NCBI GenBank assembly: GCA_963700285.1 | Contig: CAVOXA010000015.1 | Location: 192,001-256,000, forward strand | DNA: 64,000 nt | Direction of reading: 5' to 3' | Source of the DNA: an uncultured Chloroflexia bacterium | Lineage (GTDB): Bacteria; Chloroflexota; Anaerolineae; JAAYZQ01 | Shown here: one piece after another, positions 1 to 64,000 of the stretch | Position numbering within the stretch: position 1 is the stretch's first letter | Layout: every line of letters begins with the position of its first letter | Position numbers and translations under genes: made by a program | The notes under the pieces: generated by a model | What the model saw: the letters and a program-made list of their open reading frames with translations, nothing else | Databases searched by the model: none | What the model was told of the DNA's origin: nothing

Positions 1-2663
1 TTGATCAGCTCTCACGGAAACACGAGCGTCCCATCAGCCGCCTGGACGAGATCCCCGACGAGGAGCTGGATGCTCTGGCTCGATGGGGCTTCACCGGGTT
101 GTGGTTGATCGGGCTCTGGGAGCGCAGCCCGGCGTCACGCAAAGTGAAGCAGCTCTGTGGAAACCCGGAGGCCGTCGCTTCTGCTTACTCTGTGTACGAC
201 TACCAGATCGCTGCTGACCTGGGGGGCGAAGCGGCCTATAATAATCTGCGAGAGCGTGCCTGGCAGCGGGGCATCCGCATGGCCAGTGACATGGTACCCA
301 ACCACGTTGGGATCTATTCTCGCTGGCTGGTAGAGCATCCGGACTGGTTTATCTCGCTGGATCATAGCCCCTTCCCCTCTTATAGCTTCAATGGGCCGGA
401 CCTGTCCGACGACGAACGAGTCGGCATCTATCTCGAAGATCACTATTACGACCGGAGTGACGCGGCGGTGGCCTTTAAGCGGGTCGATCGCTTGACAGGG
501 AGTGAGAAATACATCTACCACGGCAATGATGGTACCAGCATGCCCTGGAACGATACTGCCCAGTTGAACTACCTTGACCTCGAGGTACGTGAGGCGGTCA
601 TCCAGACCATCTTGCACGTCGCGCGTCTCTCGCCTGTGATCCGCTTTGACGCTGCGATGACCCTGACCAAGCGTCATTTTCAACGCCTTTGGTTCCCTGA
701 GCCAGGTACAGGAGGCGCTATTCCCACACGCGCCGAACATAGCATGACCAAAGCTGCTTTCAATGCCGCCATGCCTGTCGAGTTCTGGCGCGAGGTTGTG
801 GACCGCGTTGCCGCCGAGGCTCCCGACACCCTGCTTCTGGCCGAGGCGTTTTGGCTAATGGAGGGCTTTTTTGTCCGAACCTTGGGCATGCACCGGGTTT
901 ATAACAGCGCTTTCATGAACATGTTGCGCGACGAGGACAATGCGAAATATCGCTCGGTGATGAAGAACACGCTTGAATTTGACCCCGAGATCCTCAAGCG
1001 TTTTGTAAGCTTTATGAACAACCCCGACGAAGAAACCACCGTGGCCCAGTTTGGCAAGGGGGACAAGTATTTTGGCATCTGTACCTTGCTGGCCACCTTG
1101 CCAGGCCTGCCCATGTTCGGCCACGGCCAGATCGAGGGCCTTGCTGAAAAGTACGGGATGGAGTATCAGCGGGCCTACTGGGACGAGCAGCCCGACGAGT
1201 ACTTGATAGCACGACACGAGCGGGAGATCTTTCCGCTTTTGCACCGTCGCTATCTTTTTGCCGAGGTTGAGGATTTTGCGCTCTATGATTTCGCGTCTGC
1301 GGAAGGCTGGGTCAACGAGGATGTGTTCGCCTATTCCAACCGCTCTGGTGATCAGCGAGCCCTGGTTGTCTACCATAACCGATTCGCCACGGCCCAGGGG
1401 TGGGTCCAAACCTCGGCGCCTTATTCCATCCGGGCCAGTGATAGCGACGATCGGGTCCTTGTCCAGAAAACGTTGGGGGAAGGGCTTGGCCTGCGTCCAA
1501 ACGAGGGGTTGTACTACGCTTTTCGAGACTCCACCACCGGCCTCGAATACATCCGCAATGGCCAGGAGTTGTGCGAGAGGGGTATGTTTGTGGCGCTTGA
1601 TGCCTACAAGTGTCACGTATTCCTCGACTGGCGAGAAGTTCAGGACGATGAGTCGCGCCAGCTTGCCCACCTCGCCGCATACTTGGACGGGCGTGGGGTA
1701 CCCAGTATCGAGGAGGCACTCCAAGAGGTCTTTGTGCAGCCAGTCCTCACCCCCTTCAGGAAGTTGGTCAACGCTGAGACCTTTCGCCAGCTTATGGTTG
1801 CCCGAGTGACCAAGCCTGGTGGGCAGATCGACCCTGAACTTCTGGCGGAGATCGAGCGCCGGATACTGGACTTGCTTGGTGCGATCAGGGCATTCAATGC
1901 CGTTGATGGCGAACAAACCACAAGTGCCTCTGATACCGCAGATACCGCTGTTGTCGCCCTCGAAACAGACATCGCGAGGGGGATTCGTTCCAAGCTAGAG
2001 GCCATTCTTCAACTGCCGGTTCTGGCTGCCCGCTACTCTCTGCCCGGGTCCCGAAAATACAAAGCTGCTGTCGAGGCGCTGGGTGCGCAATTGGATGACG
2101 ATCTGGCAGTTTGGGGTACGTTGTTCTCCTGGCTTTTTGCTCATGCTTTGGGGGAGGTCGTTGATGGCGCCGCGCCCGAGGCTCTGAGCCGGAGCTGGAT
2201 AGATGAGTGGCTGCTTGGCAAGCTTGTGGCTGTGACCCTTCGGGACTTTTCGGACCGGGGCCTCTCAGACAGCGGCGTGGCCTTGGACGAGGGAGCGGTC
2301 CAGCGAGTGGTTGGGATGGTCAAGATCCTCATCAGCCATTGCCTCTGGTTTGAAGCTGAGGGCCCCCAGAACCGGCGGGCCTACCAGAGCTTGGTATCCT
2401 GGCTGAGGGACACGGAGGTCCAGCGGTTCCTCCAGGTAAACCGCTATGGAGGCGCATTGTGGTTCAACAAGGAGGCTTTTGAGCAATTCCTGGGGTGGAT
2501 GCTGACAGTGGCCGTGGTCGAGATCAGCGCCCAGCCCAATGGCACGAACGCAAAAGTCGCGCAGGGGATCGTTGATTGCTACGACCTGTTGAGCGAACTC
2601 CGACAGGCTGCGGATGCGTCCGAGTATCAGATATCCGGTCTCCTGGAGGCCGCCCAGGGCTGA
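1..2663 (+). CDS. GH13 alpha-amylase family glycoside hydrolase, 5'-truncated by the window edge
   Basis: Frame is open from the window start (DQLSRKH...ARWGFTGLWLIG). GH13 motifs DMVPNH, IRFDAAM, LAEAFW and FMNNPDE are present. Confidence 0.85.
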   Translation, partial: DQLSRKHERPISRLDEIPDEELDALARWGFTGLWLIGLWERSPASRKVKQLCGNPEAVASAYSVYDYQIAADLGGEAAYNNLRERAWQRGIRMASDMVPNHVGIYSRWLVEHPDWFISLDHSPFPSYSFNGPDLSDDERVGIYLEDHYYDRSDAAVAFKRVDRLTGSEKYIYHGNDGTSMPWNDTAQLNYLDLEVREAVIQTILHVARLSPVIRFDAAMTLTKRHFQRLWFPEPGTGGAIPTRAEHSMTKAAFNAAMPVEFWREVVDRVAAEAPDTLLLAEAFWLMEGFFVRTLGMHRVYNSAFMNMLRDEDNAKYRSVMKNTLEFDPEILKRFVSFMNNPDEETTVAQFGKGDKYFGICTLLATLPGLPMFGHGQIEGLAEKYGMEYQRAYWDEQPDEYLIARHEREIFPLLHRRYLFAEVEDFALYDFASAEGWVNEDVFAYSNRSGDQRALVVYHNRFATAQGWVQTSAPYSIRASDSDDRVLVQKTLGEGLGLRPNEGLYYAFRDSTTGLEYIRNGQELCERGMFVALDAYKCHVFLDWREVQDDESRQLAHLAAYLDGRGVPSIEEALQEVFVQPVLTPFRKLVNAETFRQLMVARVTKPGGQIDPELLAEIERRILDLLGAIRAFNAVDGEQTTSASDTADTAVVALETDIARGIRSKLEAILQLPVLAARYSLPGSRKYKAAVEALGAQLDDDLAVWGTLFSWLFAHALGEVVDGAAPEALSRSWIDEWLLGKLVAVTLRDFSDRGLSDSGVALDEGAVQRVVGMVKILISHCLWFEAEGPQNRRAYQSLVSWLRDTEVQRFLQVNRYGGALWFNKEAFEQFLGWMLTVAVVEISAQPNGTNAKVAQGIVDCYDLLSELRQAADASEYQISGLLEAAQG

Positions 2664-2749
2664 TCAGTCTTGGAGCCGCGCGACGCAGTCAGTCTTTGTC
2701 ATGAGCTTGGCGATCTTGCCAGGCATAACAATCAGGAGGAGTCAATAGA

Positions 2750-3223
2750 ATGCAAAATATCGTTCCGGGCCACAGACCAGATAACGATGCGGGCTATTTG
2801 GAGATGATGACAGCTGTGATATTCATGGGGGGCCTAAACCGGCAGGTGGTCATGTCAAAATGGGATGGCTTTCTAGCCGCCTTTGAGGGTTTTGACGTGG
2901 GCAAAGTGGCCGATTTCACCGATGTCGATGTCGAACGCCTGAGTTCTGACACGCGTATCGTGCGCTACAAGGCCAAGATCCGCGCTGTAGTGGCCAATGC
3001 TGGAGAGATGCGCGCGATTGCGGGGGAGCACGGTTCCTTTGGTGCCTGGCTACAGGGTATCATCTCTGATGGAGGTGTTGACCGCACGTCCGTAGAACTG
3101 GCCAAGCGCTTCAAGTATATGAGTGAGGCATCCTCAGAACGCTACCTGTATGCTGTCGGCGAGGACATAGGAGAGGTAGACGAAAAAGTGCGCCGGAAAT
3201 ACGGTACGTCTGACACAGCCTAG
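2750..3223 (+). CDS. DNA-3-methyladenine glycosylase I (Tag)-like protein, short form
   Basis: YLEMM..IFMGGL...KWDGF..AFEGFD..KVA.F...DVERL..D..IVR..KI.A...NA resembles the Tag core. AGGAGGAG RBS upstream. Confidence 0.7.
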   Translation: MQNIVPGHRPDNDAGYLEMMTAVIFMGGLNRQVVMSKWDGFLAAFEGFDVGKVADFTDVDVERLSSDTRIVRYKAKIRAVVANAGEMRAIAGEHGSFGAWLQGIISDGGVDRTSVELAKRFKYMSEASSERYLYAVGEDIGEVDEKVRRKYGTSDTA

Positions 3224-3259
3224 AGCCTGGCTGAACACTGGCTCGAAACCTGTTTTCCC

Positions 3260-4741
3260 CTATGGCGTCGCCCCTCCACTGGGAATTAGGTCCAGCATCC
3301 GCCCCTGAGCATCAAACCACCCGCAGGGGCAGTCGTCAGGTTCCTGCTTGCTTTGCCCTCCGGCTATCAGGGGCAGAAAACTGCGGTGTCTGGCCTGGAG
3401 CGCATCTGAAATGACGGGTACTTTGTCGGAAGGATCTTGCGACTCGTGAGCGCCAGAGGTCGCAGAAGGAGACCAGGCAGGGCCCGCCATTCGCAGGGGT
3501 ATCCACTGCCCGCCAGAAGCTGGCCCAATGACTTTTAGGTAGATGATCTCCAAACTCATCTGCGCGTCGTATATCTGCTGCAAAATGCTCGGCGGGCAAT
3601 TGCCCTGCACAAAGCAGTCGTTGTAGGCGATGCCCGTGGGCAAGATATACTCTGGCGTTGCCAGGTCCAACGGATCTGCTGTCAAGGGTAGGTACTGGGC
3701 CCCAGGGGCCCGATCGGCATCCCTCCAAGCTGTCCCTAGCGGAAACGCTGCAGAGAATGTCAGGTCAGCGGCTAGATCCAACCCACATGATAGGCGGTAG
3801 GTTCCCGCAGAGGGGCGGTTGGCATTCACATAGGGTGGCGCGCCATGGCTGTCGGTATAGGGGTCGCCCGGCATGGCCGGAAATCTGACGAGGAAGTAGT
3901 TGGCTTCAGCAGGCACGGCAAGTGAAACTCTGCCGTCGCGCCACCCGTACGCCCCCGACATCTGGCTCATCAAAGGCCGAAAGACGCCGATGTTCCCGGG
4001 GCCGATATAGGACTGGAAGGTTCCTTGCTGGCTACCCAATACCTGAACCTGAGCAGACGGGTCGAGCGTAAGGGTGAACACCCCTGTGAGTGGATAGAGA
4101 TCTGTTCTATCTATCCAAATGCGGCAGCCATTGTTGGCCGGGATCCGCAGCCCCTCTGCGCTTAGCGGCAGAGCCTGTCCCCCGTAGCCGTAAATGTCTA
4201 TGGGATAGCGCTTGGGCTCTTTGCTGCTCGTGGAGGGCTGGCGAGTACCCACGTTGGTGACAAACAGGTTCCTGACCTCTGAAGTGACCTCTATACCGCC
4301 CTCGGCATAGACTCTCAGTGTGGAGGCTGGCACGGTGCTGCTCATGTGGTCATAGTGCGGCATCTGGCCCAGGCAGCCAAAGGAGGTGAACCGGTTGTTG
4401 GGATTGGTGGGTTGCCTTACCAGACGCGGGTAGAGCTTGACCCTCACAGTGACTTGATTCCCAACCCGAGTACCAGATTCGTAGACTACGATGCCTGTCC
4501 CATCATCGGAGGAGATGATTGTCCCTTGTAGGTAGGCGTCAGGCACCTGTCCGACCAACTCTACGACGCTTATCGCCCGGGGCTCCAGCCAATTGGGCGT
4601 CGCTACGGTGCTGTCCTGAGCCCGTGATACAGTTGTTGTGAAACCCAAGAGTATCGTAGCTGCTGATAGGAGCAACAGTCCCTTGACGAGCCCTTTGACA
4701 TACCCACCCCTGGTGCTCTTTGTGTACATTTGTCCGCCCAT
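3260..4741 (-). CDS. Secreted hypothetical protein with a C-terminal FLPLI motif
   Basis: N-terminal signal peptide (LLLLSAATILLGF...SRA-QD), several Cys, upstream sigma70-like promoter. No family recognised. Confidence 0.7.
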   Translation of the reverse strand: MGGQMYTKSTRGGYVKGLVKGLLLLSAATILLGFTTTVSRAQDSTVATPNWLEPRAISVVELVGQVPDAYLQGTIISSDDGTGIVVYESGTRVGNQVTVRVKLYPRLVRQPTNPNNRFTSFGCLGQMPHYDHMSSTVPASTLRVYAEGGIEVTSEVRNLFVTNVGTRQPSTSSKEPKRYPIDIYGYGGQALPLSAEGLRIPANNGCRIWIDRTDLYPLTGVFTLTLDPSAQVQVLGSQQGTFQSYIGPGNIGVFRPLMSQMSGAYGWRDGRVSLAVPAEANYFLVRFPAMPGDPYTDSHGAPPYVNANRPSAGTYRLSCGLDLAADLTFSAAFPLGTAWRDADRAPGAQYLPLTADPLDLATPEYILPTGIAYNDCFVQGNCPPSILQQIYDAQMSLEIIYLKVIGPASGGQWIPLRMAGPAWSPSATSGAHESQDPSDKVPVISDALQARHRSFLPLIAGGQSKQEPDDCPCGWFDAQGRMLDLIPSGGATP

Positions 4742-4885
4742 TCTTGTGCGCAGTCCTCCCGCTCGAACAAACCCCTGGTTTTGTCAGGCACTTTTGCTGT
4801 CTGGTACCCTCGCGCCAGCAGTTGGACTAGGTTGATGATTGCGGTTTTATCTGAAGTGTGGTATGTGTTGCGAGGCTGTGCACGT

Positions 4886-4915
4886 ATTTTACACCATCTC
4901 CTGAGACAGTGTCAA
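4886..4915 (-). promoter_or_regulatory. sigma70-type promoter for the 3260-4741 gene
   Basis: TTGACA-N18-TAAAAT on the minus strand. Confidence 0.55.
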
Positions 4916-4946
4916 GAATTGATCCGGAAGAAAACGGGTACCAAGA

Positions 4947-6071
4947 TTATGCCTGGGAAATCATCTGCTGGATACGCTCCCTCAATGTACCGGCGAACCG
5001 GTCTGGCGCCAGTTCTTCCAGGCGACGGCGCTGCCCTTCTAGCAGCCTGTTGCGAACTGCTTTGTCTCGCAAGAGTACCTCGATCAGTTCAGCAATCAGG
5101 TCGTATCGTTTGCTGCTGACCAATACCCCGGCCCCACCCAGGGCGTAGGGCACGCCGGTCGAGCGATAGGCGATCACGGGCAGTTCGAAGGCCATCGCTT
5201 CGACCAGCGGAATGCAGAATCCCTCGTGCTCGCTCAGGCACAGGAATAGATCTGAGACCTGATAGTAGCCGCCTAGGCCCTCTCGCGAACCGATGCCGCC
5301 CGGCAGGTGTACGTGCTCTTCCAGGCCCAATGCTGCTGCGATAGATTCCAGTTCCAAACGGTAGCCTGGGGCATTCGCCTCCGAGCCAACCAGAATGAGG
5401 CGCGAGTGAGGGTTGATCAGGCAATGATAGGCACCAAAGGCCCGGATCAGATCGTCCTGTCGCTTGTTGGGTACCAGCCGCCCCACGAACAGCAGATTGA
5501 CAGCACCGTCGTTGTACCGGGCTACGACCGCTTGTCCAGCCGGGCTCTCTGCTGAAGCCCGCAGGGCATCAAAGGTAATAGAGTAGGGCAGAATCTCCAC
5601 GTGGCGGAATCCCAATTCCAGCATCTCCTGACGGTTGTATTCTGAAGCGGCCAGCGCAAAAGGCGCATCCTTGAACAGCGCCAGTTCCTGCCGCCCCTGT
5701 TCCAATTGGTCAGCCATGGGATCGTTGTAGCCGCGCAGAAAACAAGCTGGGGTTACATTGTGATAGTAGGGTACGATTCGGTCTGGCAGTTGAGACACAA
5801 AATCGGTAAGCGGCGAGCCAACAGAGTAATGAAAGATAGCCCAGTTGTCTGTGTCACCGGGATAGCGCCGATAGTCCTTGCCTGCGTCTCTCAAACGACG
5901 ATCTCGGAACTGGGAATAGACCTGGGAATCATACCCCCAGCCGCGCAATAGCTCGCGGATGCGAGTTGCTTGGTTGCCCAGTGCATCACCATACATGAAT
6001 CCGGTCATGAACTGGTGGATGGTTTTCGGGTTCATCACCTGGCAGACTCTGACCGACTCATTCCTGACCAT
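4947..6071 (-). CDS. GT4 glycosyltransferase
   Basis: FVGRLVPNKRQ and EHEGFCIPLVEAM (EX7E) motifs. Confidence 0.9.
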   Translation of the reverse strand: MVRNESVRVCQVMNPKTIHQFMTGFMYGDALGNQATRIRELLRGWGYDSQVYSQFRDRRLRDAGKDYRRYPGDTDNWAIFHYSVGSPLTDFVSQLPDRIVPYYHNVTPACFLRGYNDPMADQLEQGRQELALFKDAPFALAASEYNRQEMLELGFRHVEILPYSITFDALRASAESPAGQAVVARYNDGAVNLLFVGRLVPNKRQDDLIRAFGAYHCLINPHSRLILVGSEANAPGYRLELESIAAALGLEEHVHLPGGIGSREGLGGYYQVSDLFLCLSEHEGFCIPLVEAMAFELPVIAYRSTGVPYALGGAGVLVSSKRYDLIAELIEVLLRDKAVRNRLLEGQRRRLEELAPDRFAGTLRERIQQMISQA

Positions 6072-6525
6072 CCTCCAGCTCGGTCAGGCGGGCGCGCAGG
6101 TCGCGTACCTCTGCCTCCAGGTCTTGGACCATCACAGCCAATGCCTGTGCTGTTTGCTCATTGAAGCGTACCTGCCGCGCTTCGAAGCGATTCAGGTAAA
6201 AGAGTACCAGTTCGTGGACGGCTGCCCTGAGGCGGTGCACCATCCCACCCACCAGCGCCAGCCGTGTTTCGGTCAGATCCAGTTCCGTACCCACCTTGTC
6301 GGCGTCAAAGCCTACCTGTACGACGGCCTCGTATAGATCCCGGCTGAACACTGCATCTGCCGGTAGAGGGTGGAGGCCTTTGGCATAGGCTTCATAGTCA
6401 AGGCCCTGCGCTTGCGCCTCTTCCTGCCGTACCTGGCTGCGGACCCGGATCTCCTGCTCAATTGCTTTGGAATCAATGTCCTCCCCTTCGATCTGAAAGC
6501 CAGTCGCCGCATCAGCTTCTGTCAT
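6058..6525 (-). CDS. Small coiled-coil accessory protein of the glycan operon
   Basis: ATG at 6525 with GAGAGGAG RBS. Carries the shared VGG..HRLR......FYLNRFEARQVRFN module followed by a coiled coil. Confidence 0.75.
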   Translation of the reverse strand: MTEADAATGFQIEGEDIDSKAIEQEIRVRSQVRQEEAQAQGLDYEAYAKGLHPLPADAVFSRDLYEAVVQVGFDADKVGTELDLTETRLALVGGMVHRLRAAVHELVLFYLNRFEARQVRFNEQTAQALAVMVQDLEAEVRDLRARLTELEDGQE

Positions 6526-7624
6526 GGATCTGCTCCTCTCCTGGGAGTGGGACATCCAGGTGGGCCAAGATTTCCCGCAGCTCGGCCTCAACGTGAATGG
6601 GGGCAAAGTCCTGAAGCCGCTCCTGCTGCCGGGCTATGATCTGCGCCCGCAGTGCGTCATCAGACGTAAGCAGGTGGGCCATCTCGGCCACCTCTTCGCA
6701 GCCCAGATGGGTGTAGAGGACGCCCGAATTGCCCAAAGTCAGGGGAACCGCGGCTGCCTTACGGGCCAGAATCGGTACGCCAAAGTGCATGCTCTCCAGG
6801 AGCGGTACACAGAAACCCTCGTGATAGCTGGCCTGCAAGTAGAGGTCCGCGGCCTGATAGTAGGCCTGAAGTTTCGGGGGCAAGACCAATCCAGTGAAGG
6901 TCACGCCGTCCTGCAAGCCGAGAGTCTCCACCAATGCGTCGAGTTGCGCATCATAGGCCGGCAGATACCGCGGACCAACCAGGTACAGGTGAGATTCGGG
7001 ATTGATCCCCCGATGATAGGTGTAAAAGATGCGGATGATGTCCTCAATTGCCTTGTTCGGTACGATGCGTCCCACAGACAAAAAGTTGATGCCTCCGCGG
7101 CTACGCAATTGATCAGACAGGGGTTGGTTTGCCGGCGGATCCTCGAACAGCTCTTCCCGCATGAAGAGGGGCATCACCGCAGTACTCTCCGGAACAAAGC
7201 CCGATTGCACCAATTCCTGCCGGTTGTAACCCGAGTCGCCTATGGCCAGTTCACACTCGGTCAGGCTGGGAAGGATGCGGCGACCCACGTCGCATAAAAG
7301 TTCCTGCTCTTGATCCCAACCTCGAAAATAGAGCGCCGGTGTGATGTTGTGGTAGGAGAAAACGCGCCGGCCCCGGGTAGCCTGGAAGTAGCGTACGTTG
7401 GGGCTGTACAGTGCATAGTGGTAGATCAGCACGTGGTCGGGCTCGTGCAGGTAAGCTGCGTATTCATGATCCCGGCGAGCGTGGGCGCCCATCTGGGGGG
7501 CGACATGCTGGGCGTACATCGCGGTCTCAAGGCCCCAGGCCCGCAGCCGCTTATCAATCTCAATCACGTGGTTGCTGATGGCGTCGCCAGGGATGAGGCC
7601 ATAGCAGATCTGGTGTATCTTTAT
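6512..7624 (-). CDS. GT4 glycosyltransferase with a probable ATA start at 7624
   Basis: SVGRIVPNK and HEGFCVPLLES motifs. Frame extends to IKIHQICYGLIPGDAISNH, which aligns with the paralog N-terminus; GGAGG lies 6 nt before the ATA. Confidence 0.85.
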   Translation of the reverse strand: MKIHQICYGLIPGDAISNHVIEIDKRLRAWGLETAMYAQHVAPQMGAHARRDHEYAAYLHEPDHVLIYHYALYSPNVRYFQATRGRRVFSYHNITPALYFRGWDQEQELLCDVGRRILPSLTECELAIGDSGYNRQELVQSGFVPESTAVMPLFMREELFEDPPANQPLSDQLRSRGGINFLSVGRIVPNKAIEDIIRIFYTYHRGINPESHLYLVGPRYLPAYDAQLDALVETLGLQDGVTFTGLVLPPKLQAYYQAADLYLQASYHEGFCVPLLESMHFGVPILARKAAAVPLTLGNSGVLYTHLGCEEVAEMAHLLTSDDALRAQIIARQQERLQDFAPIHVEAELREILAHLDVPLPGEEQIHDRS

Positions 7625-8130
7625 GATCCACCTCCTGCGCCCTCACGGGCTAGGCGATCCTCTAGTTCGGCTACCCGCTTTTCCAACTGACGCAGGCGGT
7701 CGGCATCCAGTTCGTGCCACTGCACCAGATCGCCGATGATGCTGGCTACTCGTGTGTTTACGTCGCTTTGCTGCTGTAGGATGGGGCGCACATACCATTT
7801 GGTCGACATCCAGTTCCAAAAGCGCCGGACCCATACAATGATCGGGCCCACCAGGGGCGCATTGGAAGAGAATGCAGGCTCGCGCAAATGTCCTTCAGAG
7901 ATCAATGCTACCAGAGCGCCAAGCAGGCTTGGAAACCCAGGCAAATCCAGTTTCCTCGCGGTATCATAACGCTCGGGTCGCAATACCTCGGGGCCTAGGC
8001 TCGCCGGATCCGGGCCGTAGGCGTCTTGGATTCGGCGTTGGGCTACCTGCTGACGCACCTTCTGTACAATCGCCTCGCCATCGAGAGCCGGGTCACGGAT
8101 TTCAATGACGGGGCCTGGTTTGTCAGTCAT
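7621..8130 (-). CDS. Small coiled-coil accessory protein (paralog of 6058-6525)
   Basis: ATG at 8130. IEIRDPALDGEAIV N-terminus and FSSNAPLVGPIIVWVRRFWNWMSTKWYVRPILQQQSDVN module. Confidence 0.75.
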   Translation of the reverse strand: MTDKPGPVIEIRDPALDGEAIVQKVRQQVAQRRIQDAYGPDPASLGPEVLRPERYDTARKLDLPGFPSLLGALVALISEGHLREPAFSSNAPLVGPIIVWVRRFWNWMSTKWYVRPILQQQSDVNTRVASIIGDLVQWHELDADRLRQLEKRVAELEDRLAREGAGGGS

Positions 8131-8893
8131 CGTGGCCTTTCTCCTCGATCCGTGCCATCCGTGCCTCCAGATCGGCCAGCAGGGGCAATATCTCCTGCAA
8201 AGCCTTGACCAGGTCACGATTCAGGGCGACCTGACGCTCCAGCGTAGGGTCTAGGTAGGGCTCGCGGAGATGCGAGGTGAGATTGCGCCGTACCCAGGTG
8301 ATGAGCGGGCCCACCAGGGGGGCTTTGGAATGAACGCGGTAGTTGCGTAGCATCACATCGGACTGGCGCTCTGCCACGTTGAGCCGGGCGGTCAAAGCTG
8401 CGATCTGCGGTGTGTTGGACATGGTCGGCATCGCGGACTGTCTCTGTACGTCAGCCATGGTCATCTCCATCTTGGATTCGCCAGGTAGGAAACCCCGCCT
8501 ACTGCCTTCCGCAACCTCCGCCGGCGAAAGCAGGTCCCGCAGGGCTTTGTCCATCAAATCCAGCAATCCATCGTCGTTGGGTACCACATAGATTCTTTCC
8601 GGTTCGCAATCTTGCACCTCCGCCAAGGCAGCTTGGTCTGATGGGGTGCGTACCAGGCAGAGATCGGCGTAGGGCAACCAGTCAGCAGCTTCCAGATCTG
8701 GTCCATGACGGAGGTCTGCCACGACCAAGCCCCGGGTCAGGTGTTTGATGGCATTATGACCAGTACAAAAGACATACAGATCGGCGTCGAAAGGGATCTG
8801 ATCCGAGTGCGTAACGACATCGCCTCTTTGCCGGTATTGATCGATCAGGGATGTGGGATGCGCCGATGGAGGAGAGACAACGTGTATTCTCAC
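8123..8893 (-). CDS. Hypothetical protein: degenerate GT-like N-domain plus shared C-terminal module
   Basis: MRIHVVSP start typical of GT-B folds; C-terminal HSKAPLVGPLITWVRR...PYLDPTLERQVALN. Confidence 0.65.
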   Translation of the reverse strand: MRIHVVSPPSAHPTSLIDQYRQRGDVVTHSDQIPFDADLYVFCTGHNAIKHLTRGLVVADLRHGPDLEAADWLPYADLCLVRTPSDQAALAEVQDCEPERIYVVPNDDGLLDLMDKALRDLLSPAEVAEGSRRGFLPGESKMEMTMADVQRQSAMPTMSNTPQIAALTARLNVAERQSDVMLRNYRVHSKAPLVGPLITWVRRNLTSHLREPYLDPTLERQVALNRDLVKALQEILPLLADLEARMARIEEKGHDD

Positions 8894-10143
8894 AATCGCT
8901 CTTGCTCCTCCCGCTGCCGCCGGCGTAGAACGCGCAGGTAGATCCCTTCCACCCTGTCGGTGATGCGCTGCACGGTATAGCGACGCAGCACCTTTTCGCG
9001 GCCTCTGGTCCCCATCTTGCGCGCCAGGTCAGGATCGGCGATGAGTTGCGAGAGGCAGGCCGCCAGGTCGGCGGCGTCACCCGGCGCGGCCAACAATCCA
9101 TCCTGGCCATTAGCGATGACGGACGACACAGCCCGGGTCCGGGCCCCGATGACCGGTTTGCCCATGATCCACGCCTCCAGGAAGACGATGCCGAATGCCT
9201 CCCCAACTGAGGGCAATACCAGACAATCACAGGCACGCAGCGCGGCCAGCTTCTCTTTGTCCGAAATAGCGTCGCGGGTGTAAAGTCCAGCCAAGCCCTG
9301 GTACTGGGGCCAGAGATTCCGTGAGTAGTCGGTTTCCGGGCCGACGGCCAGAAACTGCACATCGTATTGCTGATCTCGGAGGCTGGCGAAGGCATCCAGC
9401 GCCACATCCAAGCCCTTGTAATCTGATTTTCTCCCGAGAAAGAGCATCACAAAGCCCTTGGCATCCAGACCCAATTCGCTGCGTGCCGCTGCTCTGTCAA
9501 GTTTGAGCCCGTTCTCGTAGGCTTCGGGACGTAAACCATTTCCACTCACACTGACACGCCCGGGATCCAAGCCCAGACCCATCAGCAGCTCTCGTTCGGC
9601 AGAGGTCACAGCGATGACATGATCTGATCCGAACAAGGCATCCCGCTGAAAACCGATGTTGTAGGTGTATTCCTGCTCAGCGTGGAGATGGGGTGTGATG
9701 ACGACAGGGACATCCAGCCACCTTGCTGCCCAGTAGCCATAGACCACGTGACTATAAACCAGGCAGCTCAGGTGAATGAGATCGTATTGTCGCCCCGTTT
9801 TCATCATGGCCCAAAACATACCCAGTGAGATGGGCCCACCGCCGACGAAAATAAAGGGCTCGTAGCGACGCGAACGGGTGCGCCAATAGTTGCGCTGACC
9901 GTAGTGCAGCATCTCCCATACCCAGTTCCTGCGCTGCATGGAGCGGTAGCGGTGAACTTGGACGCCGCTCAAACAGTCGGACGGCGGCAGCTGGTTCTTC
10001 CAGGTGTAAAAGTCAAGCGCTCGGCTGGTGAGGACGTCTACCTGGTGTCCGCGTTGGACAAGCTCTTCTGATAGATCAGCAATGTACTTTTCTGCCCCGC
10101 CAATGGCCGGCGGATAGCGCTGGGTGACGTGCAGCAAACGCAT
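8890..10143 (-). CDS. GT4 glycosyltransferase
   Basis: MRLLHVTQRYPPAIGGAE, FLGRK..YKG, EAFGIVFLEAW. Start placed at ATG 10143. Confidence 0.9.
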   Translation of the reverse strand: MRLLHVTQRYPPAIGGAEKYIADLSEELVQRGHQVDVLTSRALDFYTWKNQLPPSDCLSGVQVHRYRSMQRRNWVWEMLHYGQRNYWRTRSRRYEPFIFVGGGPISLGMFWAMMKTGRQYDLIHLSCLVYSHVVYGYWAARWLDVPVVITPHLHAEQEYTYNIGFQRDALFGSDHVIAVTSAERELLMGLGLDPGRVSVSGNGLRPEAYENGLKLDRAAARSELGLDAKGFVMLFLGRKSDYKGLDVALDAFASLRDQQYDVQFLAVGPETDYSRNLWPQYQGLAGLYTRDAISDKEKLAALRACDCLVLPSVGEAFGIVFLEAWIMGKPVIGARTRAVSSVIANGQDGLLAAPGDAADLAACLSQLIADPDLARKMGTRGREKVLRRYTVQRITDRVEGIYLRVLRRRQREEQERL

Positions 10144-10153
10144 GGCGCTCTGC

Positions 10154-11506
10154 CTACAGCCTGCTGTCGGCTGAGTCTGACCCACCAGCATCATCCCTGG
10201 CGGCCGACTCACCCTGAAGGAATGTCATCTCCTGGGCCAGTGTCTCTACTGCGTGGAGCAGGACGGCGTTGATTTGATTCTGCTGCTCGACGATAGGATC
10301 GATATACCAGCGCAACAAGCGGCGGGTAAGTTTCTGGAGGATGGCCGTAATCTTGGGCCCAAGGCCCGGTGGCCACTCGGGCCAGGCAATGGGCTGGTGC
10401 GGTTCAACACGCCCGTCCAACCTGTACAGGGTGAGGAATAGCCTATGGCTCTCGGTTGTTGTCGCCGCGCTACTATGGGTGGAAGGCGCACCCGGAGTGA
10501 ACCAGGCATCGAGGATCTCTTTGACTCTATCAGATGAAGGTGCGCCGGCCTCTGCGTACCAGGCGCGGCGGAGCTGGCTTAGCATCTCGGCAAGCAAGGT
10601 CTGTGACCTGGCTCGAGATCCCACACCCAGCCGGCTGCGCCATTCCGCCAGGTTGTCCACCTCACGCATTGTCTTCAAGTAAACCCAGCGCAGAACCTGT
10701 CGGTTCAGGGACGGCCCTGTGCGCAAGAAATCGAGTTCGGCTGGCAGGAACTCTTGAAGCAAGCGCTCGGCGGACCAATGCTTGCATACAAATCGTACCC
10801 GTCCCGCCTCCAGGCCCAAGATGCGGCTTATTTCCGTTGCCCGGCTGGTTGAGGACTCGTGGTGGATGGCCACAGCCTCCGGTGTCAGGACGACACGGTA
10901 TCCCGCGGCCCGGGCCCGGTAGCTCATGTCGGGATCTTCATAGTCGATAGGGAAGAATCTTTCGTCTTCGTAGCCAATCTGCTCCAGCACCTGGCGGGTG
11001 ATGGCCAGCGATGCCCCGGTGATAAAGTCCACATCGTCAGAGACGTCCCACTGGCCCTCGTCTGGTTCGTGCCAGCCGATATGGTAGGTGTAGCCCCGGG
11101 GAGCTTCAATGCGTCCTCCTGCGAACTGGATCGTGCCATCGGGGTAGAGAAGCTTGGCCCCCGCGATTCCGATGGTAGGGTCTGATTGCATCGTGCGAAC
11201 CAGATGCTCCATCCAGTCAGGATAGGGCTCAACGTCCGCGTTAATCAGCACACAGATGTCACCTTGAGCAGCTCGCAGACCTACATTATTGCCCCCCGCA
11301 ACCCCGAGGTTCTGTTCGGTGCGTATGAGTTGGACCTCGGCAAAATCCCGCTCGACGATCTCGGCCATCCGATCCGGCGAATGATTGTCCACGACGATGG
11401 TCTCGATGGCAGGATAGGTCTGCTTCTGCAGCGCCCGTAAACAGGTTTCGATGTAGGGCTCGCCGCCCCACCCCAGGATGATGACAGAAGCAAGGAGATC
11501 AGTCAC
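10154..11506 (-). CDS. GT2 glycosyltransferase (rhamnosyltransferase-like) with shared C-terminal module
   Basis: VVDNHSPD, NLGVAGGNN, INADV, YEDPD motifs; C-terminal LRWYIDPIVEQQNQIN. Confidence 0.88.
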   Translation of the reverse strand: MTDLLASVIILGWGGEPYIETCLRALQKQTYPAIETIVVDNHSPDRMAEIVERDFAEVQLIRTEQNLGVAGGNNVGLRAAQGDICVLINADVEPYPDWMEHLVRTMQSDPTIGIAGAKLLYPDGTIQFAGGRIEAPRGYTYHIGWHEPDEGQWDVSDDVDFITGASLAITRQVLEQIGYEDERFFPIDYEDPDMSYRARAAGYRVVLTPEAVAIHHESSTSRATEISRILGLEAGRVRFVCKHWSAERLLQEFLPAELDFLRTGPSLNRQVLRWVYLKTMREVDNLAEWRSRLGVGSRARSQTLLAEMLSQLRRAWYAEAGAPSSDRVKEILDAWFTPGAPSTHSSAATTTESHRLFLTLYRLDGRVEPHQPIAWPEWPPGLGPKITAILQKLTRRLLRWYIDPIVEQQNQINAVLLHAVETLAQEMTFLQGESAARDDAGGSDSADSRL

Positions 11507-12878
11507 TGGTGTCCTCCCGGCTGTCTATCCGCTCAGCGCGAGCCATGGCTTCGGCCAGAGTGGTGAGTTCCCGGACGTTCTCGGCAATATCCAGGGCCTG
11601 CCTCTGCAAGCGCTGCTCCATGGTCTGCTCCATGGTCTGCAGGTAGTTGACCAGTTGTGCATTGAATACGCTCTGCTGGTGGGCCATGGGACGCACGTAC
11701 CATTTGGTCGCTACGCTGTTCCACAGGCCCCGGAAGGCCACGATCAACCACCCCAAAACCGGTACCTGGGAGGTGAAAGGTTGTTCCTGAATCGTCTGGT
11801 GTTCCCATAGCCTGTGCAACTGGCGAGCTAGCGTGTCCTCTTCAGGTGTGGCACTACCTCCGGCAGCTATGTCAGGTGAGCCCATCCTGATCAATGACCC
11901 CTGGGCTGCTGCGCGCAGGTCGGTTAGCAACCCAACCAGCGCATCGGCCTCGTCGGAGGAGCTACCCCGAAAGGCCAGGATGTCGCGCAGCCCCACCAGG
12001 TTGTTGAGATACGCACGGCGGGCGGCCATTAGTTCTTCACAGCGGTCCATGGATGCCACCCAGTCCAGTTCTGCAGGGCCAAACTCGTTCGTCAGCTTGT
12101 CCAGGGTCCGGTGCTTGAACAGGAAGCGGAGACGTCCTTGGTTCAAAGCTTGCTTCCGTTCGTAGCTCAGAGCGTCGGTCGTGGTGGATTCGTGGTGCGT
12201 CACGACGGCCGCGGGCTGGTAGACAACCCGATAGCCAGCCATCCTCGCCCGGAAGCACCAGTCCACATCTTCGTAGTAAGCTGGATAGAACTCTTTGTCC
12301 AGGGAGCCGATCTTTGCCAGGGCTCCCCGGCTGATGGCCAGCGCTGCACCGGTGACAAACTCGACATCGGTAACTTTGCCCGATGGATCAGTTCCCTGTC
12401 CGAGTGCGTTCTCATCCCCGGCATGTCGAGCGATGTGACCCGTTTCGCCGCGTGGGCCGTACAGGTAGCCGCCAGCATGCTGTACCGTGCCGTCCGGGTA
12501 AAGGAGCTTGCAGCCTGCAATGCCGATGTTGGCATCAGAAAAGGTGGTAGCCAACGACGCTAGCCAGCCAGGATGAACCACAGTGTCCTGATTGAGAAGG
12601 ACTACAAAATCGATGCCGGTTTCTTGGGGCAACCCAGCTACAGCTTCCAGCGCCGCATTATTACCTGCAGCAAAGCCCAGGTTGCGATCATTGCGGAGAA
12701 GCTTCACCTCAGGATATTTGTCTGCCACCAACTCGGGTGAGCCATCCGTCGATCCGTTGTCCACGACCATTGCTCCAAAGTTGGCATAGTCCTGTGCCAG
12801 TACGGCATCCAGACAGGCTTCCAGGTACTCCCGGCCGTTCCAGGCCAGGATGATAACTGTCGCTCTTGCTGCGCTCAT
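11499..12878 (-). CDS. GT2 glycosyltransferase with shared C-terminal module
   Basis: VDNGSTD, NLGFAAGNN, LNQD, YYEDVD motifs; C-terminal FTSQVPVLGW...KWYVRPMAHQQSVFN. Confidence 0.88.
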   Translation of the reverse strand: MSAARATVIILAWNGREYLEACLDAVLAQDYANFGAMVVDNGSTDGSPELVADKYPEVKLLRNDRNLGFAAGNNAALEAVAGLPQETGIDFVVLLNQDTVVHPGWLASLATTFSDANIGIAGCKLLYPDGTVQHAGGYLYGPRGETGHIARHAGDENALGQGTDPSGKVTDVEFVTGAALAISRGALAKIGSLDKEFYPAYYEDVDWCFRARMAGYRVVYQPAAVVTHHESTTTDALSYERKQALNQGRLRFLFKHRTLDKLTNEFGPAELDWVASMDRCEELMAARRAYLNNLVGLRDILAFRGSSSDEADALVGLLTDLRAAAQGSLIRMGSPDIAAGGSATPEEDTLARQLHRLWEHQTIQEQPFTSQVPVLGWLIVAFRGLWNSVATKWYVRPMAHQQSVFNAQLVNYLQTMEQTMEQRLQRQALDIAENVRELTTLAEAMARAERIDSREDTSD

Positions 12879-14308
12879 GACAGACCCACCCTTTTCCGCC
12901 ATAGCTCTGTCTGGCGCATCAGTCGCATCAAACGGCCTTGTTCATAACCATCTACCAGGGCCCGCAACCGGGCGATTTCTACATCGCGCTGTACTACTTT
13001 CTCCTGTAGTGTGGTTTGGGTGTCCTCTAGCTGTGCGCGGACATTGGACAGCCGATCTGCCGCACGATAGGGCTGGCGACAAAACTCGATCAAGGGTTGG
13101 GCTGCAAGCTCCCAGGTTCGTTCAGCCCGAGCCTGGGTGAACTGGTCTTGCCAGGCAGCCCGCGGCCGTTCTAACACGGCCTGGATGGCATCCGCAACGC
13201 CTGCGTCATCTCCATAGTCGACAACCGCTCCCAGCCCATGGGCCTCCACGACATCGCTGATGGCGTCGCCCCTTGTGACCACCATGGGCAGCCCGGACCA
13301 GATGTAATCCAGTACCCGGCTTCGAAAGGCCATCCGGGTTTCCGCGGTATCAGGGTGCAGGGAAAGCCCCACATCGGCTTCCAGAAGTACGGCGGGCCAG
13401 TCCTGGTAAGGTATCCAGTCGCCAAAAAAGACATGTTGGCCTGTGAGTCCCAGTTCGTCAGCCAGGGCCATGGTCTGCGCTCGAATTGGCATGTCGGGTA
13501 CGGCTGGATTGGGATGGCGCGTGCCGGGGAAAACGAGCCGGAGAGGTTGGCCTTTTGCTGCCAACCTGTGCGCAGCCCTGACAGCCGTCAGAGGGTCGAG
13601 CCACTGCCAGAGGCCACCACCCCAGACGACGATGGGATCCTCTGGGCCAATGCCCGGCCACATATCGCGCAATACAGCCCTCGATGCCTGGGGTGGCTCT
13701 TGCGGCAGGCCAAAGGGTACAACGTCGATCAGCCTGCGCAGGCTGGGGTCATCGGTATATGTGAGCGGGTTGACTCGCCCGTGCTGCTCGAGCATGCCCA
13801 TCCACCAGTCTCGCTGCCGCTCGCTTGCACAGATAAAGAAATCGCCAGCCTGGCACTGTCGTTGCAGGACTCTCAGCCGCTCATCGTGGCGGCTGGCTTG
13901 GACATCAATGGGCTCTCCAGCCCACAAGGCGAGGGTCTCTAGCGTGTGAGGATCATAGCCGTCAATCACCAGGGGCACTCCCAATGTTGCCATCTGCGGG
14001 AAATCGGCCAGCGTGTCGCCGCAAGCAACAATGACATCGACCTGGGTAGCCACAGGCAACAGTGATTCCCACCGGCTGCGCTGATAGGGCCACCAATCGA
14101 GGTTCCTGCCGGGTGCCGGGCTCCCGCCAGCCTCAATGGGCTCAGGTCCCTCGACTTGGCCCCTGTCAACCACGGCCGGCACAGCCAACGTCAATTGAGA
14201 GCTCCGGGCCAGGACCCGGGCCAGTTCAAAATACCGGATACCCGGCCCCGCCATGCGAGTATCTACCATCTCGTGGCTGATTACGAGTACACGTGATCCA
14301 CGCTTCAT
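12875..14308 (-). CDS. GT4-like glycosyltransferase
   Basis: MAGPGIRY, WGGGLWQWLDP, AFRSRVLDY..GLP motifs; paralog of 14305-15705. Confidence 0.82.
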   Translation of the reverse strand: MKRGSRVLVISHEMVDTRMAGPGIRYFELARVLARSSQLTLAVPAVVDRGQVEGPEPIEAGGSPAPGRNLDWWPYQRSRWESLLPVATQVDVIVACGDTLADFPQMATLGVPLVIDGYDPHTLETLALWAGEPIDVQASRHDERLRVLQRQCQAGDFFICASERQRDWWMGMLEQHGRVNPLTYTDDPSLRRLIDVVPFGLPQEPPQASRAVLRDMWPGIGPEDPIVVWGGGLWQWLDPLTAVRAAHRLAAKGQPLRLVFPGTRHPNPAVPDMPIRAQTMALADELGLTGQHVFFGDWIPYQDWPAVLLEADVGLSLHPDTAETRMAFRSRVLDYIWSGLPMVVTRGDAISDVVEAHGLGAVVDYGDDAGVADAIQAVLERPRAAWQDQFTQARAERTWELAAQPLIEFCRQPYRAADRLSNVRAQLEDTQTTLQEKVVQRDVEIARLRALVDGYEQGRLMRLMRQTELWRKRVGLS

Positions 14309-15705
14309 ACGCCCAGCTTCTCCCGCCAGCGGCCCAGTTTTTTCATAAGGCGGATAAAGTGCCCTTGTTCATAGCCGCGCACGAGCGCCGTCAATCGTTC
14401 TATCTCGGCCTGTTGCCGTGCCCTCTCACGCTGCTCCTGCGCTGAGAAGATCATGTGGCCGGGCCCTGCTGTTGCGGTCTGAAATGCTCCGCTGCCTGCT
14501 TCCCGGTCAGCGGCAAAGTGCGGTTGCTCGCAGAAGCGGGCAATTGGCTCACAGACCTTTTCCCACGTAAGACCTGGGCGCACCTGCTCGAACCGTTCAC
14601 GGTAGACTTCCCGAAGGTTCGGGGTTTCCAGCAAACGAGCGATGGCGGTGGCAATGGCCCGGTCGTCGCCGGGTGGCACAACTGTGCCCAGATTGTGGTT
14701 TGTGACCAGTTCACTGGTCGTGTCTCCCCCGGTGACAACCATCGGAAGTCCGGCCCAAATGTAATCCAGCATGCGCGTACGGAAGGCGAAATGAGTCTCC
14801 AACGTATCAAAGTGCATCGAGGCGCCAATGTCAGCTTCCAGCAGAAAGCTGGGCCACTGTTGGTAGGGGACCCAGTCGCCAAAGAACGTTACCTTGCCGG
14901 TCAGGCCCAGCCGGTCGCTCAGATCCAAGGTCTGCTTGAGCATGGGCATTTCGGCAATGATCGGGTTAGGATGGCGGGTTCCAGGGAATACCAAACGCAG
15001 GTTGGGGTGATCCACGGACACCCGTGCAACGGCGCGCACAAGACTGAGCGGATCGAGCCATTGCCACAGCCCTCCCCCCCACAACACGACCTGGTCTGGT
15101 GGGTTGATGCCCGGTATCACCCCCTTCATGACCGGCCCGGTGTGTTCAGGCTTGCATGACGGCATTCCGAAAGGGACAATGTCGATGAGTGGATGGAGAG
15201 TTCCGTCAACGCCATACGTATCAGGGTTTATGCGGCCAAGGACATTCAAAACTCCCAGCCAGTAATCTCTCTGGCGTTGGTTGGCGCAAAAGAAAAAATC
15301 TCCTGAGAGCCCTACCTGCCGCGTGATTTCCAGTTTGATACTGAAGCTGGCCATTTGATGTTCTGGGGGTTGATCCGAAAACTGGTGGAGTGTCTCAAAA
15401 CTATACGTATTGGCCGCTTCCAGGATCAGGGGTTTGCCACAGCTTGCCAACTTTGGGAAATCCTCAAACAGGTTGCCGTCAAATAAGAGCACTTCCGCCT
15501 GGGCGATGGCTGGTTCGATGGAGCTCCACTGTTTGCGACAATAGATGCAAGTGGCGAATCCCTCACCAGGCAGACTGTGGTCAGGCGTCGCCAGGGTCAC
15601 ATCCAGCCTGTTGGCCAGGGCTCGGGCCATTTCCCAGTAGCGCAGGCCAGACCCAGCCATGCAGTCATCTACGACGTCATTGCTGATGAGAAGCAGTCGG
15701 GTCAT
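14305..15705 (-). CDS. GT4-like glycosyltransferase
   Basis: MAGSGLRY, WGGGLWQWLDP, AFRTRMLDY..GLP motifs. Confidence 0.82.
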   Translation of the reverse strand: MTRLLLISNDVVDDCMAGSGLRYWEMARALANRLDVTLATPDHSLPGEGFATCIYCRKQWSSIEPAIAQAEVLLFDGNLFEDFPKLASCGKPLILEAANTYSFETLHQFSDQPPEHQMASFSIKLEITRQVGLSGDFFFCANQRQRDYWLGVLNVLGRINPDTYGVDGTLHPLIDIVPFGMPSCKPEHTGPVMKGVIPGINPPDQVVLWGGGLWQWLDPLSLVRAVARVSVDHPNLRLVFPGTRHPNPIIAEMPMLKQTLDLSDRLGLTGKVTFFGDWVPYQQWPSFLLEADIGASMHFDTLETHFAFRTRMLDYIWAGLPMVVTGGDTTSELVTNHNLGTVVPPGDDRAIATAIARLLETPNLREVYRERFEQVRPGLTWEKVCEPIARFCEQPHFAADREAGSGAFQTATAGPGHMIFSAQEQRERARQQAEIERLTALVRGYEQGHFIRLMKKLGRWREKLGV

Positions 15706-17009
15706 TGCCCAGGCTCACCTTCGCCGGTCTGGGATTTCCTCAGTGGGCGATTGGCCTGGGACTCGTCAAGGAAGCCTGTCGGACCCATACGCCAAGAGGA
15801 TGGTATGAGAAAGCTGCCGTATCTCTCTTGGATAGCACTGTTGGGGCGTACGCGAAAGGTGTATGCCTGGTGGTGATAGTCGTAGGGGTGGACACCGTCA
15901 TAGTCGTACAAACAAACGGAGGCTAGGTATGTTCCCTCCAGGAGGGGCAGGTTTTGGATGACATAGTCCATATAGCCTTCCCCTTCAATTGCTTCAAGCT
16001 CTACGCCAGAAAACACCGAGTTTGGCCCACTAATATGAAAACCGTTGGCGTGATAAAGAGCAAATCCAAACTGGGGCCTCTCAATGCGCTGTTTGGCGTC
16101 AAAGTGCATGCGGACAACGAATGGTTCATCCGTCTTGAATGATCTATGTGGCTGCCCCTGTCCGTCCAGGAGCTGGACGCGCACAATCTCCGCCTCTCGA
16201 CGCGACCCCCAGCGCCACGAAGAGTCGTCTTGCATCCCTTGTTCGGCATCTTGCAGACTGCTTCCATCGGCCGCCTGGATACGAGCGACGTACTGCTCGA
16301 GGACGTGGCCCACAGCGCCCTGAGCCTCTATACTACTACCATCCAGCCAGATTGCCCGGCTACAAAGATTGCGCACCATGTCCAGGTTATGAGTTACCAG
16401 GATGATGGTGGTACCCCGGCGTTTCATTTCGTTGATCTTGTCCAGGCAACGGAGTTGAAACGCCTGGTCGCCCACTGCCAGGACCTCATCCACCAGGAGG
16501 ATGTCGGGTTTTACGTGGATGGCGATGGAAAAACCAAGGCGCATATACATACCCGACGAATAGTGCTTGACAGGTACGTCGATGAAACGTTGCATCTCGG
16601 AGAACTCGAGGATGTCATCGAATATTGCGCTCGTCTCCGCCTTGCTGAATCCAAGGATCGAGCCGTTGAGATAGATGTTTTCCCGGCCAGTCAGATCTGG
16701 ATGAAAGCCGGCGCCCAGTTCCAGCAGAGCAGAAACCCTACCATTCACTGTGATCTGCCCAGACGAGGGCTCTATGATGCGGGAAATGAGTTTGAGGAGG
16801 GTGCTCTTGCCCGCACCGTTGGCGCCGATGATACCGAGCATCTCTCCGGATTCGACGTCAAAACTCACGTCCTGGAGCGCCCAGTATTTCTCCTTCGATG
16901 GATCTCGCCTGAGACGGATTACCTTCAGGAACAGTTCCTGGAAGGAACGCGGGCGTTCCAGATGCAGCGTGAACTGTTTGGATACTCTGTCAAACCGGAC
17001 GACGGTCAT
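15702..17009 (-). CDS. wzt: Polysaccharide ABC exporter ATPase with C-terminal carbohydrate-binding domain
   Basis: Walker A GANGAGKST, LELGAGFHPDLTGREN, YSSGM, DEVLAVGD..FQ; Wzt_C-like extension starting RWGS..AEI. Confidence 0.92.
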   Translation of the reverse strand: MTVVRFDRVSKQFTLHLERPRSFQELFLKVIRLRRDPSKEKYWALQDVSFDVESGEMLGIIGANGAGKSTLLKLISRIIEPSSGQITVNGRVSALLELGAGFHPDLTGRENIYLNGSILGFSKAETSAIFDDILEFSEMQRFIDVPVKHYSSGMYMRLGFSIAIHVKPDILLVDEVLAVGDQAFQLRCLDKINEMKRRGTTIILVTHNLDMVRNLCSRAIWLDGSSIEAQGAVGHVLEQYVARIQAADGSSLQDAEQGMQDDSSWRWGSRREAEIVRVQLLDGQGQPHRSFKTDEPFVVRMHFDAKQRIERPQFGFALYHANGFHISGPNSVFSGVELEAIEGEGYMDYVIQNLPLLEGTYLASVCLYDYDGVHPYDYHHQAYTFRVRPNSAIQERYGSFLIPSSWRMGPTGFLDESQANRPLRKSQTGEGEPGQ

Positions 17010-17701
17010 GTTCTCTCATCCTCCAAAATGGCCTGCGCAATATACCAGAGAAAGATGCCCAGAACAATGACATAGGTCACAGCTAGGCCGGCATAGAAGC
17101 CCTTGGTGCCCAGAAAATAGGGCCGGCCCTCTGCCATCCTTGCCAGCAACAAGTCAACCTTATCACGGGTGCGGAGGGAGTAGAAGGTGCGGAATTTGAG
17201 ATTGCCGCTCACTGCCTGGCCATTCAGGGTTGCGCTGGCCCCTTCCAAGCTGGAATCGGGGTCATAGTGGGCGGTGACTGCATCCCCCGGTGAGGACTGG
17301 GGCGATTCCAGAGAGAAGGTAAAAGTACGTCCGGCCGAGTCCACGATGGGCGGAAACTCGAGACCATACGGCACCTCCTTCTGTATGTCGCCGGTGCGAA
17401 ACTCGCCAACTGCCAGGGTGTTGGGTCCAGCGGGTTCAGCTTGCAGCCGAAGGGTGGTCGCCTGGGTGTTCTGCACCGAGGCCGGATCCAGCGTCACTTC
17501 GATGCGGTGCAGACCAGGAAACGGCGCAATGAACTGTTGGCCTACCTCTACGGAGCCAGCTATCTCCGGGGATCGGCTGTCCCCAGAGATGTTTCCCCAG
17601 GGGGGGACCGACAGGCGATCCAGAGCGGTTATCACAATGAGCGCCAGGACAATCAGCCACACCACGGTTGATCCCAGGAGAAAAAGACGGCGTCCTGTCA
17701 C
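17006..17701 (-). CDS. Membrane protein with two TM helices flanking an extracellular beta-rich domain
   Basis: Hydrophobic N- and C-terminal segments; coupled to both neighbours by 4-nt overlaps. Confidence 0.7.
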   Translation of the reverse strand: MTGRRLFLLGSTVVWLIVLALIVITALDRLSVPPWGNISGDSRSPEIAGSVEVGQQFIAPFPGLHRIEVTLDPASVQNTQATTLRLQAEPAGPNTLAVGEFRTGDIQKEVPYGLEFPPIVDSAGRTFTFSLESPQSSPGDAVTAHYDPDSSLEGASATLNGQAVSGNLKFRTFYSLRTRDKVDLLLARMAEGRPYFLGTKGFYAGLAVTYVIVLGIFLWYIAQAILEDERT

Positions 17702-19245
17702 GGGTCTTGACCTCCCTCCACGGCCTCACTCTGCCGGTACAGGGTCAGCCATAGCGCCTCCTGCGTCACGGAAGGCGCAGGCCGTTGGCTTGTGAAATCG
17801 CGGACGGGTTGGTAGGCAGTCCGAAACCAAGCGCTTTCAGCGATCCCGGCAAAAGAGTCCCTGTGCAGCAGAACATATTCTGGCAGGTAGGCCCGAATGG
17901 TCCAGGCGGCCGAATCCTGATAAGTAGTGGCGGAGGTGAACTGGCGTGCTACTTGTGGCTGGATAAGCCCGGCAAAGTCGACGATGGGACGCTGAGCATA
18001 GTAGCCGATGATACCCACCTCCAACGCTCCGATACTGGCCCCTGGTGGTGTGTGTTCTTGGATCCATTGGCCGATCTCATGGTACACCTCGTACCTGGGA
18101 TCGGAATGCCAACTGGTCCTAATCACATCCGTCAGCAATGGTACGAGCAGTGCCACCAGGAGCAGCCCGGTCGAGAACATCACAAGAGACCGGGATAGTC
18201 TTGCCCGTGCCAGCATGTTGAGCAGCGTGACCGTCCCCTCAGCCACCAGTACCACAAATGCTGGTACCAAGGGAGCATAGTACCAGAAATAGCGGCTGAC
18301 GCCCAAAAGGGTATAGGCCAGGAAGTAGAGTGCAGTCCATGCCAGGAGTGGTATCCAGTGTCTCCTCTTTCTCAATATCCAGTATAGACCCACCAGGGCC
18401 AGGATTGCATGCAGCCAGTAGAAGGGCTGGCGGCCATACTGGCCCACCAGATCCAGAAAGCCAGCTCCGAACCGCATGCTGGCGGCCATCTGCCCCTGCT
18501 GCTGTTTGGCCAGTAGTGTGATTGGCAAAGGTGAGCCAAAGTAGAGCCAGATTCCGGTATAGAAGGTCCCAACAAGAACAGCATACACGATCACGGATCG
18601 CCAGGGTATGGGCTGGCGACGAAAGAGATGAACTATCCCGAGTGCCACCGCCGCAATGACCCCGTCGGGACGGACCATGGCGGACAGAGCAAGCACAGCA
18701 GCCGAGAGCCCGGTGCGAGAACGATCGTAGGCCCACAGTCCACTCAGGATCAGCATTGTCGAAAACAGAGTCTCTGCACCAAAGGTCAGGAACAACAGGG
18801 GCCAGAGACAGAGTAGCAGCCCCGCAAGCATGCCGGTGGCTTTCTCACCCCGGCCCTGCCCCCATGCATACAGAATGAGCGCGCTCAGTACGAGGGATAG
18901 GGCGCTCAGGGCATTGCCAAGGCTTGGAAGATCTGTCCATGCCCAGCCCAGCCCAGCCAGCAGGACAGCATACAGAGGAGCTGTTGTACTCAGTGTCCTC
19001 TGCCCAACATTGTACACGAACCCGTTGCCAGCTAGCAGATTGCTGGCATAGCGAAAGGTGATATATGGGTCATCGTAGGCCCACCGGCCGAAAAGTGAGA
19101 GCAACAGCGCCAGCGTCAGTGCTGCCAGGGCCACGGCGACAGATTGCAGGCGGCGATCTGAGAGCTGCGCGGAAGTTCTGGATTGGCTTGCAGACAGCCA
19201 TTGCCGGTGAACAGCTTGTTGTCCAGGCTCGGATTTCGCGTCCAC
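17698..19245 (-). CDS. GT-C superfamily polytopic glycosyltransferase
   Basis: First-loop YDDPYITFRYASNL acidic motif, GAET, RPDG, many TM helices, C-terminal GIIGYY...VDFAGL. Confidence 0.75.
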   Translation of the reverse strand: MDAKSEPGQQAVHRQWLSASQSRTSAQLSDRRLQSVAVALAALTLALLLSLFGRWAYDDPYITFRYASNLLAGNGFVYNVGQRTLSTTAPLYAVLLAGLGWAWTDLPSLGNALSALSLVLSALILYAWGQGRGEKATGMLAGLLLCLWPLLFLTFGAETLFSTMLILSGLWAYDRSRTGLSAAVLALSAMVRPDGVIAAVALGIVHLFRRQPIPWRSVIVYAVLVGTFYTGIWLYFGSPLPITLLAKQQQGQMAASMRFGAGFLDLVGQYGRQPFYWLHAILALVGLYWILRKRRHWIPLLAWTALYFLAYTLLGVSRYFWYYAPLVPAFVVLVAEGTVTLLNMLARARLSRSLVMFSTGLLLVALLVPLLTDVIRTSWHSDPRYEVYHEIGQWIQEHTPPGASIGALEVGIIGYYAQRPIVDFAGLIQPQVARQFTSATTYQDSAAWTIRAYLPEYVLLHRDSFAGIAESAWFRTAYQPVRDFTSQRPAPSVTQEALWLTLYRQSEAVEGGQDP

Positions 19246-19253
19246 AACCGACG

Positions 19254-19282
19254 ATTATAGCACTCTTGGGTCAACTCGCCAA
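19254..19282 (-). promoter_or_regulatory. Extended -10 promoter of the glycan operon, probably leaderless
   Basis: TTGGCG-N17-TATAAT with TG extension, 8 nt upstream of GTG 19245; no SD. Confidence 0.5.
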
Positions 19283-19513
19283 ATGGCTAGAGCGTGTTTT
19301 CAGCGCACCGCCAGCGGTACAAAGATGAGATGCGCCGTCTTGCAGGTAAAAGACTGGGGTGGAATGTAAAAGCTGTCCCAGGTCAAGGGCTGGATCGTTA
19401 CTCTATAGTCAGTAAGGTAGGAGGTGTAGAAGAGGTCTGTACTGGTCGTCAGCAAGATGCTCGGCCTCGCTCACACCGGAAACGCCTGTAGCGCCTGCGT
19501 AGCACGGGTAAGT

Positions 19514-21277
19514 TCAAGGCGCCAACTCCACGTAGATGGGATTCCCTATTGAGATGGTATTGCCGGTAGGCGTGATATTCCTGCCGTACTTGTCGTACAC
19601 CCCATGAACACCAGCAGGCAGGTCGACTCTATGTGATTGCTCATCGGGCGCCCACAAGACCCATATCCGCCTTTCTGGCGCAGAAAATTCGTAACCGCGC
19701 AGTTCAGGGTATTGAACCACCAAACTACTGAAAGAAGCGCCAGCCAGTTCCTCGCTCAGAAAGCTCAGAGCATGATAGGCTGGCCCGGGTACTTGGCCAG
19801 CGTCTAGCATGCCGCCGTGCCGCCAGCCCGGGCCCTCAAACTGGTACCAGATTGTGCCCAGCAGGCCCTCTGCCCAGTTTCGGACAAACAACCAGACCAC
19901 ATAGTCTGCTTGGGTTTCATAGAAAGCAGCCTGTGGAGGATTACAGAGGGGATGGTTTGGATGACAAAGAAGTGAGCCTTCAGTGTGCATAAGCGGTTTG
20001 TCCACGCCATAGGCAGCCATAGCTTCGCGCAGGAAGTTGATCTTGCCCAGGACCACGCCGCCCCGGTCTTCCCAGGATGGGAAATGCTCATCCCATGGTA
20101 GCGAGCCGTCGTACAGCGCATAGCCGTGAAAGCTGACAACGTCAAAGTAGTTGCCACCCCCATTGCGCAAGATCCCCTCCAAGAACTTGGCTGGTTTGCA
20201 GTCCTTGCCCTGCGGTGGATGGGTGGGGTCGCAATCCAGCAGCAATCCACCGATGAGCACCTGGGCTTCGGGATCTGCGTCTTTGATGGCAGGATAGGCG
20301 ACCTTCAGCATCTCGGCATAGTAGCCGCCGCCATAGTAGGGGTCATTCTCATCACCCCAACAACCGAGTACGCTGTGCGGTTCTACCAGCCTGGGGTCAA
20401 CGTCCGGCTCGTTGCCCAACTCCCAATACTGGATGTTGTAGGGCTCCTGGCTGTAGCGCTTTACCAGAGAGGTGAGGAAGTGGGCGTACTCGTCCAGCGC
20501 ATCCTGTTTGATAGGGCCGCAGAAGGTTCCAGACACCTTCTGGGCCCATTCTGGCGTGAACTTGACCGCAGCAATGACCTGCATGCCTGCATCGGCCGCG
20601 TTTCTCAGGCTGGCTTCATCTACCGCCTGCCAGTTGTAGGCGGGTGGATCCGCGGACACCGGTTCTATCCTATCCCAGTGGAAGACATCGAAGCGCATCC
20701 AATGTACCCCGGCCTCTTTGGCCCAGTCCAGGCCATGCGCTTGATCGATCTGGTGCATCTGGGAGCCAATGACTGGTGGCTGCAAGGGGGGCTCCGGGGC
20801 AGCAACGACCGAGGAGGATCCGGCCACCGGCTTGGTGCGCATCTCCGGTATCGCGGTGGCGGTCATGCTAAGCGAAGCCTTTGCTAGGGCAGTGGGGTTC
20901 GGTGTCAGAGTTGCGCCTGGGCTCCGCCCTGGCAAAGGACTAGTAGGCAGTTGTGCGGAGGCGCTCCCCGCGCTAATTTCAGCAGAGGTAGCGAGCTCTC
21001 CCGCTTGTCCACAGCCAGCCAAGAGGCAAGTGAGGAGCAGTGCGACAAGGGCGAACATCCAGTTTCCAGCCAGTGCCACTGTGTTGCGTGCTCGCCATGG
21101 CCATTTGTCCGTCTGACTTCTCAGAGACGGCAGATCGCAGTGGACCAGCAGGTCAGTGGCGATTCTGCGGTTCGTGCTGTCAGCTCTGTTGTCTCTTTGA
21201 GCAGAGCCCGTGTCTGCGCCCAATGCTGCGGCTCCCAGAGTCAGGAACCAGAAGGTCTCAAGGCGCCAACTCGACAT
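19514..21277 (-). CDS. Clan GH-A glycoside hydrolase (GH5/GH39-like), probable lipoprotein
   Basis: WELGNEPD acid/base and HTEG nucleophile motifs. LLAGC lipobox after ATG 21058 (likely true start) followed by a Pro/Ser/Thr linker. Confidence 0.8.
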   Translation of the reverse strand: MSSWRLETFWFLTLGAAALGADTGSAQRDNRADSTNRRIATDLLVHCDLPSLRSQTDKWPWRARNTVALAGNWMFALVALLLTCLLAGCGQAGELATSAEISAGSASAQLPTSPLPGRSPGATLTPNPTALAKASLSMTATAIPEMRTKPVAGSSSVVAAPEPPLQPPVIGSQMHQIDQAHGLDWAKEAGVHWMRFDVFHWDRIEPVSADPPAYNWQAVDEASLRNAADAGMQVIAAVKFTPEWAQKVSGTFCGPIKQDALDEYAHFLTSLVKRYSQEPYNIQYWELGNEPDVDPRLVEPHSVLGCWGDENDPYYGGGYYAEMLKVAYPAIKDADPEAQVLIGGLLLDCDPTHPPQGKDCKPAKFLEGILRNGGGNYFDVVSFHGYALYDGSLPWDEHFPSWEDRGGVVLGKINFLREAMAAYGVDKPLMHTEGSLLCHPNHPLCNPPQAAFYETQADYVVWLFVRNWAEGLLGTIWYQFEGPGWRHGGMLDAGQVPGPAYHALSFLSEELAGASFSSLVVQYPELRGYEFSAPERRIWVLWAPDEQSHRVDLPAGVHGVYDKYGRNITPTGNTISIGNPIYVELAP

Positions 21278-22757
21278 AGATCGGGCTCTTTACCGTAACC
21301 TTTCCACCAACCGGTGCAACGGGCACGCCATACTTGTCGTACACCTTGTTCGCGCCTGCAGGCAGGGTGATGGGATGCGGTTGTTCATCAGGCGCCCACA
21401 GGACCCATATCCTCTTCCCCGGGGCAGAGAACTCGTAGGCCCGCAGGCCGGAATACCTGGTTACGGCTTTCTCGTACTTGGCCCCGTCCAGTTCCTGAGA
21501 CAGAAACTTGAGGGCATCGTAGGCTGGTTTGGATTGCTGATTCTCATCCAGCAGTCCGCTGTGTCGCCAGCCAGAACCCTCAAAGTGATACCAGATCGTC
21601 GCGTGCAGGCCTTGGGCCCAGTTGCGGACAAAAAGCCAGACGACATAATCCGCCTGCTGCTGGAAGAATTCCGGTTGTGGGGGATTGCAGAAGGGGCTGT
21701 TCTCATGACACAGCAGCCCTCCTTCGGTGTGCATTAAGGGTTTGTCCACGCCATAGGCGGACATGACCTCACGCAGAAAGTCAATCCTGCCCAGGACCGC
21801 GCCGCCCCGAGCTGCCCATGTGGGATAAAGCTCATCCCATTGGAGCGCGCCGTTGTACAGGTGATAGCCATGAAAGCTGACAATGTCAAAATAGTTCCCG
21901 CCCCCATTGCTCAAGATCCCCTCCAGGAACTTTGCTGGCTTGCAGTCCTGGCCCTGAGGTGGATGGGTGGGGTCGCAATCCAACAGCAATCCGCCGATGA
22001 GCACCTGGGCTCTTGGATCTGCGGCCTTGATGGCGGGATAAGCAGCCTTCAGCATCTCGGCATAGTAGCCCCCGCCGTAGTAGGGGTCCTGGAAATCTCC
22101 CCAACAACCAAAGATTTGTCGTGGCCCAACCCAGGCTGGGTCCACGTCGGGCTCATTGCCCAACTCCCAATAATGGATGTTGTAGGGCCCCTGGCTGTAA
22201 CGCTTGACCAATGCAGTAAGGAACTGGGCGTACTCGCCCAGCACATCCTGCCTGATAGGCCCACAGAAGGAGCCGGGTACCTTCTGGGCCCACGCTGGCG
22301 TGTACTTGATTGTCCCGATGATCTGCAGACCCTCATCAGCCGCATTTCTGAGGCTGACCTCGTCCACTGTTTGCCAGTCATAGGTAGATGTTCTCGTGGG
22401 CTGTATCCGGTCCCAATCAAAAGCAGGGAAGCGTACCCAATGCACGCCAGCATCGCCGGCTAGCCCCGCGTGCTGCGAACTGACGCTCTTCATCTCTGTC
22501 CCAAAGATGGGCGGAGGTAGAGGATAACTCCTAGCTATCAATGGCAGGTAGGCAGCATTCTCATTGGAAGCCGGTGCCACTCCAGGAGATATGTCAGGAT
22601 CGCCCGAGTAGATCGCCCGAGTTGCCTCTACGTTCACAGAAGCATGGCTTGTCAAGCCCATTGACCAAGCAGCCGCAAGCAGCCCCCCTGTCATGACTGC
22701 TGCCATTGCCAAAGAAACTACCTGTCTTCTGAATATCCCAGTTCGCCGCTGCATCAT
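21258..22757 (-). CDS. Clan GH-A glycoside hydrolase, secreted; tandem paralog
   Basis: WELGNEPD, HTEG, signal peptide and AYLPLIAR motif; long identical stretches with 19514-21277. Confidence 0.82.
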   Translation of the reverse strand: MMQRRTGIFRRQVVSLAMAAVMTGGLLAAAWSMGLTSHASVNVEATRAIYSGDPDISPGVAPASNENAAYLPLIARSYPLPPPIFGTEMKSVSSQHAGLAGDAGVHWVRFPAFDWDRIQPTRTSTYDWQTVDEVSLRNAADEGLQIIGTIKYTPAWAQKVPGSFCGPIRQDVLGEYAQFLTALVKRYSQGPYNIHYWELGNEPDVDPAWVGPRQIFGCWGDFQDPYYGGGYYAEMLKAAYPAIKAADPRAQVLIGGLLLDCDPTHPPQGQDCKPAKFLEGILSNGGGNYFDIVSFHGYHLYNGALQWDELYPTWAARGGAVLGRIDFLREVMSAYGVDKPLMHTEGGLLCHENSPFCNPPQPEFFQQQADYVVWLFVRNWAQGLHATIWYHFEGSGWRHSGLLDENQQSKPAYDALKFLSQELDGAKYEKAVTRYSGLRAYEFSAPGKRIWVLWAPDEQPHPITLPAGANKVYDKYGVPVAPVGGKVTVKSPIYVELAP

Positions 22758-22980
22758 CCACCCCCTACCAGAGTAATAGGTATGCCTGATCGTCTCAAAC
22801 AAGGCCCCAGTATACCACAGCGACTGGAATACGCAAAAGGACCATCGGCGACTGCAGGACAAGTAGCGCCTCTCTTCCAAGGCACGTTGGGGCTGGCACA
22901 CAGGGGCAGGCGCATTTGCACTATGGCCGATTCTGTTTATGACAATCTAAAAGAGGCTCTTCCGCATTTTTCGTAAAAGC

Positions 22981-24116
22981 GTGACTGCTCAGGATGCGCG
23001 CCGTTGCCTCCACGACCTGGTCAGCAAAGGGGATCCGATGGCCGCTATCTTGGCCTCTGCCCTGGCCGTCCACCGACCGGATTCAAGGGAGAGGACTACC
23101 ATCTGGATGAGCGCCGTGACGGCAAGCCACACATTGTGCAGCGCTGGGTGCCAGATCCTGAAGTCTGGCCCAGGGCCAAGAAGGCTTGGGAGATGCGGGC
23201 TGCCGGTACCAGCTATGAAACCATCCTGGCCGAAACTCGCCTGTTCAAGACCAAGGGCTGCTTCAGCACCTTCTTTGCCAGAGATCTATCTTGGCAGATT
23301 GGTCTTTGGCGATGAACGCTACGAGGACTTTGTGCCGGCGCTGGTCGATCAGGATACGTGGGATGCGGTGCAGGCCCGTCGATACAAGCGGCCCAAACGA
23401 GGAGGAAAACACCCGGTGAAGAACGCCAAGCAGCAGGGCAGCCCCTACCTGCTATCGGGGGTGGCAGAATTTGGCTACTGCGGTGCGGTCATGGTAGGGG
23501 GAAAGGACAATGTCAACACCCGGCCGAATCCCTGGGTGTACTATCTCTGTGGACGCAAGAGACGAGAGGGCTACAGTTCCTGCGAGGGGCGAAAGACCGA
23601 CACGGAAGTCATCCATCAGACGGTGCTCGAGTACGTCCTCACCGAGGTCCTCACCGAGCCGGTCCTGCGGCGGACGCAGGAGCAGATCAATGAGGCCCTG
23701 GTCGAGGAGATACCCAACCTCGAAGAGGATCTGATGGCTACTCGTGCCGAGTTGCGTAGACTGGATCAGTCCATCGAGCGATTGCTGGATGCTATCGAAG
23801 CAGGTGACAGCCGCCGTGCCTGGCAACGGCTGGAAGAACGGGAGACCGAGCGGGACCTGATTGCTGCCCGCATCGCTGCCCTTGAGGTGCGGCAGAGTCA
23901 GGGCCAGATCCGGATCGACGATGCGGCTTTGAAGGCTCTTATCGAGGAGATGCGAGACGATTTGCTCAGTGAGGACGTGGCCGTTGCTCGCTCGATACTG
24001 AAGCAGTTGGTGGTCAAACTCAAGGTGAAAAATGAAGGGGAAACGCTCACTTGGACGCTCCCCCGCGTGACAGGTTTTTGGTCAGTGCTCCCAGGGAAAT
24101 CTGAATCCCTGTCGCC
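22981..24116 (+). pseudogene. Large serine recombinase remnant (no catalytic N-domain, frameshifted)
   Basis: Recombinase-domain start G.PPTGFK in ORF 23004-23315, shift near 23275 into IYLG...PALVD..TWDAVQ; zinc ribbon YLLSG...GYCGAVM...YYLC and coiled coil follow. Confidence 0.75.
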
Positions 24117-24121
24117 AACTT
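24085..24121 (-). other. Degenerate tRNA 3'-half (tRNA-Glu-like), putative att remnant
   Basis: Minus strand reads AAGTTGG-CGAC-AGGGA-TTCAGAT-TTCCC-TGGGAGC-AC, matching anticodon-stem 3' side, variable loop, T-arm and acceptor; located at the recombinase 3' end. Confidence 0.5.
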
Positions 24122-24151
24122 CCCATGATCTGAGTGGGAGTGAGGCCAGAA

Positions 24152-25270
24152 CTACCTCATTGCAAAAAAGAACCGGACCAGTTGGATCACTTGAGCCACC
24201 TCATAGTCGCTCAATTGGGGAAAGATGGGTAGCGACAGGATCTCGGAAGCGGCATTCTCGGCATTGGGACAGGACCCCTGCTCGTAGCCCAGATACGCGT
24301 AGGCCCCTTGATGGTGAACGCCCTGAGGATAGTGGACACCGGTCTTGACCCTGGCCCCGGCCAGATAGTCACGCAGCGCCTCCCTCCAGGGCGTTCGCAC
24401 CACGTACAGGTGATAGACGTGTTCCACGTCGCTGGGCACAGCTGGCAGCGCCAGATCCTCGAAACCGCCCAGACCGGCGTCGTAGCGGGCCGCCACCGCC
24501 CGGCGCCGCTGGCTCCAGGCGTCGAGGTGGGGCAGCTTGGCCCGTAGGATGGCGGCCTGGATCTCGTCCAGGCGACTGTTGGTACCCAACAGATCGTGCT
24601 GGTAGGTGCCCCGCTGACCGCCATGGCGCAGCACCCGAACCTTTTCGGCCAACACGGCGTCATCGGTGACAACGGCCCCCGCATCGCCATAGGCGCCCAG
24701 GTTCTTGCTGGGGTAGAAACTAAAGGCGGCCAGATCACCCAGTCCGCCAATGCGCTTGCCCTGGTAGCGAGCGCCGTGGGCTTGGGCTGCGTCCTCCAGT
24801 ACCAGGAGCTTGTGCCGCCGGGCGATCTCCAGGATGGGCTGCATGTCAGCCGGGCAGCCGTAGAGGTGTACGGGGATGACAGCCGCCGTTCGGGGTGTGA
24901 CGGCCGCCTCAACGGCCACCGGATCAAGGGTGTAGTACTTTGGGTCAATATCGGCAAAGACAGGTGTGGCGCCCACCAGAGAGACGGCCAGAGCCGTAAA
25001 GGCCGCCGTCAGTGCGGGGACGATTACCTCGTCGCCGGGGCCGACGCCAGCGGCCCTCAGGCCCAGGTGGAGGGCATCGGTACCATTTCCGACCCCCACG
25101 GCGTGGGCCACGCCGCAATAGCTGGCCCACGCTGCCTCGAATGCCTCGCCTTCCTCGCCCAGGATGAACCAGCCACGGCGCAGGACTCGCTCGATGGCCG
25201 TGTCGATTTCGGAGCGCAGGCGGCCATATTCCCGCCCCAGATCGCCCATAGGAATCGAGGATGGCATCAT
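24152..25270 (-). CDS. DegT/DnrJ/EryC1/StrS nucleotide-sugar aminotransferase
   Basis: NGTDAL, PVHLYG, EDAAQAHG, SFYPSKNLGAYGDAG, NSRLDEIQAA. Confidence 0.93.
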   Translation of the reverse strand: MMPSSIPMGDLGREYGRLRSEIDTAIERVLRRGWFILGEEGEAFEAAWASYCGVAHAVGVGNGTDALHLGLRAAGVGPGDEVIVPALTAAFTALAVSLVGATPVFADIDPKYYTLDPVAVEAAVTPRTAAVIPVHLYGCPADMQPILEIARRHKLLVLEDAAQAHGARYQGKRIGGLGDLAAFSFYPSKNLGAYGDAGAVVTDDAVLAEKVRVLRHGGQRGTYQHDLLGTNSRLDEIQAAILRAKLPHLDAWSQRRRAVAARYDAGLGGFEDLALPAVPSDVEHVYHLYVVRTPWREALRDYLAGARVKTGVHYPQGVHHQGAYAYLGYEQGSCPNAENAASEILSLPIFPQLSDYEVAQVIQLVRFFFAMR

Positions 25271-26349
25271 TCCGGATCCCAATAGTGCTGGTGGTGTGCT
25301 TGGTAGTAAGCGAGGCTCCGCCGCAGGCCCTCCTGCAGCGACACGCGGGGGCGCCAACCCAGCTTGCTGCGGATCTTGCGATAGTCGCCGTAATAGTCGC
25401 CGATGTCAATGCGCTTCCGGCTATCGGGCCAGGGCACCAGCCTGTAGCTGCCCTTCCCTGCTACCTCGACGAGAAGCTGGCCCAGGTGCAGCAAGTTGAT
25501 GGGCTCGTCGCCGCCCAGGTTATAGACCTGCCCGTTGGCCTGGTCGTCGACGGCAACGCGCAGAAGGGCATCGACCACGTCGTCCACGTGGTTAAAGTCG
25601 CGCACCTGGCGGCCATCGCCATAGATCGCCAGCTCCCCCCCCTCAACGACAATGCGCAACCACAGGCCCAGGAAGGTCTGCCGGGCATCACAGACGCGCA
25701 TCCGGGGGCCGTAGGTATTGGTCAAACGCAGAGATGTGGCCCGCACCCCATAGACATTGTTGTAGACAATGTGGTACCACTCGCCGGCCATCTTGTTAAT
25801 GCCATTCACGTCGGTGGGGTGCACCAGGTGGCGCTCGTCCACCGGCAAGTAGTCGGGCACACCATAGATCTGGCGCGTACCGGCAAAGACGACCTTTACG
25901 CCGGGGTTGTTGTAGCGGCACGATTCCAGGATGGAAAGCTGGCTGCGGCAGTTGATCTCCAGGTCGGTAAAGGGGTCGCGCATGCTGTCCAGGTGGCTGA
26001 CCTGGCCCGCCAGGTTAAAGAGATAATCCTGGCCCTGTACCAAATAGTCCATGCTGGATCGGTCGCGCACGTCGGCGATGTTGATCTGGACCTGGTCCCT
26101 GATGTCCTCCACGTTAAAGAGGTTACCGCCATACTCGGGGATGAGAGAGTCGACGATGAGCACCTCAGCGCCCAGTTTTACCAACCGCCAGGCCAGGTTG
26201 GAGCCGATGAAGCCCAGACCGCCGGTGACGAGCACCTTTTTCCCCTGAAATTGCTCCAGGTAGGCCACTCGCCCTGTCCCTTGCCAGGGGGCGCCTTGGC
26301 CCACAGCCCCACAGCCATTCTCGCGGGCGGCAACAGAACCGCTAGCCAT
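25267..26349 (-). CDS. NAD-dependent epimerase/dehydratase (extended SDR)
   Basis: TGGLGFIGS, NGINK (Y-to-N variant of YxxxK), LRLTNTYGP, RDFNHVDD. Confidence 0.9.
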   Translation of the reverse strand: MASGSVAARENGCGAVGQGAPWQGTGRVAYLEQFQGKKVLVTGGLGFIGSNLAWRLVKLGAEVLIVDSLIPEYGGNLFNVEDIRDQVQINIADVRDRSSMDYLVQGQDYLFNLAGQVSHLDSMRDPFTDLEINCRSQLSILESCRYNNPGVKVVFAGTRQIYGVPDYLPVDERHLVHPTDVNGINKMAGEWYHIVYNNVYGVRATSLRLTNTYGPRMRVCDARQTFLGLWLRIVVEGGELAIYGDGRQVRDFNHVDDVVDALLRVAVDDQANGQVYNLGGDEPINLLHLGQLLVEVAGKGSYRLVPWPDSRKRIDIGDYYGDYRKIRSKLGWRPRVSLQEGLRRSLAYYQAHHQHYWDPE

Positions 26350-27122
26350 CAGATCTCACTCCCTGCTTGTCTCCGTCCGGTCAGTTGGGGCCAACGGAGT
26401 TCCCACCAGAGGGCCCAGAGCTGCTTTCCCGTACGCCAGATGCGCCGGAAGTTAAAGAATTGGCTCTTGCCGTAGGCGCGGTGGTAGTGGTGGACCGGCA
26501 CCTCGACGATGCGATAGCCTGCATCCTGAACCTTTTTCATCAACTCCACGCAGATGACGCCCGAGTCCGATTCCAGGCGGACCTGGTCAAAGACACTGCG
26601 GCGCATCAGGCGGAAATCGCAATCTACATCCCGCAGGCTGAGCCCAAAGGCCAGCTTTACGGTCCAGTGGTAGAGGCGCCCGATGAAGACCCGGTGCATC
26701 GGGTCGGAGCGGCTGATCTTGTAGCCGTTTACAAAATCCACCTGTGCGTTCCAGACCTCGTACAGTCGCGTCATTTCCTGGGGATCGTATTGGGCGTCTC
26801 CATCGGTATAGAAAACGAGATCCTTGGTGGCGCTACGAAAACCGGTGCGCAGCGCACCACCATAGCCCCGGTTCTGCTCGTGGTGGATGACGCGCAGTTC
26901 CGGGTAGCGGGCAGCCAACTCCTCCAGCACCGCAGCGGTATAATCGGCGCTTCCGTCGTTGATGACGATCACTTCATAGTCGTCTGTCAGCTCGCGCAGG
27001 GTCATCAAGGCCGTGAGAACCATGCTGGGAATGGTCCCACCGTCATTGTAGGCAGGAAAAAAGGCCGAGATACTTGGCTGTAATGGCCCGGTCTCTGCAC
27101 TTGTTGGCCGGTCGTCGGTCAT
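26349..27122 (-). CDS. GT2 polyprenol-phosphate sugar synthase (DPM1-like)
   Basis: FPAYND, INDGSAD, NRGYGGA, TDGDAQYD, DVDCDFRL. ATG 27122 with AGGAG RBS. Confidence 0.88.
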   Translation of the reverse strand: MTDDRPTSAETGPLQPSISAFFPAYNDGGTIPSMVLTALMTLRELTDDYEVIVINDGSADYTAAVLEELAARYPELRVIHHEQNRGYGGALRTGFRSATKDLVFYTDGDAQYDPQEMTRLYEVWNAQVDFVNGYKISRSDPMHRVFIGRLYHWTVKLAFGLSLRDVDCDFRLMRRSVFDQVRLESDSGVICVELMKKVQDAGYRIVEVPVHHYHRAYGKSQFFNFRRIWRTGKQLWALWWELRWPQLTGRRQAGSEI

Positions 27123-27164
27123 GCCGTCTGTAGCTCCTGGGTACTTGTGCGGTGGTGTACCCCA

Positions 27165-27236
27165 TCTGAAGGGCGTACCCTTTCTGAAGGGCGTACCCTT
27201 TCTGAAGGGCGTACCCTTTCTGAAGGGCGTACCCTT
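27165..27236. repeat. 4 x 18-bp perfect tandem repeat TCTGAAGGGCGTACCCTT
   Basis: Four exact units, each containing the inverted repeat AAGGG-CGTA-CCCTT; partial units flank the array. Confidence 0.95.
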
Positions 27237-27436
27237 TCCCAAGGGCAAAGTCCCACCAAAAGGTGGAACCCCATATGTGGGGCGATTATAGCACCGTTGG
27301 CAGGCAGCGTCAAGGGCGGTGAACGCGGGAATTGGGGTGATCTATCGTCATTGCCCCGCCTGCAGTTGTAGGGTATAATTGGTACCCAATCGGATAGCGT
27401 TCAACATCTCTGACACTTGAAACAAGGGGGCAAACG

Positions 27437-28552
27437 ATGCAGCGACGTATATTGGGCCGCACGGGTCTAGGGGTTTCGATCCTCGGTTTGGGCGGATTCC
27501 ACCTATTAGAGATTAGTACTGCCGGCGCCCAGGCCATTCTGAACCGCTATTTGGATGCCGGCGGTAACTATGTAGAGACGGCTCCAGAATATGGTCACGG
27601 AGAATCGGAGCGCAAGATCGGGCCGGTTATGGCCCAGCGGCGCGACGAGTGCGTGCTGGCCACCAAGTGCCACGCCCGAGACCGAGACCCCGCCAGCCAG
27701 TTGATCGACCAGAGCTTGAGACACCTGCACACAGACTGTGTAGACATCCTGTTCATGCACCACGTCCAGACACCGGACGAGTTGGACCGCATCCTGGCGG
27801 GGGGTGGCGCCTTGCGGGCGGCAGAGGCGGCCCGCGACGCGGGCAAGACGCGCTTTATCGGGATCTCCAGCCATGGCAGCCCGGAGGTCATGATCGAGGC
27901 CCTCAGGCGCTATCCCTTTGACGTGATCATGACCGGTACTAACTACTATGACCGGTTCAACTTTCCCTTGATCGAAAAAGAACTGCTGCCCCTAGCCCTG
28001 AAGGAGGAGGCTGGCATCGTGGGCATGAAGGCCGTGGCCGATGGCTTCCTGTGGCGTTCCGCCGAACAAGCCTTCCGCTACGCCTGGAGCCTGCCCATCC
28101 ACGTCATGGCGGCGGGCGCCAATACGATGGACATGCTCGATCAAGACCTGGCCTACGCCGGGGCCTTTGAGCCGATGGCGGAAGAGGAGCAAGAACGCTG
28201 GTTCTTTGAGGCGCCCGAGCTTGGCACCTACGTTTGTCGCCTGTGTGACAAGTGCCTGCCCTGTCCCGAGGGCATTGACATCCCCCGCATCTTTGAGTTG
28301 GAGGGCTGGTACGACCGCCAGATGTGGGATGGGGTCGTACGCGACCCGGCGGACTATGCCCTTCGCGAGAGGCTACGCTTCTGGTTCCAGAACGAGGACC
28401 GAGCGCGGGCGGCCTACGCGGCGCTGCCGGTCAGGGCCGATGCCTGTACCGACTGCGGTGAGTGCGAGCCGCGCTGTCCCTACCATCTGCCCATCGTGGA
28501 CAAGCTGGGCCACAGCCATTACAAACTGACAGGCGCAGAAATAGGCGATTGA
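27437..28552 (+). CDS. Aldo/keto reductase with C-terminal 4Fe-4S dicluster domain
   Basis: LGRTGL.VS.LGLG, ETAPEYG..ESE, LATK; [11 protein letters not shown] and [12 protein letters not shown]. Confidence 0.9.
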
Positions 28553-29811
28553 TGATGACGGAAGTCATCGTGGCCGGCCATCTGTGCCTGGACATTTACC
28601 CAAAATTCGACTTCGACCAGGCCCAATCTGTGGCCCAACAAGCCCAGCTCGGGGCCGAACCAGCCCAATTTGGCCCCGAACTGGGTCGGGCTTTGGACAC
28701 GTACCTTGCACCTGGAAGATTGACCACAGTTGGTCCGGCGACCTTTTGCACAGGAGGAGCGGTCTCCAATGCCGGGATCAACCTCCACCGGCTGGGGATA
28801 CGCACCCAATTGATGGGCAAGATCGGTGACGATCTGCTGGGGCGGGCCATCCTGGACATGGTGAGCAGCTACAGCCCCGACCTGGCCCAGGGCATGATCA
28901 CCATGCCCGGCGAGGGCAGTTCTTACACGATCGTCATCGACCCACCTGGCATCGACCGCATATTCCTGCATGACCCGGGCGCCAACGACACCTTTGGCGC
29001 TGAAGACGTTCGCTACGAGTTGCTGGCTGGTGCCCAGCTCTTTCACTTTGGCTATCCGCCCCTGATGAGGCGCATGTACGCTGGCGAGGGGCAGGAACTG
29101 GTGAAGATATTCTAGAGGGCCAAGCAGACGGGGGTCACAACTTCCCTGGACCTGGCCATGCCCGATCCGGCCGGGGCCAGCGGCCAGGCCAATTGGCGGC
29201 TCATCCTGGCCCGTACCCTGCCCCAGGTGGACCTCTTTGTGCCCAGCGTCGAAGAGCTGCTGTTCATGCTGCATCGGGTGCGGTTCGACGAGCTCACGTC
29301 CAGCGTTGGCGCGGCAGGCATGCTGGAAGCCCTTACACCTGATGAGATCGTCGCTCTGGCCGATGAAGCTCTGGATATGGGGGCCAAGATGGTACTGCTA
29401 AAGATGGGTACCTTGGGCCTGTACTTGCGCACAGAGGCAGCGCTTTCTGACATTGGCCGTGGTGCGCCGTCAGGCTTGCCTGCTTGGGCCGGCCGTCAAC
29501 TGTGGGTTTCCTGCTATCAGCCAGACAGAGTAGCCTCGACTGTGGGCACAGGCGACGCGGCCATTGCCGGGTTCCTGGCAGCCCTGCTGCGGGGCGCTTC
29601 GCCCGGGCAGGCCCTCAATGTGGCCGCCGCGACGGGGGCCTGCTGTGTGGAAGAGCCCGGCGCTCTGGAGGGCGTACGCCCCTGGGGGGAGACGCTGGTC
29701 CGTGTGGAAGCTGGCTGGGCCCGCTTGCCGCTGGATCCGGCAGGTACCGGCTGGGTGTGGGATGGCCAGGATGGTGTCTGGCGGGGACCTGCTGATAGAG
29801 TGCAGGTCTAG
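28552..29811 (+). pseudogene. PfkB family carbohydrate kinase interrupted by an in-frame TAG at 29113-29115
   Basis: [14 protein letters not shown] and STVGTGDA motifs lie in one frame across the stop: VKIF*RAKQTGVTTSLD. Confidence 0.82.
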
Positions 29812-29923
29812 CCCCAATCGTTTGGTCCACTCCCCGCCAAACGAAGACCTTATCGCCAAAGGCAGAGGTGGAGCTTTCGCCCGCTGTCTATCCTTCACAA
29901 GTCTTTGTAGTAAACAGTAGCCC

Positions 29924-29934
29924 TGTGGTATAAT
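29924..29934 (+). promoter_or_regulatory. Extended -10 promoter
   Basis: TGTGGTATAAT about 30 nt upstream of the radical SAM gene. Confidence 0.5.
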
Positions 29935-29963
29935 TCCCCAAAATTGGACCAAGTGAGTATAAT

Positions 29964-31846
29964 TTGAGTGTGAACGACATTTTGGACCGCATCCTGCCCA
30001 CCGTGACCAAGCCGGCGCGCTACACGGGCGGCGAATGGAATAGCGTGGTGAAGGATTGGGCCGCCTGCGACGTGCGCTGGGCGCTGGCCTTTCCCGACAC
30101 CTACGAGATCGGCATGTCGAACCTGGGCCTGGCCATCCTGTACGACCTGCTCAATCGCCAGGAGGATGTGCTGGCCGAGCGGGTCTATGCGCCCTGGGTG
30201 GACATGGAGGCCGCCATGCGCGCCGCCGGCATTGCCCCTCTTTAGCCTGGAGAGCCGCCGGCCCCTGGCCGAGTTTGACGTCATCGGCTTTAGCCTGCCC
30301 TACGAGCAGCTGTACACCAACCTGCTGAACATGCTCGACCTGGCCGGGCTGCCGGTCCTGGCCGCCGAGCGCGACGAGGGCCATCCCCTGGTCATCGCCG
30401 GCGGCGGGGCGACCTTCAACCCCGAGCCGATGGCCGACTTTGTCGATGCCTTTGTCCTGGGCGATGGCGAGGAGGTGGTCCTCGATATCACGGATGCCGT
30501 CCGCGAGGCCAAGCGCCAGGAGCTCAGCGCGGGAGGCCCTGCTGCGGCGGCTGGCCGAGATCCCGGGCGTGTACGTGCCCCGCTTCTACGAGGTGGCCTA
30601 CCACGCCGATGGGACCGTGGCCGAGGTGCAGGCCCACGGCGCCCGAGGCGCAGATGCCGGTGCGCAAGCGGATCGTGGCCACGCTGCCGCCGCCGGTCAC
30701 GCGCCCGCTGGTGCCCTTCGTCGACACGGTCCACAACCGGGCGGCCATCGAGATCCAGCGGGGCTGCACGCGGGGCTGCCGCTTCTGCCACGCGGGCATG
30801 GTCTACCGCCCCGTGCGCGAGCGGCCCGTGGACGAGGTCCTGGACGCCGTAGACGAGATCGTGGCCAACACCGGCTTTGAGGAGATTGCACTGCTGTCCC
30901 TCAGTTCCAGCGACTATAGCCAGATCGAGACGCTGGTGCGCGAGCTGGTGGCCCGCCACGGCGACCGGCACCTGTCCATCTCGCTGCCCAGCCTGCGCAT
31001 CGAGTCGGTGTCGGTGGACCTGATGGAGCAGTTGCAGGCCACGGGCCGGCGCTCCAGCTTTACCTTTGCCCCCGAGGCGGCCACCGAGCGGCTGCGGGGC
31101 GTCATCAACAAACCGATCGCCGACGAGGACCTGCTGGCCGTGGTCGAGGAGGTCTACAGCCGGGGGTGGAAGACGGTCAAGCTCTACTTCATGATCGGCC
31201 ACCCCACCCAGACGCTGGACGACGTGGCGGCCATCGTCGATCTGGCCGAGCAGGTGCGGGCCGTGGGCCGGCGGGTGCTTGGGCCGCAAGGCCCAGGTGA
31301 ACGTCAGCGTGTCGACATTGGTGCCCAAGCCCCACACGCCCTTCCAGTGGGTGCCCCTGGCCGCCGAGGACGAGGTCCGCGCCCAGCAGGACTATCTGAA
31401 GGAGCACCTGCGCGGGCCGGGCCTCAAGCTGAACTGGAACAACTACCAGGAGACGCTGCTGGAAGCGGTGCTGTCCCGGGGCGACCGGCGGCTGGGCGCG
31501 GTCATCCACCGTGCCTGGCAGTTGGGCGCCCGCTTTGACGGCTGGAGCGACCAGTTCAAGGTCGAGGCCTGGCGGCAGGCCTTCCGCGAGACGGACGTGG
31601 AGGTGGGCTTTTACGCCCGGCGGCACGCGATCCCTGGACGAGGTGTTCCCCTGGGATCACATCGACGCCGGGGTGACCAAGAGATACCTGGCCCGCGACT
31701 ACCAGGCTTCGCTGCGGGGTGAGACTCGCCTCGACTGCCGGGAGCAGTGCTACGCCTGCGGCATCCTGACCGCCTTCCGCGAGGAGCGGGCCGGGCTGCC
31801 CGCGGACGCCTGGGGCTGTCCGCCGATGAGCGTGACCCAGGGATGA
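29964..31846 (+). CDS. TIGR03960-type B12-binding radical SAM protein (several frameshifts, likely assembly errors)
   Basis: KPARYTGGEWN, FPDTYEIGMSNLG, EIQRGCTRGCRFC, TFAPEA, KLYFMIG, PKPHTPFQW spread over five ORF pieces. Confidence 0.85.
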
Positions 31847-31859
31847 GGCATACTGACCG

Positions 31860-32531
31860 ATGACAGATCACGACACCGCAACAGCGGCTGCGCATCACGT
31901 TTGCCAAGGGCGAACCACTCAAGTACATCTCGCACCTGGACCTGGCGCGGACCTGGGAGCGGGTCTTTCGCCGGGCAGGGCTGCCGCTGGCCTATTCGCA
32001 GGGCTTCAATCCCCGTCCCCGCTTCCAGATCGCGGCGGCGCTGCCGGTGGGGGTAACCGGTCGCGTGGAGCTGCTGGACCTGTGGCTGATCGAGTCCCTG
32101 TCCCCGGAGGAGGTGCTGGAGCGGCTGCGGCTTGCCCTGGCCCGTGGACTGGAGGTGCTGGATGCCGTGGAGGTAGACCTGACGGCGCCATCCCTGCAGT
32201 CGCAGATGCGCGCCGCCGACTACCGGGCCGTAGTCTCACAGCCCGGAGCCGGTCGAAGCCATCCGCACCCGCGTACAGGCACTGCTGGAGCTGCCGGCTA
32301 TACCTCGCCAGCGCCAGCACAAGGGCAAGATGGCAGACCTACGACCTGCGGCCCCTGATCCAGAACGTGGCCGTGGAGCCAGGGCAAGGGGGGAGCAGGT
32401 TCTGCTCATGCGCTTGCAGGCCAGTCCCCAGGGCGCTGGCCGCCCCGACGAGGTGCTGGATGCTCTGGGCCTGTCTCTGGCCCCACACACGCCTGGAGCG
32501 CACCAACCTCTGTTTTGAGTTTGACAAATAG
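31860..32531 (+). CDS. TIGR03936-type radical SAM-associated protein (frameshifted)
   Basis: RLRITFAKGEPLKYISHLDL...RRAGLPLAYSQGFNPRPR read across frames; usual partner of the upstream gene. Confidence 0.82.
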   Translation: MTDHDTATAAAHHVCQGRTTQVHLAPGPGADLGAGLSPGRAAAGLFAGLQSPSPLPDRGGAAGGGNRSRGAAGPVADRVPVPGGGAGAAAACPGPWTGGAGCRGGRPDGAIPAVADARRRLPGRSLTARSRSKPSAPAYRHCWSCRLYLASASTRARWQTYDLRPLIQNVAVEPGQGGSRFCSCACRPVPRALAAPTRCWMLWACLWPHTRLERTNLCFEFDK

Positions 32532-32548
32532 ATGAGAGATGGTATAAT
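32521..32548 (+). promoter_or_regulatory. sigma70 promoter of rplU-rpmA-rpmE
   Basis: TTGACA-N16-TATAAT with TG extension. Confidence 0.75.
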
Positions 32549-32653
32549 CAGCTTTCGCAAGGACAGCGGCGGGATCCGTCTGGATCCCTCCGCTTGTTGA
32601 TGTCGCGGCCAACGGTCAGGTGACCCTTGGTTCGCAGTCGGAGGAAAGCCCTC

Positions 32654-32966
32654 ATGTACGCAGTTGTCAAAACAGGTGGCAAACAGTACCGGGTTAGCCC
32701 TGGCGATTCCATCGAGGTGGAAAAGCTGCCCTACGAGGTGGGCGAGCAGAGTCGAGCTGGACAGGTGCTCCTGGTGGTCAATGGGACCGGGGCCAAGATC
32801 GGCCAACCGTTGGTCGAGGGCGCCAAGGTCAAGGCCACGGTGACCCGCCAGGCCAAGGGCCGCAAGGTCATCATCTTCAAGTACCGGCCGAGCAAGCGCT
32901 ATCGCCGCAAGCAAGGGGCATCGACAGCACTACACCCGGCTTCGCATCGACGAGATCGTTGCCTAG
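32654..32966 (+). CDS. rplU: 50S ribosomal protein L21 (indel errors)
   Basis: [14 protein letters not shown]...IEVEKL...KVIIFKY; +1 shift near 32915 restores [14 protein letters not shown]. Confidence 0.93.
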
Positions 32967-33018
32967 GTAGTCGCGCGACGGATGCACTTGCCGGAAAGGC
33001 GATTGAAGGGCTATGAAG

Positions 33019-33286
33019 ATGGCACACAAAAAAGGTGGCGGCAGCAGTCGCAACGGGCGTGACAGCAACTCCAAGCGATTGGGCGTGAAGCGATTTGACG
33101 GTGAGATGGTGACGTCCGGCAGCATCCTGGTCCGGCAGCGAGGTACCAGAGATCAAACCAGGCACCAACGTTGGGCTGGGCCGTGATTACACGATCTTTG
33201 CCACGATTGACGGCTATGTCAAGTTTGAGACGGTTCGCGACAAGCGCAAGCAAGTCAGCGTCTATCCCGAGCGGGTGTCGGCATAG
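33019..33286 (+). CDS. rpmA: 50S ribosomal protein L27 (one indel; missed by the ORF track)
   Basis: [34 protein letters not shown], shift near 33148, then [15 protein letters not shown]. Confidence 0.93.
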
Positions 33287-33298
33287 AGAGGCAAGACG

Positions 33299-33528
33299 AT
33301 GAAAGAGAATATCCATCCCAAGTATTATCCTGAAGCCACGGTATCCTGCGCTTGTGGCAATAGCTGGATCACGGGGGCCACGCAGGAAGAGATCCGAACG
33401 GACGTCTGCTCGGCCTGCCACCCCTTCTTTACGGGTGAGCAGCGCATCGTGGACACGGCCGGCCAGGTCGAACGCTTTATGCGCCGCCTGGAAAGAAGGT
33501 GGAGATCACCGACCAAGAGGAAGCCTAG
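33299..33528 (+). CDS. rpmE: 50S ribosomal protein L31, Zn-binding type (3' end uncertain because of an indel)
   Basis: MKENIHPKY..CACG..CSACHPFFTGEQRIVDTAGQVERF. Confidence 0.93.
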
Positions 33529-33620
33529 CGCGTACCTGCGCAATCAAGGGGCAGAGTGACAACTTTGCCCCTTTTTGATTTGGGTTGGAGCGCGAAAGGG
33601 GCGAAAGAAGGACGGGGAGA

Positions 33621-34205
33621 ATGCGCCAGAGTTACAGCGGTGGTTGGATCGAAGTGGTCTGCGGCAGCATGTTCAGTGGCAAGACCGAGGAACTGATCCG
33701 CCGCATCCGCCGCGCACGCATCGCCAAGCAACAGGTTCAGGTCTTTAAGCCGGCGCTGGACCATCGCTACCATGCCGAGCAGGTGGCGTCACACAATGGG
33801 CTTCAGTGGGAGGCGATACCTGTTGGCAACGCCCGCGAGATCCTGGACCGCCTGGACCCTGAGACGACCGTTGTGGCTGTCGATGAGGCCCAGTTCTTTG
33901 ATTGGGAACTTTCAAAGGTCTGCAACGAACTGGCTGACGGGGGCGTGCGGGTCATCCTGGCCGGACTGGACATGGATTTCCGGGGCGAGCCTTTTGGGCC
34001 CATGCCCCTGCTCATGGCCGAAGCCGAAGAGGTGACCAAACTGCAGGCCATCTGCGTCGTCTGTGGGGCACCGGCCAGCCGTACCCAACGGTTGATCGAT
34101 GGCCGGCCTGCCGCCTATGATGATCCCGTCATTCTCGTTGGCGGCAGCGAGTCATACGAAGCCCGCTGCCGTCACTGCCATCAAGTACCACGAAAACGAG
34201 AGTAA
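33621..34205 (+). CDS. tdk: Thymidine kinase
   Basis: [40 protein letters not shown]. Confidence 0.96.
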
Positions 34206-34332
34206 TAAGGGAGAAGGGCCAAAAACACAAAGAGGCCAGGTGTTTAGGTTGACATCTGGCCTCTTTTCTGTTACAATAACCGTTGCTGCTTGCGGTCTAG
34301 CTTCCCAGGGCACCTGTGAAAGGAGCGGGTAG

Positions 34333-35160
34333 ATGACGCAAAATACGACGCGCACGATTTCGGTCGCCAACCAAAAGGGCGGAGTGGGTAAGACGACCAC
34401 GGTGATCAACCTGGGATTTGCTCTGGCGCAGATGCAGAAAAGGGTACTGGCCGTAGACCTGGATCCTCAGGGAGCCCTCTCGGTGGGCTTGGGTGTAGAC
34501 GGTTATGGGCTGAAGGAAACGGTCTACACAGCACTCATGGATGGCGACTTTCCCATCAACCGCATCATCTATCCGGTCAAGGCCTATTTGGATCTGCTCC
34601 CGGCGAACATCGATCTAGCGTCGGCAGAGATCGAACTGATCGCCGAGGCGCAACGCGAACTGCACCTGCGGCGCATCCTGGAGCCCATTCAGCAGTGGTA
34701 TGACTATATCCTGATCGATTGTCCGCCCAGCTTGGGCCTGCTGACGCTGAATGCTCTCTCGGCCAGCAGAGAGGTGCTTGTCCCCATGCAATGTGAGTAT
34801 TTCGCCATGCGTGGGATCCGGCCGCTGCTGCAAGCCATGGAGCAGGTGAAGGCGCAGCACAATCGTGACCTGGACCTGGGCGGGATCCTGGCCACCATGT
34901 ACTCGACGGGTACCGTTCATTCCCGAGAGGTATTGGATGAAGTGCGCGCCATCTTTGGTGACAAGGTATACGACGTCATTGTTTACAAGAGCATTCGCTT
35001 CGCCGAGGCCTCTGTGGCCAGCCAGTCGATACTGGAATACGCGGCCAACCACAAAGGCGCCGTAGCGTATCGAGAGCTGGCCCAAAAGATCGCTGGCTCG
35101 GAGGGGAGTAGCAAGCCAGCGCCCAAAGGGATCCCCGAGGATTCCCGGTCAGGGCGCTAG
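34333..35160 (+). CDS. ParA/Soj family ATPase (no parB in the window)
   Basis: NQKGGVGKTT, DLDPQG, IDCPPSLG, VPMQCEY. Confidence 0.92.
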   Translation: MTQNTTRTISVANQKGGVGKTTTVINLGFALAQMQKRVLAVDLDPQGALSVGLGVDGYGLKETVYTALMDGDFPINRIIYPVKAYLDLLPANIDLASAEIELIAEAQRELHLRRILEPIQQWYDYILIDCPPSLGLLTLNALSASREVLVPMQCEYFAMRGIRPLLQAMEQVKAQHNRDLDLGGILATMYSTGTVHSREVLDEVRAIFGDKVYDVIVYKSIRFAEASVASQSILEYAANHKGAVAYRELAQKIAGSEGSSKPAPKGIPEDSRSGR

Positions 35161-35240
35161 TGTCCCAACCCCCCGGATCGATTCAAACTACAGAACGATC
35201 CAGGCCAACGGATCTGCTGGAAGTCGAGGGACCTGGATTC

Positions 35241-36599
35241 CTAGTCCCTGGACGCCCTTCTCACCCGCAGGCGAAAGCCACTCACGGCCACGACCTCCAC
35301 GGACTCTCCGCGTGGAAGCGCCTCGTCTGCAGCTTCAGCCTCCCATAGTTCACCCTTGAGTAAAACAGTGCCCTCTGGATCCAGGGGGGTCCGGACCTCG
35401 CCTACTTGACCGATCATGCCCTCACGACCTGTCACGGCCGGCTGTCTCTGGGCAAGGACTGCTTTGCTGACGGCAAAGGCAAAGAACAGGCCCGTCACAG
35501 CAGCCACGGCAACGATGGCGCCGAGCGAAACACGGTAAAGGGGCGAGTTAAAGAGGATCAGCGCCCCGGCGACGAGGGCCACGATGCCGCCCACCGTCAA
35601 CACGCCATGGGTCGGGGCCTTGATGTCTACGACAAAGAGTACGAAGGCCAGCGCGATGAGGATCAAACCGGCATAGTTGACCGGCAGCACACCCAGGGCA
35701 TAGAAGGCCAGAAGCAGGCAGATGGCGCCGACGATCCCTGCCACGTAGCCGCCGGGGCTGGAAAGCTCAAAAAGCAGGGCATTGATGCCCAGCGTCAGCA
35801 GGATAAAGGCGATGGTGGGGTTGGTAATGATGTGCAGGAATTGCTCAACGAAGGTCATGGGTTGTTCCTGGATGGCAGCATCGGCCGTTGCCAGGATCAC
35901 ATCCCGTTGATTGACTTTTACTTCAAAGCCATCCATCTGAGCTAACAAGTCATCCAGATCGTCGGCGACAAAGTCGATCACACCCAGCTCCATGGCCTCA
36001 TCTGCAGTGGCGGCCTTGGCCTCCTCAACGGCCGATTCGGCCCAGGCCACGGCATCCTCACCTCGCCGCTGGGCCAGAGCCCGCGCTTGGGCTTTCAAGT
36101 CTTCCTTTACCTTGGTCTCCAGCGTCTCTCCCAGGTCTTCGCCCTGGCTGCCTACCGGACTGGCAGCGCCAATGGTCGTGCCGGGCGCCATCGCGGCCAC
36201 GTGCGCACCAAGCGTGATCAACGTCCCTGCCGAAGCAGCATAGGCGCCTGGGGGAAAGACATAGACCGCCACCGGTACGTCAGCCTGGAGCAAAGCCTGG
36301 ACGATATCGCTCATCAGGTCGATCTGACCGCCGGGGGTGTCCAACTGGATAACCAGCGCCTCCGCCCTGCCGCGCTCAGCAGTCTGGATGCCGCGCTCGA
36401 TATAGCTGATCATGATGGGAGTAACCGGGCCCTCGATCGTGAGGACATCTACGTGGCCCTCCGAGGCTGTCCGAATCCCAGCATCAGCCTGAGGCGTCTG
36501 GTCTCCATTGGACGTTTCCTGTGCCACGGCGCCACTCACCCCGAGAAGCACCATTGCCAGCCAGGTCAGAATTCCAATCCATTGCATCCTCTTGCGCAT
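35241..36599 (-). CDS. nfeD: NfeD (long form) membrane-bound serine protease
   Basis: LDTPGG, AASAG, IGAASPV, TM region and C-terminal OB fold GELWEA. ATG 36599 with GAGGT RBS. Confidence 0.9.
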   Translation of the reverse strand: MRKRMQWIGILTWLAMVLLGVSGAVAQETSNGDQTPQADAGIRTASEGHVDVLTIEGPVTPIMISYIERGIQTAERGRAEALVIQLDTPGGQIDLMSDIVQALLQADVPVAVYVFPPGAYAASAGTLITLGAHVAAMAPGTTIGAASPVGSQGEDLGETLETKVKEDLKAQARALAQRRGEDAVAWAESAVEEAKAATADEAMELGVIDFVADDLDDLLAQMDGFEVKVNQRDVILATADAAIQEQPMTFVEQFLHIITNPTIAFILLTLGINALLFELSSPGGYVAGIVGAICLLLAFYALGVLPVNYAGLILIALAFVLFVVDIKAPTHGVLTVGGIVALVAGALILFNSPLYRVSLGAIVAVAAVTGLFFAFAVSKAVLAQRQPAVTGREGMIGQVGEVRTPLDPEGTVLLKGELWEAEAADEALPRGESVEVVAVSGFRLRVRRASRD

Positions 36600-36753
36600 G
36601 ACCTCACCAACCCTTCCCAGCCTCCACAGTCCCACTCTCAATACCTGGACATCCATTATACTCCAGTTTCGGGGGAAGAACAACCCCAAAAAACATGAGG
36701 AGGTGTATACAAGTCGCATTCTATTGGAAAACCGGATAGGATACAAGATAAGA

Positions 36754-36799
36754 CAAAAAGCCCCGGTTCTGGCAATCCTGGATTGCCAGAACCGGGGCT
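36754..36799 (-). terminator. Rho-independent terminator after etfA
   Basis: Perfect 20-bp inverted repeat AGCCCCGGTTCTGGCAATCC-T-GGATTGCCAGAACCGGGGCT followed by a T run on the minus strand. Confidence 0.85.
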
Positions 36800-36823
36800 C
36801 CACCTGCTGTTGTTTGCCTTCAT

Positions 36824-37803
36824 TCAGCCAGCAGTGTCTTCGAACTCTTTTTCCAGCAGTGGCACCACCTCGAACAGGTCGCCCACGATGCCATAGTCGG
36901 CCACCTTGAAGATCGGCGCCTCGGGGTCCTTGTTCACAGCGACGATGACCTTGGCTGTTTTCATACCCGCCAGGTGCTGGATGGCGCCCGAGATGCCGCA
37001 GGCGATGTACAGGTTGGGCGTAACCGTCTTGCCGGTCTGGCCCACCTGGTGGGCGTGCTCGATCCAGCCGGCGTCCACCGCCGCGCGCGAGGCGCCCACC
37101 GCCGCGCCCAGTGTCTTGGCCAGGCTGCTGATGGGGGCAAAGCCCTCCGGCACCGGCCACACCCCGCCCGCCGGAGACGATGATGTCGGCCTCGGCTACG
37201 TCGATCTCGCCCTCGCCGGCCCCGACAATGTCCACCACCTTGGCCCGCACGCCATCGGCGACTGCCGCTACCGGCTCCACCGTTGCTGTCGCACCCTCAT
37301 CCGGCTCCAGGGCGTGCAGTACGTTGGATCGTACCGTGGCCATCTGCGGATCGCCGTTCAGCTTTACCTTGGCCAGCGCCTTGCCGGCAAAGATGGGGCG
37401 CGTGGCTAGCAGCCGCCCGCCGTCGATCTCAAGGGCGACACAGTCCGAGGCCAGCCCCACGCCCAGCCGGGCCGCCAGGCGGGGGGCCAGGTCTCGTGCC
37501 CATGGCCGTCGCCCCGATGAGGATGATGGCCGGCTCGACCTTGCCGATAAAGGCCGCCAGGGTGTCGGCATAGCCCTCGCTGGAGTAGGTGGCCAGGGCC
37601 GGATCGTCGGCTACGTAGACCTTGGTCGCGCCGTACTGGGCCAGGATATCGGGCATGTCGCCCAGACCCGAGCCCAGCAGCGCCGCCTCGACGCTGCCCC
37701 CCAGGGCGGCAGCCAGTTCGGCACCCGCACCCAGCATCTCGAAGGCGACCTTTTTCAGGACACCGTCTCGCTGTTCAGCAATGACCAGAACATTGTTTCC
37801 CAT
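36824..37803 (-). CDS. etfA: Electron transfer flavoprotein alpha subunit (frameshifted)
   Basis: [56 protein letters not shown] across three frames. Confidence 0.9.
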
Positions 37804-37813
37804 GATTCGCCTC

Positions 37814-38605
37814 CTAGATGACCTTTGCTTCTTCGCGCAGCAGCCGCACCACCTCTTTGGCCGCTTCGGCGGGCTCGCCTGGGATGATGCGACCAGGCGG
37901 CCGTTCCGGCGGCGGCAGGATCTCGACGACCTCCAGCTTGGCCCCAGCTGCGCCGACGTCTGCCAGCGTCCAGGCCCACGTCGGCCACGGTCCACTGGGT
38001 GAAGGGCTTGCTGCGCGCCTGGCGGATGCCGCGGAAGGAGGGGTAGCGCGGCTCGTTCAGCCCTTTCTGGGCGGTGATGACCGCCGGCAGAGGCAGTCTC
38101 CACGACCTCCTTGCCGCCCTCGATGTCCCGCTCGGCCCGGGCCGATTTGCCATCGGCATGATCTCTAGCTTGCTGACTACCGACACGTGGGGCAGGTCCA
38201 GCATCTCGGCCAGCATGATGCCCACGGCGGCATTGTCCTCGTCGACGGCCTGCTTGCCGCAAAAGACGGCGTCATAGTCGCCCAGCGTGTTGATGGCCGC
38301 TGCCAGTGCTTTGGCCGTGGCGTAGGCATCGCCGCCCAGGAACGCCTCGTCGGACAGGTGATAGACCTCGTCGGCGCCCATGGCCAGGCCCTTGAGGATG
38401 CTCTCCCGCGCCCGCTCCGGCCCCAGGCTAGACCAGCGTCACCTTGCCGCCGTAGCTTTTCCTGCCAGGTGAGGGCCTCCTCCAGGGCAAACTCGTCGTA
38501 GGGATTGACCACGTACTGGATGCCCTCCTCGACGACCTTGCCATCCCGCACCTCGATACGCGTCTCGGTGTCCGGCACTTCTTTCAGACAGACGATTGAG
38601 TTCAT
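37814..38605 (-). CDS. etfB: Electron transfer flavoprotein beta subunit (frameshifted)
   Basis: IVCLKEVPDT, NPYDEFALEEA, MGAD, GKQAVD, NEPRYPS. Confidence 0.9.
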
Positions 38606-38687
38606 GGTCCCTCCTCAAATCTGATTCTACCATAACCCCCACAATCCGTAAAAGCCGCCAATTGCCAAAATCTGCTCCGCCCTGCTT

Positions 38688-40667
38688 TCACAGCAACATC
38701 GCGTCCAACATGGCCAGCGTCTGCTTCTGGGTGAAATGCCCCAGGGTGATGGCTTTCGATGGGCAGGCCACCGAGCAAGCGCCGCAGCCCTTGCACAGTA
38801 CCTCGTTGATGGTCATGACCCCCCGCCAGGGATGTAGATTCAGCGCACTGTAGACGCAGGCCTCCTCACACAGGCCGCAGCCGACACACAGCTCATGGAT
38901 GATGGCGCTGGTGATGGCCTCAACCTTGGCTTTGCCCCGCGACAGGGGGATGAGGGCCGACGAAGCGGCCGCCTTGGCCTGGGACACCGTATCTGGGATA
39001 TCCTTGGGACCCTGGCAGGTGCCCGCTAGAAAGATGCCGTCGCTGGTTGTGTCCACTGGCCGCAGCTTGGGGTGGGCCTCGGCCAGAAAGTCATCGCCCG
39101 TGCAGGACAGCTTGAGCATCTGGGCCACATCCTTCCCGGCAGCGCTGGGCTCCAGGCCGACGGCCAGAACAACCATATCGGCCTCTACCTCCACCGTCCG
39201 GCGCAAGAGCGTGTCCTCGGAGCGGATCACAAGCCTGTCGCCCCGCCGGTAGATCTCTGACGGGTTTCCCCGCCGGTAGCGCGCACCCCGCGCCCGGGCC
39301 CGGTCGTAGAACTCTTCTCCCCCCTTGCTAAAAGCGCGGACATCCATGTAAAAGGCGGTTACCCTCGTCTGAGGCAGTCGTTCCAGGATCACGTTGGCCT
39401 GCTTGGCAGTGTACATGCAGCACACCCGCGAGCAGTACTCGTTGCCCGATCCGTCGGCCGCGCCAGCCTTGTCCCGGGAGCCCACGCAGTGGATGAATAC
39501 CACGTGCTCCGGCTCCTTGTCGGTGCCCGGCACCACAATGCGGCCGCCCGTTGGCCCATTGGCCGCCGCCAGCCGCTCGAACTCCAGCGCAGAGATGACG
39601 CCAGGATAGCGCCCATAACCAAACTCTGGCTTGCGCCGGGGGTCGAAGGGATCGTAACCGGTAGCAATAATGATGCTGCCTACCTTGAAAGTGAGGTCCT
39701 GCTCCCTCTGGTCAAAATCCAGCGCATCCTCGGGGCAGGCCAGGGCGCAAGGTGGCCCCCCCCGGCACTCACCATCTGTGAACAACAGGCAGTGGTCTGG
39801 ATCAACCGTGTATGTGGCTGGCAGCGCCTGGGGGAAGGGCAGGTAGATGGCCGGCCGCTGGCCCAATCCCATCTGGAACTCGTCAGGGATCTGACCCGCC
39901 AGGACGCAGGCTCGGGCGCACTCGCCACAAGACGTGCACTTGACGGGGTCCACGTATCGCGCCTTCCGGCGCACGGTCACCTCAAAATTGCCGATATAGC
40001 CCTCGACCCCCACCACCTCGCTGTAGGCCAGGACCTCCACGTCGGGATGCTCCATGGCCCGAGCCATCTCCGAGACAACCAACGCCCCGGCGTCCTCCAT
40101 CCGGGGGAAGGTCGCGTTGAGCTGGGCCATCCTCCCGCCCAGGCTGGGCTGCCGCTCCACCAGGTAGACCCTATAGCCTGCGTCGGCGATATCCAGCGCG
40201 GCCTCCAGCCCGGCGATGCCGCCGCCAATGACCAGCGCGGCCGGGGTAACCTCCACCTGCCGCTCCTGCAGGGGCTCCAGCAGGGCTGCCTTGGCCACCG
40301 TTCCCGCAACCAGCTCTTTGGCCTTCTCGGTACCGATCTCGCGCTCAGTGTGGACCCACGAACACTGCTCGCGGATGTTGGCCATCTCAAAATAGTAGGG
40401 ATTGACGCCGACCTCTTCGACGGCGGTCCGGAAGGTGGCTTCGTGCATGCGGGGCGAGCAGGAGGCCACGACCACCCGGTTCAGGTCATGGTCGCGGATG
40501 TCCTGCTTGATCATCTCCTGGCCAGGATCGGAGCACATGTACATATAGTCGCGGGCCACGACCACGTGGGGCAGCGCGGCCGCGTATTCGGCCACGGCCT
40601 CCGGGTCCACGGTCGCCGCGATGTTGATCCCGCAGTGACAGATATAGACGCCGATCCTAGACGCCAT
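38688..40667 (-). CDS. hdrA: Heterodisulfide reductase subunit A-like flavoprotein
   Basis: IGVYICHCG, YMCS, CSPRMH, NIREQCSW, GGGIAG, CVGSR..YCSRVCC, C-terminal ferredoxin domain. Confidence 0.92.
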   Translation of the reverse strand: MASRIGVYICHCGINIAATVDPEAVAEYAAALPHVVVARDYMYMCSDPGQEMIKQDIRDHDLNRVVVASCSPRMHEATFRTAVEEVGVNPYYFEMANIREQCSWVHTEREIGTEKAKELVAGTVAKAALLEPLQERQVEVTPAALVIGGGIAGLEAALDIADAGYRVYLVERQPSLGGRMAQLNATFPRMEDAGALVVSEMARAMEHPDVEVLAYSEVVGVEGYIGNFEVTVRRKARYVDPVKCTSCGECARACVLAGQIPDEFQMGLGQRPAIYLPFPQALPATYTVDPDHCLLFTDGECRGGPPCALACPEDALDFDQREQDLTFKVGSIIIATGYDPFDPRRKPEFGYGRYPGVISALEFERLAAANGPTGGRIVVPGTDKEPEHVVFIHCVGSRDKAGAADGSGNEYCSRVCCMYTAKQANVILERLPQTRVTAFYMDVRAFSKGGEEFYDRARARGARYRRGNPSEIYRRGDRLVIRSEDTLLRRTVEVEADMVVLAVGLEPSAAGKDVAQMLKLSCTGDDFLAEAHPKLRPVDTTSDGIFLAGTCQGPKDIPDTVSQAKAAASSALIPLSRGKAKVEAITSAIIHELCVGCGLCEEACVYSALNLHPWRGVMTINEVLCKGCGACSVACPSKAITLGHFTQKQTLAMLDAMLL

Positions 40668-40679
40668 CTTTGCTCCTCA

Positions 40680-41816
40680 TTAGATCGCCTCCGCCACCAA
40701 CTCCATAATGTCCATGACCCGGATCCTATCCTCCAACTCCAGGATCTTGACCGCGTCCTCCAGCGTCAGCAGGCAGAAGGGACAGGAAACGGCCAACACC
40801 TCCGCGCCCATGCCAACCGCGTCGCGTACCCGCTGGTGAGCCAGCCTCTCCTCGATGTTGGTGCCCTCGGCCCACATCCGGCCGCCGCCGCCTTCACAAC
40901 ATACGCTCCGCTCCCGGGAACGGTCCAAATCCTCAAATTCGATGCCGGGAATCGACTTCAAGATGTAGCGCGGCTCGTCATAGATGCCGTTGTGCTTGCC
41001 CAGGAAGCAGGGATCATGGTAGGTTACCTTTTTGCGGACCTCATGGCCGTAGGTCAGTTTGCCCTGATCCAGCAGCTCGATCAGAAGCTGGCTGTAGTGC
41101 TGCACAGGGAAGGGCATCTCGCCATACTCGTTCTTGAAGGTGTTGTAACAGTGGGGCGAAGCGGTCACCATTCGCCTGGCTTGAAATTCCTGGACCATCT
41201 CGTGGAACTCTTCGACCATCGACTCAAAGCCTTCAGCTTCGCCAATACGTTTGATCTCGTTGCCGCAGCACATCTCATCCATGCCCATGGTGCCAAAGTC
41301 AAGGCCCGCCCGCTGAAACACCGTCGCCAGGGCGCGGGTTACGGGCTGGATACGGGGGTCGTAGGCCGGTGTGCAGCCCACGTAGAAAAGGAGATCGGTC
41401 TCGCCCTCACCCAGGACATTCTTGACCTCAAAGCCCAGTTCCTCAGCCCACTGCTCACGACCTTCGGTGGGAAAACCCAGGGTGTTGCCCCGAGTAAAAG
41501 CGCTCATCAGCGCATCCCGGACGCGGGGGGGCACGCCCTTTCCCTCCTCGACGATATAGCCCCGCAAGCCAATAATGACATCGGCGGGATGGATGTCTTT
41601 GGGGCAGCGGGTCGTGCAGGTCAGACAGTTGGTGCAGTCCCACAGGACGTCAAGGCCACCGGTTTCGATGCTGTCCTCGATCAGCGCCTCGTAGATGATG
41701 CCCCGGATGTTGAGGCCCGTCTTCATCGAGACCGGACAGGCCCCGGTGCACCTCCCGCACTGGATGCATTCCAGCAGGGTGTATTCGCGTACAAAATCGT
41801 GGGTATCAATGCGCAT
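40680..41816 (-). CDS. HdrD/HdrF-like Fe-S oxidoreductase (2[4Fe-4S] plus two CCG domains)
   Basis: CIQCGRCTGACP, CTNCLTCTTRCP, CCG, YHDPC.LG, CCEGGGG, CPFC. Confidence 0.88.
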   Translation of the reverse strand: MRIDTHDFVREYTLLECIQCGRCTGACPVSMKTGLNIRGIIYEALIEDSIETGGLDVLWDCTNCLTCTTRCPKDIHPADVIIGLRGYIVEEGKGVPPRVRDALMSAFTRGNTLGFPTEGREQWAEELGFEVKNVLGEGETDLLFYVGCTPAYDPRIQPVTRALATVFQRAGLDFGTMGMDEMCCGNEIKRIGEAEGFESMVEEFHEMVQEFQARRMVTASPHCYNTFKNEYGEMPFPVQHYSQLLIELLDQGKLTYGHEVRKKVTYHDPCFLGKHNGIYDEPRYILKSIPGIEFEDLDRSRERSVCCEGGGGRMWAEGTNIEERLAHQRVRDAVGMGAEVLAVSCPFCLLTLEDAVKILELEDRIRVMDIMELVAEAI

Positions 41817-41847
41817 GCTACCCCCTCACCAACCATCGTATTGCCAC

Positions 41848-42108
41848 TTACCGATAGACTTCCCGTCGGTGCCTCACACGTGTAACTCAGACGAGGTTAT
41901 TGCCGTCATCGATTTCGTACACGATGCGATACCGTCCAACTCGAATACGATACAGGCGCTGGTGCCCTGAAAGCTTCCGAACACCCGGCGGGCGTGGTTC
42001 CTGTGCCGGGCGGTCTATCACGGCAGCAACCCGCTGCTTCACTTCGATGGGCAAAGATCGGAATTCCCTGCCTGCCGAGGACGCAAATTCGACATCATAC
42101 ACCGCCAC
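41848..42108 (-). pseudogene. relE: RelE/ParE family toxin with an in-frame TGA at 41887-41889
   Basis: PRPPGVRKLSG..YRIRVGRYRIVYEIDD..LV*VTRVRHRREVYR: the conserved C-terminus lies past the stop. Confidence 0.8.
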
Positions 42109-42361
42109 TGGCAGCTTCCTCGTCGGCCAACTCCGCCCTCAGCGTCTCCCAGGGGATGGTTGGCTCATCTTTTCGAGACTCAGACACCAGCATGCCATGG
42201 AAATCTTCCCAAAGCTCCCCCCACTCCTTGAGACTGAGGACCACGGCGGTGCGTTCTCCAGATTCGTCGACGAGGTACTGGACTCCCTTCAGGATTGCCC
42301 CCTGGTCACTGATCCGATAGGCGGCTCTTGCCTCCTTCATGGAGTCTTCTTCGTGCTCCAT
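42095..42361 (-). CDS. Putative type II antitoxin
   Basis: Small acidic protein (QYLVDESGERTAVVL..WED...IPWE) overlapping the relE start. Confidence 0.7.
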   Translation of the reverse strand: MEHEEDSMKEARAAYRISDQGAILKGVQYLVDESGERTAVVLSLKEWGELWEDFHGMLVSESRKDEPTIPWETLRAELADEEAASGGV

Positions 42362-42457
42362 TGTCTCCCAACCTTTCTATCTAGCTGTTCCGCTGATGTC
42401 CTCGATCCACGCCAAGACCAAAGGTAGCCAGCAGAGCAGGCTCGGGTCAATCCGGTG

Positions 42458-43585
42458 CTACTGGGCCAGACGGTTGTACTCTGTCAGCACTTGCCGCAGG
42501 CGATCATGCGGCAGGGCATAGACCGTCGTGCCGTCGATGCCGATCATGGTCTCGGCAGCTATGAGAGCATTGACGATGGCTTCCTCCACAGCAAATACCG
42601 TTGCTTCAAAGAGCGGCGTCATCTGGCCGTTGGGCAGGCTCTCAACCTTCGAGATGCCTTCGCGCTGCGCTGCGCCGGGGTTGGCGGTAGAGAAGGCGAT
42701 GAAAATGTCCCCAGAGCCGTTGGCGCCCATGCCGCCCACGCGCGCGATGCCCAGCGGCACGCGCCTGGCCAAACGTTTGAGTTGGTGCGGCAAGAGTGGC
42801 GCGTCCGTGGCAACCACCACGATGATGGAACTGCCCCCCATTTCGGCTGGTTGGGTTGGGCTCGGACCAGCATCCTTGTTGCCCGAAACCGGCTGAAGAT
42901 CGGGTATCTCACGCCCAACGGGAACACCAGCCACGGCAAGATTGCGCCTGTCGCCATGGTTGGCCTGAACCAAAACCCCGACCGTATACCCGCCACGCCC
43001 GGTCTCAAGCTGTCGAGACGCTGTACCGATGCCGCCCTTGAAATCGTGGCAGACCATGCCGGTCCCGCCGCCAACGTTGCCCTCAGCCACGGGGCCGGTT
43101 GAGGCCTGCTCCAGGGCGGCAAAGACGTGCTCCTGTTTCACATGGAAGCCGTTGATATCGTTCAATCCGCCGTCGTAGGTTTCAGCGACCACCGGCAGGC
43201 TCCAGGAAATGCCGGAAAAAGTCGGATCGGTAAGGCGCTTTTCAACGGTCCAGGCGACAACTGCATCCCGCACAATGCCCACACTGTGCGTGTTGGTGAC
43301 CATCACCGGGCCTTCCAGAAACCCCGACTCCTCGACCCAGGTCGTGCCGGTCATTTCCCCATTGCCATTTAGGGAATACCAGCCGGCAAAGACCGGATCG
43401 TGCATCTTGCCCCGCGGCAGGATCGCCGTGACCCCTGTCCTGACCGGGCCCTTGCCTACCTGCAGTTTCCCCTCACCGGATATCAGGGTTGTATGCCCCA
43501 CCTCGACACCCTGCACGTCGATGATGGCGTTCAGAGATCCAGGCACCCCCTCAAAGGGGATGCCCAGGTCACGTGCTCTAGGCAT
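42458..43585 (-). CDS. DmpA/P1 (S58) aminopeptidase
   Basis: RARDLG, GVEVGH, TGVTAILP, EGNVGGGTGM, G-S-S-II autoproteolysis site, GSGDIFIAFST. Confidence 0.9.
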   Translation of the reverse strand: MPRARDLGIPFEGVPGSLNAIIDVQGVEVGHTTLISGEGKLQVGKGPVRTGVTAILPRGKMHDPVFAGWYSLNGNGEMTGTTWVEESGFLEGPVMVTNTHSVGIVRDAVVAWTVEKRLTDPTFSGISWSLPVVAETYDGGLNDINGFHVKQEHVFAALEQASTGPVAEGNVGGGTGMVCHDFKGGIGTASRQLETGRGGYTVGVLVQANHGDRRNLAVAGVPVGREIPDLQPVSGNKDAGPSPTQPAEMGGSSIIVVVATDAPLLPHQLKRLARRVPLGIARVGGMGANGSGDIFIAFSTANPGAAQREGISKVESLPNGQMTPLFEATVFAVEEAIVNALIAAETMIGIDGTTVYALPHDRLRQVLTEYNRLAQ

Positions 43586-43627
43586 GGCTCTCCTCCCCGC
43601 GCTTTCTCCCATATGATGTGCTGTCCT

Positions 43628-46411
43628 TCACTCTTGGCCAACAAGGCTCTGCACGGTATTGGCAGCCCACTCTCGCTTGAGCTGCGACAAGGCGACGATG
43701 GTTCGTCCTGCTGCCGCTTTGGCCTGAGCGACGGTGTCAGGGATGTCCTTGGGTGCCTGGCAGTTCCCGGCCAAAAAGATGCCCGGCCGCTGTGTGTCCA
43801 CAGGGCGCAGCTCGGGGTGGAGTTCGGCAAAGAAACCGTCCTCTGAGAATTCAAGCTCCAGTATATCCGCCACCTGTCCCGCATCGGCCCGGGGCTGGAC
43901 ACCCGTGGCCAGAACCACCAGGTCGGCGGGCACTTCTACGGTCTTGCCCAGCAGCGTATCCTCAGCGCGGACGATCAGCTTGTCGCCACGCTTATAGATC
44001 TCGGCGGGATTGCCCCGGCGGTAGATGATGCCTTCGGCCCGCACACGATCGTAGAACTCTTCAAAGCCCTTGCCAAAAGCCCGCACGTCCATATAGAATA
44101 CCGTGATCTTGGATCCAGGCGCCTTATCGTGGGCCAGGTGGGCCTGTTTGGCCGTGTACATGCAACAGATGCGCGAGCAGTACTCCTCGCCCGATCCGTC
44201 TGCCGCGCCGGCCTTGTCCCGGGAGCCGACGCAGTGGACGAACACAATCTCCTCAGGCTCCCTGCCGTTGACCTTGATCTTGCCCGCTGTTGGTCCTGAC
44301 GCGGACGCCAGCCGCTCGAATTCCAACCCCGAGAGCACGTTGGGATAGCGCCCATAGCCGAATTCAGGCTTGCGCGTGGCGTCAAAAGGGTCAAATCCGG
44401 TAGCGACGACAACGGCGCCTACGTCCAGTTCGACGACCTCGTCTCGCATATTGTGGTCAATGGCCTGAGGCTGGCAGGCTATCTCGCATTGGCGGCATTC
44501 CGAACAGACGCCGCAGTCCAGGCAGCGCAGCGCCTCGGCCACGGCTTGTTCCTCGGTGAATCCCAACTCTACCTCGGCGAAATCGCTCCCCCGTTCTTTC
44601 AGGGGGAGCTGGGGCATGGCCACCCGCCCCTGCTTGTGCGCCCGGCGCAGATCCAGTGCCTCAAAAGGAACAACGGGCAAGCCATCTTGTGGTACGGCGA
44701 GGTCTTGCCCCAGAAAGTAGCGGTGGATGCTCTTGGCCGCGCGCTTGCCCGTGGCGATGGCCTCAATGGCGGTGGCTGGCCCGCTGACAGTATCGCCGCC
44801 CGCAAAGACGCCCGTAGCTCCTGTGGCCAGCGTGGCCGGATCGACGACCAGGGTTCCCCAACGGGAGACCTGTAGCTCCCCTGAATTCACAAAGCCCAGA
44901 TCAGGTGTCTGGCCGATGGCCGGGATAACCATGTCCACATCCAATAGGAACTCGGAGCCCTCGATGGGAATGGGTCGGCGACGGCCGCTGGCATCAGGCT
45001 TGCCCAGTTCCATGCGCTGGCACTGTATGCCTGCGACGTGTGACGATGCGCCTGGCCCATCCTGGCCCAGAATGCGGATGGGGTTGGCCAAAAAGTGGAA
45101 TCGGACGCCCTCTTTTTCCGCATCCTCCACTTCCCAAGCGCTGGCAGGCATCTCAGCTCGGGAGCGGCGGTAGACGACGGTCACCGATTCAGCTCCCAGG
45201 CGTAAAGACGAGCGAGCCGCATCGATGGCCACGTTCCCCCCGCCGACCACGGCTACGCGATGGCCAATGGTGACGGGGCGCCCCAGGTTCAGATCGCGCA
45301 AGAATGCCGCGCCCGGAACTACGCCGTCCAAATCCTCGCCCGCGATGCGTAGCTGGCGTTCCTGGTGGGCGCCGACCGTGACAAATACCGCATCGTACGT
45401 ACGGCGCAGGTCATCCAGCGTGGGGCCGCCTGGTCCACCAACGGGTGTATTCAGCCTGATCTCGACCCCTAGTTCCTCGATGCGGGCAATCTCCTTTTCC
45501 AGAACCGCTCGAGGGAGGCGGTAATCGGGAATCCCCACGGCCAGCATGCCGCCAGCCACCGGCAGCGCCTCAAAGACGGTCACACTGTAACCTTCGAGGG
45601 CCAGGTCCTGCGCTGCCGTCAGCCCGGCTGGCCCGGCGCCAATGATGGCCACGGTCTGGTCTCTGTGCACACCAGGAGCGGGCAGCGGAGAGGATTCCTC
45701 CTCAAGGTCGGCGACAAAGCGCTTCAGCGCACAGATGGCAATGGGCTGGTCATACTCACCCCGGCTGCAGGCTGTCTCGCAGGGGTGATGGCATACCCGA
45801 CCAATGACGCCGGGAAAGGGGATGGTTCGCCGGATGAGAGCCAGTGATTCGGCAAACTTGCCCTGGCCGACGAGGGCCACATAGCCCTGGACATCGATGT
45901 GGGCCGGGCAGGCCTCCTTGCAAGGCGGCCAGCCGCGCTTGTCGATAGTATATTTGTTGGGTACGGCCTGGGGAAAGGGGACATAGATGGCGTGACGATC
46001 CGCCATCTCCATATCAAACTCATTGGGCACGGTCACGGGGCAGACCTTGGCACAATCACCGCAGCCGGTACACTTGGCCATGTCCACATAGCGGGCTTTT
46101 TTCAGAACCCGCGCCCGGAACGCTCCCACCTTGCCTTCCACACCCAGCAGCTCGCTGTAGGTCATCAGCTCGATGTTGGCGTGGTTGGCCACGTCCACCA
46201 TCTTGGGGGTCAGGATACAGGCTGAGCAATCAAGGGTGGGGAACGTTTTATCCAGTTGGGCCATGTGGCCGCCCACGCTGGGGTCTCGCTCCACCAGGTA
46301 GACACGGAACCCGGCGTCGCCGATATCCAGCGCCGCCTGGATGCCCGCGATCCCCGCGCCGATGACCAGGGCTGCGGGTTTCTTTTCTAATTCGCTCATA
46401 CGCTGCTCCAT
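43628..46411 (-). CDS. HdrL-like protein: HdrA module with an inserted GltD/NfnB-type NAD(P)H oxidoreductase module
   Basis: GAGIAG..FPTLDCSAC, then CKEACPAHIDV/GRVCHHPCE, GAGPAG and GGGNVAIDAA, then CVGSR..YCSRICC. Confidence 0.88.
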   Translation of the reverse strand: MEQRMSELEKKPAALVIGAGIAGIQAALDIGDAGFRVYLVERDPSVGGHMAQLDKTFPTLDCSACILTPKMVDVANHANIELMTYSELLGVEGKVGAFRARVLKKARYVDMAKCTGCGDCAKVCPVTVPNEFDMEMADRHAIYVPFPQAVPNKYTIDKRGWPPCKEACPAHIDVQGYVALVGQGKFAESLALIRRTIPFPGVIGRVCHHPCETACSRGEYDQPIAICALKRFVADLEEESSPLPAPGVHRDQTVAIIGAGPAGLTAAQDLALEGYSVTVFEALPVAGGMLAVGIPDYRLPRAVLEKEIARIEELGVEIRLNTPVGGPGGPTLDDLRRTYDAVFVTVGAHQERQLRIAGEDLDGVVPGAAFLRDLNLGRPVTIGHRVAVVGGGNVAIDAARSSLRLGAESVTVVYRRSRAEMPASAWEVEDAEKEGVRFHFLANPIRILGQDGPGASSHVAGIQCQRMELGKPDASGRRRPIPIEGSEFLLDVDMVIPAIGQTPDLGFVNSGELQVSRWGTLVVDPATLATGATGVFAGGDTVSGPATAIEAIATGKRAAKSIHRYFLGQDLAVPQDGLPVVPFEALDLRRAHKQGRVAMPQLPLKERGSDFAEVELGFTEEQAVAEALRCLDCGVCSECRQCEIACQPQAIDHNMRDEVVELDVGAVVVATGFDPFDATRKPEFGYGRYPNVLSGLEFERLASASGPTAGKIKVNGREPEEIVFVHCVGSRDKAGAADGSGEEYCSRICCMYTAKQAHLAHDKAPGSKITVFYMDVRAFGKGFEEFYDRVRAEGIIYRRGNPAEIYKRGDKLIVRAEDTLLGKTVEVPADLVVLATGVQPRADAGQVADILELEFSEDGFFAELHPELRPVDTQRPGIFLAGNCQAPKDIPDTVAQAKAAAGRTIVALSQLKREWAANTVQSLVGQE

Positions 46412-46448
46412 GGTGCGCAGGGCGTCAAACGCAAGATGCAGCCGGATC

Positions 46449-47588
46449 TCACGGGCGGGGCCTTTCGCCTAGGGTTGTCAATTCATCCTCGCGGAACTCT
46501 TGTACCGGTGCTGCCTCCGCCAGGCTCCGGCCAGGATGGTAGTCAAAGATGGCCTGCACCTTTTCCCCTACGGCCCGAAAGACCGTACCCACGGGAATGT
46601 CCACAGGACAGGCCTCGGTGCATAGTCCGCAGCCCACACAACTGGTCACCATGTGGTTCAGGCGCGTCAGGTGGAACAGCAGCGTGTCAGGCAGCATCCG
46701 TACCTCGCCCTTGCGCGCCGCCCACTGGTAGTAAAGCTGCGACTCGTGCTCAAAGGTCGCCGTTCGAAAGATGCACTCCTTGCAGTAGCAGATGGGACAG
46801 TTGATCATGCAGTTGTGACAGCGGATGCAGGTGGAAAACTCTTGCAGCAGCCCCCCCATACTGTCCACCCGGTCCCGGAACGCAGCAAAGGCAGCATCGC
46901 GGGCCTCCACGCGGGCTGCAACCAGCTTTTCTACGGCCTCCGCCCTACCGGCCGGTGCACCGTTGGCCGCCACGCCCAGCGGTGCGGCCAGCGTATCTCG
47001 TGCCTTGAGATAGACCTTGCCCGGCTCAACCCCCACCAAGCCGATGGTCAAGTCCACGTGGTCGCCATCGGGCAGCGGTTGCTCGCACATCTGGCAGGCG
47101 GCCCGGAAGGCCATGGCCTCGCGGGGCTTGGGCTCGCCCCCCTCCGCACCGGCCAGCAGCTCTGCCACCAACTGGCCCTTGTCCTCCACAGCCTGGTAGT
47201 CGGTGACGCCATACGTGCCCAGGCAATCGATGCCCACGATCAGGACCTGGTCCCCGGATCTCGCATTGGCCTTGGCCTGCTGGAACTTGACCAGTTCGAC
47301 CAGAGCCCGGATCTCACAGGCGCGCAGGACCACCCCGAGCTTCTCCTGGTGGCCGGTCACCGTCAGGTTGGCCACCGCCCGCGCGGCGTTGATGGGCAGC
47401 ACCGGCGCCAGGGGATCGGCCCTCTGCAGCGCCTCCGGGTCGCTCACCAACATCGGCGCGACGGTTCCACCAGGCAACGTCATGGGTACCAGCAAGGCGT
47501 CTACGACATGCTTGTCCAGCAGCTTTCTCAACAGACCCTGAATCGTCGCCAGCGTGCCGTCTTGTACCTCTATGGTTGCTTCAATCAT
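46449..47588 (-). CDS. FdhB/FrhB-like 4Fe-4S protein
   Basis: RACE.RAL.EL, GIDC.G, CQMC, CIRCHNC..CPICYC, CVGCGLCTEACP. Confidence 0.8.
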   Translation of the reverse strand: MIEATIEVQDGTLATIQGLLRKLLDKHVVDALLVPMTLPGGTVAPMLVSDPEALQRADPLAPVLPINAARAVANLTVTGHQEKLGVVLRACEIRALVELVKFQQAKANARSGDQVLIVGIDCLGTYGVTDYQAVEDKGQLVAELLAGAEGGEPKPREAMAFRAACQMCEQPLPDGDHVDLTIGLVGVEPGKVYLKARDTLAAPLGVAANGAPAGRAEAVEKLVAARVEARDAAFAAFRDRVDSMGGLLQEFSTCIRCHNCMINCPICYCKECIFRTATFEHESQLYYQWAARKGEVRMLPDTLLFHLTRLNHMVTSCVGCGLCTEACPVDIPVGTVFRAVGEKVQAIFDYHPGRSLAEAAPVQEFREDELTTLGERPRP

Positions 47589-47641
47589 CCCTCACCCTCG
47601 CGCCAAATATGAAACCCACCCCGTCGCTGCCAATCTCCAGA

Positions 47642-48070
47642 TCAGATCGACCCAACACCCTTGAGTGGATTGGGTCCCTTCGCTTTCAGGGTCGCCACCA
47701 TGTCAGTCACGGTGTCGGCAAAGTACTGGCCCTCGCTGGCGCTGATCCAGCGCAGCCAGACACGGTCGGAATCAAAGCCCATCTGGTCCAGGATATTCTG
47801 CAGAATGGCCATCCGGCGGCGGGCTTTGTAGTTGCCGCTCTGGTAGTGGCAGTCGCCGGGATGGCAGCCGCCGACGAGGACACCGTCGGCGCCCTCCAAC
47901 AGGGCTTTGGAGACATAGACCGGGTCCAGGCCGCCGGAGCACATGAGGCGGATGATGCGGATGTTGGGCGGGTACTGGATGCGAGAGGTACCCGCCAGGT
48001 CGGCACCGGTATAGGTGCACCAGTTGCACAGAAAGGCGATGATTCTGGGTTCAAACTCGGCCTCAGCCAT
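47642..48070 (-). CDS. mvhD: MvhD [2Fe-2S] subunit
   Basis: FLCNWCTYTGAD, RLMCSG, GADGVLVGGCHPGDCHY, WISASEG. Confidence 0.93.
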   Translation of the reverse strand: MAEAEFEPRIIAFLCNWCTYTGADLAGTSRIQYPPNIRIIRLMCSGGLDPVYVSKALLEGADGVLVGGCHPGDCHYQSGNYKARRRMAILQNILDQMGFDSDRVWLRWISASEGQYFADTVTDMVATLKAKGPNPLKGVGSI

Positions 48071-48667
48071 CTACTCCTCCCGGACGTCCAGGATTTCCAT
48101 ACCAAGGGCTTCCATAATGGCTACGAGCTTTTCGCTTGGCACATCGGCAACCTTTACGGTAACCATCCGGTTGGTGGGATCCTCTCCCCTAAACGTGCCC
48201 AAGGCCAAGACATTGCCCCCCATCGAGGCAATCTCACCGGTGAGACTGGCCAACATCCCCTTCTCTTCGGGTATCAGCATGGTGAGGCGTACACCTTGCT
48301 CTCTGGCGCCCAGCAACTCGAGGAAGACTTTGAACAGATCTGTTTCGGTGATGATCCCCACCAACCTCATGCCGCGCATAACGGGCAAACTGCTTATCTT
48401 TTGATCGGCCATGATGCGAGCTGCTTCTTCGAGGGCGGTATATTCGGTGACTGTGACCACGTCAATCGTCATGACTTCTTCGACTGAATCGTCGCTGCTG
48501 GCCCGTAGAAGGTCTTTTTCTGACACGATACCGATGAGTACGTCGTTGTTATCTAGGACCGGCAGGTGTCGTAGCTTGCGCTTTTCGACAATCTCCAGTG
48601 CCTGCCTGACGGTTGTCGCCCAGGTGATGGTCACTGGATTGGGTGTCATTCGCTCGATGATTAGCAT
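48071..48667 (-). CDS. CBS-pair plus ACT domain protein (AcuB-like)
   Basis: MTPNPVT..RHLPV..GIVSEKD, ISSLPV..GIITETD, C-terminal ACT (KGMLASLT). Confidence 0.88.
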   Translation of the reverse strand: MLIIERMTPNPVTITWATTVRQALEIVEKRKLRHLPVLDNNDVLIGIVSEKDLLRASSDDSVEEVMTIDVVTVTEYTALEEAARIMADQKISSLPVMRGMRLVGIITETDLFKVFLELLGAREQGVRLTMLIPEEKGMLASLTGEIASMGGNVLALGTFRGEDPTNRMVTVKVADVPSEKLVAIMEALGMEILDVREE

Positions 48668-48684
48668 ATCTTTTTCATCTCCTC

Positions 48685-51600
48685 CTACGACATGGCCATG
48701 TCAACAGCAGCCATCAGTTGTTTGTGCTCAAAGGTCTTTTGCAGGGTGGCCTTGTTGGGACAGACCATGGCGCACACCCCGCAGCCCTGGCACAAGACAT
48801 AATCCACGTCCGCCACCCGCGTGTCCTGGTTCATCACCCGCGCACCGTAGGGACAAGCTTCCTCGCACAGACCGCAGAAGCTGCACAGCCGTTCGTTGAC
48901 CCACACCGACGTTGGCCGGTCCTCCACCACCTCCGGCGCCAGAAAAGCCGCGGCCCGCATCGCCGCCCCCCGTCCCTGGACCAGCGTCTCTTCCAGGAAG
49001 CGGGGACTGTGGGCCAGCCCCGCCACATAGATGCCGCCCCCTTTCGCGCTCTGAAGATCCAGCGGCTTCATCTTGGCCTGCTCCTCCCGGAAAAAACCGT
49101 CGCCGTCCAACGTCAGCCCCAACTTTCCCGCCAGCGCCCCCTCTTCCTCAGCGTCGATGCCCACGCTAAGGACCAGCAATCCGGCTTCCAATACCAGCGA
49201 CTGTCCGGTCACCGGCTCGACGAGGCTCACCGCCAGCCGGTCCCCCTCCGCCCTGACGGCGGGCTTGTCCGGCACCTCGTAGCGCAGGAACACCACCCCC
49301 GCATCCCGCGCCGCCTGATAGTAGGCTTCGCGAAAGCCGTAGGTCCGCACCTCGCGGTAGAGGACATAGACCTCCAGCCTGGGCTTCAATTCCTTGAGCT
49401 TCAGGGCGTTCTTGACCGCCAGGGTACAGCATACCCGGCTGCAATAGGGCCGCTCCGGCTCCCGAGAACCAACACACTGGATCATGACTACCCGCTGCAC
49501 TGTGGCCAGCGTGCCGTCGGCGATCTGCTGCTCCAGCTCGCGCTGCGTCAGCACCCGCGGGTCCTGGCCGTAGAGGTATTCCTCCGTCACCGCTGGTCCG
49601 CCGCCGGTGGCCACCACCAGCACGCCGTGGTCCACCACCTCTTGCCGACCGTTCACGCCGACGGTCGTCCGATACTGGCCGGCTTTGCCCTGGTAGTCCA
49701 CCACTTCGGCGCCTAGATGAACCCTGATCCGCTCCTCAGCCGCCACCTGGGCGACCAAGTCAGCCAGGGCCGCCTGCGGATCACTGCCGTCGGCCTGATA
49801 GTGGATGTGACGCCACTGGCCGCCCAGGCTCGATTCCCGCTCCACCAGGACCACGGGAATGTCCAACCGGGCCAGGGCCAGCGCGGCCGCCATCCCCGCC
49901 GCCCCACCGCCAACCACCACCGCCCGGCGAGTCAGCGTTTGGCTACCGCCCAGCGCCAGGGCTTCCACCCCGGCCATGGTCCTCAGGCCGGCCACGGCCA
50001 TGCCTACCAGGGATCGGGCTTTCCCGACCTGGGCTTCCCGGGCCAGATCCGCCCCGTTGCCGCGGTGGGGGTAGACCACCTGCTCCCGCAGGTTGGCCCG
50101 CGCCAGCAGCCGGGGGTCCAGTCCGGCATCCCGCATTATCGCCTCGAATTCGCCGCCGAACAGCCGCGGCGAACAGCCGGCGACCACGACCCGGTTCAGT
50201 CCCTCAGACTCAATGGCCGCACCCATGGCGGCCCGCCCCTCCGGCGAGCAACCCTCCGGCACGGCCCGCGCCAGGGCCACCCCAGGCAGCTCCTTCGCCC
50301 AAGCTGCCAATTCTGGTACGCCAACAGGCGCCAGTTCGCCGTTGCACTCACAGACAAAGACCCCCACCCTGGGCTCCTCATCCGAAACGTCGCGATATCC
50401 TTCCGCTATCTGCCCTCTGTCGTCTGGCGTCCGTCGCCTGTCGCCGGATGCCTGCATCCGCTGTGTCTGTCCAGCCAGGTACCCCGCCACCTCAGCCGCC
50501 GCCCCCGCCGCCTCGGCCACCGTCTCGGGGATATCCTTTGGCTCGCGGAAAGCGCCGGCTACGAACACGCCAGGGTGGTCCATGTGCGTCGGCTGGTAGC
50601 CGCCCGTCCGGGCAAAGCCGTACTCGTTCAGCGCCACCCCCAGCTCGCGGGCCAGGGCCTGCATCCCTGCCGGAGGCGCCAAGCCCACCGCCAGTACCAG
50701 CAGGTCAAAGGCTTCCTCCCGCAGCTTGCCCTCTTCGCCCACGTAGGTTACGGCCAGGTCCCGCGTGCGCTGCCGCTGGTAGACCGACGAGGGCATGGCC
50801 CGCAGGTACCTCACCCCTGGCAACGCCTGCACCCCCTCTATGTAGGCCTCGAAATCCTTGCCAAAGGCGCGCAGGTCCATGGTAAAGACCGTCGCTTCCA
50901 GCTCCGGGTCCAACTCCTTGGCCAGGGCCACCTGCTTGGCCGTGTACATGCAGCAGACCGAGGAGCAGTAGCCCGCTCCGCAGAGGTTGTCCCGCGAGCC
51001 GACGCAGTGCACAAAGGCGACCCGCTTCGGTGCCTTGCCGTCCGACGGCCGGGCCAGGTGGGCCACGCTGGAGCCCGCCAGGCTGGCCATCCGTTCAAAC
51101 TCCAGGGCGGAGAGCACATTGTCATAGACCCCGTAGCCGTACTCACCCTTGACCCGGGCCTCAAAGGGCGCATAGCCGGGCGCCAGCAACACGGCGTCCA
51201 CGTCCAGGACCTGCTTGCGGTCCGCCATCTCCAGGTCGATGGCGCCGGTAGGGCAGGCATCCACGCAGGCGCCACAGCGGGTGCAGGTTTCCATGTCGAT
51301 GACCCAGGCATCGGGCACCGCCCGCAGTCCCGGGGGCCGGTAGATGGCCTTGACCGGCGAAAGCCTGCCCTCGTGGTCGTGGGGCCGGGCTTCGGGGCAG
51401 ACGGCGGCGCAGTCGCCACAGCCATTGCACCGGTCCACGTCCACGTAGCGGGCCTTGTGGTTGACAGTGACCTGGGGCGCCCCGTTTCCCGGTCCACCAG
51501 CACCCCAATCTACGGCCGAGACCTCGGCGTAGGGCAAGAGGTGGACATCCTCTCTGGCTTCGCACTCGAAGGTGGGGCAGAAAGCCGGCTGCCGGGGCAG

Positions 51601-51801
51601 CATGAGGCAGATGCCGCAAGAGTTGGTGGGAAAGGTATGGTCCAGCAGGTGCATCGAGCCGCCAATGGCCGGCGCGGCGTCCAGCAGGTAGACCTCGATG
51701 CCCAGCTCGGCCAGGTGCATCGCCGCTGCCATGCCGGCGATCCCCCCACCGGCGACCAGGACGCTGTGCTTGCCTTTGTCCAGTGAATCGGCTCTTTCCA
51801 C
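48685..51801 (-). CDS. hdrA: Large tandem HdrA-like protein with two FAD modules
   Basis: GGGIAG and GGGAAG; two CVGSR..YCS..CC motifs; internal VGVFVCEC domain; C-terminal ferredoxin. Confidence 0.9.
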   Translation of the reverse strand: MERADSLDKGKHSVLVAGGGIAGMAAAMHLAELGIEVYLLDAAPAIGGSMHLLDHTFPTNSCGICLMLPRQPAFCPTFECEAREDVHLLPYAEVSAVDWGAGGPGNGAPQVTVNHKARYVDVDRCNGCGDCAAVCPEARPHDHEGRLSPVKAIYRPPGLRAVPDAWVIDMETCTRCGACVDACPTGAIDLEMADRKQVLDVDAVLLAPGYAPFEARVKGEYGYGVYDNVLSALEFERMASLAGSSVAHLARPSDGKAPKRVAFVHCVGSRDNLCGAGYCSSVCCMYTAKQVALAKELDPELEATVFTMDLRAFGKDFEAYIEGVQALPGVRYLRAMPSSVYQRQRTRDLAVTYVGEEGKLREEAFDLLVLAVGLAPPAGMQALARELGVALNEYGFARTGGYQPTHMDHPGVFVAGAFREPKDIPETVAEAAGAAAEVAGYLAGQTQRMQASGDRRRTPDDRGQIAEGYRDVSDEEPRVGVFVCECNGELAPVGVPELAAWAKELPGVALARAVPEGCSPEGRAAMGAAIESEGLNRVVVAGCSPRLFGGEFEAIMRDAGLDPRLLARANLREQVVYPHRGNGADLAREAQVGKARSLVGMAVAGLRTMAGVEALALGGSQTLTRRAVVVGGGAAGMAAALALARLDIPVVLVERESSLGGQWRHIHYQADGSDPQAALADLVAQVAAEERIRVHLGAEVVDYQGKAGQYRTTVGVNGRQEVVDHGVLVVATGGGPAVTEEYLYGQDPRVLTQRELEQQIADGTLATVQRVVMIQCVGSREPERPYCSRVCCTLAVKNALKLKELKPRLEVYVLYREVRTYGFREAYYQAARDAGVVFLRYEVPDKPAVRAEGDRLAVSLVEPVTGQSLVLEAGLLVLSVGIDAEEEGALAGKLGLTLDGDGFFREEQAKMKPLDLQSAKGGGIYVAGLAHSPRFLEETLVQGRGAAMRAAAFLAPEVVEDRPTSVWVNERLCSFCGLCEEACPYGARVMNQDTRVADVDYVLCQGCGVCAMVCPNKATLQKTFEHKQLMAAVDMAMS
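50402..50443. repeat. Six degenerate 7-bp tandem repeats inside the hdrA linker
   Basis: TCCGCTA TCTGCCC TCTGTCG TCTGGCG TCCGTCG CCTGTCG (42 nt, frame-preserving). Confidence 0.6.
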
Positions 51802-51817
51802 GTTGAAAGCTCCTGCG

Positions 51818-52714
51818 CTAGACCAGGCCCAACCGGCCCAAGAGCGGCCGGGGGTTGACCAGGTGCTTGCCCAATACCTTTTTCAAAGACAGACCATAGG
51901 CCAAGGCCATCAACTCGGTGAAGTAAAAGATGGGCAGCGGTTCATAACCGGGTTTGGGTGGTCGCGGCAGCGGCGGTCCGCCGCGGTAAAGCTGCCGCCC
52001 ATCGACGTTGGCCATGCACATAGGGCAGGCCGTGACCAGGGCATCGGCCCCCGCCTCGTGGGCGGCGATGGCCAGTCTGTCCACCAGATGGACCACTACG
52101 TCGCTGCGGTTCAGGGTCAGGCTGCCGCCGCAGCAGTCCACGCCGTAGCTCCAGGGCATCGCCTCGGCGCCCATCAGCTCGATGATATGGTCCATCGTCT
52201 GCGGGTGCTCCGGGTCGTCCCAGCGACCGGTATACTTGGGCGGCCGGATGAGCAGGCAGCCATAGTAGGCTGCGACCTTTAGGCCTTCCAGCGGCGCCTT
52301 GACCCTGGCCGTCAACGCCTCCCTGGACAGGTCGTTGGCCAGGATGTCCAGCAGGCTGCGGGGCCGCACCCGGCCTTCATACTCAAAGTCCAGCACCGAC
52401 TCCATCCTGGCCCGGAAGGCGCCGTCCTGCTGCAGGGCCAGGTCGGCGGCTGCCAGCCGCGAGTAGCAGGCCGCGCAGGGGATGGCCATATCGTCCAGGC
52501 CCACTTTCTGCGCCTGGGCCAGGTTGCGGGCTGGCAGGGCCAGAAAGAGGGCGGGATCCATAGAGTGGGCCGACGACGCCCCGCAGCAGTTCCAGTCGGG
52601 GATCTCGACCATCTCCAGGTCCAGCGCCTGGCAGACCAGCTCGCTGCTGACCCCAAACTCCACGCCCGTCGAATGCAGCGTGCAGCCCGGATAGAAGGCA
52701 TACCGTCTCGTCAT
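51818..52714 (-). CDS. hdrB: Heterodisulfide reductase subunit B
   Basis: FYPGC, DWNCCGA, CAACY, YYGCLL.RP, CCGG, CPMC..N.D. Confidence 0.93.
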   Translation of the reverse strand: MTRRYAFYPGCTLHSTGVEFGVSSELVCQALDLEMVEIPDWNCCGASSAHSMDPALFLALPARNLAQAQKVGLDDMAIPCAACYSRLAAADLALQQDGAFRARMESVLDFEYEGRVRPRSLLDILANDLSREALTARVKAPLEGLKVAAYYGCLLIRPPKYTGRWDDPEHPQTMDHIIELMGAEAMPWSYGVDCCGGSLTLNRSDVVVHLVDRLAIAAHEAGADALVTACPMCMANVDGRQLYRGGPPLPRPPKPGYEPLPIFYFTELMALAYGLSLKKVLGKHLVNPRPLLGRLGLV

Positions 52715-52721
52715 CCCGACC

Positions 52722-53261
52722 TCACCCTGAATCCTCATCCCCCAGCTCAAACAGTTCCTTGACCTGGCCGATGTTCTGGATGCGCTTGGGCAGGGGATGG
52801 ATCTTGCCCTTGAGGAACATGTCCAACCCCATGTCCAGGTTGCTGAACAGGTCGCGGCTGGTGAGCTTGTGCTGGAGGATCATGGTCAATTCGTGCAGCC
52901 GGCCCCAGGTGCGGATGCTGTCCAGAAAGGCCTGGTGCAGCTTGAACACCGATTGCTCTGCCGGGCTGACCCCTTCGGCCAGGGCGATGTGGCGCAGGGC
53001 GTCGATGACGGCGCCGGGGTGGATCTCGTTGGGGCAACGCGTGCCGCAGGTCTCGCAGCCGATGCACAGCCAGATGGCCGAGGAGCGAAGGAGGGCGTCC
53101 TTCTGACCCAGTTGGACCAAACGCAAGATCTGGGCCGGCGTGTATTCCATGGCGTAAGCCGACGGGCAGCCTGCCGAGCAGCGCAGGCAGTAGTAGCAGC
53201 GGCTTACGTTCTGCTGGCTCAGTTCGCTGACCTGTCTGATGAAGGTCAAGTCTGGATCCAT
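52722..53261 (-). CDS. hdrC: Heterodisulfide reductase subunit C
   Basis: CYYCLRCSAGCP, IWLCIGCETCGTRCP, GRLHEL. Confidence 0.92.
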   Translation of the reverse strand: MDPDLTFIRQVSELSQQNVSRCYYCLRCSAGCPSAYAMEYTPAQILRLVQLGQKDALLRSSAIWLCIGCETCGTRCPNEIHPGAVIDALRHIALAEGVSPAEQSVFKLHQAFLDSIRTWGRLHELTMILQHKLTSRDLFSNLDMGLDMFLKGKIHPLPKRIQNIGQVKELFELGDEDSG

Positions 53262-53580
53262 GGCTCCGTCCCTCGCCAAGTGTTCACCCTATTGGCGGTA
53301 CCTGGTCCCTCACTACTCGGTCTTGCTGCCCATTTCACAAACGAAAACTGCCCACGCGGCCTGCTAGGGCCAGCCTGGGCAGCATAGATCAGTTGCATGC
53401 GTGACGGCGGTCACCCTTCTGCAACAAGGACGCTGTCTCCTGCTGCACCGATCTGCGTCTCGCCCCCTGATTTCCAGGTTCCTATGGTTGGCCACAAAGC
53501 CGATCAAGTGAGATCCCTTTCCTATGGGCATCACCACACTGCTCTTGGCCTTGGAGCCCCCATTGACCCCAATACGCCGG

Positions 53581-53590
53581 TATTATACCA
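53581..53590 (-). promoter_or_regulatory. Extended -10 element about 320 nt upstream of hdrC
   Basis: TGGTATAAT on the minus strand. Confidence 0.45.
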
Positions 53591-53682
53591 TACCTCCCGG
53601 ATTCCGCAAACTCCAGGGATCCTCACTGACTGGCAGTCATTCACTGACTACCGATAGGCCATCCAGCCTTCTGCTGACAAGT

Positions 53683-53784
53683 CTATTCCCGCCGCGCTTT
53701 CATGGCGAGCACGATGCTCCCGACAACGAGCAACAACAGCAAGAGGATGATGACGCACTCGGCCGCCCCAACACGAAAAAACAT
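53683..53784 (-). CDS. 33-aa single-TM small protein (below the ORF track size range)
   Basis: MFFRVGAAECVIILLLLLLVVGSIVLAMKARRE, with GAGG RBS and its own promoter (TTGAGA-N16-TATACT, 53870-53897). Confidence 0.6.
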   Translation of the reverse strand: MFFRVGAAECVIILLLLLLVVGSIVLAMKARRE

Positions 53785-53907
53785 TAGGCCCCTCATTCTT
53801 GGCTACACCTCACGTTTTGTGCACAACGTGGGGGTTCCGGCATTCTGGACTACAATCCAACACGGCACCAGTATAGCACAACTGCATTCTGTCTCAAAAG
53901 GTATCAT

Positions 53908-53936
53908 TTGACAAGTCCCGCCGCGTGAGTTATACT
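53908..53936 (+). promoter_or_regulatory. sigma70 promoter of glnA
   Basis: TTGACA-N17-TATACT. Confidence 0.75.
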
Positions 53937-54030
53937 TGCCGCCAATAATTTGTATCCAAAATAGGCACGGGGGTTTCTGTCTGGCCAGGCCCAAACCCCT
54001 GCTGCCCTATCTGACTATAGGAGTTGACCT

Positions 54031-55368
54031 ATGACGACAAAAGAAGAGATCACCCGCCGCGTGGCCGAGAAAGGCATCGAATTCATCAGCCTGCAGTTCA
54101 CCGACATCGTGGGATTGGTCAAGAGCGTAACCATTCCAGTTGAGGAGTTAGAGACCGCCCTGGATCGCGGCATCTGGTTCGATGGCTCTTCGGTGGAGGG
54201 TTTTGCCCGCATTGCCGAGAGTGACATGTATCTGGTCCCTGACCTGGATACCTTCTCGGTCATTCCTTGGGAGCAAGATAGCGGTGCAACCGCCCGTTTC
54301 ATCTGCGACGTCTACACACCTTCCGGCGAACCATTCCCAGGCGATCCCCGCCAGGTCCTCAAACGTGCCATACAGGAAGCCGCGGCGCTGGGGCTGAGCT
54401 ATCACGCCGGACCGGAGCCAGAGTTCTTTCTCTTCAAGCGGGATGAGGATGGCGAGGCCGTGCCCCGGCCTCACGATCAAGGTGGTTATTTCGATCTCTC
54501 GACGGATCGCGGGGTCGAGGTGCGCAAGAGGATGGTCAGGGCGCTGTCCGCCTTTGGCATCCGGGTCGAAGCCAGCCACCACGAGGTTGCCACCGGCCAG
54601 CACGAGATCGACTTTCGCTACACCGACGCCCTGCGCGCCGCAGACAACGTAGTCACCTTCAAGGCGACGCTCAAGCAGGTCGCTCGACAGCATGGCTTGC
54701 ACGCGACCTTTATGCCAAAACCAATTGCGGGCATCAGTGGTTCAGGCATGCATGTCCACCAGAGCTTGGTACGCATCGATAACGGCGAGAATGCGTTCGC
54801 TGACAATGGGGACGAGATTGGTATCTCAAAATTGGCCCGTCAATTCGTCGCTGGCCAGTTGGCCCACGCCCGAAATATGTGTGCGGTGCTATCCCCCCTG
54901 GTCAACTCCTACAAGCGCTTGGTCCCCGGTTACGAGGCGCCGGTGTACGTCAGTTGGGGACAGATCAATCGCTCGGCGCTGATCCGTGTACCACAAGTGA
55001 CTCCCGACCGGCCCGAGTCTACACGATTGGAGATCCGCTGCCCCGATCCCAGTTGTAACCCTTATCTGGCCTTCGCCGTTATGCTGCGGGCAGGATTGGA
55101 CGGCATCCATCGGGAGCTGGGAGCGCCAGCTATCTCGAATGAAGATCTGTACCACCTGGACGATCAAGGACGTGAGGCGCGTGGATTGGATACGCTGCCA
55201 GGCTCCCTGGGTGAGGCGCTAGAAGAACTAAAGCGCGACGAGCTCATGCTCGAAGCGCTGGGCGAACACATCTACGAGCGGTTCATCGAAGCCAAGACCA
55301 TCGAGTGGCAGGAATACTTGACCCAGGTCAGCAGCTGGGAGCTGGAGCGCTATTTGCGCGTATACTAG
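54031..55368 (+). CDS. glnA: Glutamine synthetase type I
   Basis: FDGSSVEGF, GPEPEFF, HHEVATGQHEI, FMPKP..GSGMHVHQS, NSYKRLVPGYEAP, NRSALIRVP, RLEIRCPD. Confidence 0.95.
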   Translation: MTTKEEITRRVAEKGIEFISLQFTDIVGLVKSVTIPVEELETALDRGIWFDGSSVEGFARIAESDMYLVPDLDTFSVIPWEQDSGATARFICDVYTPSGEPFPGDPRQVLKRAIQEAAALGLSYHAGPEPEFFLFKRDEDGEAVPRPHDQGGYFDLSTDRGVEVRKRMVRALSAFGIRVEASHHEVATGQHEIDFRYTDALRAADNVVTFKATLKQVARQHGLHATFMPKPIAGISGSGMHVHQSLVRIDNGENAFADNGDEIGISKLARQFVAGQLAHARNMCAVLSPLVNSYKRLVPGYEAPVYVSWGQINRSALIRVPQVTPDRPESTRLEIRCPDPSCNPYLAFAVMLRAGLDGIHRELGAPAISNEDLYHLDDQGREARGLDTLPGSLGEALEELKRDELMLEALGEHIYERFIEAKTIEWQEYLTQVSSWELERYLRVY

Positions 55369-55475
55369 CCCTCAGTGTCGGGGCGCCCGGGCTTGGGCGT
55401 GACACGGCAACCCTGAGCAACCTTGTAGCCAGGCCCGACAGGTTGCCTAGACCTGTCGGGCCTGGTTGGGCCGGC

Positions 55476-55952
55476 CTAGAGGTGTTTGGCAAAGATGAAC
55501 AGGTCATCGCCAGGCGCGTAAAAGTCGCGGACCGATGCCTCGAGGCCGAAGCCGCTGGAGCTATAGAGCCTCCTCGCCGCAGCATAGGGCGCGGTGCTGG
55601 ACGTTTCGACAAGCAGCAACCGCCCGCCTCGCGCCCGTACCTCGGCTTCCACCTGTGCCATCAGGCCATGGCCCATGCCATGCCCCTGGACAGCTGGACC
55701 GACGGCGATCCAGTACAGGTCATAGGTCCCATCGGTCAGTGGGTGCGGCCCAAAACAAGCGTAGCCCTGGGCCGGACAGCCATCTTGGCTGGCAACCAGG
55801 AACACGTATCCGCTTGTTTCCTGCTTATCTTGGTACGCGTTCCAGAGCTCGAGAACACAGTCCCGTTCTGTAGGGTTGAAGATGCCAATCTGGCCTGTGA
55901 TCTCCAGGATGGATGGGCCATGGCTGGGCAACGCCTGCTCGATCGTGTGCAT
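55476..55952 (-). CDS. GNAT family N-acetyltransferase
   Basis: YDLYWIAV.P..QGHGMG, VETSS..Y..AR.LY...GF, DFYAPGDD. ATG at 55952. Confidence 0.88.
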   Translation of the reverse strand: MHTIEQALPSHGPSILEITGQIGIFNPTERDCVLELWNAYQDKQETSGYVFLVASQDGCPAQGYACFGPHPLTDGTYDLYWIAVGPAVQGHGMGHGLMAQVEAEVRARGGRLLLVETSSTAPYAAARRLYSSSGFGLEASVRDFYAPGDDLFIFAKHL

Positions 55953-56970
55953 AGAACTGTCTCCAGGCAAACTCGACAATCTGTTCCGCCATTTCACCAT
56001 AGCTGTACCCAGCCGTCCTGGCGGCGCGAAAGAATCCTGCATCTGGTGAAAGGTCCGGATTGCAGTTGACTTCTACGACGTAAGGTACACACTCTTCGCT
56101 CAAGCGCATGTCCACGCGGGCATAGCCATGGCAGCCGAGGGCATGCCAGGCCCGTAACGCCGTGGCAGTAATGCAGACCCCCACCTCTGATTCTAGCGGG
56201 GCTGGGCAGAGCACCGGCGTGTTCCGGTACTCAAAGCTCTCTTCCTCCCACTTGGCGGCAAAAGACACGATGCGCTCGTACGGGTCGGAAAAGGCGCAAA
56301 AGTCGATCTCAGCCAGCGGCAACACCTGAGGAGGATCTCCCCAGATGGAAACGTTGAATTCTCGCCCCACCACAAAGGCCTCCGCCAGGGCCGTCTGCCT
56401 ATAAGCATCCACAACGTAGGCGATCCGCTCACGCAGCGCGCCCACCGTATGGACCACTGCCTCCGGCCCCACGCCGATGCTTGCATCCTCGGCGACCGGC
56501 TTGACGATGAGTGGGAAGGACAGTTCGTCGATCCGCTCCTGCACCTCGTCGGGGTGGCAAAACAGCCACCACGCTGGAGTGGGCACGTCGTTATCCAGCA
56601 ACAGGTCCTTTGTTTTGGCCTTGTGCGCACCATGGGCTATGGCGCTCCCACCAGATCCGGTGAAACAGTAGCCCATGGCGCCCAGAGCCCAGGCAATGCG
56701 CGCTTCCTCAAAGAGCTTGCCTGCCAAGCCCTCGGCCAGGTTAAAGACGGTCCATTGGCTGGGGGGATACGGGGTTAGGGTCGTCTCCACGTCGCCGTAG
56801 AGGGGTACCCCGGTCACCCGGTAGCCCCTGGCGCACAAGGCATCTATCACGGCTTGGGCGCAAGCGATGACGCCCTGCTCGGCCAAAAGATCCCGTGCCT
56901 CGCCTTTGATCAGATCGGCACTGGCGTTGTACAGCACTGCAATCCCCGGGGATTGCCAGTTCGTTCTCAT
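55825..56970 (-). CDS. Ddl-like ATP-grasp ligase
   Basis: FNLAEG, FTGS, FPLIVKP..EDAS.G, GREFNV, SFAAKW, GYARVDMR, EVNCNPDL. Start at ATG 56970. Confidence 0.88.
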   Translation of the reverse strand: MRTNWQSPGIAVLYNASADLIKGEARDLLAEQGVIACAQAVIDALCARGYRVTGVPLYGDVETTLTPYPPSQWTVFNLAEGLAGKLFEEARIAWALGAMGYCFTGSGGSAIAHGAHKAKTKDLLLDNDVPTPAWWLFCHPDEVQERIDELSFPLIVKPVAEDASIGVGPEAVVHTVGALRERIAYVVDAYRQTALAEAFVVGREFNVSIWGDPPQVLPLAEIDFCAFSDPYERIVSFAAKWEEESFEYRNTPVLCPAPLESEVGVCITATALRAWHALGCHGYARVDMRLSEECVPYVVEVNCNPDLSPDAGFFRAARTAGYSYGEMAEQIVEFAWRQFYAHDRAGVAQPWPIHPGDHRPDWHLQPYRTGLCSRALERVPR

Positions 56971-59615
56971 CCCACACCTCCTAGGGTCAGGGGCGCCAGC
57001 AATGGTGGAGTCAGGCCACCTGGCCTCAAGTGATCCTGGCCAACACTCCAGAGCGGAGGCCTGTAGCTGGGCGCTTTGAGTCCGTACCGCTCCGCGGCCA
57101 GGTAGAGGATCTCGTTGATCATTTCGTCGTAGGCCAACGCCTCCGCCCGGGCCATTATGCACAAATCACTGGAAACCGGGTTCATGCCCGGCAGCGTATT
57201 GATCTCCATCAAGTAGGGCTGGCCGTCGCTCCCCAAGCGAAAGTCCACCCGGCTGACGTCGAACGCTCCCAAGGCCTCAAAGGCTTCTACGGCCAGTTCT
57301 TTGAGCCTAGCTTCCAGGTCCGGCGGGATGTCTGCGGGACAAAAGTAGTTGGGGGCCTCTTCCTCGCCTGGAAGATAAGACTTGGAGACAGCATTGTAAA
57401 AGCCCGCATTGTCACCCACGTTGGCGTCGATCTCCAGGATGGGGAAGACGTGGAACCCTCGCCGGTCGTACAGGTCACTGCGTCGTACTGCCCGTGGCGC
57501 TTGTGAGTTGCCAAAAAAGCCTACTGTGAACTCCCTCCCGGACAGGTAGCTCTCCACCAGCGCCGGTTGGTGATAGACGTCTATCGCCCACCGCACCTGG
57601 CGTCGCAATTCGGCCTCGGTATGCACTACCGATTGGCTATTGATGCCCATACCGGTGCCCTCTCGTAGCGGCTTGACGAACAGTGGAAAAGCCAGAAGGT
57701 GGTCCAGCGCTTCCTCGCCCGTGCGAAAGACTTGGAACGGCGATGTGGGCAGGCCCATGTCGCGCCAGATACGCTTGGCGGCCGCCTTGTCCAGCGACAG
57801 GGTGTGGCCCGATACCTGAGAAGCGCTAAAGGGAATACCCAACATCTGCAACACTGCCGGCACGTGAGACTCGCGGGCCTCACCCTGCATGCCTTCGGCG
57901 ATGTTAAAGCAGATGTCCGGGGCCGCCTGCCGTACAGTATCGAGAAAAGTCCCATCCGCTTCCAGTCGGATCACCTGATGCCCACCCACGCGCAGCGCGG
58001 TCTCCAACGCATTCACGGTTTCCAACGAGTCGTACTCGGCAAGGGCATCCGGAGGCGCTCCGGGAGCGGCCTCCACATTGGCCTTGAGGTTGTAGACCAA
58101 GCCCACACGCCACCCCCGCCGCTGGATCCTGTTTTTTATGTTCACAGCCCCAACTGTGTGGGGCCGGGGTAGCTTCGGCCGGCCGGTTGTTTTGGATACG
58201 GCTTTGTTGTCGCCCGAATCCATAGTCCAGAGCGGTTTCCAGTGTCCATTGCCATTACTGCCGGGCAGCGCCAACCGAGCTGGCACGACCTGCGACTCAT
58301 CTCCTCGTTGGTGGAGAGAGCGCCACCCCTCGGGTGCGATGGTACGCGCTTCACCGGTCAGTAGCCCAGCCACGCCTTCTTGCTTCCCCTCGCTGCGGTG
58401 GGCTTGGCAGTAGCCGCAGGTGGCGGGGTCGTGGGCGGTGTAGACCGGTGGTTGCGCGTAGGCGCTAACAAAGCCCTCAAAGTTGCGCACCACTGCCATC
58501 TGGTCAGACATGCTGAGGAGGTAATTGGGCTGGATCGGTACCTTGCCGCCACCTTCCGGTGCATCGATGACAAATGTTGGTACGGCAAGACCTGAAGTAT
58601 GGCCGCGCAGCGATTCGATGATCTCCATGCCCTTGGCAACCGGTGTTCGGAAATGACCCGCGCCGTGGACCAGATCGCACTGGTAGATGTAATAGGGACG
58701 CACCCGATTCTGCACCAGCCGATGGACCAGCTTCCGCATGACATTGGGGCAGTCATTGATCCCGGCCAGAAGCACTGTCTGGCTTCCCAGAGGAATGCCG
58801 GCATCCGCCAGGAGCGCCAGTGCGGCCTCGACCTCTGGCGCGATCTCTTTGGGGTGGTTGAAGTGGATGTTCATCCACAGGGGATGGTACCGGCGCAGCA
58901 TCGCCACCAGGTCTTCAGTGATACGCTGGGGAAGAAAGACCGGTACCCGCGTTCCGATGCGGATGATCTCCACATGGCGAATCTCTCGAAGACGCGCTAG
59001 CAGACTCTCCAGCACCCGCTGAGGCAGGGCCAGGGGATCACCGCCGGAGATCAATACATCCCGGATCTGAGGGCTGGCGGCGATGTACGCAATCTGCGCC
59101 TCGTGCTGGCTCGTGCTGAACTGGATGTGTGGATCTCCCACCATCCGGCTCCGGGTACAAAAGCGACAGTAGCTGGCGCACTGCGTGGTGACCAGCATCA
59201 ACACCCGGTCGGGGTAGCGATGGACGAGCCCCGCCACGGGCGAATGGGCGTCCTCGGACAGGGCGTCTGCCATCTCGGCTTCGAATGGCAGGGCCTCACG
59301 GCCGGTGGGGATGACCTGGCGCCGGATGGGACAATTGGGATCGTCGGGATCGATCAGACTTGCGAAATGGGGGGTGGTTTCTGCACGAAAGCAGTCTGGG
59401 GCTGCAAGACCTGCAACTTCTTCGGGAGTGAGGTGGATCAACCGCGCAAAGTCGTCCAGGGTGCTCAGGCGGTTGGACAACTGCCAGCGCCAGTCGCCCC
59501 ATGTGGACGGCGAAGCGTCCAGCCACGGAGGGGGAGGTTCATCTGTACCGGGAGGTTCCTCCAATTCAGCCAAGTTTTCTTGCTCGCTCATTCTGGTTGA
59601 CTCGCTCCTACCCAT
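56967..59615 (-). CDS. kamA: KamA-family lysine 2,3-aminomutase fused to a C-terminal Ddl-like ATP-grasp domain
   Basis: HRYPDRVL, CASYCRFCTR, SGGDPL, RIGTR, YQCD, IDAPEGGGK. Later VYNLK..AEYDS, FNIAEG, PLFVKP, GREFTV, RVDFR, EINTLPG in the same ORF. Confidence 0.88.
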   Translation of the reverse strand: MGRSESTRMSEQENLAELEEPPGTDEPPPPWLDASPSTWGDWRWQLSNRLSTLDDFARLIHLTPEEVAGLAAPDCFRAETTPHFASLIDPDDPNCPIRRQVIPTGREALPFEAEMADALSEDAHSPVAGLVHRYPDRVLMLVTTQCASYCRFCTRSRMVGDPHIQFSTSQHEAQIAYIAASPQIRDVLISGGDPLALPQRVLESLLARLREIRHVEIIRIGTRVPVFLPQRITEDLVAMLRRYHPLWMNIHFNHPKEIAPEVEAALALLADAGIPLGSQTVLLAGINDCPNVMRKLVHRLVQNRVRPYYIYQCDLVHGAGHFRTPVAKGMEIIESLRGHTSGLAVPTFVIDAPEGGGKVPIQPNYLLSMSDQMAVVRNFEGFVSAYAQPPVYTAHDPATCGYCQAHRSEGKQEGVAGLLTGEARTIAPEGWRSLHQRGDESQVVPARLALPGSNGNGHWKPLWTMDSGDNKAVSKTTGRPKLPRPHTVGAVNIKNRIQRRGWRVGLVYNLKANVEAAPGAPPDALAEYDSLETVNALETALRVGGHQVIRLEADGTFLDTVRQAAPDICFNIAEGMQGEARESHVPAVLQMLGIPFSASQVSGHTLSLDKAAAKRIWRDMGLPTSPFQVFRTGEEALDHLLAFPLFVKPLREGTGMGINSQSVVHTEAELRRQVRWAIDVYHQPALVESYLSGREFTVGFFGNSQAPRAVRRSDLYDRRGFHVFPILEIDANVGDNAGFYNAVSKSYLPGEEEAPNYFCPADIPPDLEARLKELAVEAFEALGAFDVSRVDFRLGSDGQPYLMEINTLPGMNPVSSDLCIMARAEALAYDEMINEILYLAAERYGLKAPSYRPPLWSVGQDHLRPGGLTPPLLAPLTLGGVG

Positions 59616-60000
59616 GGACAGAGCTCCCTTCGACGCACTGCGAAGAGAGCCCTTGTAGTCGCGCTCAAGAGATTGATAGCACGACTATTGTGTCCACGCT
59701 TCCATTGAATTTGTTGCATGATCATACCCCGGTCCTGTCCCAAAGCCATAGGAAAAAGCTATCAAGAGGGTGGAAAACCAGTCTGGATCATACGATTCCT
59801 GCAATTACCCGGATCCTGGTTCAAGAAGCCCACCACCATAGGGTCGTGATGGAGCCTCTGAGTGGAAGGCGCATGGAGACGAGGCTATAAGATAGAGGGT
59901 TGGGGGCTGATGGCGAGTGTTGATGCTAGTTCAAACCCGTACGGGACAGAGTTGCTCTCGCAACCGAACAATGCTATAATCCCAGCTATGAGAGCCGGAC

Positions 60001-61134
60001 ATGTATATCCAACCGCGTAAGAAGAGGCGATCCTCGCCCGTCAGGGTGTTCATCCTGCTGGTGCTTATTGGCATCGGGGTGTACATCCTGGTTTGGCGGC
60101 GCGACGACATGCTTCAGCCTATTCAGGTCGGCCCCACGCCCACACCAACGCCTACAGCCAATGATGTTATGACCGAGGCGCACGAACTCTACCGTGAGGG
60201 GCTATTGGATGAGGCCATCGCCAAGTATAGTGAGGCCGCCGCGCTAGATCCCTCTGACCCGATAGCCTACGTCTGGTGGTCGCACTTGCTGACACTCCGC
60301 CAGAGTACGGCAGAAGGGGTGGAGAAAGCCCGGGAGGCGGTAGGTATTGCCCCAGACAGCGCCGAAGCGTTGGCGGCCTTGTGCATGGCCCTCGATTGGG
60401 ATGCGGGAATCGGAGACCAGTCCAAGCTCCAGGAGGCCCTGGGCGCCTGCCTGAGCGCCATAGACCTCGACCCGGGATATGCCGAAGCGCATGCCTACCT
60501 GGCCGAGGTCTATGCCGACCTGGGCCAGAAGACCCAAGCCGCGGAGACGGCCCGCCTGGCCGTCAGCCTGGATGATAGCAGCGTCTTTGCCCACCGAGAC
60601 TTGGGCTACGCGCTGGAAAAACAGCGCAATTATCAGGACGCTGTCGCTGAATACCAGCGTGCCTCCCAACTGCATCCCCGGCTGGCCCAACCCTACGTCG
60701 ATCTGGGCCGCATTCACATGTCCCACAACCGTTACAAAGATGCGTTGTCGGCCTATGAGAAAGCGACCGTGGTAGAGCCAACCAGCGCCCACGCCCTAGA
60801 TTCCCTGGGCCAGGCCTACTTTAATACCGGCGACTACCAGCGAGCGGTGGTAGTCCTAAAAAAGGCAACCGAAGTTGATCCATCCTATGTCCCTGCCTAT
60901 GGGCATTTGGGCCTATCCTACTATATCCTGCGCAACTACGAAGACGCCATTGACATGTATCAGCAGGCTTTCGATCTGGGGGCCACCGAACTCGAGTACT
61001 ATTACGAATTGGGTCTGTCTTACGCCTTTCTAGATCGCTGTGATGAAGCACGACCCTGGCTGCTAAAGGCTATCGAGCTTGACTCCACTGCCTGGCCGGC
61101 TTGGGAAGGGTTGGACCTCTGTCCTGAAGAATAG
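60001..61134 (+). CDS. Membrane-anchored TPR repeat protein
   Basis: N-terminal TM helix, PTPTPTPT linker, multiple TPR-like repeats; TGcTATAAT at 59972-59980. Confidence 0.88.
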   Translation: MYIQPRKKRRSSPVRVFILLVLIGIGVYILVWRRDDMLQPIQVGPTPTPTPTANDVMTEAHELYREGLLDEAIAKYSEAAALDPSDPIAYVWWSHLLTLRQSTAEGVEKAREAVGIAPDSAEALAALCMALDWDAGIGDQSKLQEALGACLSAIDLDPGYAEAHAYLAEVYADLGQKTQAAETARLAVSLDDSSVFAHRDLGYALEKQRNYQDAVAEYQRASQLHPRLAQPYVDLGRIHMSHNRYKDALSAYEKATVVEPTSAHALDSLGQAYFNTGDYQRAVVVLKKATEVDPSYVPAYGHLGLSYYILRNYEDAIDMYQQAFDLGATELEYYYELGLSYAFLDRCDEARPWLLKAIELDSTAWPAWEGLDLCPEE

Positions 61135-61212
61135 CAGGCAGAGACCCTTGTCCCACGCTGGAATCTGTGAACCAAAGGAGTCAAAGGATACCGGACACTA
61201 GAGGGCAACACG

Positions 61213-61809
61213 ATGGAGTGGTTGGAAAAGTACCGATGGTACATCTTGCTGGCCACAGTGCTGGCAGTCGGTGGCAGCGTGATTTTCATTCAGTTGCGCC
61301 GCCCCGAAGCCCCACCACTGCTCCTAAGCACAGCTACGCCTGTTCCACCCCCTGAAGCCACGCCGACGCCGCATCCTCTCCGGGTCTATGTCAGCGGAGC
61401 GGTACATCACCCAGATGTGTACACGGTCGCGCCTGATAGTATCGTCAAGGATGTGCTGATGGCGGCTGGCGGGCCCAGCGACGAGGCAGATCTGGACCGC
61501 ATCAATTTGGCGCAGCCCGTTGCCGATGGACAGCAGGTCTATGTACCCCGGATTGGCGAGGAGAACCCGCCGGTTCAGCTACCGTCCAACCAGCGCAGCC
61601 AGCCCATCGTAGCCGGCACAGTCAATATCAATACTGCCGATTTGGCGGCGCTCGAGTCGCTGCCGGGAATAGGGCCGGCGCTCGCCCAGCGCATCCTCGA
61701 CTACCGCCAGGCCAACGGGTCCTTTGCAAGTCCCAAAGAGATCATGGAGGTATCAGGTATCGGCCCAGCCACGTTCGAAGGGATCCAAGATTTAATAACG
61801 ACCAAATGA
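61213..61809 (+). CDS. comEA: Competence DNA-binding protein ComEA
   Basis: TM helix, SLBB-like VYVSGAV..P.VY..AGG..INLA, HhH VNINTA..LPGIGP.LA.RI. Confidence 0.92.
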   Translation: MEWLEKYRWYILLATVLAVGGSVIFIQLRRPEAPPLLLSTATPVPPPEATPTPHPLRVYVSGAVHHPDVYTVAPDSIVKDVLMAAGGPSDEADLDRINLAQPVADGQQVYVPRIGEENPPVQLPSNQRSQPIVAGTVNINTADLAALESLPGIGPALAQRILDYRQANGSFASPKEIMEVSGIGPATFEGIQDLITTK

Positions 61810-61888
61810 GTCCGATTTGTGATCCTCCTTACTGTTCCACGGCCAGGATAGGATACAATATGGATACTCCTTTCTCCTCCTTGTGAGG

Positions 61889-61930
61889 GGAAGAGCAGGA
61901 ATCTCATATGGGGTTCCTGCTCTTCTTTTT
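61889..61930 (+). terminator. Rho-independent terminator
   Basis: Stem GAAGAGCAGGAATCTC / GGGGTTCCTGCTCTTC followed by TTTTT. Confidence 0.8.
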
Positions 61931-62007
61931 GTTACACCCCTCCAGATGCTTGTCGGTAGCATCCAGGCTATGGTATAATGATCTCAATCGATGGATGAGG
62001 TCTGATA

Positions 62008-63150
62008 GTGGAAGCGAAAACAGCCAATATCCTGGTGATCGACGATGAAGTGGGGATGCGCGAAGGCTGCCGGCGAGCTTTGGTGCCCTACAGCTATCGT
62101 GTCAGCACGGCCGAACATGGCGCTGAAGGCCTGCGCAAGTTGCGCGAGGCGCCGTTCGACCTGGTTCTTGTGGATGCCATGATGCCCGGCATGAGTGGGA
62201 TTGAGCTTCTGGAGCGCATCTGCGAGCAAGAACCTGACATGGTGTGCATCATGATCACCGGTTATGCTACCGTGGACCTGGCCGCTCGGGCCATGAAGCA
62301 TGGAGCCCACGATTTTTTACCCAAACCCTTCACCTCGGACGAACTGCTCGCAGTCGTTCAGCGTGGTCTGGCCGAGCGGCAGCGACGCGAACAGCTCAAG
62401 CAGCAGGAGGTACAGCAGGACGAGGTCCAACAGCTTGAGCGAGCCCGCCAAGAGATGGCCAAGCTCGATGCCATTCAAAGCCGTTTCATGCTGGTTATCG
62501 CCCACGAACTGCGCAACCCAGCCGGCGTGATCAAGAACTATCTGCAACTGATGCGCGCTGGTTACGTCGATGAAGACGAATGGGATGAGTACCTGGAGAA
62601 GCTGGACCTGAGAGCCAGCCAGTTGTTGAACATGCTCGACGACATCCTCGAACTGGCGTATTTGAAGGAGACACACGGGGCCACCAAGACCAAGCCTGTG
62701 GCAGTGGTTGACATCCTGGAAGAGGTTGTGAACCAGCTACAGCCGACTGCCGACGACAAGGGACTAAAGCTCGTGGTGCGGAGCCGTGGCAGGCCCACCA
62801 TGCTGGCCCAGCGTGCCCACCTCCACTCCTTGTGGACGAACCTGATTCGCAATGCCATACAGTATACGCCTTCCGGGTATGTCAAGGTTGCACTCGCGGA
62901 AAACGACGGCCTGATCGTGAGTAAGGTAGCTGATACCGGGATCGGAGTATCTACCGAAGAATTGGGGCGCATCTTTCAAGAGTTCTACCGCTCAGAAGCT
63001 GCCCAAAACCAGGTACAGCTGGGCACGGGATTGGGGCTGCCCATCGTGAGCCAGATTGTGAAAACCTACCAGGGTACCATTCAGGTCGACTCGACGCCCG
63101 GTCAAGGCAGCACATTCACCGTCTGCCTGCCGGCAGGAGCAAGCGGGTAA
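62008..63150 (+). CDS. Hybrid response regulator/sensor histidine kinase (REC-HisKA-HATPase)
   Basis: ILVIDDE, D.MMPGMSG, KPF; HELRNP, NLIRNAIQYT, DTGIG, GTGLGL. Confidence 0.92.
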   Translation: MEAKTANILVIDDEVGMREGCRRALVPYSYRVSTAEHGAEGLRKLREAPFDLVLVDAMMPGMSGIELLERICEQEPDMVCIMITGYATVDLAARAMKHGAHDFLPKPFTSDELLAVVQRGLAERQRREQLKQQEVQQDEVQQLERARQEMAKLDAIQSRFMLVIAHELRNPAGVIKNYLQLMRAGYVDEDEWDEYLEKLDLRASQLLNMLDDILELAYLKETHGATKTKPVAVVDILEEVVNQLQPTADDKGLKLVVRSRGRPTMLAQRAHLHSLWTNLIRNAIQYTPSGYVKVALAENDGLIVSKVADTGIGVSTEELGRIFQEFYRSEAAQNQVQLGTGLGLPIVSQIVKTYQGTIQVDSTPGQGSTFTVCLPAGASG

Positions 63151-63178
63151 TCATAGAGCAGGATACCAACGGGCAAAC

Positions 63179-64000
63179 ATGTCAGACATCCAGCTACGGG
63201 AGTATACGGCCAGGATCGGCGATCTGATAGCGGGAGGGCGGCAGGATGAAGCGATTGCTCACTGCCGCTACATCTTGCTCTTTCACCCCCGACATGGCCA
63301 GACGTATCGGCTGCTGGGAGAAGCCTGCCTGGCCAAAGAGATGTGCGGCGAGGCGCGCGACTTTTTTCAGCGGGCACTGAGCGCTGATCCGGAGGACGTT
63401 GGCACCTGGCTGGGATTGGGTCGCGCCTATGGCGAGCACGGCATGCCAGCGGAGGCCCTATGGGCGGTGGAAAACGCTTTCGAACTGGAGCCCGGCCATG
63501 GGAAGGTTCGACAGGACCTTGGGCGCTTGTACGGCCAGCGCGACCGTGACCCATCTGTCGGGGTCCAGGCGCCCGGGGAAAGAACCCGTCTCAGGTTGAC
63601 GAGAGGCGCATTGGGACGCCTGTACATGCGCTGCAACCTGTACGACAAGGCCATTGATGAGCTGCAGGCCGCCCTACTAATTGACTCCAGCAGGCCGGTC
63701 ACACATGTCGCCCTGGCGGAAGCCCTGTGGCGCGACGGGCGAGACCTGGAGGCGACCAACGTCTGTTTGGAGATCCTTAGAACCCTCCCGAACTGTCTAA
63801 AGGTGAACCTGATCCTCGGTACGATTTGGCTGCGTAGCGGAAACCCGCGCCCCGCACAGGCCAGGCTGGACGTTGCCCGGGCATTGGATCCTGAGAACTT
63901 GATGGCCCAGGAGATGATGGGCCATGAATCTCCGCTGCCTGCGGCAGAGGTCCTGGTCGCGGTACCAAAGGATGACAAGTCTGCATCGGCACCCACACTG
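63179..64000 (+). CDS. TPR repeat protein, 3'-truncated by the window edge (absent from the ORF track)
   Basis: Frame open from ATG 63179: MSDIQLREY...EAIAHCRYIL..HP...YRLLGEACL...FQRALSADPED...RLTRGALGRLY. Confidence 0.82.
   Translation, partial: MSDIQLREYTARIGDLIAGGRQDEAIAHCRYILLFHPRHGQTYRLLGEACLAKEMCGEARDFFQRALSADPEDVGTWLGLGRAYGEHGMPAEALWAVENAFELEPGHGKVRQDLGRLYGQRDRDPSVGVQAPGERTRLRLTRGALGRLYMRCNLYDKAIDELQAALLIDSSRPVTHVALAEALWRDGRDLEATNVCLEILRTLPNCLKVNLILGTIWLRSGNPRPAQARLDVARALDPENLMAQEMMGHESPLPAAEVLVAVPKDDKSASAPTL

Follow-up and report, generated by a model that had tools for sequence, protein, structure and literature searches.

RESULTS

The window, the whole 64,000-nucleotide stretch of DNA analyzed here, carries three overlapping genes on its reverse strand: a fused gene (56967..59615, 882 amino acids), ligase 2 (55825..56970, 381 amino acids), and a small GNAT acetyltransferase (55476..55952, 158 amino acids). 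The fused gene comprises a clade-typical N-terminal extension with an EEPPG/EPPPPW motif (59523..59591), a KamA domain of the lysine 2,3-aminomutase type (residues 32 to 431; 58323..59522), a variable linker of about 60 residues (approximately 440 to 500; 58110..58300) containing no stop, and ligase 1, an ATP-grasp domain of the Ddl fold (57066..58109). Ligase 2 begins at an ATGA at 56970/56967, which is the 4-nt overlap with the fusion that the preliminary description had noted. Between the convergent stops of glnA and the GNAT lies a long, near-perfect hairpin (55429..55466), one arm of which has seven matches in the genome; it is likely a transcript end or a short repeated element. Positions 53000 to 61000 gave no Rfam match, and neither a convincing sigma-70 promoter nor operator repeats were found upstream. 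Contigs from an RNA library cover parts of the locus, contigs by themselves being no sign of transcription.

Aminomutase and ligase had been read as one 882-residue protein, and this reading holds. The open reading frame (56967 to 59615, reverse strand) runs for 882 codons without interruption, and profile matches place Radical_SAM at residues 141 to 289, LAM_C at 333 to 440, and Dala_Dala_lig_C at 616 to 837. A search for further KamA-ATP-grasp fusions, as had been proposed, returned five full-length and two partial fused homologues among the 120 matches listed, the full-length ones sharing 63 to 82% identity with the fusion. Two of 80 metagenome loci, which are near-identical copies of each other, are also fused. 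A stop or indel had been considered near 58140 to 58300; contigs of the public run X1, which is possibly not independent of the assembly, match 58084 to 58318 and 58295 to 58571 without gap or mismatch. The fused homologues, the metagenome loci, and the contigs across the linker together rule out an assembly artifact, confirming that the fusion is real. Programmed readthrough from kamA into ligase 1 was also rejected, unfused junctions occurring in all three phases (53, 27, and 25; n = 105). The linker itself is present as described, but it is variable rather than strictly low in complexity, both its length and its sequence changing from one fused homologue to the next, and it is likely a tether of two enzymes with no fixed interface. 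The predicted fold of the whole fusion had a pLDDT of 34.7, from an alignment only 8 rows deep. The start of the closest homologue aligns with M9 (59591), which may be the true start, giving a protein of 874 amino acids.

Residues 32 to 431 align with the lysine 2,3-aminomutase (LAM) of C. subterminale (PDB 2A5H; 485 bits) over its full length. Sequence features expected of KamA/AblA are present: the CxxxCxxC motif (C146/C150/C153), the PLP lysine K358 within GGGK, and LAM_C (PF12544). The domain also has a C-terminal Zn-type Cys. R155, D314, D351, and K358 align with R134, D293, D330, and K337 of 2A5H, the first three of which we take to be substrate residues of lysine 2,3-aminomutase. The lysine epsilon-amine-binding aspartate pair recognized earlier is therefore present as D314/D351, and its equivalents are kept by cassette KamA proteins in every phylum sampled. 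The lysine model scores 518 bits on this domain, versus 418 for the glutamate and 378 for the arginine model, and TIGR03821, the EpmB-type aminomutase model, reaches 229 against a cut-off of 369. TIGR03820 gives 518.5 bits, just short of its cut-off of 525.4, which two of the five full-length unfused cassette relatives tested exceed (561 and 528 bits). Judging from its family, the KamA domain likely forms beta-lysine from L-lysine. Besides this score and the attached ligase, the fusion differs from 2A5H in an acidic, proline-rich N-terminal extension (with an EPP motif in 81 of 112 sequences) and in the replacement of R135 by S156, a change shared by most members from Chloroflexota (105 of 118 read TRSR).

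Ligases 1 and 2 are paralogues that share about 29% identity. Both retain DdlB residues K97, K144, E180, E187, K215, R255, D257, E270, and N272, which we take to be the ATP-grasp catalytic set; in ligase 1 these are K610, K648, E688, E695, K745, R789, D791, E804, and N806. The ligases thus share with D-Ala-D-Ala ligases (E. coli DdlB, DdlA, and VanA) the fold and all ATP/Mg/acyl-phosphate residues, and what is known of the family suggests that they would use acyl-phosphate chemistry. They differ in the D-Ala pocket, presumably formed by H63, E68, S150, Y216, and S281/L282 of DdlB. Ligase 1 has E574, R581, S746, and D817 in place of H63, E68, Y216, and L282, and ligase 2 has E80, A163, W241, D306, A311, and G312 in place of H63, S150, Y216, G276, S281, and L282. 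Glu takes the place of H63 in 100% of 143 ligase-1 and 99% of 105 ligase-2 sequences, and position E15 remains acidic in both groups. The Arg at DdlB position 68 is invariant in ligase 1 and could hold a carboxylate; in ligase 2, G276D is found in 97% of 105 sequences, and S281/L282 are lost. Neither ligase retains an intact D-Ala pocket, and every Ddl/Van model scores below its cut-off on them. Databases call ligase 1 a D-alanine ligase. A canonical ddl (246 bits) lies in the mur/fts cluster of this genome, apart from the cassette, and keeps E15, H63, E68, S150, Y216, and S281. The ligase 1 model matches the Ddl structure 8EVV with a Z score of 32.8 (rmsd, 2.6 Å; 303 residues aligned) and is nearer Ddl (Z of 28 to 33) than LysX/ArgX (Z of 23.4 to 23.6); PylC is also among its fold matches.

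Ligase 2 overlaps the GNAT, as previously described, but the GNAT likely does not start at 56042. Because GGAGA lies 7 nt upstream of the ATG at 55952 and GNAT homologues begin there, the start is likely at 55952, in which case ligase 2 runs 128 nt (its last ~42 codons) into the GNAT in another frame. This overlap is conserved: 75 of 121 ligase-2 sequences, the query counted, have the same tail length. A functional domain in this tail is not supported, since the tail corresponds to the GNAT sequence in its other frame and is missing in other lineages. The GNAT falls in the family of PDB 2R7H (E of 1e-51; next match, 5e-10), a "putative D-alanine N-acetyltransferase of GNAT family" whose name is putative and whose record gives no substrate. 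No specific likeness to polyamine acetyltransferases was found, the best such match (8A9O) reaching only an E of 2e-5. A second type of GNAT, found fused to ligase-2-like proteins, has only a weak match to SpeG, which ranks below those to PseH and AAC(6').

The distribution of these genes was surveyed in 401 genomes of this bacterial class, in counts that treat related, and hence nonindependent, genomes as separate. Ligase 1 occurs in 206 genomes, 200 of which also carry kamA; 163 have neither gene. In all five genomes tested with a stand-alone ligase 1, kamA is found elsewhere. The GNAT family is present in 140 genomes, 134 of them with kamA, and is absent from 82 of the 200 with kamA and ligase 1; G138 and G221 (1 contig, 99% complete) have this core without a GNAT. 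Among 232 kamA genomes, 16 lack both ligase 1 and GNAT, and 16 have a GNAT but no ligase-1 match at 1e-55; a divergent ligase 1 was subsequently found in one of the latter (G218). From the near-constant pairing of ligase 1 with kamA and the frequent absence of the GNAT, KamA and ligase 1 are a self-standing core and ligase 2 and GNAT an optional add-on. Fusions follow the same two modules, with ligase 2-GNAT fusions in L026, L288, and 7 of 149 representatives alongside the KamA-ligase 1 fusion; 25 of the 149 are double-ligase proteins. The suggested search for kamA-ddl-ddl-GNAT synteny found all four genes clustered in 58 of the 80 loci of other phyla; the set is shared by Ignavibacteria, Kryptonia, Aminicenantes, and Firmicutes, and the cassette was also found in Bathyarchaeia loci. 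Cultured carriers include Stygiobacter electus (locus L105).

Two further gene families accompany the cassette in relatives. In 17 loci (2 partial, many near-copies), a deacetylase gene comes after the cassette in the same orientation; the best PDB matches of its product are the acetylpolyamine amidohydrolases 9GKZ, 6PHR, 3MEN, and 3Q9B. This amidohydrolase occurs in 46 of 206 ligase-1 genomes versus 3 of 163 with neither core gene, with a distribution spanning 12 families, and adjoins the cassette in only 1 of 66 class-genome loci. The present genome has no close homologue at E ≤ 1e-70 (best match, 148 bits versus >570 for the cassette-linked proteins), and its spermidine-synthase-family match is weak (40 bits). 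The other family comprises LysW-like zinc-ribbon proteins with acidic tails (PF21344): 19 of the 66 class-genome loci encode them, as do 28 of the 80 metagenome loci, with the gene on the opposite strand in 4 of these 28. Together, the amidohydrolase association and the LysW-like proteins point to a cationic product. An acetyl-beta-lysyl group would be an equally possible substrate of the deacetylase, and a polyamine is thus not proven.

DISCUSSION

We consider it probable, by a modest measure, that an amide bond links beta-lysine to an amine, probably a polyamine or lysine, and that the conjugate is then optionally extended and acetylated. The KamA domain would convert L-lysine to beta-lysine, and the ligase 1 domain, with ATP, would join it by an amide bond to an amine, likeliest a polyamine/diamine or a second (beta-)lysine. 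Ligase 2 would then add a second amide and the GNAT an N-acetyl group. A partner of the polyamine or lysine type is favored over an ordinary amino-acid peptide because of the accessory genes and the pocket changes. We only infer that beta-lysine is the carboxyl donor, which molecule is the acceptor, how the steps are ordered, and what the product does; it might be a small cationic or acetyl-masked metabolite, such as a solute or a nucleic-acid-binding polycation. The preliminary description had beta-lysine entering two ligations and an acetylation; a beta-lysine-linked ATP-grasp pathway is supported, but one obligatory three-step line to a di/tripeptide is not, with ligase 2 and GNAT being optional.

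Two alternatives are each unlikely. In one, the same enzymes work in another direction or on another substrate: another acid would be joined to the amine of beta-lysine, or the aminomutase would act on another diamino acid or the ligase product. PylB/PylC-like logic is the model here. The loss of R135, the TIGR03820 score just below cut-off, and the invariant Arg of ligase 1 are compatible with it, whereas the retained equivalents of R134, D293, D330, and K337, the lead of the lysine model, and the unfused relatives above cut-off argue for lysine. In the other, similarly improbable, ligase 1 acts as LysX does (PDB 3VPB, 5K2M), attaching beta-lysine to a LysW-like protein, which would serve as carrier or final target, at its Glu/Asp-rich tail. 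Although its place shifts, the LysW-like gene stays with the cassette, whether ahead of kamA, on either side of ligase 1, or behind ligase 2; it also precedes the other fused gene (L161/L162), and in G148 it adjoins ligase 1 as the sole PF21344 match; in this genome, two such genes lie behind the same regulator family (C1:1454977-1456309). However, those two are unlinked to the cassette, the gene is found in none of 80 loci of other phyla (with a profile built from Chloroflexota), and several paralogues also occur in genomes without ligase 1 (G001, G013). Further, the cassette-linked and own-genome paralogues have variable D/E/W tails, while the true LysW of relatives ends in EDWGE, and the ligase 1 model is closer to Ddl than to LysX/ArgX.

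Simple acetylation of free beta-lysine by the GNAT is very unlikely. The AblA/AblB route, which yields N-epsilon-acetyl-beta-lysine, likewise pairs an aminomutase with an acetyltransferase in one operon (PMC11337218, PMC3543383), and the linked deacetylase would fit it. In contrast, the 158-residue GNAT does not match TIGR03827, ablB was not found with this model in the 89%-complete genome (controls matched), and the GNAT, which is dispensable, travels and fuses with ligase 2, not kamA, beside two ATP-grasp ligases. The earlier separation from AblAB is borne out. Still more doubtful is a Van-like role for the ligases, in which they would supply the cell envelope with an unusual dipeptide containing beta-lysine. 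Fold and sequence kinship with Ddl would allow it, but the genome has its canonical ddl, Mur ligases and transporters do not recur next to the cassette in different lineages, and Bathyarchaeia loci carry the cassette as well. Beta-lysylation of EF-P, with ligase 1 replacing EpmA, is scarcely credible and was rejected because, for all the EPP/PPG motifs of KamA N termini and the absence of an epmA above cut-off (TIGR00462), the single EF-P of the genome reads HHKPGRGKA, with Arg at the place of the modified Lys34 (PMC12856214); the low TIGR03821 score agrees. The evidence supports a beta-lysine-linked ATP-grasp pathway distinct from AblAB, from EF-P modification, and from cell-wall Ddl. KamD (PF09043, lysine 5,6-aminomutase) had no match in the genome, nor in the control genomes, and three BKACE genes all lie in other contexts.

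The amide-ligation reading has precedents. In pyrrolysine biosynthesis, PylB and PylC carry out a radical rearrangement of lysine and then an ATP-grasp amide formation, as the core would work. The negamycin cluster is similar in combining beta-lysine formation by lysine rearrangement with ATP-grasp amide formation (bioRxiv 10.1101/2025.05.27.656397). Unlike either, the cassette has no recurrent hydrazine, hydroxylase, or Pyl genes nearby, its ligases are of the Ddl branch, and it is common in anaerobes rather than a rare specialized cluster.

More speculatively, and with less confidence than in the amide linkage itself, a widespread, undescribed anaerobe pathway may make a new class of beta-lysyl polyamine or oligo-beta-lysine polycations that a dedicated acetyltransferase and deacetylase switch on and off and that, in Chloroflexota, acidic-tail LysW-like proteins carry or buffer, the fused gene being a minimal one-protein synthase. 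Should the amide-linkage reading prove right, anaerobes of sediments and digesters would hold a very common metabolite that has no name yet, and orphan kamA genes, of which there are many, would gain a purpose, given a beta-lysine-linked ligase in half of the class genomes sampled (206 of 401) and in several other phyla. Our literature search found no paper describing the gene set; supplementary files, which may list it, were outside its scope. A survey of ATP-grasp neighborhoods by Iyer et al. from 2009 reportedly may treat such operons. With the natural fusion and the KamA-ligase 1 core, experiments could begin with a single protein and a limited set of amines. Matches on plasmids (single rhizobial ATP-grasp genes, Thioflavicoccus) belong to other systems.

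A fused kamA-ligase 1 gene

Domain search and alignment place a complete KamA domain (lysine 2,3-aminomutase type) and a Ddl-type ATP-grasp domain, ligase 1, in a single open reading frame at window positions 56967 to 59615 (- strand), open over 882 codons. Full-length fused homologues (P0004 to P0008, 63 to 82% identity, three sources) and two partial ones (P0009 and P0038) were found among 120 listed matches, and contigs of the public sequencing run X1 span the linker region without any change. The fusion reported in the preliminary description is thus genuine, with neither stop nor indel in its linker. It is also rare, being the sole frame of ~900 codons among 150 listed of 217 ligase-1 matches in 401 sampled genomes of the host's class; in the source copy, the core of the pathway is naturally fused. 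When 82 ligase-1 domains were placed in a quick tree, the eight fused sequences required five changes, at least three of them forced by strong branches and all inside one subclade, indicating on this tree that the fusion has been gained or lost several times.

EEPPG motifs at KamA N termini (window 59523 to 59591; two or three repeats in some of loci L039, L040, L041, and L044) may be a docking motif or a ribosome-pausing signal. Downstream of another fused kamA-ligase 1 gene lies a Cys-rich protein (L161:3403-4176, L162:3700-4473) resembling, by eye, the DUF3109-like domain that P0320 carries fused to a ligase-2-like protein.

Ligase 2 (- strand) begins 4 nt inside the fusion end, as described previously, and runs to 55825. 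The probable GNAT start is 55952, the position at which its homologues also begin and which has a GGAGA 7 nt before it; the reported overlap of the GNAT with ligase 2 therefore stands, with a probable extent of 128 nt. The same overlap occurs in 8 of 72 other loci measured, and the ligase-2 tail has the same length in 75 of 121 ligase-2 sequences. An RNA-library contig matches window 55735 to 55970 exactly. The out-of-frame overlap (window 55825 to 55952) has the same end point in most close relatives.

Two modules in the cassette

Of the 401 class genomes, 206 have ligase 1 and 232 have kamA; 200 have both and 163 neither, and the GNAT family is present in 140 (134 with kamA); kin are not independent, so these and other genome or locus counts are not statistical tests. 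The preliminary description treated KamA, two ligations, and acetylation as one route; all four genes do co-occur, but the GNAT is missing from 82 of the 200 core (kamA plus ligase 1) genomes. Of 66 class-genome loci (60 of the 150 places listed and 8 fetched earlier, less 2 left out), only kamA and ligase 1 are present in 32, the complete set of four in 16, and just ligase 1 in 15; kamA lies elsewhere in the genome in 5 of 5 ligase-1-alone genomes tested. Ligase 2 adjoins unlinked GNAT genes in 4 of 6 loci inspected in one set and 7 of 9 in another, one of the latter being a ligase 2-GNAT fusion within a full cassette. Gene fusions split the same way, and KamA plus ligase 1 and ligase 2 plus GNAT are two modules.

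A scan outside Chloroflexota, covering 7 of 64 collection parts, recovered the suggested kamA-ddl-ddl-GNAT synteny: all four genes are present in 58 of the 80 best loci, and kamA in 70. Four-gene loci come mostly from Ignavibacteria/Bacteroidota, with others in Kryptonia, Aminicenantes, and Eubacteriales; deltaproteobacterial and Bathyarchaeia loci carry kamA with one or both ligases. The same parts give an estimate of ~5500 stretches matching the ligase-2 pattern, some of which may not be this cassette. This uncharacterized pathway is real and very common. In deltaproteobacterial loci L129 (817-8020), L116, and L141, a PAS kinase, a sigma-54 regulator, and a receiver protein lie between the ligase-1 gene and kamA.

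The source genome, whose relatives are Chloroflexota/Anaerolineae, is 89% complete and has one kamA. A same-genus genome lacks all four genes, and 11 of 15 genomes of the family carry kamA and ligase 1 of another subclade, with the GNAT in 0 of 15; lateral acquisition of the cassette is therefore likely. A type I glutamine synthetase (window 54031 to 55368, + strand), convergent with the cassette, does not recur beside related cassettes, so its position is likely due to chance. A heterodisulfide-reductase-like cluster (window 47642 to 53279, - strand) encodes HdrC/B/A, an MvhD-like protein, and a CBS protein, judging from translations alone.

Proposed pathway and alternatives

The cassette probably encodes an ATP-grasp amide pathway on a beta-amino acid, and we lean toward a small beta-lysyl amide as its product. 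KamA would convert lysine to beta-lysine, and ligase 1 would form beta-lysyl phosphate and then an amide with an amine acceptor; ligase 2 could add an optional second amide, and the GNAT an optional N-acetylation after the ligase 1 step, which a deacetylase would reverse in some lineages. Downstream of the cassette, an acetylpolyamine-amidohydrolase-type deacetylase is encoded in 16 of 80 metagenome loci, 2 of them partial and many being near-copies, and in 1 of 66 class-genome loci; per genome, it occurs in 46 of 206 with ligase 1 versus 3 of 163 that have neither kamA nor ligase 1, across 12 families, and is absent from the source genome. A polyamine as a possible partner was probed through this link.

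A protein carrier or target for beta-lysine is unlikely, and we give similarly little weight to another direction or substrate. Among Chloroflexota-type loci, LysW-like zinc ribbons with D/E/W-rich tails occur in 19 of 66 from class genomes and 28 of 80 from metagenomes. On another contig of the source genome (L270, G000:C1:1454977-1456309), two such acidic-tail genes lie behind a gene of winged-helix response-regulator type, from the family found ahead of the cassette in relatives. The ribbons are found in 0 of 80 other loci and also in genomes without ligase 1; the cassette is not a LysW/LysX member, and the tails lack EDWGE. Genome G001, without the cassette, has about ten matches to PF21344, the LysW-like profile.

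In alignment with 2A5H, the C. subterminale enzyme, the cluster motif and PLP lysine of KamA are intact, and so are the positions of R134, D293, and D330, which we take to be substrate residues; the lysine-binding aspartates noted before are thus present, and the lysine model scores highest in profile comparison. R135 is replaced by Ser in most KamA of this clade. Both ligase families retain all ATP, Mg, and acyl-phosphate residues and acidic residue 15 of E. coli DdlB, so both are likely active. H63 of DdlB is Glu in both; ligase 1 further shows E68R and mostly L282D/C, and ligase 2 G149D, S150A, Y216W, G276D, S281A, and L282G. Judged from the alignment, the extra acids on donor and acceptor sides would suit substrates with additional amines, as well as an acceptor that lacks a carboxylate.

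An acetyl-beta-lysine osmolyte, the AblAB product type, seems quite doubtful. The GNAT belongs to the same family as PDB 2R7H, itself a putative enzyme, and ablB was not found in the 89% complete source genome. For an envelope dipeptide, which we hold to be highly improbable, the predicted ligase-1 model (pLDDT 93.9) has Ddl enzymes as its nearest folds (Z 28 to 33, then ArgX/LysX at Z 23), yet the ligases are not Ddl/Van members, and the canonical ddl of the source genome sits in its mur/fts cluster. EF-P modification is scarcely credible: EF-P here has Arg at its tip. No epmA scored above the cut-off in the source genome. For kamD, the genome gave no match in a search where no positive control matched.

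Relation to known systems

The PylB/PylC pathway likewise combines amino-acid rearrangement with ATP-grasp logic, and the cassette works alike, yet is not a member. The same holds for negamycin, with its beta-lysine and ATP-grasp logic (bioRxiv 10.1101/2025.05.27.656397), and the cassette belongs neither to AblAB (PMC11337218, PMC3543383) nor to EpmAB (PMC12856214). PMC6522883 describes the function of B. subtilis KamA as open, and PMC12316311 contributed nothing of relevance. A search of open-access papers found no description of the four-gene set.

Ligase-2-like proteins of ~500 to 530 aa without the cassette GNAT make up 11 of 149 representatives; another GNAT type, with weak SpeG likeness, was found on 2 of 2 tested. 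Locus L012 (6946-10672) has three tandem ligase-2-like genes with no kamA or GNAT nearby. On a Thioflavicoccus mobilis plasmid (L079:3653-9134), diaminobutyrate transaminase, SbnA, cyclodeaminase, and Ddl-like ATP-grasp genes converge on a KamA-family gene, a candidate for another diamino-acid amide pathway. In L027 (6856-8721), a truncated ligase 1 is in frame with a response regulator, a candidate fusion or assembly error. Single ATP-grasp genes with ~35% identity to ligase 1 occur on 13 rhizobial plasmids, lying amid insertion sequences in the two inspected (L077 and L078).
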